A stretch of DNA of 63,552 nt, the filler included, from Choristocarpus tenellus KU-1152 (lineage: Eukaryota; Protista; Phaeophyceae): assembly GCA_964200185.2 (NCBI GenBank). It is 11 parts of 11 records of this genome, joined end to end, with 100 filler letters (N's around TTAATTAATTAA, not from the genome) between each part and the next. Parts side by side here need not be neighbours in the genome. Positions count along the whole stretch, not along the records: positions 1 to 3,529 come from CAXNAD020019439.1; 10 more parts are not named here. One strand, written 5' to 3'. A program made the translations under genes and the position numbers. Positions 1 through 63,552 of the stretch are shown piece after piece. The notes under the pieces were generated by a model. It was not told the origin of the DNA. It was given only the letters and a program-made list of their open reading frames with translations, and ran no database searches. Position 1 is the stretch's first letter. Each line of letters opens with the position of its first letter.

Positions 1-2
1 TC

Positions 3-606
3 AATATCATGGACCTGTGCTTCTTCAGGTCTTTGAAATGCCGGGTTATGGGGGAGCGGTTTGTGTGCAATTTACCTTGGAAGGTATTGCTATTTATCAG
101 TAGTGAAGACACAAGCCCCTTTTTTGAATGTGAAAAGAATGGATGGATGAAAATAGAAGAGTGACCTTGTGGGGTGCCTCCTATTGCTTGTTTCTTTATT
201 ATTGTTTGTGTCAGAACAGTTTATCTGCAATACCGAACTCTATAGATAATTTAGATGAACTATCTCATTAGTGACACCACTTGGACTCAATTCAATGCAA
301 TAATCTCGCATGCACAAAATAAGGTACACCTAACTATTGTCCTGTTTTGCACAGTTTGGGTCTGTTGAGGATATGGTGAAGGTCATTGAGAAACAGTATG
401 AGTATGATGAAACTACACTTGAGAGGGCTTGGCAGCTCCTTTTTGTGGTGTACAATCAAGTACTTAGATACAAAGGGGGGAGTGACTTCAGTGTGGAACA
501 CACAGGAGTAAGGAAGAGGCAGTTGTGTGGTGAGCTTAAAAACACGCCGAAGGTAGACATGGAGGCTTTTTCTGTGGCTGATAAAATTGAGATGGATGGG
601 GAGTAA
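3..606 (+). pseudogene. C-terminal part of a Tc1/mariner DD39D-type transposase, interrupted by a solo LTR at 64-353
   Basis: 3-62 reads NIMDLCFFRSLKCRVMGERF (resembles the SPDLNVLDLGFF motif); 355-606 reads FGSVEDMVKVIEKQYEYDETTLERAWQLLFVVYNQVLRYKGGSDFSVEH...stop (resembles the GGNxYxxPH tail). A degenerate right TIR follows at ~704-725. Confidence 0.75.
64..353. mobile_element. Solo LTR (290 bp) with 5-bp TSD GTTTG
   Basis: Begins TGTGCAA and ends TTGCACA (7-bp inverted termini, TG...CA). GTTTG is at 59-63 and 354-358. Removing the element plus one TSD restores the transposase frame. A related copy is at 15751-16067. Confidence 0.85.
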
Positions 607-1099
607 TGATAATAATAAGAGATGAACATAAATTTGTCAAGGATTCCAAATCTTCTTTCAGAAATGAATTTCATCATCTTCAAAACTTATGGACAACACG
701 GCACAGACTTACGGAACATAGGTAGTTAGTACGTGGACATACACAAGACTTCAGGGTCACAGACTCATGCAGTACCTCTACTCTTGAAATATAATTTGGT
801 TCGAGGGAGGAAAAGATAAATTTCGATTAGAGGAATGGAAGAGGGCAATGAAGAGCTATGCTTCGGCTGCTTCATAGAAGTTAATCATGGTGGACACCTA
901 CAGTACGTTGTGGGCTAGTTTGTATGATAGGTTGTATCTTTCCAACCTGCACTACTTATTTCAAAGCTATTTCAAACGCCTGGTGAGCCAGCCACTTCAG
1001 GATGGAAAATGAAATGGACACAAAAACAGGTCGATGAAATATTAGAGCAAACATTTGTGGGTGGATGGAGGGAAAAGAAAATAAACGAAGCTGGAAATG

Positions 1100-2600
1100 A
1101 TTGAAATTCAAACTCTGGAACACTGACAGTGATAAACTTGGTGAGAGTGATAGAAAACACTACGACTCAACTCTACTGCAATTATTATGATACTCCCCGC
1201 GACTATAAATATTTGTTATTAAATCTACGCAACTTTCATGTCCACTATGGAATACAGCGAGGTTGGGACAAGGCTCAGGGTATCTGCGACACAAGAACCC
1301 ACCACATCGGGATGGACATCCTGAGTTCAATGCAGAACAATCTTGTAATTTTTCCTGCATTGGAAACTGTCGAACTGACCAATGTTCCATATTCATGAGC
1401 TTGGGATGGTATACACTTTTGCTCAACGACGTAAAGTTGAGCGAGGCAAGAGTTTCTAGGTTTCTAGTGTTGGGATCAGGCGTACCCAATCTGTGACAGG
1501 CTTGTCGAACAAAGAACAAAGTCGTGTCAAAAAGGCGATTGATCTACCAGTCTACCCACCTCCCTCCCTGTCAAGAATTGGGTCCGCTGCTCAATCTCAG
1601 AGACATGGGATTTGATATCCACACAGGAGCCAACAGAATCCGTCAACGTCTCGATTTGTCCTTGGGCAGGCAGGGCCTGGAATTTTTATCATGAAACAAG
1701 GGATGAAAAAAGAAACAGCATTTTCTTGTTCTTTTCCACCGTGAGAGACTTTTTGGAGACAGAGGGTTAGGGCTGTATGAGGTGGGTGGGATTTACATCA
1801 AAAACGAACAGGGTCGCCCTCCTCTGGTGACAGACGTACTGCAGGTGTCCTCTTTCCCCGTAGTTTATGCACCATCCTTTGAATGTACACAGACCGGCAT
1901 GTTTTATCAGACCGCATTTATCACATTTCTCAATAATTCCAGTGGTGTTGACACGAGACCTTGCTGTGTACGGGATCATGTCATACCAGGTTTTGCATGA
2001 TAACCAGTCATGCTGTGGCCACTACCCTGATTGGCCTTTAATTTTCTCACAATAAGAGCGCTCCCTGTCTCTCTACAGTTCTCTGCTTCCCTCTGCAAGG
2101 AAAAATATCATGAACAAAGAGCATGTTGGATCATGACTCTTGTCCTCTCCCTGTTCTCATGGGGTTGTAGGTAATGCTTGGTGATTTGGTAGTCATTGTA
2201 CTAACAGATCAGCATGGCAATTTGTAGGACTTGCTCTGGCATCTCATCCTCCATCATAACCATCTAACCCCACCCAGTCCCTCATAGTGGGAAGGTAATC
2301 TTGGGGTCTGACCCAACAGTATCTTGACATTCATCACCCAATTTCTGAAACCTAGAAAATTTTCTCATCTAAATGGATGAGAAATTCTTTCCTTAGCTGC
2401 TTCCACACCTCAAAAGGTGAAGCTGCATTGCAGACAATACACCTGTAGAAACTACTGGTGGTAATCCTCAACACAATGTCGTAAGCCTTCTTGGTCTGGA
2501 TGACTTTTTCTTCATTCACTCCTTCTCCCTTGATGAAGTCAATGTCTCCCACCTGAAGAGGGTCCTACCTTTCCTCCAGAGCTTGGTTGATACTGCCTTT
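1100..2600 (-). mobile_element. Degenerate Ty1/copia gag-pol remnant
   Basis: Gag-like ...CNAASPFEVWKQLRKEF (2352-2552); zinc-knuckle-like KCDKCGLIKH and CINYGERGHLQYVC (1767-1979); weak protease and integrase traces downstream; many stops and frameshifts. Boundaries are approximate. Confidence 0.6.
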
Positions 2601-2809
2601 CGTGCCTAAGAAGGCACATTTTTTGGTGAGCCACTCAGGATAATTGCCATCTGACCATTGGAGGAGCTTAGTTTGGAAGCCTTCAGAGGCCATGAGTGCA
2701 GTTTACCTACCCAGGTCACTTTAGTCCTAGCTGCGCCTCCTCTAGTTAGAGTATATTTGTTGACGGTTAAGCGTCTTGAAAAGCTTTGAGTATAAAAGGC
2801 TCGACGCCA

Positions 2810-2990
2810 AGGCACAGGAGGGTAGTGATGTAGCATAGCTGGTAGCAATATAGTAAATAGGAGTAAATAGATGATAGAAAAATGTCTTTCACATTTACGA
2901 CACCTGTTACTTTTTTAGGGGTTGTTCTGACATTTTAATGGTTTTTCATTGGTTTCTCCCCAGACACATCTGGAAAATGTCAGAGGGCAT
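2810..2990 (-). repeat. Dispersed repeat shared with 21490-21650 (probably LTR or leader of the copia family)
   Basis: The reverse complement matches 21490-21650 in colinear blocks: CCCTCTGACATTTTCCAGATGTGTC, AAACCAATGAAAA, TGTCGTAAATGTG, TATGCTACA. Confidence 0.75.
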
Positions 2991-3529
2991 AAAAATAAAT
3001 TGAGGTTTCCTATCAGGAATCCCAGACTCCAGTGGAGGATCTTTCGCGAGGTTGGGGCGTGGAATCTTCTCAATCCCACAAGTAGTGGATAGCTGTTCGA
3101 TCAGAGATGTCAAACACCAAATATTCTCTTTCTTGTCACACCTTGACATTCTGATGGTCATTTTCTGATGAGATACCTTATATTGCACACCTCCACACTC
3201 TGCAGTCCTCTGCGATACTCTGGAATTCTCTGCAGTTCTCTACAGTTTTTGCACTTGTCCAACCCCTAGCATTGCTCTCTTGGTTACGGTTCGTCTTGGT
3301 CCATGTTGGTTCATGTTGGTCCATATTGGTTCTTGTTGGTCCTTCTGGTTCGTCTTGCCCACTGATTCTCTTCACCACCCTTACCTGAGCGAACCACGTC
3401 GGCACAGATTGATGCATAGTACTATTATAATATAATAGTGTAATGTAAATGTATATAATATGTGAAAGTGTCAAAGGTGCCAAGTTCTTTTTTGCTCAAG
3501 GGGGCAATCACAATCACCGGACTGAACTC

Positions 3530-3629
3530 NNNNNNNNNNNNNNNNNNNNNNNNNNNNNNNNNNNNNNNNNNNNTTAATTAATTAANNNNNNNNNNNNNNN
3601 NNNNNNNNNNNNNNNNNNNNNNNNNNNNN
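3530..3629. other. Artificial contig spacer; same design at 9052-9151, 13509-13608, 17820-17919, 23805-23904, 41367-41466, 49040-49139, 52398-52497, 57461-57560 and 60879-60978
   Basis: 100 bp of N with a central TTAATTAATTAA (stops in all six frames), present ten times. Confidence 0.98.
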
Positions 3630-5717
3630 ATGAGATCTCTTGCGTGTGTGTGTGTGTTTTTTTTTTTTTTTTTGAATTACCTTTTTGGGCTGATAGATTT
3701 CAGGAATAGTTTGATCACAAGGGTGCCTTATCACACGGTTTGCCTATGTCTCCGATACCTCTGCCCAGGTACGTTTGGACTACCTGAGGGACTGCTATCA
3801 TAGATAGTCCCATGTTCGCCTTGCTGGATTTTACATTGCTCAGTTGTGTGATAAGTTGTTGTGTTTAGTTTCTTTGCCACCAAAGCCTCCACTCCTCTCT
3901 TTTCCTCAAGGCGAATATCAGCAGTCGAAAAAACATTTCCCCTCTTGCATGCAGTCTTGTTGATACCCAAGGAGAACACTCTGTGAGTTGTAGCTTGCTT
4001 GTATCTCTCTGTCGCCACATGCTGTTTCAGGGAGCTTTCTACATCCTTAGCTATCCGTTGGTGGAGTTCTTGAACCTGGGAAGCTCTAAGCTGCTCACCT
4101 TTGACAATGAGGTGGGTGGTTCAGGGGGCGGGGGTAGATTTTTTTTGGTCTACTCTAAGTATTTTTTGGAGTAGGTTGTGCTGTACTGTGACAACCAAGC
4201 TGTGTTAAGTTTCTAATTTCCACGAATCATTATTGATTTAGGATTGTGGTGTGGAGGAGAGGGGGGGTTCGAATGTGGAAGCCCTATTGATACTGTTGGG
4301 GGGGTAAAGCAAGAGTTTGGGCAGTCAATCGCCTGGCTTTCGGGGAGGAGTCCCTGTTCAGGAATTGTTGGTAACCTTGACGTGCAAATGACCAGATTCA
4401 TGAACCCTTCTGAATCACCAAGGAGATCGTCAGAGGCTTATTGAAGTTGTGCCCTCTGTCTTAGGGGGTCTTCGGAGATTGATGTAGAATGAGTTTTTGG
4501 TTGGGAGGGTAAGGGGTTAGTAGTATGTCTTGAATTATATGAACTTATCCTTGTTTTGGATCATCTGTCTGATATGTCACATGAGAAAAGGATATTTTCA
4601 TTGCAATGGAGGTTTTGTTGAATCTCTTACCTATTTCGAACATAGAGAGAAGTTAGATTTTAATTCAATGGTTCGAAGGAGATAACAGGTAGGTGGGGCT
4701 GAAGCTGCAAGCTGTTGATGAATGCCCTTTGTTCTCTTTAACGAAGACTTCTTTTTTTTCTGTTGCTATCGTCCTAGTGATCGCATGCCTAAAGGGTCAG
4801 TCATTACCCAGTTCAGCCCCTTAGCAGTGTTGATAGTATTTGATTGGTCACCGCCTTCACAAGGTGGAAATGATGCCCCTCCGCTATTGTTTCAAACTGG
4901 GATTAGGGTTAGCAAACCGTCCATTCCACCGCTACCTCTGTGGAGACCCCTATCAGAACTCTGGAAATTGTGTGAAAGCAACAACAGAACCTACCTTGTT
5001 CCTGACCTACAGATTGGGCTCATGTTGCATCTAACTCATATTTCCTTGTGATAACTATTGTAACTACCCCTGTCATCATAGGTCAAATCACGTTATATAC
5101 GTAGGACATACACACAGGTACACCTCGTTCAAGAATATGTAACCGACCTCCTCCTTCCCCACCACCCCCTTCTCTGACCCTGCTTCATGTTAATGCACCA
5201 TTGTCATTCTGACCCTTGTCACTCTTTATTTCCTTTCTAGGATGTCACTGTTGGGTCCTGGCTTCATGGAGTGGACAGGGCGATCTTCCCCCTCAATGAC
5301 CTGAGGGAAGCCCGACTCTGGCAGTGCTCGTGTGCAGTGTCAGGCTTTGTTCCAGCGAATGACCCTAATACTTTTTTCCACAACTGTAAAGAGATAGAGC
5401 AGCAGCAGAACTGCAAGAGGGCTCTGCCAATGTGCTAGATGTTGGAGGCTGTTTGTTTCAATTGGGAGCAGAGTGGGACTTGCTCATGGCTTGCTCGGAA
5501 AATCTGGGGGTAGTTTGGGGAAGCCAGTGGAGACGGAACGAGGAGCAAGGGGTGTGTGTATGCCGTTTCCTATTTTTATGGCTTGATCTTCTGTTTAGGG
5601 ATTTGGCGATTGTGATGAGGACTTCATCTGTTCGATTGTTGAATTTCATCCTAGTTAGCAATCTTTTTGGGAAGATTAGTTGGGTGGTGAAGTAATTGAC
5701 GAGATTGATGCTTGTGG

Positions 5718-5751
<34 letters not shown>

Positions 5752-6559
5752 ACGCATGTAAAATATAATTTCCTTTTTCAAGGTTTGGAAGGAGTCTCTC
5801 ACTTTTACCGTGAAGAGGCTTTTTAGGTGGCCCTCACATATGTACCATGTAAAACTGAGTCATTCCCGTCCCACCACTCTGTACATTGCTAGTACTGGTT
5901 CTTATCCTCGTGTGTGTGTTTGCGCCGAAGGGTATTTTTTAGATGTACCTGAAAAGATACAACACCCCCACGGATTTGGTCAGGTCAAACTGGCTCTGTT
6001 TTGTAGCTCATTGTCGTCAGTGGCTCTCCTCCATATCATGAGTCTAGTCACCATCTCACACCTTGTGTGTTCAGGTCACGGGTACTGACTTTTGATGTCG
6101 CACAAGCATGCGCATGCGCCAACCATGTTCCTCCCATCTGATATGCCAGCTTACTCTTGTGGTGGATCTTAACAAGAGCTGTGCACTATGGATAAGATTA
6201 CACCAAAAATAGTCCTTTTTTCCCGTATATTGTGTTATTGCGTCAGATATTGGGTGATGGTGGGTAGTGTCTGGATCTTGGCGACACTTCTTAGGTTACA
6301 ATGATTTTTTTTTGTTATTTTTATTTTTTCTTTCTCGTTTCGTCTGTGTGACAGTTACGCATTTCTTCAAATATTCGTTGTGCTACCGTTTCTTCTCTGG
6401 CTACCATTTGGACACTCCAACTGGGCTCGGGACCCCTCAGACAACTAATATAAATGTGAACAATTATTGAAGTGGCAGCACATTGTACTAGATCTTCGGT
6501 CTTGTGCCTAATGGCTCGCTGTCCTGCGTTTCATGTGTTCTAAGAATAGTATTTCGCAA

Positions 6560-6840
6560 CAACTACTCTATAGTAGATACTCAACAGAAGTATGTCCTTT
6601 TGTGTCAAACTTGGAGAGAGCGGAGAAAGAGCAACAGGTCCTGCCTTGATATTGCCTATTGCCTATTATTGTCTGTTGCAACGTACCAACATCAAAGTGG
6701 TACACACCCCCACAACTCTGGCACCACTGCCATTGACTCTCTCCCCCTTCTCCAAGAAGGCTATGCTGATAGCTGCACATGCGTACGTTGTGTTCATTTG
6801 TCGCACCCCTCCATCATAGGCACATACTGTGAGCAAGCTG
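6560..6840 (-). pseudogene. Possible RNase H remnant of a non-LTR retrotransposon
   Basis: Minus frame LTVCAYDGGVRQMNTTYACAAISIAFLEKGERVNGSGARVVGVCTT resembles the DG(S/G)-containing N-terminus of retroelement RNase H; stops lie on both sides. Confidence 0.35.
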
Positions 6841-7659
6841 TCCAATCCCAGAAAGGGCGGTGTAAAATATTAGTACCTCTGTGGACCTATTAATAATGGT
6901 GAGGATGTTGGATGTGATGTAATGGGTGGCCTCAGAATCTTGTGTGTTTCTGCCCAGTATCTTTTCGAGGTCCAAGTCATTCATGATGCGTGACTATAGT
7001 GGTAACAGTAGCTTCGCCCTCTAGGGTTGTCCTGTCATAATTTTGATGTAGACATCGGATTTTAAGAATAAAAGCATTTTGGTGATGCCCATCGCAAGAC
7101 CCCTCAAGTAAGGGCTTCATTATTTTTTCTCGCCAAATTTAACTTTTTTTGAATAAAGACGGCTCATATTGGTGTTCGAACCACGGATTGTAGGTCACCA
7201 ATAATGGAATAGATACACTACTGATTAAAGTATAGGGTTTAGGAGGGGGAAAAGCCTCCCCACCCTTTCTTCCTATGTGTTCGCGCACACACTCTTTGAC
7301 CTCGACAAAGATGTCCTCGTCGAGGCCCAGAAAGAAACGCCTCCCATAGTGCTTGCTCCGATACCTTGATGTGACCCTTAGGAATTTTCTCCCATTTGCT
7401 TACAGTTTCCGCCCTGACCATCGCATATCCTGCTGCCATCTAGAGTGCTCTTCGACGGATCTTTCCGTCGTTCATACACACATACAGAATTCACAGTGTT
7501 AGAGCCTTAACTATCACATTTCCTTGTTGAGCGCCAGAAATGGGCATTGTCCGTGTTTCCTGGACGGGTGATATTTTATCAGCAAGGTGCAAGGGTGAGG
7601 GAGGACAGGCTTGAGTTGATCGAGAATTGTCTTGAATGAATGCAGGCTGGGAGAAAGTC

Positions 7660-8313
7660 CTAATCAACTTCATGTACATCCAACCCCAAGTCCAGGAGAA
7701 AAGGTGAATGTACGGCATCTTCCAAGAATTGGGAGACATCAAGCCATTGGTGTGCAAATAGTCTCAATCTCGCCTCGTCTTCTTTCCTGGCGTCCTTGTC
7801 GATGGCTACCTCCACCTGCTTCGCGACCTCTTCTAAGTAAGGGATTTGGTGGTATCGAAAAGTCTCCACAGCTGCCTTTGTGATCGCTTTCTCCTCCGCC
7901 TTGCGAGCCCTTTCGACCTTCTTTCGGGCTTCTGGGCTCTTGTAGCCCAACCCTAACACCTTCTTTCTCGTTTCCTTAAGACATTCTGACTCCCACAGCT
8001 TCCAAACAGCCAGGACCTGCTGCAACCGTCGACTACAAAGATTTTCTACACCCGGGTTTTCGCTTAGGCGTTTCCTGAGCGCAATGGCACGCAGTCGCAC
8101 TGCTCTCTTTCCCAACCTTCCCTTTTGGCTGCCACTCTGGTTTTCCCTTCGCTCGCCATGACCAGGCTTCGCCACAGACTTCATCACGGTACCACTTGGT
8201 GATGGACTTGCCGCTCTCTTTCTGCTTCCCGAGGCGGCAGAGACTGCAGAGCATTTATCCGACATGGGTGAAGATCCGACCACGTTTGTGTGGTAATGCT
8301 TTGAAAGCATCAT
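7660..8313 (-). CDS. Hypothetical basic, helical protein (217 aa) inside the TIR element
   Basis: Longest ORF in the window; ATG start, intronless, K/R/E-rich. No recognised domain. Confidence 0.45.
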   Translation of the reverse strand: MMLSKHYHTNVVGSSPMSDKCSAVSAASGSRKRAASPSPSGTVMKSVAKPGHGERRENQSGSQKGRLGKRAVRLRAIALRKRLSENPGVENLCSRRLQQVLAVWKLWESECLKETRKKVLGLGYKSPEARKKVERARKAEEKAITKAAVETFRYHQIPYLEEVAKQVEVAIDKDARKEDEARLRLFAHQWLDVSQFLEDAVHSPFLLDLGLDVHEVD

Positions 8314-8336
8314 CTCTCAGCGTCAGCGTCGCGTCC

Positions 8337-8828
8337 CTATGATCCATTTCGCGATTTGATTATGCTGCTGCGCCACAGTATACGCACTTCCTCGTCACCT
8401 AACATCGCACTGAGTGTCACACGGTACTTGCATTCCCGTCGCCCCTTGACAGAGAAGGTGCGGAGGGTAGATCCAGGGGGCAGAGTGGCCTCGGCGGTTC
8501 TCCTTGTCTCACCGTCGTGGTTCATGTTGCTGTGTAAGTCACGCGTGTGTGTGCTCACAGAAATTTTGCAAAAGGCATTTAAGAGATGTCCGGAAATGTT
8601 GCTTTCTTCTTTTTTTTTCGGTATCTCCACAACAAACCAAATCCGGCAGTGACGTGCCCCAGACCAGTTCTTTGCAAGGAGTTCGGTCAACCACTTCAGT
8701 TTTGTCCGTTTTGAAATCTTCACCTCCAAAGTTGCGCTGGAGATGTTCCCCCGCGTTTTTTCCATTACTTGATCGAGAAACAGTTCTTGTTCCCCGAAGC
8801 CTGGACATTCGTGCATACAAACCTTCAA
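8337..8828 (-). CDS. Hypothetical protein (~160 aa) inside the TIR element
   Basis: Open frame ending 23 bp before the start of the 217-aa ORF, same strand, in a GC-richer segment. No recognised domain. Confidence 0.35.
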   Translation of the reverse strand: MKVCMHECPGFGEQELFLDQVMEKTRGNISSATLEVKISKRTKLKWLTELLAKNWSGARHCRIWFVVEIPKKKEESNISGHLLNAFCKISVSTHTRDLHSNMNHDGETRRTAEATLPPGSTLRTFSVKGRRECKYRVTLSAMLGDEEVRILWRSSIIKSRNGS

Positions 8829-9168
8829 ACGCTCTTGTCATACCCATTCATTTCATATATATATGCAATCTTGTATGGCTTTGTGGTAACCTGGTGATAA
8901 AAAAGAAGATTGCCACAGAGGGCGAAGCTACTGGTATCACCATATACAAGCAATAATATGTACGTTGCTGAGTTAACAACCCCTCAGCAAAATTGAGGAT
9001 GGAGCATACCATGGAGGATGGGTTTGACCCAAAATGGTGCGCGGAAAGTGCNNNNNNNNNNNNNNNNNNNNNNNNNNNNNNNNNNNNNNNNNNNNTTAAT
9101 TAATTAANNNNNNNNNNNNNNNNNNNNNNNNNNNNNNNNNNNNNNNNNNNNCCTGCCAATCTCATTAG

Positions 9169-9438
9169 GTGGGTTACCTGGAACAAGAACCGAAGCTCAA
9201 TGAGGGGGCCACTGTGAGGGAGAACATTGAGGCTGCCGTAGCAGACACACGGGGTCTGCTACAGAAATACGAGGACGTGAGTAGATACTACCGGGATCCT
9301 TAACAGGGGCTGCTATTGCCTCTATGGAACCTGGGCCCACACCCGCCCCTGGGCCTGCTCACCTTACCTGAACCTGATCTCCTTGCCATCATCTTCTTGT
9401 GTGTAATGTTTTTTGTTTGTTTTGGTTCTCTCTGTCTC

Positions 9439-9506
<68 letters not shown>

Positions 9507-9882
9507 CATTGTTTGTGTGTGTGTGTTTAAAAAAAGAAATCATTTTCTTGTCTTTTTTGTAGCAGTACAGTATCGCTCCCTGTTTTGGTGATCCCGTCCT
9601 TGTGTGTGTGTGTGTGTCTATGTGTGTGTGTTCATGCATGCATCTTATTTTTCTTAATTTTTTATATTATATATGTATGTCTATAAAAAACGATTTGGGG
9701 GGTGGTGCAATGCATGTGTTTATTTTAATTAAATTTTTTAAATGTGCGTCGGAGCATGTCTTATTTACCCTCTACTACCTACAACCAATATACCGTGTAG
9801 TGTACGGCATAAGCATGTTTTTATTTTTATTATTTTTCTAGTAGTCTTACTATGTGCGTCTGTTTTTATTTTAAGACTAGTC

Positions 9883-9913
<31 letters not shown>

Positions 9914-10976
9914 TTTTAAAATTTCATTTATTTGTTTTTTTTCTGTACCATGGCAGATTTCGAAAAAACTGGGAGGCGAAGGTTCAGACATGGAAAAGCT
10001 GTCCAATGAGATGGACCGACTGCAGAGCACAATCGAGGCTGTGGATGGATGGGAGTTGGACAGGTGAGAAGAACAAACCGTATCCTGTGTGTGTACGTGG
10101 AGTGATGCTGCCCGAGAGGGTGGTGATGTTGGAGTCTTGGAGGTCTTTCATATCTGCCTTGTGATGTGTGTGTGTGTGTATCTGAGTACTTTGGAGGGTG
10201 CACTTAAGCTATTGCCTCGTTAACAGGTAACCTTCTAGAGACACAGCCTCCTGAGGGAGGGGCTCAATGAGCATTTGAGAAAAAACTTTAACAGGTAACC
10301 TTCTAGAGACACAGCCTCCTGAGGGAGGGGCTTAATGAGCGTTTGAGAAAATAAACATTCTTTGGCTTTGGGCAACCGTATCTAGTATCGTGAAATGTTC
10401 CGAAATGCGCCTTTGAGCCTTGAAATGAAAAAAGAATAAGAAAGGGTTGAGATTTGATGTTGATGTTGATGTCGATTCTATTTTTATTTATTTAGGTGGT
10501 GGGTTTCGCTTGCTGCTCTGCTAGTACCGACGGTCTTTTGAAGTGTTTTGAAAAACGGTTGAATTTTCGCTGTGTGAGTGACGAAACGAAGGATTTCTCG
10601 TTGTAAGAAGAAACGCCTGATGATGTATGGTGATGGGATGTTTTTATTTGATTTTTTTTTTTTTTGTGATGTCGAACGCCTCTGAAGGGTGGTGAATCTA
10701 GCTGTGGGAGAGATGAGCGCTGGCGACCACTGTTGACAAGGTTTATTACTTGGTTGGTTTAGTTTGTTTATTTATTAGTTGGTTTATTAGTTGGCTGTGA
10801 TGTACAGTTCTTAATTGTTTCATTAGGTTCTTTGTTGATGCTGATGGTGGAATGATGTGTGTGTGTGTGTGTGTGTGTGTATGTGATGTCTTATCTGCAT
10901 GGTAAAAGGATTGTGGAGCGGGCTATGGATGCCCTGCGATGCCCCGATGGCGATAGTCTGGTGGACAACCTTTCTG
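9169..10976 (+). CDS. ettA: EttA/ChvD-type ABC-F ATPase, internal exons 9169-9276, 9957-10063, 10909-10976
   Basis: Spliced (GT-AG, consistent phases): VGYLEQEPKLNEGATVRENIEAAVADTRGLLQKYED|ISKKLGGEGSDMEKLSNEMDRLQSTIEAVDGWELDR|IVERAMDALRCPDGDSLVDNLSG, i.e. Q-loop, arm and start of the LSGGE signature typical of EttA. Confidence 0.88.
9428..9502. repeat. (CT)n microsatellite in an intron
   Basis: Direct inspection. Confidence 0.95.
10220..10350. repeat. Tandem duplication of a ~68-bp unit in an ettA intron
   Basis: TAACAGGTAACCTTCTAGAGACACAGCCTCCTGAGGGAGGGGCT...GAGAAA occurs twice, nearly identical. Confidence 0.9.
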
Positions 10977-11160
10977 GTGAGAGCCTTTCTGGAGAGGGCG
11001 TGTTGCGCACACACTCTGTGAGACAAAAACTATTTTTTGCATTTTTTTTTTTGCAAATGTGTTTATTATTATTTTTTTGATGGTGTGATAATTGTCAGGA
11101 ATGAAAATAATTTTAAATTTGTGTTTAAAATTATAAAAAAAGATGAGGTATGTTTAAAAA

Positions 11161-11196
<36 letters not shown>

Positions 11197-12294
11197 CACA
11201 TGTTTGTCCATAATTCGGGGCTTGATGGGATGTTGTAAGATACCCCCGTTTGATGCCCCTTTTTTTTTTCAAGTGATTTTGGTTGAGGGCAGGGGGGTGG
11301 AAAATGAAGGTTTGTTCAGATGAAGGAAAATTGCCCTCACATCTGACCCGTTTTTAATCAGATATAACATGAAAATCACTACAGGCTCACACGGACCCTG
11401 TCTGAATGTACGCCTGACATCTCCTCTAGGAAACTGATACTATGGGTTGCTTCTTGATTCAACAATTGATAGTGTCTTACCCCCCTTACGCATCTGCACG
11501 CTTGAAAATAATAATAATAATAAATAATAAAAATAAATAAATAATATGACATTAATAATAATAATAAAAAGATTAATTGTGAGAGTTGTCGTAAGTTTTT
11601 AATCTCGTTGAGGTCTATTTTTTTTTTAAAGATACTAGTAAAATACAATCCCTTGAGTTTGTATGTATCTATGCATCTCTCTCTATATACTCCGTATATG
11701 TATATGTATATATATATCAATGCCACAAAAAGACGATGACATGTAAGTGTTGCACCTAAAGCCCTCTGATTGTTGCTTGGCAGGAATAAAACTTATTTAG
11801 CATATCAACGGTTGGTCTGCACAGGTCTGCACAACCCATCCTCCTCTCTACTAGTAGTATTGTTTTTAAGACTAATAGTAATAATGATAGTAGAGCTGCT
11901 GTTTTTTTTAATGTGAGAATGAACAATAGACCAAAAAACCCACTCACTCAAAGTACTCTTTTGTGTTGGTACAATATACAATACATACATATATATACAC
12001 ATACATACATACATACATACATTCACACACACATAATATGTACACGTATATGTATCAGATTGGCGTGTCGATCAAGACGGTGTTGGTAACCCTAGATTAA
12101 GAATAAATATAATTGAATAAATATAATTGATACTAAAAACAGTACTTCCTCCTCTGTTTCACCATCAGTTGGAATGCCCTGTGGGGTGGGTATATATTGT
12201 GTTTTAAATGCACAAGATTGTTGTGTCACACTCTTCATTATTTCTAAGGGAGGGGGGCGTTGACTTGCACCAAGAACCTACCTATATAAATATG

Positions 12295-12909
12295 CTCCTT
12301 CTGCCCCATATGTCTGTTCCTTTATGCATGTACCTCTCCAGAATGGCCTCCGATATCAAATCAGATTTTTGCACTGGGATGATTCCTCAGAAATTTTTAC
12401 GTACAATGAGTTATATTTGAAGAGTGCAAGAAGGTCTAGACCGTGTTGAAGCATGGGCTACTCATCTTTTGTGTTCCTGATATGATGCTCCGTCTGTCCC
12501 ATATGTCTGTCCCATATGTCTGTCCCATAAGTCTGTCCCATAAGTCTGTCCATTGCCTTGTGCATGTACCTCTTCGGGATGACCTCTGATTTCGAAGCGG
12601 ATTTTTGCATTGGATTCTTTTGACATTTTTTTTTTGTGTTAGAAACCTTTTCTCGCTTTCAGTCAAAAGAAAACGCCTTCAATATAACAATTCAGTGCCT
12701 TCTTGTGGACCTATGCCAGCCAGCTTTATCCTCTGTTCCATATTTTCAGAACAATCTCGGGATATATATATTTTTCAGATATAACTCATCTTACGTAAAA
12801 TTTTTCTTCCGAGTAAAATCCACAATAAAAAAATCCTCTTTTATATCGGGGGTCATCCTGAACAAGTAGGTAACATGCATAAAGGAACAGACTTGTGGGA
12901 CGGAGGGAG
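12295..12909. mobile_element. Stowaway-like non-autonomous mariner element
   Basis: The right end ...CATGCATAAAGGAACAGACTTGTGGGACGGAGGGAG-TA is the reverse complement of CTCCCTCCGTCCCA. The left end CTCCTTCTGCCCCATATGTCTGTTCCTTTATGCATG matches it. A second left end at ~12488 has the 13-mer CCCATA(T/A)GTCTGT four times. Confidence 0.8.
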
Positions 12910-13608
12910 TATCTGCGTATGGTATATACTATATACTATATTAATATTTTCATTTAGTTTTGGAAGGAAGTTTTTCTCCTTTAAAAAAAAAATAATGACA
13001 GGATGTGACACTTCTTCTTCTTCTTCTTCTTCTTCCCACCACTTTCTCCCTTTTTAGTTTTGTTTTTTAAAGTGTTGATTTTCTCGAAAGTGTGTTGATT
13101 GTGTTGACCATATCTGCGTCTGATTGGCTGAAGGACAGGCACCTGCCGACACCTACCTGTGTTCCAGACATCTGATTGGCTGAATGCTTTTTTTTTTTTT
13201 TTCGGACCTTCCTGCTTCCTCCGCCTCTTACCTACCTTCGATGAAATTGGTCAGTATGGAGATCGATCGACATGGATAGAATTGTCGTTACTATTGTTCA
13301 TTTTGTCAAAATGACCAATTCATTTTCAACATTCATAGGAACATGATGTATTGATATAGAATAGTAGTGTATTTTTCATAAATAATTTTGTGTGTATTGA
13401 TAGAATAGTAGTTGAGAATCGTGTGTGTGGCGGCGTGGTTCACTCAGGTAAGCGTGGCGAAGACAATCACCAGGCAAAAGACGGACCAGGGGTCAAAGCA
13501 TCCTGGGGNNNNNNNNNNNNNNNNNNNNNNNNNNNNNNNNNNNNNNNNNNNNTTAATTAATTAANNNNNNNNNNNNNNNNNNNNNNNNNNNNNNNNNNNN
13601 NNNNNNNN

Positions 13609-15153
13609 CTGACAAGATTTCTGAGTTGCCCTTGCCCGCGTGTGGGGTGGCACCGTCTTGCTGAATGACAACGTTCTTCCCCTGCAACCAAGGCATCATG
13701 GTCTTGATTGCAGGCAGTAACTCCTCCGTGTACCGCCTCCTGTACCACAAATTGTCTAACGTACAGTCCTGCTCATACACACATCCCCCCTTTTATGATT
13801 CTTGCTTGTCCTGTCTATCGGTTTTGGCGCACACACACGCCAAACACCAAGCTTTCCATCAAAGATGTGAGCCGAATCTGGGTGGGCATTGGTTGCAATG
13901 ATCATGGTTTTGGGGATGGCTCTTGTGCTGCACAGTAGGGGACTCTGGAAGGTCGCTATCATCCGTATGCGGAAATATCCTAACCCGTTCCCCATCAGCC
14001 ATCACGTAAAACCAGGTTTCACCCACATGGATCATGGATCGAGTTCGCCATGGAGGCGTACACACCACGTTTCAGGTCCACTTGATCGCAAACAAAGTCC
14101 ATTCTCCATACCGTTTGCCACGATTTAAGCTTGGGTTTGATCCAGCGGCAATTCGGCATGGCCTCCATATAATCCAACCACCTGTTTATGGTGCTCATGC
14201 TATAATTCAGCCCCTTGGCGGCCATCTTCATCGTCACCTGACGCACTATGGATGACTGATTATCGGAGTTGATACTATGTATTGCGGCCATCTTGGTCGG
14301 TGTGACCCCGAAGACCGCCTACTATGTGCTGCCACCCCTAGGTCAAGCGTGTGGCCATGGGCGAGCTGATTGGCGACGTCCTCCCAGAGCCCTCGCATGT
14401 AACGCTTAGACACTCCAAACTTCGCTGCAAGGGCCGGCCCAACGTGCTCACCAGGGACGATTGTGAGGGCGTGCCGCGCTGCAAACGCAACCCTGGTATC
14501 TCAACATATGTCACTGCAACCCATGTTCCAATTTCGGAAAGAGGTTCGGTTGAATTCGCTGGAATTAGTTCTGACGATAGCCGCAGCATTGCAACTACGT
14601 TGACATGTTAGATGTAAGGTGAAATCTGTCTCTTCGCGGATTGGGTTGAGTGTTCGAGATGTAGGTAATTGATGCTGGCTAGGGTTAGGGTTAGGGTTAT
14701 GGTTATGGTTAGGGTTAGGGTTAGGATCATGGGTGTTACCTTCAGGGCTTACATTGTCAGCGACTGGGGTGTCAGAAGACGGTTTATGAACGGTTTTGAT
14801 CGAACAAATTATAGATGCTGGAGTAGTGATTTTGGTGATACCACTATTGACAGCTAGTGTGATTCAGGGACACCTGTGCACCCTTCCTACGCAGGGGGGT
14901 CGGCGGGGGGGTTGCCATGCCGACGTTCTGACCCTTGACGTCCCAGTTCTGGTCTCAAAATCTCCCAAAAAGACCCCTACTTTGATGGCTTGAAGCACCT
15001 CGAGTTTGTACATGATGATCCTCGATCCCCGCCTTTTCCAAAAGCTGAGATTATCAATCCGATTTCATTCTGTGGGGTTATCGTCCGATTCCACCCCATT
15101 CTCGCTCGGTGAGTCCAGATATTTCCTGGCACAAACTTACGGCACAGAGATAG
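13609..15153 (-). mobile_element. Degenerate DD39D-type mariner transposon (5' end and catalytic region; truncated by gap)
   Basis: Frameshifted segments: IKPKLKSWQTVWRMDFV, MIHVGETWFY (HxDEKWF-like, first Asp lost), VQHKSH, FDGKLGVW, LLPAIKTMMPW, VVIQQDGATPH. TIR-like ACAAACTTACGGCACAGAGATAG-TA at 15131-15155. Confidence 0.85.
14681..14725 (+). repeat. Interstitial telomere-like (TTAGGG)n tract; (CCCTAA)n also at 59617-59641
   Basis: AGGGTTAGGGTTAGGGTTATGGTTATGGTTAGGGTTAGGGTTAGG. Confidence 0.85.
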
Positions 15154-15304
15154 TACAAATACTTACAAGGGCTTCTATTATTTCTGTCGAAGTTCTTCAA
15201 CCGTAGAGAAATCAACGTTCTGAAGTCATTCGTAAGGTCTCATACATAGAAGTAAGGGTGAATAGCAAAGATGAGAAAAGTGGCTTCAAATCAAAAACGG
15301 CCAA

Positions 15305-15561
15305 GAGGGAAAGTATCTTAGAGGGTAGAGCCGCGTCCACTTGGGGACCAAAATCCAATGTTGCGATTTTGATGTAATTTTGGCTATCGTGTTTGTTAGG
15401 AAGTGTCAACATCCTTGTTCCGGACAGACCTTTTCATAACGCATACAATTTACTTACTCCGTGGGAGTTGGGAGCTGGAAAATGTCATAAAAACACGTGG
15501 GAAGCCAAGCCCCAAACGGACAAACAGGGCAAAGCTCCTACCCTCGAAGATACTTTCACTC
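15305..15561 (+). mobile_element. MITE family A (PIF/Harbinger-like), TSD CAA
   Basis: TIR GAGGGAAAGTATCTTAGAGGGTAG ... CTACCCTCGAAGATACTTTCACTC, with CAA on both sides; homologous to four other copies. Confidence 0.9.
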
Positions 15562-15750
15562 CAAAATCTGGGTACCTCTCGTATATGTTGGCTTTGTGTG
15601 TGTATATATATATGTGGATGAAAACCTGATAAATGAATATCTGGTTGTCCATCTATTCCTAGTCCATCTTCTCAAAACCTTCAAATTATCAAAATGCACT
15701 GGACAGCCCGTCTGATTTGAATTGTCTCAATGAACGGTGCTCATGCATAG

Positions 15751-16067
15751 TGTGCTATTTACCTTGGGAGGTAGTGCTATTTATCAGTGGTGAACATAAG
15801 AAGGTGTGAAGCCTCACACGATTCCCTTTGCTAAACGTGAAAATAATGGATGGATGGAATCAGAAGAGGGAGAGGTTTTGACATGGGGAAGAAATCCTGT
15901 CAAGATTAAGTCTGAATTTAAGATATAGCTAACAGCTGAGGGGACCATGGAACAGTTCAAGGCCAGGTTGGTAGCACAGGACTTCACTCAACGAGGGGAT
16001 GTACAAAACATTAGTTACATCTCTAATACAAAAAATAAGGTACACCTCACTATTGTCCTATTTTGCA
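15751..16067 (+). mobile_element. Internally deleted copy of the LTR family at 64-353, carrying a copia RT fragment
   Basis: Both ends match the solo LTR (TGTGC.ATTTACCTTGG.AGGTA.TGCTATTTATCAGT.GTGAA and AAAATAAGGTACACCT.ACTATTGTCCT.TTTTGCA). 15947-15997 encodes MEQFKARLVAQDFTQRG (copia KARLVAxGFxQ). Confidence 0.8.
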
Positions 16068-16079
16068 TTTTTTTGGGGG

Positions 16080-16286
16080 GGGTTAAAGTATCTTTTGGTG
16101 GGGGATGGTTTGTGAGGGGGCGTCCGTTTCGGTCCCGACGAAGTACTAAAAAATCATGGGAATTCCTCTCTTCAGTCGCGGAGAGTGATCAGCTGAAGAC
16201 AGCAATTCCTATGATTTTTGAGTATTTCGTCCGGACCGAAACGGACGCCCCCTCACAAACCACCACCCCCTACGATACTTGGACCC
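16080..16286. mobile_element. Hairpin MITE family C (~90-bp inverted arms)
   Basis: TGGTTTGTGAGGGGGCGTCCGTTTCGGTCC...TCTTCAG pairs with CTGAAGA...GGACCGAAACGGACGCCCCCTCACAAACCA. Termini AAGTATC / GATACTT are as in families A and B. Confidence 0.88.
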
Positions 16287-17949
16287 GGTCACCGTCCTTG
16301 TATGAAGTATTTTGGGCTAAAATGCATTAAGGATGTACGCTTGGCGCTTGAGTGGGTGTAGGCTACGTTGTTATGGCTCAGGGAAGTTGTCCTTAGGTTC
16401 AAAGCCTGGAGTCTGCCTGGTTGCCGCCGCTTGGTTGGGGTGTGGAAGAGATGGCATATGTTGTGGAAATTTCGACTTGTGCTGAAGATGGTGGAGTGGA
16501 GTACGAGATGTGTGTGCGTGAACGTCCCCCTGGTAAGGTTCTTGCCAATTTTCCTGTGGTCCTATCAGCGCAAAGGGGGGAGGAAAAAGGATTGGGGCGG
16601 CATTGCAGCAAAGGTATTAGAGAATGGTGGCAGAACGCACCAATGGAGACGAAATTTAGGTTGCCATATCGGGCCAATAAATACATGTGTAGGAGGACAC
16701 GTAAACACAAACTCTTCGGGAGGAGAATTAATTCAATATTTATATCAAATGCATTAGTCCGTTGTTTTATGGAACGTATGATCCCTGTCCATCATAACAT
16801 GTCTGTGGAGGCATGTGTCTGACTGGCGAAGTGGAGGGTGACTCACGAACAGATATTGGCCTATGTTGCTTCTCAAAGCCGTGTCTGTCGTCAATATGGT
16901 GGCTCTGTTGGACTTATACCCAGAACCAGACCCGTTTAGGAGGGTCTTGGTCAATGATGTTGTAGTGTTGGACAGGGAGCTGTGCATATTTCGCAAGTCG
17001 CCATTCTCCCGTTTGACCTTGTAGGGGTAGCTGACTCGCTTTTCACTAACTTAGACCGTGTGTAGTGGGGCTGGTACTTGGTCACGGTCCCTCGCATCCG
17101 CTGATCGTCCCATCCGAAGTATAGTCCCCTTCCCTTAGTTCTGGCATTGAGCGTTACTCCCTCATCTGAATCCGGCACATATAACTCAGTGTCGGTTCAA
17201 GGGAAATATAGGCCTGTTCATATCCCCAAGCTTTCGTGCCCGACAGCGAACTCGGACTCCCATGGTTGCAGTCTAATCATTGTCTCTCTTTTGTTCTTGT
17301 CTCGAAATTGGTTGACACCCTCTTCGATCACATCCTCTGTTATGTACGATCCCGGTTGAGGGGGGGTACATATTTTCGCCATCGTTCGGGAGGTAGGACA
17401 TAGAGTAAATATACGCCTCTGAAACATCTACGTGAGCATCGCTGACCTTCCCCTGTACGATTGACCCCCCCCACTCGCGCGTATGATGAAGCTGGTTCCT
17501 CAACCGAATCTTTCTTCGGGCGTGTCCCCAAGTCTGAGTTGCCTAGAGAAACGAGCAGGAATCCCACCGAGCGATTGCCGGTTGGATTCCGAGGCGAACC
17601 TCTGGTATTGACCAGGGAGGATCCTGAATGAGTTGTCCAGGTGGTTGTGGTCGATGTCTGTGAGGTCTGGGATGATGATAGCCTGAAGGGGCACGACCCG
17701 GGGGTCCGGTTGTGCGTCCTGCATCGCCACAAACATGTTCGTTGTGGGGGCTGTGTTGGTGTGTAGGACAATATTGGAATGTGTTTGCGCGTTATGGCCT
17801 GGTTTAGCTGTATGAGGGGNNNNNNNNNNNNNNNNNNNNNNNNNNNNNNNNNNNNNNNNNNNNTTAATTAATTAANNNNNNNNNNNNNNNNNNNNNNNNN
17901 NNNNNNNNNNNNNNNNNNNGAGTAATGGAGGAAAGGTAGAGCCAGATGT

Positions 17950-18620
17950 ATGTTTCGGTATATTTCAGTTGAGCTCTATACAACGTTCATATATGGTAGT
18001 TCATGTATGGTAGGGACCTAATATTGGATCATCAGTTGATATATCATATATGGCACGTATGGTAAGTAGATATGATTCTTTTCTGATTATCCATGTGGGC
18101 GTTGCAAATCCCACATGGTAGTCTGCACTGGTCTTACCCACATATTCAGTCAGAGGAATTGAGATCAGAAGCCCCTTGTAATATTAATTTTGCATATCCA
18201 CATCAAGCTATTAATTGTCTTTCATCAGAGCACCAAAGTCGCGGGTCCAGTGTGGAATATATAAAAATTTGACACCCACGATAGGTTGGATGTAACTTCA
18301 TTATCAGCATCTACATAGTTGCTGGCATATCTTTTATGTTGATACCATCAGACACATCTAGACAAACCCTGTACAGTCAGAAGTAATTTTTTTTACTGTT
18401 TCACCTTACTTAAGTATACATATGTAAGATAGACGACTAGTTGCAAGGAGCTGCTGGGGACACGAGGAGGTAGTGTGATGGTTCAAATGATAATCAAGTG
18501 TCCAGCATTGTTGTAGAAAGCAAGCAATTACTCAATAAGGGCAAGGTGTATCTCATTGCCTGGCGTGTTTGTTAGAATTTACCTCAATTTCTTATTTTTA
18601 TGTTGGACAAGAAAATTTGA
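17950..18620 (+). mobile_element. Highly degenerate copia RT/RNase H remnant
   Basis: Traces VGT*YW...DISYMARMVSRY (RPDIxYAVxxLSRY-like), DNQ and RARCISLPGVFVR (RTKHIDIRYHFVR-like). Confidence 0.4.
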
Positions 18621-18850
18621 ATCATTGGCATCAATCACTCTTTTCTTTTTGAACGATGTCTGTTATTTTTATATTTTTATTATACTGGCAAAGACTTGTC
18701 GACACACATATAGTGCTTGATATACAATCCCCTCTTCCCTGGCTCCTGTCCCTCCACTGGTGACTCTCTCTCCCTCTCTCTCTTTCCATGTCCCTGTCCC
18801 TGTCCCTGTCCCTGTCAATATCCCTAACCTCATATTGTTGCCGGTGACAG

Positions 18851-18948
18851 CGAGGGTCAAGGCTGCAGGTATTTCATGTGTAGCTGTTGGTGAGGTCCTC
18901 CTTCGCAGCAACACCCCTGGACAGAGAGCACAGTACCTCCTCACCTAA
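18851..18948 (+). CDS. Putative terminal exon of an indole-3-glycerol-phosphate synthase (TrpC-like) TIM-barrel protein
   Basis: After a GACAG acceptor: RVKAAGISCVAVGEVLLRSNTPGQRAQYLLT-stop, resembling the IGPS C-terminal AGxxAVLVGExLMRxxDP motif. Only one exon is visible. Confidence 0.45.
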
Positions 18949-19241
18949 GAGGGGCCTGCCTGCCTGCCTACGCGCCTGCCTCGAGCTGCACTTTTGATTG
19001 GATATGAATCAGTCAATTTTTGTGTGCTGACAAGCAGGGAGAGGAGTTAGTTCGACTCTCCAAAGAGGGAACAAGAAGGTACAAAGTTACATTTTGAGCT
19101 CTCCCTTCAATTTCCAGGCCTCGGCGATGATGTTAGGGTTAGGGTTGATAGCATACGCAGTCAAGGTCCTGTCCTCAAGTGTACCCTCTAAGTGTTCGCT
19201 ACTATATAAGTATTATGCAAGTCTTGTATAATCCCATCTTT

Positions 19242-19392
19242 GGCTCAAAGTATCTGAGAGGGGGGGCGGCGGCCGTCCATTTGGGTCCAATTTTTTCATG
19301 TCGCGATTTTTGGGTGATTTGGTTCCATACTTCGGATGGACAATGTAAGTGCACTTTTCCTGGTTATGGCCCAAATGAACACCCTTGTGTAG

Positions 19393-19428
<36 letters not shown>

Positions 19429-19518
19429 AACCTCTTTCTTTCTCACTTACTTATGGCCCAAATAAACTCCCTTTTGGAGCCCCCCCCCCCCCCCCCCCCC
19501 CCCCAGATACTTTAGATC
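19242..19518 (+). mobile_element. MITE family B (poly-G/poly-C subterminal tracts), TSD TTT
   Basis: GGCTCAAAGTATCTGAGAGGGGGG ... CCCCCAGATACTTTAGATC, with TTT on both sides; the 3' end segment is duplicated internally. Confidence 0.88.
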
Positions 19519-20091
19519 TTTGTGGGTGACCAAGTGTGTACGTAAGAGATACAGTTTAAGTTGCTCTGGTTAGCAGTTGACTGAAAGAGTGAAGAGGGGA
19601 AGGTGGGACATGTTATCTATTGATGCTGTGACCTTAGGAACATTGGTGGAGTATTGATGCATTTCTTGTCTGCAAAGAAAGTATGGATAAGAAAAATAGT
19701 TTGGGTTGTGTGTGCTACGTCAGGACGAAGCCTTCTTTCCCCTGTTAGTAAAAGACACGTCTCTTTACCAACTGACCACAGGTCATTGATGCCTGTTGGT
19801 GTATCACCAAACAGGCTTTTCCCTCTCTAAGGCAAACACCGTACATGAAAGGATAGTCCTACAGGACCTATTCCTAGTTTGCATTCAATTTAACCATGTG
19901 AAGGCGCTTTGATTCCTATAGTGAGGTTTATTTAATGCTGTTGGTACATTTTGATCACACAGCAGCCTACATCGAAATGGAGGAACTCACTTTATCCAAC
20001 AGAGAACACGACTTGAACTCACTATCAAGTTAGTCTCAAGATACATACGTATATATCCAAATCACACTTCACAAATATGGAGTAGCAGACT

Positions 20092-20349
20092 GAGTCAAAG
20101 TATCTTAGAGGGTAGGGCTGCGTGCATTTGGGGGCCAAAATCCAATGTTGGTATTTTGATGTGATTTTGGCTATCGCATTTGTTAGGAAGTGTCAATATT
20201 CTTGTTCCGGACACACCTTTTCATAATGTACACATTTTACCTCTCCAAACCATTTTGGATGAGGTAAAATGTCATTAAAAACCTATGGGAAGCCAAGCCC
20301 CAAGTGGACAAACAGGGCAAAACTCGTACCCTCTAAGATACTTTCACTC
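20092..20349 (+). mobile_element. MITE family A
   Basis: TIR GAGTCAAAGTATCTTAGAGGGTA ... TACCCTCTAAGATACTTTCACTC; colinear with 15305-15561; no TSD evident. Confidence 0.9.
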
Positions 20350-22741
20350 GGCTACACTCAACTTCAACAGGCAAACAGTGAGTCCTCTCTATCTCAGAAC
20401 ACATCCACAATTAGTGTATGGTAATGTAATTTGATGCACGGAGGGAGTGATCATGTGACCATGTAAGAAGTGATGTAATAGAGATAAGAAAGGATGAGGT
20501 GGTGAGAATCGCGCCTGAAACTCAGACAGATCGAGGAGGCAGGCAAGCTTTGGCGAGAGATGCAGAAACACAAACCCACCTTTAATATTGTTGTGACAGT
20601 TTCAATATTAATTTTAGACATGGTAATTTTGTGATTTTATGGTACGTGATTGATTCAAAGATATTGTAGCACCTACCAGGTTAAGCAACCAGAGAGCACA
20701 CCATTAACACTGCCGCTAAAATGGGGACTGAAACAGCCCCCTTATAGGTATGAAAGGCAAAAACCAAATGTGGGTAAGCCAGGTACAGTGCAGTGCATAA
20801 GGCACAGTAACATGGAAGTAATATGCTGATATTGGAAAACATTAAACGCGTATCTCTTGCGATGGAAATCTCGATATGCCAATACAAGCAATAGAGACAC
20901 AGGTGCACGAAACCCACAGAAGTGTGGCAATTGGAACCTTTGGCGGTGTGTGGTGCAAGGGAGGGAAGGAGGAAGTGGGTTCTAATCATGCATATAAACT
21001 TGCTTGTGGTGTACCTTTATCAATCAACAGTTGCTCACATTGTCTAGATACTATCTCAATCCGTGGTCAGAGGCACTATAGACTACACACTACACACAAC
21101 TAGACTACTTCTCATACTAGCAACTCATAACATAACTAACTGTTGCACTGTGACTGACTAATTGTGCCATCTCCGTTCAAGTCTTGTTTCTCGAGTCTTG
21201 GAATCAACCATCTCACAAGTCGCTCCATCTCCCCCGCTGAATCGATCCGTAGCGAAGACTTGCCAGCTTGTCCTTGATCTGGTGTTCTTGTGGCACAGCC
21301 AGTTGACTTTAGATAATCGAAAAAAGATCAATGGGACTTGAACCCATGAAATTCATGCAGGGAATAACACCCCCAACAATTATTTTAGTACGACAAAAAG
21401 GACGCTCCTTGCGTTGTTGTGACTGTTCTGTCGTATCGAGGTGAGAGTCAAAAACAGCAGAAAAGGTTTGCTATATATTTTATTATTATACCCTCTGACA
21501 TTTTCCAGATGTGTCAGGGTCAAAACCAATGAAAACTATTCACATGTCAGAAAACCTCCTAAACAAGTAGCAGTTGTCGTAAATGTGGAAGTCATTAATC
21601 TATATATCATTTTACTACGAGGTATGCTACACCACTGCTCTCCTGTACCTCCAGCCTAGCTTAGTCCTGCACCCCAGAGTGAGGAGCTAGGGAAGCATGC
21701 CAAGAATCGAACAAACCCCTCCTTGCCCATGTCCCTGTTGTCTCCAACATAAAACGCATGACACGTCTAGATAGGGCTACTTGTGTTGCGACAAACACTA
21801 TCTATCCTAGACGGGATTTGACAGCTCCTTTCCTGCTGTAGCCTCCTGCCCCTCTCCCCCCTACCACGCACGTAGCTAGCTCGTCCAGAAAAAGACAGTC
21901 TTTGGTCCTTGCATATCTAATTACTATTTATAGTGGAGCGCAGCATGTAAGAGACACAAGCGAGTGTCACTAGCATTTAAACTATAATTACAAAATAGTG
22001 TTTAGTAAGAGATCCAAGAGGGTTGAAAAAAAATAGAATAGAAAGAAAATCGAGGGTCACTGACAACATTCCCAGAAGGGGTGTCACCTTGTTCCTTTCT
22101 TGTTTGAACGGGATGCAGTATATAATTCAACCGCATAAGAGTTGCGTTCCTTAGACATGTGTGAGTATTTTTCCTCTCACCCCATGGTTCGGCCTCAGGG
22201 GGCACTGTGAGTTCAGGGAGTTAGTTCCTTGCTCCAATCATGATGGTGATTCTAAATCTTCTCAGACTTTCAGAGGCTTATGAACGCTTGTGTTCGAGAG
22301 ACACTGACTTGGTCCACACCATCATACCGCTGTTTATATATGTGGTGGAGATAGTCCCCCCCCCAATGAAGTCACTGCAGCATCCTTGGCTCAGCCCATG
22401 CTCTCACCCTGCCAAAAGGTTCAAAGTAATACTCCTCATCCCTCAAAGAAAGTCTTGAAAATACAGACAGACAAACGGGACTATACACATAACACTAACA
22501 CGGTAGAATATATGACATTAAGTAATATATATGATCCTCTAATACTTCGGCGTAACAATACTTATCTTTTGCTGTAAGACAATGCACAATATCCCCGCCC
22601 CGTCAAACAACAGCAAAGTCATTCCATACCTGGGTGTTATTACACTTAATGAATGTGCAGTCCTGAACAAAACAACAACACATCAAATGAACTGGAAGAC
22701 CTGGTAACCAACAAGTTCAAAATGATCGCCCAATGATTATG

Positions 22742-23490
22742 TCCTTGTGTGTTTAATGGGTGCATATTTCTTGCATTGAGTGTTTGTGTCGATGGATCTT
22801 CCATCGATTTAGATTGTTCATATATAGTGTTGGTTGTCCAGGACTGCAACGTCGTGAGAGGTAAGGACGCGAAGAAGGCTAAGGAAACGTTTGTTCTTGA
22901 CAAAGCATTCGTTACCTCCTTCACATCAATGCTTACCTCTCATGACCAAGAAGTCCTACACAAAATATCGATACACAAAATCAGATAGAAGGTCTATCAA
23001 TACAAACACTCAATGAAAATAATATGCACGCATCAAGCACACAAGAGCTAAAGTTCCTTACCTTCTACATGCCCTTACTTACCTCTTGTGACCAAGACGT
23101 CCTACACAGAATATCAATACACCATATCGGATGGAAGACCTATCAACATAAATATGCACCCATCCAGCACAAAAGATCGAGACCATTCCTTACCTTTTTC
23201 ATGCCCTTACTTACCTCTCATGACCTTGCAGTCCTATACAGGATATCAATGCACCAAATCAGATAGAAGATCCATCAACACAAACAAACAATGAGAAAAG
23301 TATGCACCCACCCAGCACAAAAGATCCAAACAATCCCTTACCTTCATGTCCATACTTACCTCTCATGACCTTGCAACCCTACACAATATATCAATGCACC
23401 AAATAAGATGGAAGGACCATCAACACAAACACTCGATGCACAAAATATCCATCCATCCAGCACACGAGAACAAAATCATTCGTTACCTTC
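22742..23490. repeat. Tandem array of ~130-150-bp units (about 4 direct copies plus 1 inverted copy)
   Basis: Units start TTACCT at ~22912, 23058, 23189 and 23338 (partial at 23483) and share CTTACCTCT..TGACC, GAAG.CC.TCAACA and TATGCACCCA motifs; 22742-22890 is a reverse-complement unit. Confidence 0.85.
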
Positions 23491-24366
23491 CTTGTCGAAC
23501 AACATACAATTTCCAATTCGAAATGGGAGAACAAGAAGTATGTGCCATGCGGTTGAAACATAGCCGATGGGTGAGGCAATTGTTATTCCTCGGTCTGGTT
23601 AGCACCTTTTGTCGTGACCGTTGCCCTACTGACGCAACTGGAAGAGAATGCGCGCAGCTTCAGTGTCGTCGATGATCGGACTGATTTCATGGTGTACGTT
23701 TTTCGTACCCGACTGGTAAGACCGTAGACTGAGAGCAACATGTTAAAGTATCCCCAAAATCATCAAAGAGGATAAAGGTGATAAACCCAGCGAGATTGCT
23801 TGGTNNNNNNNNNNNNNNNNNNNNNNNNNNNNNNNNNNNNNNNNNNNNTTAATTAATTAANNNNNNNNNNNNNNNNNNNNNNNNNNNNNNNNNNNNNNNN
23901 NNNNGGTTGAGCCCCCCGCGCCCCCACCAGATATTTTGGGTTATTTATACAAGATATTGATGCCAGAGAACATGATAGCATATATCAATTACGGGGGGGA
24001 GGGAGATTTAGCTAAGTGGAACTTAACTTGAGGCTTATTGGTTCCACTAGGTATACATATCCCTTCAGGCTCATTTTTCCAAGCTTTCTTTCGTCGAATC
24101 TCAACGATGACTGCGTCCCAAACTCTCATGCCGCTCATTGTTCAATGTTCAGGATCTCTCAAAACAATTTTTCCCACTCTTTACACTGTTAAATCCGCAG
24201 TATCACAATACCATCTTTCTTTCCTCTATAGTGTTACATATGGATATATAGTATGTTTGCATACTCAACGAAACAAGCACTTCCAAATATCTTGAATAAT
24301 TGCTCAATGCAATTTAGCAAAGGACTTGAAGCGAAAGGCTCTTATCATTCCAGTTTTGAGCAGCAC

Positions 24367-27300
24367 CTGCCGAGCAAGCATTTTGGCTGGCCCCTCTTGA
24401 CCATACTCTGCCAGTAATTCCTCCGTCTCATTGGTCCAGTGAAGTTGAGATGCGTTCAGGACACACATACCTGGCCACTTCTGCATCCATACACCACGCT
24501 CAGTGTTTTGATAGTCCTGTGTGTTGAATGGGCAGAGGGTAGGAAAGTGGTCACAGCCTAGTTTTATAGAGGAGGACCGAGATATGTATATCAAGAAGCA
24601 CAAAAAATATATCTTCCTACAATCTTTAACGTGAGTTCAAGAAATATACATTGGAAAGAATCAAGACACCTGTACAAGATACTATTTGCGGCTGCTGCTG
24701 TGATCTCTTGTACTCTCCGAGGTTAATCTTTCGGAACAAAAAATCTTCTTACCGCTTAAGAGTTTCCTGTATTGACTGTACATGTATCCAGAGTAGAGTT
24801 GAATTTATGGTAGGGTAAGAATGACCGCAATGTGTTTTTCTGTGGTGTGTTGAGCTGGCATAGTTGTAGATCTCAGCTGTGATAAAGAACCAAATTAATC
24901 AAATGGGTTGTGCAAACATGGATGTGTGTGTGAAAAAAGCAAATGGAAGTATTATTGGCTAGTACGATTTGAGATAAGAGATTTTGATTGTCGCAACATA
25001 TAAAGTACCAAAATATATGGCTGGCCAGGCCTAGTAAAATAAATTCCAGCAAAAAACAGACTATGAACAGTTTCCAATATCACGCAAGCTCAATCCAAAT
25101 TCCAATTGCTGTAGCCATCAGTATCTCAGCTCCATGGAACTAAAAAAGGTAGATCCTCTACATGGATCCATCCCTTATTATAGCTTATAGTGGTCCTAAC
25201 CTGAATGGCTTTGTACATATAGTCCCGTACAGTAAGACGCATGTTGCCCTCGAGTTCCAGCATCCAATTCTCAACATTCTGGCCCTTGGGGTCTATGGGT
25301 TGCAAGAGCTTGAGCTCCTCTCCCTCAGGGGATACCATAGACCTGATAAGTAAGTCTTGGTCAAAGGTGACCTATAGCATGAACGTGTTTAACAAAGTGA
25401 GAGAGATGCCTGCTGTTATTTTGGACTAATGAGGAATCAACCAGTCTCAGTGATCCTTTGCCAGTGTCATACCTGGTGGGGCCGACAAACTTGATCCGGG
25501 TCACAGCATATCAAACGGAATGCTATGGTACCCAAAATTATTTGTAGAAATTTCTACTTGAGAGTTAGTGCAGTACTCAGGTGAATGTTGGTAGCCCATT
25601 GAGTAGTTTTCAACTGCCTATGCAATGATTGGTTTGCCCAGCACAGAACTGGGCAGGTAGTCATGCTTCAGCGGTCAATGGAAGACAATTGGTTCAATAT
25701 TGCAACTCTGGTATGATTCCAAACCTTGTCAATCCCTTCGAAGCACTTCTTAAGGTGTGGTTGAACGCGATTAACATCCTTACTTTCCGAGAGGATGGAG
25801 AGCAGCTCATCATTGGACAAGAAGTAGAGTCGAGCAAATACTGATCTCTTGGTCTCAAGATAGTCGCTGAGGCCTTTCTGTACCTCATCTAGGAACTGAA
25901 CCCCCTCTCTGCAAGGAAATGGATGAACATCATATATTGGGGATGGAGGAAGGTCAGCTCGCATCTAGGGAGCACAATCCGGTCAAAGTCTTCAAAAAAA
26001 TCAATGGGAAGACTTCAAAGTAGATTGAGAAAAAGATCTTTGGGATATGAAGATCATCTGGCATGGCAAAGACCATCCCTTAAATATTTCAAATTCATAT
26101 ACATCCCTTCAAATGTTTTTCAGGATTACAGGATAGTGAGTTCAGTATTCACTTAGGGGAGGCATAGGACATACCTACTGGTTCCTGAATACAGGTTTCA
26201 TTACTGGAAAGAAGAAATGTTGAATATCTCACACAAAAGCAATCGGGTAGTATGATCTATGTATATATCAAAATTCAACCAAACTGCAGACATTCCAATG
26301 GAGATGTAGATATTTCAGATCTCAGATCTCATTCAGAGCATTAGTGCACCTCAATTAAATGATCAACTGGTTTATTGAACTCTACAGATTTTCACTTCTA
26401 TGAGATTTAAGTTACATCGTCTGTATCTCAATGTCAATGAAGAACAATGGTGACTGTGATTTCTCCAAAGACTCACTTGAATCGTTCAAGAAGCTTTGCG
26501 TTATTGCAAAAGTCGATAACCTTGCTGTTGCTCTTGGCACTAGATATGGTATGGCGCCAATTCTTGTCCACCGTGGCAAACTTCTTTCCTTCTGCAGGGA
26601 GCTGTTTGCAAGCATGGTTTACATGTCAGTTGCTGATGATATTCAATACATGACCTGGGAAGTGCTGTTGGATGCAGGAAGCCCCTTTATTCTGTAGCAA
26701 GTATTACTATGACTCCAAGTCCATACGTATAATATTTCTTATTGATCCCACATCTTACAATATATGGCATGTTTGAAGGAAGAGGAGTCAATTCATGACC
26801 GCAATTGCACTACAATCAATATAATTACGTTTTATGTACTCATTGCAGGTCCTGAAATAATGCGAAATATATGTTCATGACATTCCATGCTTTCCTGAAT
26901 CTGCCCTGTCACAAGCTCTGATGAGCTACACTAAATTCCATTTCCATCTTGTGAAACACTGCACAAATAGGGACACGTAGTTCAAACCTGCTTGTTGATG
27001 TCGGGACTTTCAAAGATGGGTTGCAGGTAGAGCCAGTTCCTCTGCACTGCCAGCCAAGCCTCAAGTACCTCGCTGACCATGTACAGCTTGTTGTTCCAGG
27101 TGTCAATCCGCTCTGAGAACGGTCCCTTGAATGCCGAGAACTGCATTGCTTGAGTCATTGTCACCTGTAGGTTAAGGTGGAACATGAGACATCCAACTGC
27201 ACATGTATGCTGAACATGAGGATGCAATGGGAGAGCTCTCTGGCAATAGTTTGCATCTTGTTTTGTCTCCTTGGAAAAGTCAATTTCTTAATAGTTAGAA

Positions 27301-30300
27301 AGTTTACAGTAACAAGTTGTAGATTTTCAGTTTTCTTGTTGATATGGAGCTCTAGTTTGATATAACCATATTGCTTCAAGAATATTGCTGTGTGAGGACC
27401 TTCTGTGCAATTTCGATGGTGCCTTTCTATATTTTAGCCATACCCAGTACCTACTATACCCTCTTCAACGACCATCCCATCACTGCCCAGGTCTTCACCA
27501 AAATATTTGCAAAATTATGGTCAGTAATATCTACCTGCTCATCAAGAATTGCATTGATCTCGTCCACCCCTTTAAGGACCCCTGTGCCGGTTTCTCTATA
27601 GGACACAATGTCCAGATCCATGTCCACCCATTCCTTCTCCATCTTCATCAAAGCTTCCTCAATTTGGTACTCCTTGGCTGCTGACTCAGAAACCTGTTGT
27701 AGTGGGTGTAGAGTTGATCATGCTTTAGTAAATCCGAACGAAAATGAAACCAAAGGAAATTTTCTGTCCCTTGAGGGGAGATGTGTAGCTACAATAACCC
27801 TTAGAGTAGAGGACAATGGTTATATGGACTCCTATGACACACACGTGGTCCATCTATTGGGATAGGCGACGAACTCATTTTTTTTCTTCGAAAATCTATC
27901 TTGCTCAAGACCCATCAAATTTTCCCTGCATACCATGATAAACATGCCCTATCGACAATAGTACTCAAGCATCTGCAGACCTGCTCAGAAAACTAGCCAC
28001 CACTGCAATACATTGTGCCATTTTTTTTCTTCTGTAGAAATATACTCTAGAGAAGATATCATGCAATGTATACCTTGTTAATGTGATCCTCGAAGGGCTC
28101 AAGGTTTAGCTTCAGCAGGCTCTCCATTGTGTATGATTCGTCTGGCATGAGCTCATAGCCCAACTGGATGAATCAGGTAGATAGGCCAAGACCCACATTT
28201 GATCAACATCATATAAGTGGGTGTGATTAAGGGGATTGAAAGAGAGAAATTGCATGATCAATAATAATGTGACTGTATCAAACTGGAAACTGCGGAAATT
28301 TCTAACGGGTCTCCAGAATATGTTGAAGGAGGCGATTGTGGTAGAAATGTGAGAGAGGGGCAGGGCAATGGTGTGTTTGGGATGGATATGTGGGAGAGGT
28401 TATAACTTCAATTTCACCCTTTATCTGTGTTATGTTTCAACTGTAGCTTGAGAATAAGAGCAGAGCCCTGGATACCAGTGGTGTCATGATGGACTACCAA
28501 TTATCGCATTTGGAAGATTCAGCTATTCTGTTGTTCCCCTGCAAGTGTCAGCATTTTTCCGCCATTCTATCCATTAACATAAATTCTCATCATAGCCCAA
28601 ATGATCTTCAACTCAGGTTCGAATCAATGTTGAGAGAGCTTGATGCATATTATGTGTGTAAAACGAAAATACACGAATCTGGTATGACCCTTCAGCATTG
28701 ATATCTGACCCAAAACATCTGGGGGGGGGGGGGAGGGAGTCTACACTAGGGTGTCCATTTTTGCCATAACCAGGAAAAGTGCACTTACATTATTCGTCCA
28801 ATGTATGGAACCAAATCACACAAAAAATCGCGACAACAAGAAATTGGCCCCAAATGGACAGCTGTCACCCCCCCCAGATACTTTGAGAGACCTCCTCACT
28901 CAACAAGTCACAAGAAAAATCAATATCGTTCTGGGTATGAATACCTTGCTTACCTTCTCGCTGAGGGCCTTCCAGTGCCTTGGTTTCATGCCAGGGTTAC
29001 GGAGGGCAACAATGATGGGCACCTTTGGCTTGAACTCGTTAACCCTATCCTTGACAAAATTAGCAATGTTGCTCTGGCCAACCTTCCCATTGTTATCAAA
29101 GAACCGTGATGCCTTGGAGATAGTTACACCGTATCTTTTGACAGGAATGGACATAACATTGAATAGTTTATCAGAACAGTTGACCATTAAAAAATGATCG
29201 CAAAAGAAAAGCAAACTTGGGGTTAATAAGCAAATCAGACCTAGGCAGAGTCATTCAAATTTCAGAACCTGACAAAATAGCAAAGTAGGAGGGAAGGTGG
29301 TTGGAAACCATTGCATTGCTACAAATATTTGCTGTGCAACAGCTTGGTCTGCAGCTGATGGGACTTCAGACTTCAGAATAATTTGGTAAAATCTCCCTCC
29401 CCGCCATGTATTAATCCTAGCAATGACTCCGTCCATTTTTATCAGTCGAGCAGGGTAGTTGAGATATAGGCCTTGCTCCCTTCCCCAATCAATTTATTTC
29501 AATCAGTGATATCTCCAGCAATTAAACTATTATAGTATATCAATTTATCAAAGAAGCTAGAAACTGGTTCAGTGGAGCACAACCCAATCCCATACCTTTC
29601 AACATCAGCTTCCAGTTGTTCTGCATCAATAGCCAAGAATGAACCCTTTGACCAGACGTTGTAACTTTGAAACCAGTTCTGAGCGGTGGTCCAGAGGTTT
29701 GAGTAGGGCTCAAAGGACTTCTTGATTCGCAAGAGCTGGTCATAATCTGTTGGATCTTTGCCGAAAAGACCTTCGCGAGAGTTGAACAGGCGGGCTGCAG
29801 TAGGAGCAAGGGGACAAGTCAGGATTGAGCTAGCTGTCAGTTTCCTGCTTCTGTTGAAAGGACGGCCATATGTCCTTCGAACTAGGGGAGATAGTAGGTG
29901 CAAAAGTGTGGTGATGAACACATGATTTTCAGGTACGGGGTTTATGATCTACAAATTGCCCAACGGCTGGGATCTTTGCTTAAGAAGAAAATTGAGTTAT
30001 GGTCAAAGTCCCAAACGATAACATTTGCTAAGGAATATCACAATGTGAAATGTCAGAAGAGGTTACTCCCTTCGTACTGACACATATATATCATAAACAC
30101 TTTTCATGAACTCGGTGTGAATCATAGTGTCAAAAAGAAATGTTGATACATATGGTTTCTTGTCATGCTCACTCACTTAGCACTCTGGAATATATTATAC
30201 TTTGACAGATATCAAAGACCTAGTCCTCAAGACTAGAGGCTAGGAATACCTTTACTATCTGCCTCTGAAATGCGACTGGAGATGTCTGTGGTGAGCTTTG

Positions 30301-33300
30301 CAACTCTGTCCACGAGAGAAAGGTCCTCATGTTGCTCTAGACCCATGACTTCAAGCTCCAGCATGTCCAATGTGTGTAGAAAGCGTTCCTGCTCTGATAA
30401 CATCTGTGCAAGTGTGGTTGGGCATCAGAATCATTGTCATACAATATAAATAGCATACAATATATGCTGAAAATAGTGCACCATACCGGTCACATGACAA
30501 TAAATAGAGGAACCCGGCAACAATTGCAACAAATGCCCCTGCCAAGAACTTCTGGAAAAACGAGTCTGTTGGGACAGGTCAAAACTCATACCTCGTCCTG
30601 ATACAATTCCCGGCACTGATGCAAGAGATCTTTCGTTGCCTCACATTGCTGGGCAATGCGCTGTGGCCAACCAAACGCAACCCATTTGTCTGCAGAATGC
30701 ACTGAGCCTGGATCAAAAGATGACTCATCCAGGACCTGCCCCAGCAGGTGTATGTACTGTTAGCTCTAATGCGTTCTTTGAACAGCATGGATGGGGGGAT
30801 TCAATCGAGGAGAAGGAAGATCGAGGAGTAGTGCTGTGATAGAACCTTTGTAGAGTCAAATTCTGAGTCAATGAGTCCAAACATTGCACCAAAGCATTGT
30901 TTCCTTATGTCAAGTGGTGAAGCAATTTCTAGTGCAGAAGATTCTGCCCAGGAGACACAATGTGTGCGCGGTACACCACCAAATGGGTACCAGGCGACCA
31001 TCCTTGGGTTGACAAGAGGGCAGGACTGTGAATGTTTTTATCTGGCATTGAAAGCATGATGAGAATGAAGATCCTAGCTTCAGATACTCTGCATGTACAA
31101 GCATACCTCTCCATACTTCTCCATACTACTGCACATTGAGAAGGGATTCTTTACCTCGTTGCATTCCATCATTGTCTCCAGCGCTTCACATAGTGGTGCC
31201 ATGTGTGTATCAACACTCTTCAAGTACTCTTCGAGCTGCGAAACCTGTTGCAAGTAAGTGCATGTCATATCACATGAGAAAGGGGTTTGCCTGGGCACAC
31301 ATTTCGAAACATTTGTAATGCAGTGGATACTTAAAACACCTTAGAGCAATGGTCTCTCTGGCTTGTGTGAAATTATTGAACTGAAAACGGGAGGCACTTT
31401 GAATTGAATTGGGCCTGAAAAACAAGAAATTGGGCTTGGAAAACAAGTAGAGGAAAAGCAGAATGCACCCCTCCAGGCACAACACACGCACACTGATCAG
31501 GTTAGAGCAAAAATAAATTGCCAGAGACATGTACTTCATCTCACGGGTGGTCACTAAATATCGGGTATGCCTTTATGCCCAGCTGTCTGTTGGTTAGTGC
31601 TGTTGCATGTGAAAAAAGTATAAGGAAACACAGTGGACCTTAATATGAACATTGGAAGTTGTCACATTGACGAAGTACCAATACCAATGGTTGTTTGATC
31701 CACCGACTCTAAATGCAACTGATGTGAAAGTTCAATCACGATATGAGAGCCTATCCTCTAGGTATTAGAGTCAAAGCATTTAAGAGGGTAGGAATTTTTC
31801 CTGTTTGTCCATTCAGGGCTTGGGTTCCCACTGTTCTTTCATGCTCTTTTTCTTTTTTCTGTGTGATCACAGTTACAAAAATTGTATACAACTATGAAAG
31901 GTGTGTCTGGAGCAAGGATATTGACACTTGCTAGCAAACACGATAGCCAAAATTCATCAAAATCGCAACATTGAATTTATTATCCCGAAAGATGCAGCCC
32001 TACCCTCTTAAATGCTTTCGGTTTTATGTGATATATCTAGAACAAAAAATTTGCATCTTTCACATGCGTGAACTCTTGATTGTCCTATTTTTTGAAGAAT
32101 TGTTTCTTGGGAAGAGTTGGTTTATATAAAACCGCAAAATTGGAATGCCCAAACTAGGATAGGTGTCAATATGTCCAATGGTGACAAGGTGGTGCAGAGA
32201 ACATCCACAATATTCTTCTTCTTCAGGCTACTGCTACACTTAAACCCTACAAATAGGATGATTATAGCGAACACTCTTTTGGTAGACCTAACATCTACTA
32301 TCAATCTAGATAGCCTGAAGTACATGATTGACAAACCTCCTCAATATGCTTGGGCTTCTTTCGTAGCCAGGCAAGCACATCCTGGAATTTTTTTTGGCAT
32401 GCTGACGCCAAAGATTTACAGTGATCCTGATGTGCCATAAGGAGCCGCTTAGCAATTGTGGCATGTTTCTCTGCAAGGAGGTTCCTGAAGTGAGCAAGCA
32501 TGTAAGGCGTAATATGGTACCTATTATTGGGGTCAATGTGGAAGAGGCAGAAACTTTGTCATTTTTCTACTGCTTCAAACATTAGTACCATCACACCAAC
32601 ATGATCCCACCCGCATCCCATGACTGCCTGTTGCACCTGACGCTTGATGGGTCAACTGCAAATAGTCCACAGTCACATGGACCATTTGGGATGCTATCAA
32701 GGACTTCGTTCTTTGCCGCCTGAGTTGAGAATCGGAGGAAGGATGAGCTTGAGATTGAGCTGTTGGAACTCAGTGATTGTTGACTGGTTCTACATCTCCG
32801 AAAATAGGCCCCACCATGCTTAAATCTGAGTGAATGCGCTCGTTACATCCAATTATGGAAAATAGTATCGACATGTTTCCTAGCTTCACAAGGGCTTCCC
32901 TCTCATTAACATTACAACAACCAGTAGCTTACCTGAGTGTCATTTAAGATACCTCTCAAACAGGCCAGATCGACGGTCCCAACTCCTAGGCCACTGCCAT
33001 CGCCGCCATCTTCATCGTCTTGCGGAAGTGGTGGCACAGAATGTTTCAAGCTGCCTATGTACTCATCCACATCCAGGTTCAGGAAGGGGACGTATTTACT
33101 GAACTGAGCAATATACTCCTAGAGTCCAAGGGCACAAGGATTGTAGCAATTTAAAGTGTGACTGCCAATATTTGTCATACTTCCAAGGGGTTTTTTCTGC
33201 TTTTTTAGTGAGACAAGAAAAATGAAAATTTGTGTGGGGAAATTGGAGCTGGAAGCACTCAAGTTTACATGGCAGTAGAGATGGATGAGTAGAGAGGCTG

Positions 33301-36300
33301 AGGCACGAGGTATGTGTTAGCATTGTTATCTAGTCTTTTTGTGTCTTGCCCTAACACAGGCATTGTCAGAGGTACTATAGCGTGATTATCTCACTGGAAA
33401 AAAGATACAGAATCTGATCCACATTGATACAAACCAAGTATCATTACAGCCAAAAAATTAGACCCAAAGACTTGTTCCAACCATTATTGGGGAGGAAACA
33501 TGATCCCTTGCCTTGGACTTATTCCATCTCATCACAGTTGCGTGGATGTAATGCCGCAAACTGCATATCTCCCTGCCTCATTTCCTAGTCCCAGACACTG
33601 TGACTGTGAAAAAATACATCTCAGTAATACTACTTTGATGTTCTTGACATACAAGGATAACGTCAAGATATTTTCGGCGCATTCTAGAAGAGGTTGAACA
33701 TTTAAAATTTGGATTGTAAGGCGCATATATAATGACTGTACCTGAGACTCAATGCATGTAACCACTATCAGCAATTTTGTAGCTATGATAGGTGTGTTTA
33801 CATCAAGGAAATTCCCTTTTCCCGAATATACAATCCCATACATATCACCAACTTAGAAGGTAGTAAGAGAGGACCCTTAAGATCAATGGTGCATCCCTCT
33901 CTGATGTTTTGTTTTTTAATGAGATGTCATATTTACTCAAGTATAGCAGCCTATACATTGAAGTCGAATATATTCCTGACACTTTTGTAGGACTATACAA
34001 TACTGACTACCTTCCTAGCTACTCACTGGAATATATATATTTTCTCCATAGCACTTAATACTCTCTATCTTCTACCCCATGATCGCAGTTGCAATTCAGT
34101 ATAAACCATCACACTGTCCAGCCTTTCACATTAACAGTTTTTTCTATTCTATTTTGGGGGGGGGGCTCACATATGCACTGAAAACCTGATTCTAGGAAGT
34201 AACACTTTTTTGCATTTGTTAACATATGTGCTGAGGCCCCTCTCTGGTGCCTGATGCAAGTTAGAATTCTTCTTTGAATGGAAGAAGGGGTGCTGAAGGG
34301 GATGCACTGAATAGGGTGGATTGGCATGACAGAAAGTGTGTTTAACAGTGCTTGGATAGTCTGGGCCACTGCTGCTGGGGTGTGAAAGATTAGCTGGGGA
34401 ATGTTGCGCATATGCTACTGCACTTGCACTGATGATCATGCAACCATTCCTTGTGCACTACAATACCCCTTGATACTGAGAGTGAAAGTATCTCAGAGGG
34501 TAGAGTCACGTTTGTTTAGGGGCTAAAATCCAGTGCTGCGATTTTGATGTAGTTTTGACTATTGTGCTTGCTAGGAAGTGTCAATATCCTTGTTCCAGAC
34601 GTACCTTTTCATAGTTTTTTACATGATACCTACTCAAAAATATTTCAGAGTGGGAAAGTGTCATAAAAAAAAACCATGAGAAGCCAAGCCCCAAACGTAC
34701 AAACTGGGCAAAAGTCGTACCCTCTGAGATACTTTCACTCTGAATGACAAAGTATCTGTGGTATTCATACCAAGGCACTAACTACTGATTGGTACTGCAA
34801 TCAAATACCTGTGCAGCTTAAGAAATTCGTTGAGAGAAGCACATTACATATCTTTATGGACATATTAATTGGTATCGTCTCAATCGTGGCCTCACTTCAT
34901 CACCTCAAATGGCTTGATGGCCAAACTCAGGGCGTTCTCTACAGCTGTTCGGAGGTTCACCACCCAGGGCTCATTAGGGCTGGCTACAACCATGTCCTTA
35001 GGCTGGCTCCAGAAGAGGCGTTCCATTACAAATCGTTGGACCTGGGTTCAGAGAGCAAGGTGTAAGATAGGCAGCATCACACATTGGAAGAAACATGCTT
35101 CATTGTGCAATGCCTTGTCTTTGTTGGCGGTTCAGAAAAAAAATAGCAAAATATGAAGACCAAGAGGTGACGTGATACCCTGAAGGTATCATCCTGTATG
35201 TGCAGAAGCTATCAGCTGCCCATACTAATGTATATATGAATGGCTTATTTTCTGCTCTAGAGTACTCAATACAGACATATAATTCGTGGCCAAGAAACAT
35301 CAGAGTGTGGATCATAGACTAGAGCATCTCAAAAAAAATCTTTCTCCAATACTGTATTACATTATTTTGCGAGGAATGTGATTACTTGCAGGCAAGTACC
35401 TGACTGATGTCAGTCACGGCTTCAATCACAGAGTCGAAACACTGGAGAACAGTCTTGAGAAATTCCTTGGGCTGTGTGTCTGCCTCCAGTACATACCCCA
35501 GCACTGGGGGAACCTATCAAAGATCGAATATATTCAAGGTGTGGCCAGGCATGTAAGCACGATAAAGACTTCATTGTCAACGAGAAATTCAAAGTTGTGA
35601 TGCCAACCAATGTGTAATTTTCACAAATACTTCATGTGTAAACGTTGCTGGGAGAAAGGATGAGACATTCAATTATCCAAATCTCAGTGGAGGCAAACCT
35701 TTTCCGGCACATTTGTGCAAAAGAAAAAAGAGGGCTCTTCGGCACAGTTTCTAAATATACTATTTTCACCATTTCTATCACAAGAAAAAAAATGAAGCTG
35801 TGGACACCTTTAAATAGGCAACCAATGGTTGGCATACAACAAGATGCATTCCCAGAGAAACTAGTTCAACATTTCTGTGGTTTTGTTCAACTTTGTTCAT
35901 GAAGATTGCCCTCAAAGCTTACCACCCAACTTCAGATAAGGTTAGGGGTTGGACCAGGACTTTTGATGGGGGTATCTGGTACCTCAGAATGAAATCATTC
36001 CAATATTTCTCTGGGCAGCAGTCTTATTTTTTTAGTCAGATATGGACGGAATTGTAGTCATACATTCGAGTGGTATGTTGATGACCCTACCTCAGCCACT
36101 GGACATACTGCACCATCCTCTTTATCCTCAGTAGAGATCCTCCACTCCTTGATCCGTATTGTCGCCTCTTCCATCTCTTCTTTGTTCAAAATGTTTCTGA
36201 ATGTAGAAAAATATGTGCATGCATGTTAATCTGGGCAAGCTCAGAATTTTAGTCTTTTTTTTTTCTATGCTTCGCGACTTCTTTTTTCTGATAGTCTTCT

Positions 36301-39300
36301 CCCCAAGACTACCTAGAATGTTTTTGAGGGGGATACTTACATGTCCATGACTGCTCTATCAGTAAATTGCACTTGGCACCTTTTGTTGGTATCACCGTCT
36401 CTCTATGCATATGATTTCTATCAGGTCTGCAGGGAATCAATTGTATTCTGATTATTCTGAACAAACTGTGTCACTCTATTCTAGCTGTTGATTCCCTCGA
36501 AGAACCTGCTCTACCTCCTCCTAGATATCTAGTTAGTTCCCTTATAGGCTTGGACCTACCTGTTGATAGCCACTTATTAACAATGAAAAAATGTTAATGT
36601 AGTGTCTCGTCTACCCTCGCCCTTCAATTGTACAAAAAGACGGCATCCTCACCTTATCTTCCTATCCACCTACACCACATTCGCAAAGTAAATTCTATTT
36701 GTTTCTTACCTCTGTATGGATTTGGCCACTTTCACATTAAAAAGAGGCGGTAGCTCCCCGCGTTTCTTCATTTCTCCCTTTCTCCAGGTAGTGTCTGTTT
36801 CTTGATTTTCAGTGTCCAGAAGGTCAACTTGATCAAACACCAAGATCTCATTCGTCCCCTTCACTTGCACCTTGAGGATAATAGGGGCTTGGAGTGTGTG
36901 TATAACCTTGTCTAAGAATTGGGGGTGGGAAACTATGGCCAAGGATTAATACAGCACACCTCACCTCGCAGCTGCAGCACCTCAAAATATACTCTGCAAA
37001 GTCGTTGAGACTTGACTCCGTGACAGTTTTCAAGGAATCAGTCATGTTAAAGTTCGCCCAACTCAGAAACTTCTTTATCTCAGAGCACTGAAAGCGTTCA
37101 AAGGTGGTTATGGAGACATCAAAGCGTGGCTCAATCAGATTCAGTCCATGGCCATTTTTTTCTCCTGACGACCAAATCAAGGCGGAAGAATGGTGGTCAG
37201 ATGATTAGAGTACATTTCTCACTCGCTGAACATGCAGATATAGTTTGACAGCAATAGTGCAACAGAAAACTGAGCCCACCCTCTCTATTCTTCCTTGATG
37301 TTCTGTAAATCATTCCACAATTGCCCCAGCGAATCGAGGGGAAGGCAATTACCTGCAACAGTCCCTTCAACAGAGCACACATCCTTTCATAAAGTACCTC
37401 AAAATACAATATTAATATCAGCATCATATTTTGCACTGTTGGGATTGTTGAGGGGTGCAAAATTTGCTGATCTTGCAAAAAATCTCTGTAGAGCCTATTC
37501 TTCGTTTCTCTTTCTTCTTCTCCTCCTTGTTTCACTTGATTACGGAATCATCAAAGTCAGAGCACAGGAGAAGATACACAACACCAAAGTAGGTGGGTAG
37601 GGGCGGGTGTTGACTCCTTGTGTCATGAGGAGGGGCAAAGAAGAGATGAATAGAAGTGAGTAAATGTCCACCCTACGGAAGATGGACAAACTTTTCATTC
37701 TACTCACCTTTCTCGCCAGCCTCGACTCCAGTACCAATAGTGCTTCGTCATGTTCACAAAGAAGTTCAAAACAATTTAGTGACCAGCAATGGACATGGCA
37801 GAATAGTTTGGTGAACAGAGGATTCAGGGGAAGTTAGATTAGCAATGTAGCACAACCAGGTCAACGAGTGGATGGTCGGATGGGTAGGCAGGGTATTTTA
37901 AGGCAATGGAAAAAACAGACTGTGCTCAATGGGTGAAAAAAGAAAAACTAATTTGTGGGTCAAAGAATCTTAGAGGGTAGAGCGGAGTCCATTTGGGGGC
38001 CGAAATCCAATGTTGCGATTTGGTTGTAATTTTGGGGATTGCGTTTGTTGGGAAGTGTCAATATCCTTGTTCCGAACACACCTTTTCATATCGTATACAT
38101 TTTACCTACCCCAAACAGAAAAAACATGGCAAAACCCGTACCCTCTACGAAATCTTCACTCTTGTTGCAGCTCTATTACAGTATAATGATCTTTTAATAA
38201 ATTTTCCTTCAGAGGTAGTTGATACTGATTTCATATTCTTGATTTTGTGAGTCTCTGCTATCTTACTGTAGCCTGAACAAATGTTCAAGGGAGATGACCG
38301 GACGCAACCAGTTGGAGTATAATATATATAATATATATATAGAACATGTGTATTTATCAATCAGTTTTCATGTTCAATCTTGTGGCAGATTTTCTGCACC
38401 CTATGCTCACACCAAAACGTTTTTACTAGATTTTTCTGTACTTGCAACTAGGAGCTCGCACCCTTGGGACGAAGTCCCTGGCTGCCTTATGTGGACTCCG
38501 CCTGATTCATTCAGGACATGCTGTTGTCCTTTAAAAGTGTTCCGAATGGAGGTGGCTGCTCTCTGAAGCCAATCCTCCCAGAAAACCCTCTTCACATGTT
38601 TAATTGCCTCTGCCTGTGACCTAGAGAACACAACCAGCTCCTGGGGTACCTGTGGTGCGAGTGTCCAGTTTGGGTACAGGTAAAGTTGTGAGAACACCTC
38701 TACTTTTTTCCTGCTTTAGAACAAGAATTCTAGGCGGTGTCTATAGGAGCATGTTGTTGAAAAAAAATATAGTACTCAGTACACAGTGGTCAGGGATAAT
38801 TCAAAAATTAGGATCGGATACTATGCTAAACAAAACAATAGGTCAGGTACTCATAATACTTGATTTGCCAAGTTTTACACCCCACCTCATGTGTGCTCCT
38901 CAGAGCAAGCACATCCAGCAGCCAGATGCAGTCTTGTCGAACACCTAGAGCTGCTGTAACTGCTGCCTGGCTCGTACGAAATGTGGCCAATCTGAACGAT
39001 TTGGTCACAGCTATATCCCAACCAAAACACAAGAATGAGTGTGAAGGGATGAGTGTGAAGGGATGAGTGTGAAAAAAAAATCCAGAACTGATTTGTTGTA
39101 AGTTCTTAGGAAAGCCAGCAATGGACAGGCATGTAAGTGCTCCAGTTTTTTTTGTAGTGCATTGCAGCTTCATCCCCACATACGTACGTCATCTTGAGTG
39201 TGGCTCAAGGTTCAGAGCAAGAAAACTTTGAGGAAACTCAATATATTTCATCTGCTATGTGTAATCTATCTTTCCACTCTACACACTCAAGATCAATAAT

Positions 39301-40776
39301 ATTTCGAAGTACATATTGATACAAGTGACAGGTATCCGGAATACCATCCAAGCTAGCCCTAGTATATGGTGTGCTTTACAATATGAACGCTATGTCGGTG
39401 TGTGATATATGTGCCCAAGTCCACTGTTCTAAGCCCCAAATAATTTTCTGCAACAAAGGTTTCATCGCCGTTCTCTTCACAGATAGCACATTAGACAAGC
39501 AAAGATTGCTAAATTGAGCATCAAGACATACCCACCGGAAAAATCATGAGGAGGTGTGTCCACAAGAGCAAACTCAGGTACCAGCTCTGTTAGTGGTGGC
39601 GGAGGGAGTGCCAGGCTGGTGTATGCCTTGGTATGGGTGGGGGTGGGCGTGTAGACGGGAAAATATTTGACGTTGTGATAATTATGCAAAAAAAGTCTTG
39701 AAGTAATGACGTACACTCTGCACTCGCATTTCATGGTGTGTCACGATGGAGGTCTCCACCCTTGCCAGAATTACGGGCTAGAAACTCTCAGAGCACACGG
39801 AGATCCGCAGCTACAACAAGTAAGAATCATTTTCCTTGCACCTTACTTGCTGAAACCTGTAACCTCACCCCAAGATTGGCAACATTCATCATGTTGCTGT
39901 CAAACACCAGGCCAGACATGCAGATCTCGTACTCTCTTGTCACTTCAGTCATAAGCTCGCTAGCTACCGCCATCGCTCGACCTTGGTAGGCATTACTGCC
40001 ATTCTTCTTCCCTGAGTAAAATCAAGTAGGCATGAAGTGCATGAGGGCTTCGTACTAGAAACATTCTACACAGTTTTGTACAGGGGAGTAAAACAGATGG
40101 TTAACCAATGTGGAAGGCTCATAGTGTCCTGGTGGGTGAATCAGGTGTCTATTTTGAGGGCTTATTGTCCCCGTGGTGATTTTCCATCCCCCTGCCTGGA
40201 CCAAATCCAGAGAAAAATCAACCCACAAAGTGGTCATCAAACCGGGGAATCTTACAACACCCCATCAACCTCTGAACGAATGACCTGGGCTAAACACCGT
40301 AAACCCTCTAGTATCAAATTGGTCAGAAGTTATAACACATTATGTATATTTTTCTGACAGACAAGAATCATGTATCCAAAGACCCTATCCAACTAACTCC
40401 TTCCATCATCCGATTTGGAGCTAAAACAAGTCCTCTGGATATTTATCGAGGTCGAGCAACAAACTTGGACCCAAACATGACCCCAAACCAAACTCCGAAA
40501 TACAAGGTTGTAACACTTCCTCTCTTGCACCCATAGTTCAAACACTCAGGCATAGCAAACCGCCACCGCTGAGGAAAACACATTATGTGCCTGTTTTACT
40601 TCCTAGTAGTTCGGGTTGCTCTCTCCAGGATCAGCAGATGACACCAGATCCCACCACACTTCTTACCTTGTTTTGGACTCAGAGCAGATAGTGCCAGTGC
40701 CATGGTTCTAAGTGCGGACCTCTCTTCAAGAGTGCCCACCACCCCAGTGTCAACGGGCATGCTGCGAACATAGTGT
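24367..40776 (-). CDS. Axonemal dynein heavy chain (inner-arm, DNAH1-like), tail and linker; partial, 26 exons
   Basis: Exons 40667-40776, 39869-40011, 39536-39626, 38886-39010, 38462-38649, 37708-37742, 36965-37164, 36710-36870, 36091-36196, 35400-35513, 34904-35041, 32933-33118, 32637-32719, 32337-32484, 31155-31244, 30592-30735, 30250-30403, 29596-29794, 28954-29134, 28074-28163, 27535-27693, 26988-27164, 26477-26601, 25725-25908, 25201-25371, 24367-24516. All introns are GT-AG and phase-consistent. DHC_N2 motifs [65 protein letters not shown]. Confidence 0.95.
28707..28889 (-). mobile_element. MITE family B in a dynein intron
   Basis: Reverse complement of the 19242 element; ends GACCCAAAACATCTGGGGG and CCCCCAGATACTTTGAG. 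Confidence 0.88.
31768..32023 (-). mobile_element. MITE family A in a dynein intron, TSD TTA
   Basis: GAGTCAAAGCATTTAAGAGGGTAGG ... CCTACCCTCTTAAATGCTTTCGGTT, with TTA on both sides. Confidence 0.88.
34480..34740 (+). mobile_element. MITE family A in a dynein intron, TSD TGA
   Basis: Perfect 23-bp TIR GAGTGAAAGTATCTCAGAGGGTA / TACCCTCTGAGATACTTTCACTC, with TGA on both sides. Confidence 0.93.
37957..38161 (+). mobile_element. MITE family A, internally deleted, in a dynein intron
   Basis: Homologous to the other A copies but lacking ~50 bp; degenerate TIRs. Confidence 0.85.
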
Positions 40777-41314
40777 CTGCACAAATAGATATTTCCAGCA
40801 GGGTTTTAGGTTTAGGCCACAGATGGGTGTGCTGGGATAACACGGAATTTGTCTGTACTTTCTACAGCGTCTGAGACAGTGGTATGACTCAATATGTGCT
40901 TCTCTTGCTAACAAGCTTTGTCTAGAGTACCCTGATGAGAAAGGTAGAGGATAAATCAGTCAAGTGAGCAGTTAAGGGGGCACTGAAAACCGACTGCATC
41001 ACAAGAATGGCCTGCAGGTCTGCCTTCACTGGTCCATCCTGGAGTGTGAAGAACACTAAAGACTATCCTCATAGATAGCACAGTCCTCATCCAAACTCCG
41101 TCACTGCCTGGACCCATATTAGTAATTGCTGTTGATCGTTCATTAATCCTCTCCTTCGATCGATTTGTACGACCAGAAAATACATCTAATTAATGAACCC
41201 TTACCCCTCTCTTAAGTGATCGAACATTGCTGAATCAGATAGGGTGTAAAAACGGAGGAGGAAAAAATGTTGGCCTCTGCATGTCTCAAGGAAAAGTACC
41301 AATGGTCTGACAGT

Positions 41315-41366
41315 GACCCAAAGTATCTGGGAGGGGGGGAGGGTCTACACCAGGGTGTCCATTTGG
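41315..41366 (-). mobile_element. MITE family B end at a contig edge (also 23905-23942)
   Basis: GACCCAAAGTATCTGGGAGGGGGG...TCTACACCAGGGTGTCCATTTGG runs into the gap. Confidence 0.85.
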
Positions 41367-41518
41367 NNNNNNNNNNNNNNNNNNNNNNNNNNNNNNNNNN
41401 NNNNNNNNNNTTAATTAATTAANNNNNNNNNNNNNNNNNNNNNNNNNNNNNNNNNNNNNNNNNNNNGGGTTTAACTAGTGGGGGGTGTTGTTGGAGGGGG
41501 GTGTCAATGAGGTCGTAA

Positions 41519-41549
<31 letters not shown>

Positions 41550-44344
41550 GTATTCCATCGTGTCGAAAAGGCAACCATACCATAAATTTCTACCAAAAAA
41601 AAGAAAGAATTACCATCTCAACCTATTAGATACATAGACTTTCAACAGTTAGACAAAAAAAAAAATCAAATCCCACATCTCAACAGATAAGAAAAAAATC
41701 CCCTTCCTGAATTTCAGGTCTAATACTTACACTCAACAAAGTGAACCAAAAAAGGAATTAAAAGGGTAGGCAGTTTGGCATGATAACTCAAAAAAACTTT
41801 GACAGTGTGCTTTAAATTACACTAACCACAGCTACCCATAAATATGATCATGTTTCAACGCTCCACTAACCTCCAAAATTGTACTTGACAGAAATCAGGA
41901 ATTTTACGGATCAATGGGAGATTATCCCCCCATGATCTTACCCAATAGATCTGCAATGTTGCTTACAGTCAGGCCTTTGGTGCATCACAGGGGCCATCGA
42001 ATGAACAAGTATACCATCACAGACCACAAGAAAGGTGAGGGAGGTGGGGGGGGGAGGGACACCATTCCACATGATGTTGTGGTTGGTCCAAATGTCTAAA
42101 ATAGTGATGGAAAAATGTTGTCCCCCTTGTGCACACTAATGTTGAATGCACGATCTCATGCACTGTCAAAATCAGGTCAAAGAGTTCCAACTAGACACAC
42201 GAGCTCCTCCAGAGCTGTGTGAACTGTGTCACACATACACACACAAATGCATAGAACTTCTGTGCACAAACACAAAACTTGCAACAAGCCCCACCAGCAA
42301 ACCAGTAAGGCAACCAACATAGGGGCCAAGGGTACCTGCTGAAGATGCCAGAGGCTGCTGTAGCTGCACCGACATTCCCCAGCTACTGCTGCTGCTCTTG
42401 TGATTTGCATTGCCTGGTCCAGTGCCAGGAATTGCCATCCCACCCCTACCCTGATTCTCACTGACTATCCACCCCCCCCTTGCTGCAGTCATGTGGGCTA
42501 CAGGCAGTGCAGCCACTGTGGGCATGGGTGGCTCACTCGACAAGGGTGCTGCATGCAGAGTAAATCAAGGTGTCATGGTGGTCAAGGGTGGAATGAGGTG
42601 GGCGTGAAATAGATGGCACAGATATAAAAGGTGCTGACCTTAGTCAGGAAAGAACTAACAACCCACAACGCAATCAGGGCCAAACACAGGTACTCATCAA
42701 TTCAAAGCCAGAGAGAGAGGTGGGGAAGGAGGAATCCCCTGAGATGTAACGAGACTCTCGACTATACAAACTTGAGATGCCCAGTGTACAATAAAAAGTC
42801 TTGTGTGAATGTGTAGTTGGAAACGAGAATAAGAGGTAGCTAATTGCATAGACAAATGCGAAATGCCTTATCAACATGTTGGAAGGCCCTTTAGAGAGTT
42901 TCGCGACTCAAGTGCGTGTAAAAACAATGTGGCAAAAGACACAATGTTACTACAGTCACAACATGAAACAGTCTATTATTTGGAAAGTATGACATCAGCA
43001 ATTAAAGCAGTGCTGTGCCATTTTAACTGTCCCAAGTGTAGACAACAAAAAGGTGCATGTGCTTTCTTGTCATTTCTTTCAAAACAGCAAGATATTAAAG
43101 TATGGGTTTTTCATTTGTTTTGCTTTCAAAATGATACTAAGCACAGTCACCATCAACATAAGAACGGCAGTGCTATGCCTAGATGTTCTACACTGCTCTA
43201 ACAATCCAAGTGAAAAGAAAACAGCTCAAGCATTCATAAACCTAAAATAATATGAGCATTGGAAATTCTCAAGATCAATAGATTGTTTTCCCCATCCTAA
43301 TAGAAAATTGCCTGCCAAGTAAAAGTAACATTTACTTGCTCAGGTGATCAAGAACAGAAGACAATTGTTCATTATTGTAGCTTTATTGTACTCTAAAGGC
43401 AACACAAACAGTGCACCAGTTACAATCAAGGAATGCTAGGAAATAATTCAAATTAAATTTTCGCACAATCAGCAAAGACCCTCGCAGCTGCTGCTATCTC
43501 TCCACAAGATCATGCATTGCTATTCCCAAGGGTGGTGTGGTGATGGACGCAGGATGTGGAAGTGAAGTGAGCGAGGTGTGGAGATGGCACAGCACTTAGG
43601 CAACAGATAGTCTGTTCTACTTCAGACTATCGCCTACAAGAAAAAAGGCATATCGCCTTCATCATCCGACCATACACTGCATATCAACAGTGAATGATTA
43701 ATGAGTACATACTTGCAATTGAGGCAGTCCACACTAAGCACATGCAAGCTCTGATATCTATTGAAGAAACGATGAACAATTCTCACCATCCACCTCTTTT
43801 CATAGACCACAGTTAGATGCATTATGATCTCAATAACGTCTCCATTCAATACTGTTCATATACCAGGTATTGCCATGTAAGGCGTACATTACAATTGTAC
43901 CTACAAGCACGTTGAGCATACCTTATTGTTCAAGTTCTGGTGCATTGACGACATGACTAACAATGTTTTTGCCTATCAACCTTCAGGTGGCACACATAGT
44001 AGCTTAGCTGTCATAAAAGTAAGCAATACTATTCCTGCATCGTAATCCTCTGAAATTCATTTGCCCTTTCCCAGGAAGGGATTATACTGTGTACTATGTT
44101 CAGTGGCAGCACACTGAAGGGCGGCAATAAAGTGGAAAAAAGTGGTACATACAAGTAGTCGGCAATATACGCTACTGCTGCAGACAACATTACATTATTC
44201 TAAAGGGTTATTTGGGTTAAGTGTGGACAAGGACGTAATTGCGGTGAATCATTTCGGGAGCGGAGATAGACATACCAAGTTGGGAGGCATGCGCACCATC
44301 CATGTGTTGTCTACAGACCGTGTCACGTGTGTCACCTCCTCTCA

Positions 44345-44600
44345 TCATGCCCTGGAAGTTAGCATGCTTTGTGCCCAACGTCCGTCCATCATCAGATCTG
44401 GGTACGGAATGGACTCTATCCAAGGGTCCCCGCCAAGAGTCGACTTGCCCCCACGCATCATTTCGGGGATGGGGCTGCGACTGCCCTCCACTCCATTGAA
44501 CGGAATAGGAGGAATATTGCTGCGAAACAGGGCCGACTTCAGAGCCTTGGTAATAACCTGCAGCCGACGAAGGGAGTGCGATGGAGTCATGAGCGGGGTT
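44345..44600 (-). mobile_element. Degenerate copia integrase-like remnant
   Basis: IPPIPFNGVEGSRSPIPEMMRGGKSTLGGDPWIES resembles TPEQNGVAERxNRTIxEMxR...LWxEA. Confidence 0.4.
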
Positions 44601-47600
44601 TTGGTTAGACATCCTTACTCCTGTTATGGATTGATTTGTTGTCCCTAATAGAAGACAGCTGGTCGTTAAAAAAGATGGGCATTGATTCATATAGAAAATC
44701 AGCTGAAGACAAATAGTCATTATTGCCTATGAAAAATGAGGTCAAGTGTTTGAAGGGAGGGGAGCCAGGTGGTTATTTGACAAACTTGTAATTACGTATT
44801 GTCAACTAGATTACACGAACGAACCTGGTGCGCCTCCATGCTTGGAATTCCAATCCCGGTCTCGCACTCTCTCTTCGACGGGAGGGAACGGAGGGTGTGA
44901 TGAGAGTACACGTGTGTAATGCCCCGACTCGCCTCGCATCACCTCAGAGGCTCCTACAGTCACGCCACTATAAACTCCTGTTGATGCGGCATCTCTTGAC
45001 TGACGACCAAAATATTCTATGTGCGACATTCGAACAACAGGTAAGAGGTCAAGCCCTATCGTCGTTACTCTCCTCACGGATCTACGTGATATAGCAGGGT
45101 TGATTTTCAAGGGGTTGATTGTTGATTACTTGTTTGACTTACCCTTACCCATTCCCCACTCCTAATTCCCCACGCGCCACATACATCGCACACAAACTTT
45201 GATGCAAAAATTCAGAATCGGCTCTTGAACAATAGTTTCAAGTTGACGCTTGATGTACAGAACTAATACACTAATATTCAAATTCCTGAGGCATATGGTG
45301 GTTTCTTTCTCCTTTTGAATAGACTGAGATTAATCGACATTCCACACCTCTCATATCTTTTCTGATTTTCCAATATAAAAAATAGTTTCATTCTCTATTT
45401 TTTCATCTTTATAATACAACATTCTGGTACATTATACCACTGTATATACTCTGAATTAATTTGTACGAGGTAGGATTGAAGTTATAGGAAACTGTACTCG
45501 GTTTTTTCCGCTATAACATTCGCAAAATGTCACTTGTGATAAAACAACATACAAGTTAGGAGGATGACCACTTGCGACTGTGACTGCTTCACATAGTAAA
45601 TCTCACTTGCTTCTTGTCTCGACAAGGAAGCATTTTTGAGTCCATTCTGGGTACAATCGCACACAAAACCACTGGTAGAAGTCTTCACTTCTTACTGCTT
45701 ACTGTTCACTACTCGCGCACACTCGCAATGGTTCTCATGCAAAAGTAATATCGATATCAGTAAGCCACAACGTCAGGAGGTGGGTGTTAACAGCTTGCCA
45801 TTTCTCTCAAGGCAAGAGCGGTGAGAAGGTAAATCGAAGGAGATGATAAAGTTTTGCTACGTTGGTTCCGAATGAGATGTTACTGATATTGTGTAGTTAG
45901 ATTCACGGTAGTATCCACCTGACCCCACCATACATCAGGGTTACGGTGAAATAATAATGAACGACATCCAACAGATGGCGATGACTGATATGCGGAATTA
46001 AAGATGGGTCCACAGAAAAGGCACTGTGGAAAACGGCATTGCCATCGTTCCATCGCAGCCACAAGTACATTTGAGTGCATATAAGCATTCTGTGGAAACC
46101 CATAGAACATATGTGGAGCTGGAGATTATGTGCCCAGTCACCCCCTACGCCTTCCTGCCCAACCCTATTAGACCTAACAACCGTGGCATGAGGATACTAT
46201 CTGTGCTGTGTCTCGAAGTCATTTTTCTTCTTCGTTTGTCACAAAAAAACGGCGTTGAAGAATCGTGATCAGGAAATTTAATTTCGTCCAGTCTGACACA
46301 CGTGCCTTTTAAAACTATATGCCGTACACTCACTCCAACAAGCATGGACGGAATCGGGTGCACCCTCCGTTCTCTATTAGAGCATTTTATTGAAGAAAAA
46401 GGTATATCCAACCCAACCCGAAAATAGTTAGAAGCTAAACACTCCGTCCTCACACTTCTGACGATGAAGATATTCTATCCCCACGACAACAGAAATGAGG
46501 ATGTTCGTGTTCGAAGTTCCCGTACATGTCCCATCTCGGGATCCAGAGACTAGGGGTGACGTCGCATCTCAACTGCAATACTCTCTGACTCACCAGACGA
46601 CGTATTGTCGACCCGCGTTCCCACCCTCTCCAATCACACAACTGTATTAATCCCCATCGATCCCATACATCAACCCCCTACCCTTCTTAACGCAGCTTAC
46701 CCTCAAATAGAGTAGCAAATGAATCGCCTATAAGGAATTCAGTGGGAGTGGGCGAGCTTCATCGTCATCTTCTTTCCCTTGTGATAAAGAACATGCCTTT
46801 GTAGTAACTTTCACATGGTAGATCCGGTCGATGGACATGAAACCATCTGCTCCAGGAGACAAGAGAAGCCATGTGAATCTACCCTTAGACAACTGCAGGG
46901 GTAGACATAGGCAACATTGATGTAAGCAGTGCATTGTTTTACCTGTGGAGAGGCACGTTGGATATATGGTTGTGAAATATCGAGAAACAGCTCAGAAGGA
47001 CACAAGAAAAGAGACCAGAGAAATCATGAAGTTAGGTGAGATGTTGAGGACAACCCATGTTCATGGCAGGTTAAAGACTTAGAAGCCTATGCTTGCCCCA
47101 TGTACAGAGAGTGGCCTCCGAAACATACATAGCAGGGCAGGGCAAGGATATGATCTGACCTATTCAAAAAAATAGGCTTTCGATCGTGAGAGAATCGAGC
47201 AATCACCTCCCTGCCATCAAGTTGGATAGTTTGAGACACGTAGCAGGACTGCTATAGTGTCACCATGATATTGTTGAACAGCTCTCGTTGCTCGTCTCTA
47301 AATGTTGTTCAATATCGCTAGATGTGAGGCTTTTCTCAACTGAAATTCGTGCCCACACTTGCACACCGAGGACAGTGATAGGCTATCATCCGATATTATT
47401 TTCACTGTACCGATCAATACCATACAGGGACTGCACCACAGCGCTGTTGCGATGAATACGTTTGTGGCACCCATTGTAGATCCTGAGTTCTCGTTTCAGG
47501 TACCCACCATCAAGTGAGAAGGGTCAACCTTGGGTCAGCCAACCGCAAAAATGGGGGAAAATGGAGTTCAAAGCATCTCTACGCATGTGGTGCACAGTAT

Positions 47601-48900
47601 CGCGAATCACTTGTAAATAGGTACGCCCCACCAACAACACAAAAACACGCCTCCTGAGGTCTAAAAAGGTGCATTTGCACTACATTTGAACTTCCTAGAG
47701 CCCCTTGCTTTGAGTACAGTTCTGCTATTTTGAGTCTAAGACATAAGCCACGATAAGTTGAACAGTTTCTTTGTATGTTGTCGCGAAGAAATCACTGCTC
47801 TTATTGTCAGTGTGCATCTTCAACCTGTCAATAGCAATCCCTATTAGAAGTCGCACTCTCCGAAGTATGTGACTGTGCCCAGATCTTCATATATGTGTTT
47901 ACAATTTCCTGAGCAGAATTCTATATTCATATATACTTGAACCTTACGTTTTCTATCACCACCAGTCAGCCACACACTTATTCTGCTTGATGATCTGAGT
48001 GTTCATATCACACCCCAGCCTGCATCATCACATTTGTTATTGATGCCCACCCACAAAGTCATCGAGTGACACCTCGTCAGACCAGCTAGCATTACTGTGC
48101 ACGACAGCGTGTTTTACCTGTGCATGATTTGTGCCTGCTTGAACATTGTTGCACAAGCCTTTATCTACTGAAACGGTCTAGTGTCATTGAAACTCCACTT
48201 CTGTATAAATATTATGTAACCTTATTTTGTATATCAACTGTCTGTATATGGCAGAGAAGCAGGGGGGTTTCTGTATTAGTGCAAAAAGCAGGGAAATTTG
48301 AAATGTGACTATCTGGTGTCTCCAGCCTTCCTACTGAATTTTTCAACGTTACCCACGATTACTGATAAATATTTAGTGCAGCAAGGTCTCTATCCTAGTC
48401 ATTTTATCTACAAGATTGGAACTATTTGTTATAACGCACACACCAAGAATGTCGCATAATTGTGGGGAAGATCTGGGACTTGCACCACCCAATGATATGT
48501 ACCATTCCCAGAAAGCAGAGAGGGAACCACCTGCTGTGCGACAATTTGGCACACCCTCTCATGGTGGCCATTTTCCTGCAAACCCCTCTTGCTTATGTGT
48601 TGGCTCACCTCTACGCATATACCTTACTTAGGGACCTCGCATACTTGTTGGCATCCCATCCATAACAAACAAATGGTATTAAATATCACATATAACATAG
48701 ATACCTCAATTATACCAACACGACTCACTCATCCCTTCTTCGCTGCTAATACAGAGAAATGTGAAAGAAGGATAAACCATGTTGAGAAGCTTGGTGCATG
48801 TAAGGCTCGTCGCCGAAAGCTAGCAGTTGAATTACATGGTAAAACATACACTGAATTATTTATTGTCCGCAGGGTATTGTCCACTTGGTGTCCAATATAA

Positions 48901-49039
48901 GGCTCGTAGTATCTGGGGGGGGGTAGCGACTGTCCAATTGGGGTCAATTTTTTTATGTCGCGATTTTTGGGTGATTTGGTTGCATACGTCGGATGGATGA
49001 TGTAAATGCACTTTTCCTGATTTTGGTGTAAATGGACAC
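48901..49039 (+). mobile_element. MITE family B, truncated by gap
   Basis: GGCTCGTAGTATCTGGGGGGGG...ATGTCGCGATTTTTGGGTGATTTGGTT..., as at 19242. Confidence 0.88.
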
Positions 49040-49433
49040 NNNNNNNNNNNNNNNNNNNNNNNNNNNNNNNNNNNNNNNNNNNNTTAATTAATTAANNNNN
49101 NNNNNNNNNNNNNNNNNNNNNNNNNNNNNNNNNNNNNNNGTTGGGGGTGGGGGGGGGGGGGGGGGGGTGTGGGGGGGGGGGGGGGAGGGGGGGAAGGGGG
49201 GGGGGGATGGATGGCAAAAACACAGGATGCAGGTGCTGCTAAAGACGCGTCACAGGTAAGCCCAACATGGGACATTGATGCCTGCACTTCGAGACAATTC
49301 CAAAGCTAGCAAACAGCACAATGTATCTACTACAGCACGGCATTGGGTTCAAAATCTTCGTAACATACATAAACCATAAGAGTGGAACACAAACAAAAAA
49401 GTAAGATCAAAGCAAACGCTCCTCCTGCCTCAC

Positions 49434-51749
49434 CTCAATAATGGCTACCGATGTTCCATCCACCTCTGCAAGGCGGCACTCTAAGCCCTGCATCTCAGCA
49501 CAGGCTCCATCGCCAGAACTGGCTGCCACAGAGGACATGTGGTGGTCTGTCCACTCATCAGGGTCACGGATTGCAATTCCCAGGGCAGAAAGAGACATTA
49601 AGGTGGTCTCCACCTGGTCCGGGTGGTTCAGCAGCACCTCAGGAAAACGCAGATACGCATTGGAGCGCCTCAGGGCTGTACACAAAGGGAGAGGGTCAAA
49701 GGAACCGATGAAGCCCATATTGTGGTATATTTGAGGCACAAAGGGGTTGAGTGTTATGCTTTACATACAAATGCTGAACTATATCGGTCACGTACTAACA
49801 TAATTGTGCATGCTTGAAATTTGAACTTAAGAGTGTTCTGGCAAAACCTGTAGTATCTACTGGGGGGGGGGGGGAGAAAGAGTCAAAAGGCAAAGCAAAG
49901 GACCTCCTCTGCTGAGGTACATGGCAGTAAAGGTGCACGCTCCAAAGAAAAATAAATGTATGATAACTCCAGACCTGACTGGTCTTGTGGGCTACAACAT
50001 TGTCACAGTATCTATCAATGCATCCTAGAGTGCGTTGAGTGCAGGTGGCAAGTCTTTTCTGTCTAATTGATTGGCCAAGGTTTGCCAACTCAAGAGCCGG
50101 TGGGTCAATGCAAACCAACACATTTTATGACTTGGAGCAAGAAAAAGTTCAAGTATTGTTGACTCACCAATACACAGACGTAATATTTGTCAGAAAATAC
50201 ACACAATAAACACACACACACACATAGATGAGGACTTCTCACTCACCAAGGTACACAAACATCTCAAGCGCAGACTAGCTGCTCACATAGGCAAGTACAA
50301 ACACTGTAAAACATTGTTCACAAACAAACATACACCTCCAGCCCAGACCGAATCACCTAAGCATCAGGATCAAGCACCACATCACAAACGTCCACATCAA
50401 CCATTTTACCCTCTCAAAACACAAGCCACAACCAAAAACTACTGATACACCACAAAACTCACAAAAGCTATCCATCCCTCCTCACCCTGAAGCTCAGCAA
50501 TCTTCATACTATTTAGGGAGGTTAGGCGTGCACGGACATGCTGCTGCTCCATCTCTATCCCACTGATCTCATCACCCCCAGCTGCCTGTCGGCGGCGCCG
50601 GCGCAGCTTGGATTGGAGCTCCTCGAGGTGATCTTCCTCGTCAAGGATCTACCAAAAAAAGGGAGGCGATCTGCATTACTAGAGCATCGGTATTTGCAGA
50701 TCAGCATAGCAAAACGTGAGATGGTCACAAAGTGCAAGTGATCAGATAAGATCAACCACTTCACGTTGCGGTATAAGTAAGTTTCTGTCCGGGTACGTTA
50801 TGAACTTGCCCCCTCCCCCCCCCTTCAACTCCCCAAAAGTTATGACTCGAGTCTCAAATTTAAATAACTACCACGAAGGCGTTAGTTGGATTGGCAAAGA
50901 CAACAGCATCATAATCAGAACAATAAATACATTAGGAAAAAAGAAAGGCATGCCATAATACATACAAAAGTTCACAAGACACCAACAACGCATGAAAAAG
51001 AATAAAAAAACTTTTTTTTCCACAACACTGCCTCTCGCTTCCAGTGCGGTCTAGCATATATTTAGCAACGTTCATTGAGAGGGGACAAAGATAACAGACC
51101 TAACAACTTACCCTGCACTCGTGTGAACAATACGCCTGCTCATAAAGATAAAGAGGGTTAGGGTTATACACTGCCAACATTCAGTACGCACAATGGACTA
51201 TGACACCCCCCCCGGGTAGATAAGTCACCATGTATCAACTCAATCAAAGCATCCTTTTCTCTCTATAGACAGACATGCCCTCTCCCCTCCCCCAACCCTC
51301 AGGCCCCCATGTCACCTCTCTATCCCCGCCCTGCTCAAGAGTTCCACCCGGCGACAATCAGACCATTTTCAGACACATCAAAAACAGAGTCCCAACGCTG
51401 AGAAGTTAAGCAAACACACACATTGTTAACACGTTCAAAAGAGATCAAACCACCGACAAGTCTCTTCTGGCAGAACAAAAACAATCAAAAAGACCAACAA
51501 TCAAAAAGGTCAACAACAGACCCGCCTACCCAAGATGTAGAGGACCAACAACATGATTCCATTCCTCTACTGAATCAGTCAACTCACAGCCAGGACGGCA
51601 CTCACCTGCTGTCGCAACGTGACCAGGCGGCTCCTACTCTCCCGGGCTGCTCCAACCCCACCACAACCGGAATGACTCTCCCCCCACGGGGAGAGCACCC
51701 TGACCTCTGGAAGGGAGTTCCGCAGGACTGAGGCGGCAGCTGTGAGCCT
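49434..51749 (-). CDS. Hypothetical multi-exon protein (exons 51606-51749, 50486-50648, ~49434-49758; others unresolved)
   Basis: GC-richer open segments bounded by AG/GT: RLTAAASVLRNSLPE...LVTLRQQ | ILDEEDHLEELQSKLRRRRRQ...LNSMKIAELQ | ...LRRSNAYLRFPEVLLNHPDQ...VAIIE. The first two exons join in phase 0; the link to the third is unresolved. Confidence 0.55.
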
Positions 51750-52497
51750 CTGCAAAAGTATTCCGTTGTTGCCACACCGAGGATACATAATAGTTTAGAA
51801 GCGGTCAGGGGGATATTGATCTGGAATCACTGATCGAAAGCAGGCGTAGATCAAAAGGATCTCTATATCGTAGGGGAAACTCAAAAGCGTCTCCCTCGTT
51901 ATCTGAACCCTCTCTTCTTAGTCCACCACTAGACGTTTGAAACAAAAGACATAGCGGCGGAAGAGTGTACGGGAATCCCCTCAGCAACTTGAACATCATT
52001 TACCCAAACCTTCCAGGCCTCATGATATAGAGAACCTTCAAAAACGTTACACACACAGACCCTGCGAAGCCAAGCAAAGAGTTGAAAAAAATAAAAATAA
52101 AATATATATATATATTTTTTTTTTCAAGTTCACACATACGGAAATATTGGACCAAAAGAAAGGCTCTCTACTTTAAACATTTAATAATAATAAAAACTAT
52201 TCTTAAACCGACTCCGCATCAGTATTCTTCGAAACCTTCAAAAGAACTGCTTCAATTGAATTGTGCACCGACGTAAGAATCCTTCAACGGACCAGGTGTG
52301 GGGGGGGCGGGGCAGGGGGGGGGGGATCGAAGGGGGGTGGGGTGGGGAAGGGGGGAGGTTTTGGGGGGTGGCCGAACCTTTAAAAAAAAAACAAAAANNN
52401 NNNNNNNNNNNNNNNNNNNNNNNNNNNNNNNNNNNNNNNNNTTAATTAATTAANNNNNNNNNNNNNNNNNNNNNNNNNNNNNNNNNNNNNNNNNNNN

Positions 52498-52599
52498 CCC
52501 CTTCCCTTTTTTTTTTTTAAAAGCCCTTTTCCCTTTTTTGGGCCAAATGACCCCCCTGGGGGGGACCCCCCCCCCCCCCCCTCCCAGATACTTTGGGTC
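52498..52599 (+). mobile_element. MITE family B end at a contig edge
   Basis: GGCCAAATGA...poly-C...TCCCAGATACTTTGGGTC. Confidence 0.8.
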
Positions 52600-52955
52600 A
52601 CTTCTGGTTTATGTTTGGTCACTATTTTCGGTTTCTGTTGCTCGAATGATACGTTGTATTGTATGTGACTGGCGAGTCCAAGTAGCATTGGCATATTTGA
52701 TTTTTTCCAGCTTCTGAACCAATTGACCTAAGGCGTCATGATTTCTGTATTAGTCCTTTGTCACTCAGCCTTGACACCTGGTTCAGTGTACAACAGTAAG
52801 ACAACCTCCCTCTTTCCCATCTAGAGTCTGCATTGTCAAAGATTGAGCATGCATGCTTTGACTTGTGCATCATATGCACTTAAATTGGAAGAGAATAGTA
52901 CCAGTTTTGTACACAGTCTTGTATCACAATGTACAACTATAGTTTGTCCACTCAC

Positions 52956-55900
52956 CTAAACTTGTAGCTATCATCCAGGAGTCCTGGGTCAAAATATCTC
53001 CGCATGATCGATGCAATGGCTCTCTTGTCCCACACATCTGTAACCCGCCCTCCATAGGTGATATCGGCCACCATGACATTCAAAGTGTCCCATGGGACCT
53101 CATCTTGCTCCTCAACGTACATGCGCACCTTATGAGGCATGTTGTTGTAGCTTTCTGTTGTGGGTGCATACTCTGTATATCATTGCACGATGAACTAATC
53201 CACTGTTCAAGACAATATTGGCAAGTACTGAGCCAAATTAAACGAGAGGGGTAGCCAGGTTTTGGAAACGGCATTTCATTTTCAGACAGAGTTTTCTTCT
53301 TTTGCAGTTCACCCTTATTTCTATGGATGAAGTACTAAAATTGATTTGAGGGCATTGATTTCTCTATTGTTGAAGTTTTCTGAAAGAAGTCAGAAAAATT
53401 CCTAAACGTGTTTGTACAGAAATAGAAAATTCTTACATATTTGTCAACCTCCTTATAATGCAACCATGTGTACCTCTCGTATAGTTTGACTCTCTGGTAC
53501 TCCGGAGTACTTCCTACCAATTAGTGAATAGTGGCAACTACTTTGCATTCGTGCAAGCCCTGCAGTTTGTGGGAGCGATAAAGGAGTTTGGTTCATCTTT
53601 AAAATTTTTCATCAAGAACCAATTCTAGAGTCTCATGGGTAGGCTTCTTTTTCAGGAACTACCCAATCGAGCTAAGGTGCTCAAAATCTATATCTATAAT
53701 CTAGCCACTCTCCAAAATTCTTTAGAAGATCTCTCACTTAGTAAGATTAAACCTTAGAGCTAGAAAAGAGTATTTGAGACAGAAAACTGGATACTGGGGG
53801 TGCACTTGCACTCACTTGCATGATAGCAGCTTTGAGATCGGAATTCATCCACTCATACGGAATGTTCCACCCCACAGCACCAAATTTTCTCCTCTCCAAG
53901 ATAAGGGCATTGAAAAAGGGTAGGGCGAACATCAGCTTCTTGAAGGGGCGTGGTCTTGTACAGCCTTCATATTCCTCCTCCTGTGAGAAAAAAAGAGTGT
54001 TTGAATAATGGTAGGAGTAAGGAATTTGGTGAGATGAAGAGCGGAACTACTAAGTACGGGATTGGAGGGTGCAAGGAAGATAGGATTTGCACAGTTGAAT
54101 CCTTTTATACATGTAGTGCGGTAGCTCATGGAGGCCAATATCACAAATCGCAAGGTGCCTACTTAGTTGCTTGTTTGAATATCTCCTTCAATGTTTTGTA
54201 CTAGTTATTGGGGGGCTATGCGTGACAGGGACCTATTTGAGTCCCAGGGCGTACTTGGTGCCACGGTACCTAACGATTTTTTTGTAGGCTAGGACAGGGG
54301 CAGCTGTACGAGCACATTCCTGGCTTGATTTTCAATGCCAGAGCTATAGGCCAGGGCAAGGTTGATCATCTCTTCAGGTGCAAGATTGTATTATTTGAAA
54401 ATTGAGCATTAAGCTCTACAGTTAGTGTGACTAACTTGGTCCACTAAATCAGTTCGTTTATGTGATGGTACCACAAGCATATATTGTTTTGGAGTACACT
54501 TGTTGTGTGCGTTGTTTCCTACCTTCAGATCGTTGAAGACTCTCATCAGATTCGCTCTAAGACCTTTTGGTGGCTCATTTGTTATCTTGATGCCATTTTG
54601 GAGAATTGGTACCGGGAAGCGAGGACTCGGACTTGATGTTAGCCACAACCTGTGTTATATAGTTCAGGATGGTAGGGTGGTAGTTCTGCTATATAAGAGA
54701 GCAGATATGTGCTATTGAAACAGAATACCTGCTCTCTGTGCATCTCATGACACGTGGGAGCTAAGGGTTGCTGATTCAACTTCTGATATCAACTCAAGAC
54801 CATATTGTATACTGAGCAATACATATACTTTGACACAGACCTGAAGTCTGGGTGTGTTGGTAGATCTGGAGAGGCAATCGCTTTCTCCAGTATCTGCTCT
54901 AGCTTAGGCAGCCAAGATACGGCCAAGTGGCAGTTCTGTAGGCACACCCAATCACCATTCTCCCTTCATGTCAATGGGGTAGAACGAAGCGTAGAGATTA
55001 TGATGGTGTTAGAGATGTGGTTGTTCAAGACTTGCAACACTTCCATTTGTTAATCAAGAAAGGCGAAATTAAACTCACAAAAATATTGAAATGGCATGGA
55101 GTCTAATGTAGTCCATCTCATACACGTCCATGTTGTTTACATAGCCAGGCTGATGCCCAGCAATAAAAATAATTTTCCTGTAATGATTTCTGAGGTGCTT
55201 GATCAGGAGGTACCCCTCACATACCCCGCCTTGGTAATGCGTTGGTGCTTGTATATTATGTTCATCCCTGAACAATTCTCCAAATTATCTCTTCCAACAC
55301 TCGCCTTCCTGCCTGCATTAATCGCTCAGCTATGGGTCCCTGCCCTTGACCCAACGATATGATCTTGAGACCACCATTTGTCTGTGTCTTCCCATTTTGC
55401 CGCCCCAAGCTGATGAGATAGTCATTGACATCTGCTCCGGCACTGTACATGATTTTTTATTTGGATGGGTCCCCAAGGTGTTACTTGAAGTGAGTAAGGA
55501 GTGGAAGGAACTTGTTGAAAGGCACGTTGAGGGCTGGAGTCTTGGGGTAGGAATTAAAGTCATATTGAGAAGTCCAGAATAAAATAAGTAAAATGCTCAT
55601 GTACAGGGGTTGGTACTGCTCTGAGGAAAGATGTGGAAGACCAAGCAAAAGGACCTATTGTCAAGGGTGCAAGGATGATAGCAAAGAGAAATGTAGAAGC
55701 GCCAACTTGGGATATGTGGCCACAATGGCGAATAGCCCAGACACAAGATAAGAAAGCATGCCTAGCGAGTATACACAGAAAGAGATAATACGACTTCAAA
55801 ACTGAACATTCAAGTACGAACCTGAGGATAAAGATAAGTGGGGTGGAGCTGGTGGAGTCTCCGAATGCAGCTTCAAGGTCAAAAGGAGGAGACTCTGCGA

Positions 55901-57268
55901 AGGCTTCCCCTAGGCTTTGTTGCACAAACACTCTCATGGAAAATACAGTCTTTTCTTCACAAAGAGCCCTAATCAAGAGGAGCCTTTGAAAGTCTGAAAG
56001 CCTGTCGGACCAACTGTTGGGCGGGTCCTCTAGGTGTGGGGTATCAGAGTCGCAATAACAATCCTGAGGATATGGGAAACAGATTAGGGCAATTAGATTC
56101 AGAGTAATTCCTTCCTCATGAAAAATAGGCAACAATTTTTTTTCCAGAACTTTTTACAATTGGAATACTGAGGAAAGGAGCTTTTGTATTCTTCAAGGTT
56201 ATCCACAGGTGTTAGCAGTAGGACAATATATGCAGTGTTGGTGTATACTAGGCTGCGCATGTAACCTATGACTGCCTCTGGATAGGCTTGCCATCTTTGC
56301 AGCAGTGTGTGCTACAAGGAACGTGGGAGGAAAACGACGCTTTGAAGTATTTCCTTGTCACCTTTCAGACACAATCTACAATAAAGATCTGCATTACTCT
56401 ACTTATTTTGGACTGCAAGTCAGTGTTGAAACATTCGAGGTCTACTTCCCTGCGCCTTGACCACTCTGGAATAGGCTATATCCACCTATACCTTCCAATC
56501 GGTCGGGGACTTCTCCAAGGCATCCGCCAGGCCCTCAAATGCCTTCCCTAGTGTAGTCTCGTAGGCTAGTACTTGCTCCCACGCTTTCAAGGAAAGCCAT
56601 TCTAGTCCAGCAGGCTTTGTGCGGCAGGTTCCCCCCCCCCAGCTCTATCTGTATCCCCTTTATCAGCCGCTGAGGTCTCTGTCACAACTGCCCCTACCAT
56701 TAATGTTCGCCACTCTAGATCCGTGATCTGAAGTTTCATTTACGATTCGCAGTAGTTGGCATGGGAATTGAAGGGGAGTGAGCAGCTAGAGGACATGGTC
56801 CATGGTATGGAAGTGCAAAGTAGTGCAAGTGACAATTTTCTGCAAGAGGTGCAAAACGCTCTTGGATGTTTCATCTTGTGATTGCTGACAATGTGCAAAT
56901 TTATCATTGTTGATCTTATTCTTTTCTGATATGAAACATTTGTGTGCCTATTTGCTGATCCTGAGTGGTGTATCTGTATTGTTCTCCTTTGACAACCTTT
57001 TGACCCAGGGCCTGGGACCCCCCAGACTAATGCAATCCCCCCAAAATTATTCATTGCAATGCTTTTGAGCGTTTTCACCCCATGTCAAACGAAAATGAAA
57101 ATTGGTAAATCATATGCTGGGAACGGAAAAGTGAAGGGAGACCTTGCCTTTCCATCATGCCGGAGGACCCCTGCAGCTATCATGAAGGCGTACAGCATTT
57201 TGTCCTTCTCAAAGAGTCCACGGCATATGTTGGTAAACATGTTGAGGGTGACATCATCAATGAGGATC
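52956..57268 (-). CDS. Axonemal dynein heavy chain, AAA5-extension/AAA6/lid region; partial
   Basis: Exons 57148-57268, 56492-56727, 55822-56063, 55305-55442, 54841-54963, 54523-54649, 53816-53980, 52956-53128. Motifs [94 protein letters not shown]. Two GC-AG introns and one homopolymer frameshift. Confidence 0.95.
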
Positions 57269-57327
57269 CTGTGATGCGAGGGATTGGCTCATTATTTTTT
57301 GTGTGCTTGCGCCATTCCAATACAGGA

Positions 57328-57460
57328 GGCTCAAAGTATCTGGGGGGGGGTGGCAGCTATCCATTTGGGTCAATTTTTTCATATCGCGATTTTTGGGTGA
57401 TTTGGTTGCATACGTCAGATGGGTAATGTAAATGCACTTCTCCTGATTTTGGTCCAAATG
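57328..57460 (+). mobile_element. MITE family B, truncated by gap
   Basis: GGCTCAAAGTATCTGGGGGGGGG...CGCGATTTTTGGGTGATTTGGTT. Confidence 0.88.
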
Positions 57461-57896
57461 NNNNNNNNNNNNNNNNNNNNNNNNNNNNNNNNNNNNNNNN
57501 NNNNTTAATTAATTAANNNNNNNNNNNNNNNNNNNNNNNNNNNNNNNNNNNNNNNNNNNNTCTGGGAACCCTCTTCTTCTCAATCACTTACCGCAATCTT
57601 TTTGTTCTGAATATTGGCAATTGAGGACCATAGACACAGAATAATGAGGGGTCTATGTGGCCACGATGTTCTTGCTCAACCCTCATTTTTCGAAGCCAGT
57701 GCATATAGACCCTCTTCAACAGGAAAAACAGTTACATATTCCAACAGTTACACAAACATGTATGTGCGTATACAGAAGTTGTGTATACAGCTGTTCAATT
57801 CAACAGCCTAAATGCCACAGCACAAAAAACTTGTAAAACAAAGTCCTCACATACATTGAAACATACACATTATCTACTATAGTTATCAGGACTGAC

Positions 57897-58532
57897 CTCA
57901 CTGATACAGCTGACATAGGATCGTGGAATGGACCCGTTGCTTGAAATTCCCAGGTCGAAAACATTGTTGTTCACCTCATCCCAGCTGGTGATCTGCACAT
58001 AATACACGCATATATATATGCGTGTATTTATATTGTGTAAATGTGTATATGTGTGTATTTATATGTGTGTAAATGTGTATATATGTGCATTTATATGTGT
58101 GCAAATGTGTATATATGTGTATTTATATGTGTGTAAATGTGTATATATGTGTATTTATATGTGTGTAAATATGTATATATGTGTATTTATATGTGTGTAA
58201 ATGTGTATATGTGTATTTATATGTGTGTAAATATGTATATATGTGTATATATGTACATACACATCGAAGAGAACGTCACAAGCATGACATACACACATTA
58301 CACACAACATCCAAGTGTACAGATGAAATAATAAAAAAATATATATATACAGAAAAAAAAGAAAAATTTAGTGCGAGGTGTTGGACTGAAGGAGAGGTTA
58401 AACATTGCACAGCCCACCTATATATTTATATATATATATATCACTCTCTTTAATACTACAATTGTACTTCAATATAAAAATAAATAAAAAACGATGACAA
58501 AAAGGACCTATTTTTGCAGCAGATTTACTAGT

Positions 58533-58578
<46 letters not shown>

Positions 58579-58685
58579 ACCGCTTGTGCTACAGGACTTT
58601 TTCAGACAAAACGAGGACACTCTCTACACACAGTGATTGTATTTTAAAAGCTGTACCATCAATATCACCGCTGGCTTGATCACCA

Positions 58686-58724
<39 letters not shown>

Positions 58725-59129
58725 TCAACGCCTTCATTAATAGTACCAACAACAATGACTTGAAAAAAGACGGTACAGATTTGATTAACTGAAGCACTAG
58801 GCACTCTAACACAAACAAATATATATATATATATACATACATGTATATCAACAAGAGAAAGAGATAAATCGCCGTAATAATGACAACACCCATCACACAG
58901 CAAGAACCTCATTTTGAGAGCATCAGTCGCCAGGACTACTGTTCAGTAGTAGGCAAGTACTGAACCACAGAGCCAGACAACACCCTCTGCAGATACTGCT
59001 TGCTGCAATTGCTTCTGTGTTGATGACATTGACTCATCCCCCTCTCACCGTGGTGTCAGCAATGTCTAGGTTGCCTCCCCAGCCTCTAAGTCTGTAGAAC
59101 TCCTCACCAGGGATGCTACGAATCCTTAG
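57897..59129 (-). CDS. Mannuronan C5-epimerase-like (AlgG-type) gene fragment, exons 59049-59129 and 57897-57992
   Basis: Spliced in phase 0 (GT-AG): LRIRSIPGEEFYRLRGWGGNLDIADTT|ITSWDEVNNNVFDLGISSNGSIPRSYVSCISE, matching from memory the LRxxS...LRGxGG...TxITSWD...RSxxxCxxE pattern of brown algal ManC5-epimerases. Confidence 0.75.
58012..58260. repeat. AT/GT-rich minisatellite (ATATGTGT...TGTAAAT) in an intron
   Basis: Direct inspection; (AAT)n at ~58535-58577 and (CT)n at ~58688-58720 lie nearby. Confidence 0.9.
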
Positions 59130-60426
59130 CTGCAAGCAGGCAGGCAGGCAGGCATGAACACAATTAGCATTTTGTTTGATTGGAGAGTGCACAACCACAG
59201 TCTAAAAAAAAAGAAAAAGAAGTAAACTGAGAACAACAACGCCTCCCATTGGAACAACAAAAACTTCTAGTACGATGCAGTAAGAGGCTAAATTCAATAG
59301 TAACCCACTTCTAGGTCTGCCAGCACACTCGGGAAGAGGGGAGAGAAACGGCTGGCGCCATGCAGAGGCAGAGACAACTGCAACATGATGGCGCCATGGT
59401 CTATTACAAAGGCAGCGAACATTTTTATTTGCAGGGGAAGAGTCGCAAGGTCACGAAGAGTTGAGCTAAGACACACCCAATGTTCTTCCAACACTGAGCA
59501 CAAGCGACTACAGCACTAAAAAAAACAAAAAAAGTGACAGTTGATACGAACAATCCCTGTTACAAGAATTCGAACACGGATCTTTTCACCGGAGGAGGAC
59601 TCACTCACCCCGTAATCTAACCCTAACCCTAACCCTAACCCTGAACTCAGAAGAACGAGAAGCATTACAAAGGATAAAAAAAATATGGCAACCACCACTA
59701 CAACGTAAAAAAACAAACAAACAATTGCGCTGTGTGGGGATGCCCTGCTTCCACAGACAACCAGTCAAGTCCCTATGTAGACCATTCCGTGGCAACTCTG
59801 TACCCATAGAAAATATAAAATAGGGTTAGGGTTTAGTTGGGAATACGATACGAGTGCTGTGAAGAGAGAGACCGATGATGGCATTCCAGGTCAAGCTTAC
59901 ACCATCAGCAACACAAGCGCTGTCAACAGCAAATCATTTACAAGGAGTAGTAATTGTAGTGGTGGTGGAGGTAGTAGTAGTAGTAGTAGTGGTAGTAGAA
60001 GTAGTAGCAGTAGCAGTAGCAGTAGTACTTTAACATTAACAGTAACGTTTAGAATGAAAATCTGTGGCACACCACATTTAGGAATCTTAGATTCATCGCT
60101 CCACCATTCTCTGTAAATTGACCTCCTCCCTGCCTGGCATAATGTGCCCTTTGATCATCAGTTAGATGGGCAATTAGGTCCAGGGCCCGTGTCAGGGATA
60201 AATCGAGTTCTCAATTTCAAACGTACAAAAAATAGGGACTACGGCAATACAAGCAAAAACTCAAAAAAGACAAGCCACGCAGTACTACTACTGTACTTAT
60301 TCAGTTCCGTCCCACTATGACAAACAACATTCAACAAGAAATAAAAAAAAGAAGAGAGAGAGAGTAGGAGCTGAGATCAAAATATTTTACGTAGTTTCAG
60401 GGCAAAACCGACGAAACAAGGACGAT

Positions 60427-60533
60427 GCTTCATCGCCTTCCAAGCAATAAAATACACCTTCGCTTCATCGCCTTCCAAGCAATATAACACATCTTCGCTT
60501 CATCGCCTTCCTAACAATGAAACACCTCTCGCT
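60427..60533. repeat. Tandem ~35-bp repeat, 3 copies
   Basis: GCTTCATCGCCTTCCAAGCAAT...ACACCTTC repeated head to tail. Confidence 0.85.
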
Positions 60534-61130
60534 ACCTACACAATCCACGGGAAAAAAAGTAAAAGAGATGGGTTTTTTGTAGACGACCAGCCGCCGAATT
60601 CGACGACAAATCAGATATCGCGATCTATTTAATTACTCTAGGTTGGCAGATCAAAATGTGACGGTACAAGGTATACCTCTATCGGTATAAACATAGTCCG
60701 CTGTACCGTCATCGAGGTGTCCTCCGCAGCAATGCCTTAAGGTGAACTCCTCTCCTCATACTATCAAATGGTGCTTTCCCCGCCCCCCCCCCCCCCCCCC
60801 CCAAACACACCCACAACCACACAAAACCCCAGAAAAAATGCCCCCCGCCGCTAACCGAAACCACCCGCACCAAATACCNNNNNNNNNNNNNNNNNNNNNN
60901 NNNNNNNNNNNNNNNNNNNNNNTTAATTAATTAANNNNNNNNNNNNNNNNNNNNNNNNNNNNNNNNNNNNNNNNNNNNCCAATCCCCCACCCCGCCCCCG
61001 CCCCTCCCCATCTTTAGCCATCTGCACACCTCATACCTGAGTCTTAATATTTCATATGTGTATCCTACAACGGCATGTTTAAATACTTTAAATGTTACAA
61101 TGGACATACATATACTGGCGGTCTCTCACC

Positions 61131-61286
61131 AGTATATAGTATATAGTGTATAGTATATAGTGTATAGTATATAGTGCATAGTTTATAGTGAAGTGTATAG
61201 TATATAGTGTGTAGTGTATAGTGTATAGTGTATAGTATATAGTGTGTAGTGCATAGTATATAGTATATAGTATATAGTGTATAGTG
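61131..61286. repeat. (TATAGTG/TATAGTA)n 7-bp satellite
   Basis: Direct inspection. Confidence 0.92.
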
Positions 61287-61482
61287 GGGAGGAGGGGGAA
61301 AGGGCATCATCGCATGATAAAGATATAAAATAAAAAGTATCTCAGGAGATATGAAAGTTGTGGACACACTGCCCCTACCTCAGATTGCACCCACCCCACT
61401 GAGTCAGCCCCACAACAATAAAATAAAAAATAAAAACAAAAAACAAGCTAAGGGGGATGAGAACAACAGTCCTGTAACATAC

Positions 61483-63410
61483 CCCACTGTCCACATGTCC
61501 GTAGCTTTGTTATGCAGGCCCTTCAACTCCACCAACAACTCAGGTGCCATGCCCCACAAAACGGTCTTGCTCGGTTCACCCTCCTTAGCAAGGGCAGCCA
61601 CAGCCTGCAGTACAATGAACAACAGAGGAGTGGGGGGGGCGTGAGATTGAGGAAATACCAACAGAGGGCATCCTACCAAGAGAAAAAAAAATAGTGTCTT
61701 CCCATCACATGCACACACATAACATACACACAACATACACAACGTACCATGGATGAAAGAAACCACTTGTACCAAGGGAAAAAATAAAAATTAGTATTGT
61801 GATGAAAGAAATATGATGTAAGAAATATGATGAAAGAAATGTAATGTAAGAAATATAATGTAAGAAATGTAATGTAAGAAATATAATGTAAGAAATGTAA
61901 TGTAAGAAATATAATGTAAGAAATGTAATGTAAGAAACGTAATATAAGAAACAAAAAAAGTAGGCATTGAGGCACTAAGCATGCATTGATTGTTCTGTCA
62001 GTACTAAGAGTGGAGTTTTGTATGTCTAGCAACACATTAATTGAAGGTGCAGTAAGGGGTGTGTTTCTTGATTTTTCTTCATGTTTCTTAATGCCATTGC
62101 AACAAACACAAACCAGCCTCGCTTTAATACACACACACACACAACCCAAATCCAACCCTAACCTCAGAGAAATGAAATAAAATACAAAAATTAATTTACA
62201 AATCAACAACATAGAAAAAAACGCGTAACATGTCACCACACATGAAAATAATAATAATAAAATAACAATAATAAAATAATAAAAAAATAGCGTCCACTAC
62301 AAAATAATAAAAATATCACAAACCACACAAAACACATTAAAAAAAGCGTAACACAAAGATAAACAGTATCAATCTATCATTATTATTATTGTCATTATTA
62401 GTGTGCAAACCTTGTCAGCAGCCCTTTGACGCTTTTCCTTCTCCTTCATTCTCTTCCTCTCAGATACCTTACTCTCCTTCTGACCCCCAGGCTCATCTCC
62501 CTGACAGAGTCACAACCCACAAAAAACACAATTTCATGACAAAAATAGTTAATAATAGTTACTTTGGAAGATGCAAGTGACGATGCTTCTTTCACGTAAG
62601 AGTGTTTGTTGTTGTGTTGTGTAGTGTACAAAATAAGGTACTAATTGATTCATTGTTCTATACCTCATTTTGGTGTAAAAAAGTAACAATAGTACCTCTT
62701 ATTGTATGATAGATTCTGTAGCAAATATGTACCAAAAAAAAAGAAACCCTCTTCCATCCTTAGATTGTTTCTTACAGAATCTACTCTTCTTCCTCAGGAA
62801 CAAAAAGCATACTCTTGGCACACTTTCCTGCTTAGAACTTACAGCAAAAAAAATAAATTAAATAAAAAACAAAATTACATTGCTCAAATAAACTTACACA
62901 AAATCACATAAAACAATAGTAATAAGAACATTAGTAATAATAATAACAATAATAATAATAATAATACCACACACACTTTCTGCAGCGCATAAAGCAAAAC
63001 ACAGCTACACTATACTAGTCTACACAATGCCAAAAACATAGCACACCACAATACAGTAGGGTTATTTCAAAGGGCAACTACTTATCCTTAGCCATACTTG
63101 CCAGTCACAAATTGTCAATCCACACCTTTCCACAACAAGTGACTTGGTCAATCCACAACAAGTGACTAGTCATCACTCATGTACAACAATACAGTCACAC
63201 ACAAGTCAAGCCAATTGCCCATCTCATTATCAATCACTTTTCCACCTCAATGTCATCATCAATGTCATCACCAACCATCTTCTCGCCTTCCCTCCTGGTT
63301 TCCATGCTCACCTTCTCCTCACCCTCATTGCATTGGCTGCTGTGGGGCGACATCATGACTGCCTGGGAGAGCCCTCCCACCTTGAGGCATCCATTACTAT
63401 TCAGATACAC
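61483..63410 (-). CDS. Protein kinase-fold protein, probable pseudokinase (exons 63312-63410, possibly 62468-62500, 61483-61604)
   Basis: VYLNSNGCLKVGGLSQA (subdomain VIb-VII position) and LWGMAPELLVELKGLHNKATDMWTVG (APE and DxWxxG of subdomains VIII-IX); GT-AG, phase-0 joins. Confidence 0.75.
61800..61950. repeat. 14-bp tandem repeat (AAGAAATRTAATGT)n
   Basis: About 10 copies, by direct inspection. Confidence 0.92.
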
Positions 63411-63552
63411 CTAAAATAGTAAAAATTAAAAATTAAAAACAGCAAAAAGTAGAATTGTACACACACCTTTCATCCTACTCTCCAAACTTGTTCTCTTCCC
63501 CCCCCCCCCTCCACTCCCCCCAACATCCCAATCTAAAACCATCAAAAACAAA

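Follow-up and report, generated by a model that had tools for sequence, protein, structure and literature searches.

Introduction

Among classified introners, LTR elements have been reported to account for about 12%, and Copia solo LTRs to form functional introns in Panicum virgatum (Gozashti et al. 2025, PNAS; PMC12130899). For introners derived from DNA transposons, the co-option of the target-site duplication for a splice site is an established model (reviewed in PMC11282704). In Micromonas and Aureococcus, the introners of this second type carry splice signals throughout the family and occupy thousands of genes. Brown algae are not mentioned in the main text of PMC12130899, and their introns have been reported to be more than 90% ancient and stable, with almost no recent intron gain.

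Here, we describe a locus of the brown alga Choristocarpus tenellus in which a solo LTR of the Ty1/copia type, together with its target-site duplication, has the outward form of a spliceosomal intron inside a transposase reading frame. The concept is the same as that of the published LTR and solo-LTR introners, in which a Copia LTR or solo LTR lies in an exon and is removed as an intron. Those introners, however, are annotated and RNA-seq-checked introns of expressed genes (PMC12130899), whereas the present case lies in a transposon remnant that no gene model matches and belongs to a family without splice-related bias. With the DNA-transposon introners of Micromonas and Aureococcus (PMC11282704) the locus shares the use of duplicated target bases to complete one or both splice dinucleotides; unlike them, it needs a chance GNNNG target for both dinucleotides, a condition that holds for about 9% of insertions per strand. 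As a repeat, the element resembles other Ty1/copia solo LTRs that are nested in foreign elements, with TG...CA inverted-repeat ends, a 5-bp duplication and many solo copies.

A first-pass annotation of this locus had proposed that the LTR family could be an intron generator, distinct from the DNA-transposon introners. The category of an LTR-based intron generator is already in the literature, since LTR and solo-LTR introners have been published (PMC12130899), and so has the co-option of target duplications (PMC11282704). We did not find spelled out in these two papers the simple rule that TG/CA termini combined with a GNNNG target produce a GT...AG unit with a net gain of 3 nt.

Results

The window, that is, the whole stretch of DNA, comprises 63,552 nucleotides with its filler, and all coordinates given below count along it. 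The element occupies positions 64-353 (minus strand), is 290 bp long and has the termini TGTGCAA...TTGCACA, so that on direct reading its TG...CA ends form a 7-nt terminal inverted repeat. Two copies of GTTTG flank it directly, one at 59-63 and one at 354-358. In order to examine the empty site, we joined both flanks and compared the resulting query by blastn with the paralogues in the same genome. The sequence ...GAGCGGTTTGGGTC... was uninterrupted and contained one GTTTG in 28 of the 29 paralogous host copies that were fetched. Comparison of the unjoined flanks gave the same result, with two abutting blastn matches at each host locus (window 1-66 and 354-726), and a protein alignment shows no interruption at the insertion point in the transposase homologues from other brown algae. 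The insertion at 64-353 is therefore real, far beyond chance, because 28 paralogous copies of the host hold the uninterrupted site. The first-pass annotation had described a TG...CA element that splits a transposase frame between two GTTTG duplications, and had called for alignment with uninterrupted transposase copies. Each of its coordinates and sequence details proved correct on direct reading, the single GTTTG of the 28 paralogues supplied the empty site, and the interrupted frame can be specified as Tc1/mariner-like.

The host of the insertion enters the window at the contig edge, which cuts it at base 1. Positions 1-58 (plus strand) hold the C-terminal catalytic region of a Tc1/mariner-like transposase pseudogene (...NIMDLCFFRSLKCRVMGE...), which is 85-97% identical to paralogous copies and aligns with the "...SPDLNINDLGFFASLK..." block of brown-algal transposase homologues. 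The rest of the frame, 83 codons reading FGSVEDMVKV...MDGE, follows at 355-606 (plus strand) and ends in a stop codon at 604-606. Beyond it lies the 3' non-coding end of the transposon at 607-727 (plus strand), in which similarity to the other copies breaks off at about 725-726. In 20 of 21 other copies the conserved 3' end ...GGAGGTAG has TA, the target site of the host element, immediately behind it; the window copy has TT there. The host segment 354-606 has at least 495 candidate places in the genome, and the 39 other places that were scored are 90-92% identical to it at the DNA level.

The contig edge lies 62 nt before the formal splice donor. The two exons of the host were searched separately in the protein and Pfam comparisons, and the identity of the host was taken from a longer paralogue and its homologues. 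Pfam searches with each of the two exons gave no match for such short pieces. All 29 host copies examined are broken; the longest open frame among them spans 260 codons and shows a weak match to DDE_3 (E=0.003, 17.9 bits, below the 28.6-bit cut-off). Protein searches returned entries named "unnamed protein product [Choristocarpus tenellus]" at 52-85% identity and homologues from Laminaria digitata and Sphacelaria rigidula at 52-57% identity. Tc3-type HTH domains (PF01498, PF13565) are present in two of the close homologues, of which one is unnamed and the other comes from Laminaria digitata, and the protein alignment contains QQDGA.PH and SPDLN..DL.FF blocks, which are typical of Tc1/mariner-type DDE transposases. 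The sequence thus points to a dead, decayed Tc1/mariner-like transposon, one of several hundred copies. It is like the Tc1/mariner-like transposons of brown algae in its putative DDE_3-type block, its TA target and the Tc3-type HTH of its homologues, but differs from them in that every host copy examined is decayed and that only some 100 C-terminal codons and the 3' end are present here.

The 3.5-kb contig that carries the locus (window 1-3,529) consists of repeats throughout. Directly after the end of the host transposon, positions 727-1766 hold an unclassified repeat without a long ORF, of which about 10 other genomic copies exist at 78-85% identity. This repeat is followed at 1767-2693 (minus strand) by a decayed copia-like gag with a weak Retrotran_gag_2 match (E=0.09), in which the ORF at 1767-1979 (minus strand) contains two degenerate CCHC-type zinc knuckles; the gag has many genomic copies at 67-74% identity and belongs to a family different from that of the LTR at 64-353. 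The next repeat, at 2810-2999, is about 190 bp long and high-copy, with 81-86% identity among at least 15 copies; some contigs (for example C13636 and C17260) have it several times and in both orientations, as a MITE or a small LTR might be. Degenerate 10-bp tandem units, in CTCTGCAGTY-like and GGTYCATGTT-like arrays, lie at 3198-3347. Pieces of 3234-3430 recur at other loci (L014, L030, L034 and L046) and therefore belong to a further repeat family. An Rfam scan of the window gave no match.

The element at 64-353 belongs to a family with at least 915 candidate places in the 164-Mb genome; the 40 of these that were scored showed 71-85% identity over full-length matches, with fragments reaching 96%. 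We examined 68 copies of the LTR with their flanks, keeping the orientation of the first-pass annotation. In 28 of the 68 the right flank is a shared sequence, CTCCCCCATGAGAG..., whose reverse complement ends in ...ATGGGGGAG (...GGGGGAG) directly before the LTR. This GGGGGAG is a predicted polypurine tract (PPT) before a 3' LTR. Another 21 copies have a conserved left flank, ...AAGGCTCATAACC, which would represent the PBS side and ends in ...GGCTCATAACC in these 21 of 68. The remaining 19 have unrelated flanks on both sides, with perfect 5-bp duplications in 12 and duplications with one mismatch in 5. Across the family, the exact terminal 7-mers are retained in 59 and 60 of the 68 copies. The sense strand of the LTR is the minus strand of the window, and the LTR is thus antisense to the host reading frame.

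The internal parts of the family described here come from different decayed copies, and the order of domains is to be read in that way. On the strand that shows the polypurine tract, the PBS-side flank follows the LTR and continues into a gag-like ORF; about 0.6-1.3 kb past the 5' LTR lies a Pol_BBD domain (E=1e-10), and about 2.2-2.6 kb past it an integrase SH3-like domain (SH3_retrovirus, E=1.3e-13). At locus L013, ORFs with YVDD and a copia-type RNase H/C-terminal motif stand just before the PPT on the same strand. The RT/RNase H-like and gag-like fragments of the decayed copies had no Pfam match at E<0.01, and the classification as copia is based on Pol_BBD, the integrase SH3-like domain and the visible motifs. 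A search for complete elements, in which two LTRs share a single duplication, yielded none, as contigs were short or copies rearranged. Together, the 5-bp duplication, the side-specific internal flanks of sister copies and the internal copia-like ORFs bear out the original proposal of a solo LTR: the element at 64-353 is a solo LTR of a high-copy Ty1/copia-type family, which appears not to have been described by name.

Several other loci of the family show further arrangements. Same-orientation LTR pairs only about 0.9 kb and about 2.2 kb apart were found at L073 (G000:C11892:905-2443) and L068 (G000:C4155), respectively, and suggest short, internally deleted, non-autonomous derivatives. At L024 (G000:C5451), one LTR copy has PBS-side internal sequence on one side and PPT-side sequence on the other, which implies two tandem elements with a common LTR.

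With its PBS- and PPT-side sister copies and its gag-like, Pol_BBD, integrase SH3-like and RT-RNase H-like ORFs, the family is like other Ty1/copia LTR elements. It differs from the known ones in its putative primer-binding sequence, which lacks a TGG start (L005, L006, L010 and others) and shares 11 nt with a tRNA-Met anticodon arm: the opposite strand of the PBS-side flank contains GGCTCATAACC, 11 nt identical to the anticodon arm of tRNA-Met (CAT). This likeness recalls Drosophila copia, which is primed by a half-tRNA. The priming tRNA was sought by three pattern searches and with ARAGORN, which returned as their sole match a bacterial/organellar-type tRNA-Met on contig C1, with 11 nt in common, and no nuclear candidate. 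This contig, the largest one, bears a tight cluster of tRNA-Ser, tRNA-Met and tRNA-Pro genes (L125, G000:C1:62112-65141). The tRNA-Met of the cluster belongs to the bacterial/organellar initiator type, so that C1 may derive from an organelle or a bacterium and not from the nucleus.

At the locus itself, the last G of the left duplication and the LTR start TGTGC make up a formal 5' splice site, GTGTGC, at 63-68 (plus strand), and the LTR end CA together with the first G of the right duplication makes up a formal 3' splice site, CAG, at 352-354 (plus strand). A branch-point-like CTAAC motif is present at 330-334 (plus strand), 20 nt upstream of the formal acceptor, and 11 of the 15 positions from 335 to 349 are pyrimidines. 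The insertion amounts to 295 nt, and removal of 63-354 (292 nt) leaves a net 3 nt, so that the formally spliced frame reads ...GERF followed by FGSVED and stays in frame with one extra Phe. In these respects the first-pass annotation was accurate: the GT at 63-64, the CAG at 352-354, the CTAAC at 330-334 and the in-frame arithmetic were all confirmed by reading.

We compared these signals with four native introns in actin-family genes of the same genome, which have GTGAGG, GTGTGT, GTGACA and GTATGT as donors, CAG acceptors and lengths of about 90-550 nt. The formal unit is not implausible, because its length falls within this range and one native intron uses GTGTGT; were the locus transcribed, splicing of the 292-nt GTGTGC...CAG unit with its CTAAC would be plausible. 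A protein search with the downstream exon returned ten Choristocarpus gene models, the best at 90% identity, all from other copies and none from this contig. We infer that the formal splice sites are without any function.

The features that make this copy intron-like are not shared by its family. CTAAC occurs in one of the 68 copies, namely the window copy, and the family sequence at that place is CTCAC in 41 of 55 assessable copies. CTAAC is therefore a private substitution of this copy and is not supplied by the LTR family; in principle, the single C-to-A change that created it could be adaptive. The target preference of the family was determined from 66 duplications (loci L001-L030 and L074-L112). 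Position 1 is G in 42% and T in only 8% of them; at position 5, C accounts for 36% and T for 32% (together 68%), against 18% for G, and A or T prevails at positions 2 and 4. The resulting pattern, G-W-N-W-C, is weakly palindromic, as is typical of integrases.

The intron-generator proposal had called for a test for enrichment of GNNNG targets, and we found none. Such targets make up 6 of the 66 (about 9%), where base composition predicts 4.9% (p=0.11) and the position-wise frequencies of the family predict 7.7%, or about 5 cases. CNNNC targets, which give the same arrangement on the other strand, account for 7 of 66 (about 11%). The two classes combined (13 of 66) exceed the plain base-composition expectation (p=0.011), but this excess is gone once we allow for the integrase itself, which favours G as the first and C as the fifth target base. 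By arithmetic alone, about 20% of insertions give a formal GT...AG unit with a net 3 nt on one strand or the other. With one in five insertions qualifying and hundreds of copies in the genome, a case such as that in the window is expected. Splice signals are hence not supplied consistently across the family, since GT and AG arise only with GNNNG or CNNNC targets.

In a small sample, the 16 further solo copies that have matching duplications, none lies in recognisable coding sequence, a result that goes against the intron-generator claim. After in-silico removal of the LTR, 5 of the 16 have open frames of 150-191 codons; nine flank pieces were scanned without any Pfam match, and the three that were translated look low-complexity. 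One solo LTR, at L022 (G000:C26233:128-420), has a GTAAG duplication, and its uninterrupted target, ...ATGGG followed by GTAAGTTTTTG, looks like a native 5' splice site. The proposal had also called for a test of sense orientation among copies in coding sequence, which is inapplicable here, the LTR being antisense to the host frame.

Discussion

Very probably, one transposon here inserted into another in the ordinary way, and its two LTRs later recombined, in a region made up of repeats only. A copy of a Tc1/mariner-like DNA transposon would already have been resident when a Ty1/copia LTR retrotransposon integrated into its 3' coding part, antisense to the host frame, and this integration would have duplicated the 5-bp target GTTTG. 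Later recombination between the two LTRs would have removed the internal part of the retrotransposon and left the 290-bp solo LTR; this order of events is the one that we infer. The GT...AG boundaries and the net 3 nt would then be automatic, given TG...CA termini and a target with G as its first and last base. The splice-like arrangement would thus be an expected by-product of integration, neither selected nor a family-level intron device, because about 9% of the insertions of the family have a GNNNG and about 11% a CNNNC target.

Two other accounts of the structure can be set against this nested insertion. The LTR could have been wrongly joined into a transposon copy during assembly of a repeat-rich draft, as might be suspected for a contig that is short (3.5 kb) and all repeats in an assembly fragmented into 27,310 contigs. 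The bases that are single in 28 paralogues are nevertheless perfectly duplicated here, over 5 bp and around exact TG/CA ends, which is the footprint of integration; the probability of a chimera is next to nil, and we rejected misassembly on the strength of this perfect duplication at the precise ends of the element. The small size of the 290-bp element, its high copy number and its TGTGCAA/TTGCACA inverted repeat would also suit a MITE with 7-bp terminal inverted repeats and a 5-bp duplication, rather than an LTR. Against this, two conserved internal sequences, each of which keeps to its own side of the element, adjoin 49 of the 68 copies, and one of these recurrent flanks ends in a polypurine tract while the other leads into gag-like ORFs and Pol_BBD. 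A MITE is extremely improbable on these grounds, and we excluded it, as such side-specific internal flanks are the signature of 5' and 3' LTRs.

A further account is that the solo LTR and its duplication are a working spliceosomal intron that rescues the transposase frame, in a family that acts as an LTR-type introner for GNNNG targets. The exactness of the GT...AG and 3-nt arithmetic speaks for it, as do the GTGTGT donor of a native intron in the same genome and the suitable distance of CTAAC and a pyrimidine tract from the acceptor. Because the LTR is antisense, it also brings no sense-strand LTR polyadenylation signal into a host transcript, and LTR and solo-LTR introners exist elsewhere (PMC12130899). 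We nonetheless consider a working intron very unlikely. The CTAAC motif is private to one of 68 copies, GNNNG targets do not rise above the preference of the integrase, no gene model matches this copy, the 16 other solo copies compared lie outside recognisable coding sequence, and brown-algal introns have been described as ancient and stable. Moreover, the host is a dead, multi-copy transposon, so that there is nothing for selection to preserve. The intron-generator claim falls on the same observations of the private CTAAC, the unenriched GNNNG, the dead host and the missing gene model. A broader version, in which copia solo LTRs such as those of this family would supply brown algae, at a low level that has escaped notice, with spliceable insertions and now and then with new introns, with the change from CTCAC to CTAAC as a post-insertion improvement of the branch site, is highly improbable on the sequences compared here.

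As found, the nested insertion is routine repeat biology, a retrotransposon remnant within a dead DNA transposon. The arithmetic of TG...CA termini and a 5-bp target of the form G...G nevertheless provides a simple and checkable rule for LTR insertions that an exon could tolerate, and screens of LTR-type introners can usefully take the frequency measured here, about 9-11% for each strand, as their null expectation. The case would matter only if such copies proved to be spliced in real brown-algal genes; the lineage has been reported to show almost no recent gain of introns.
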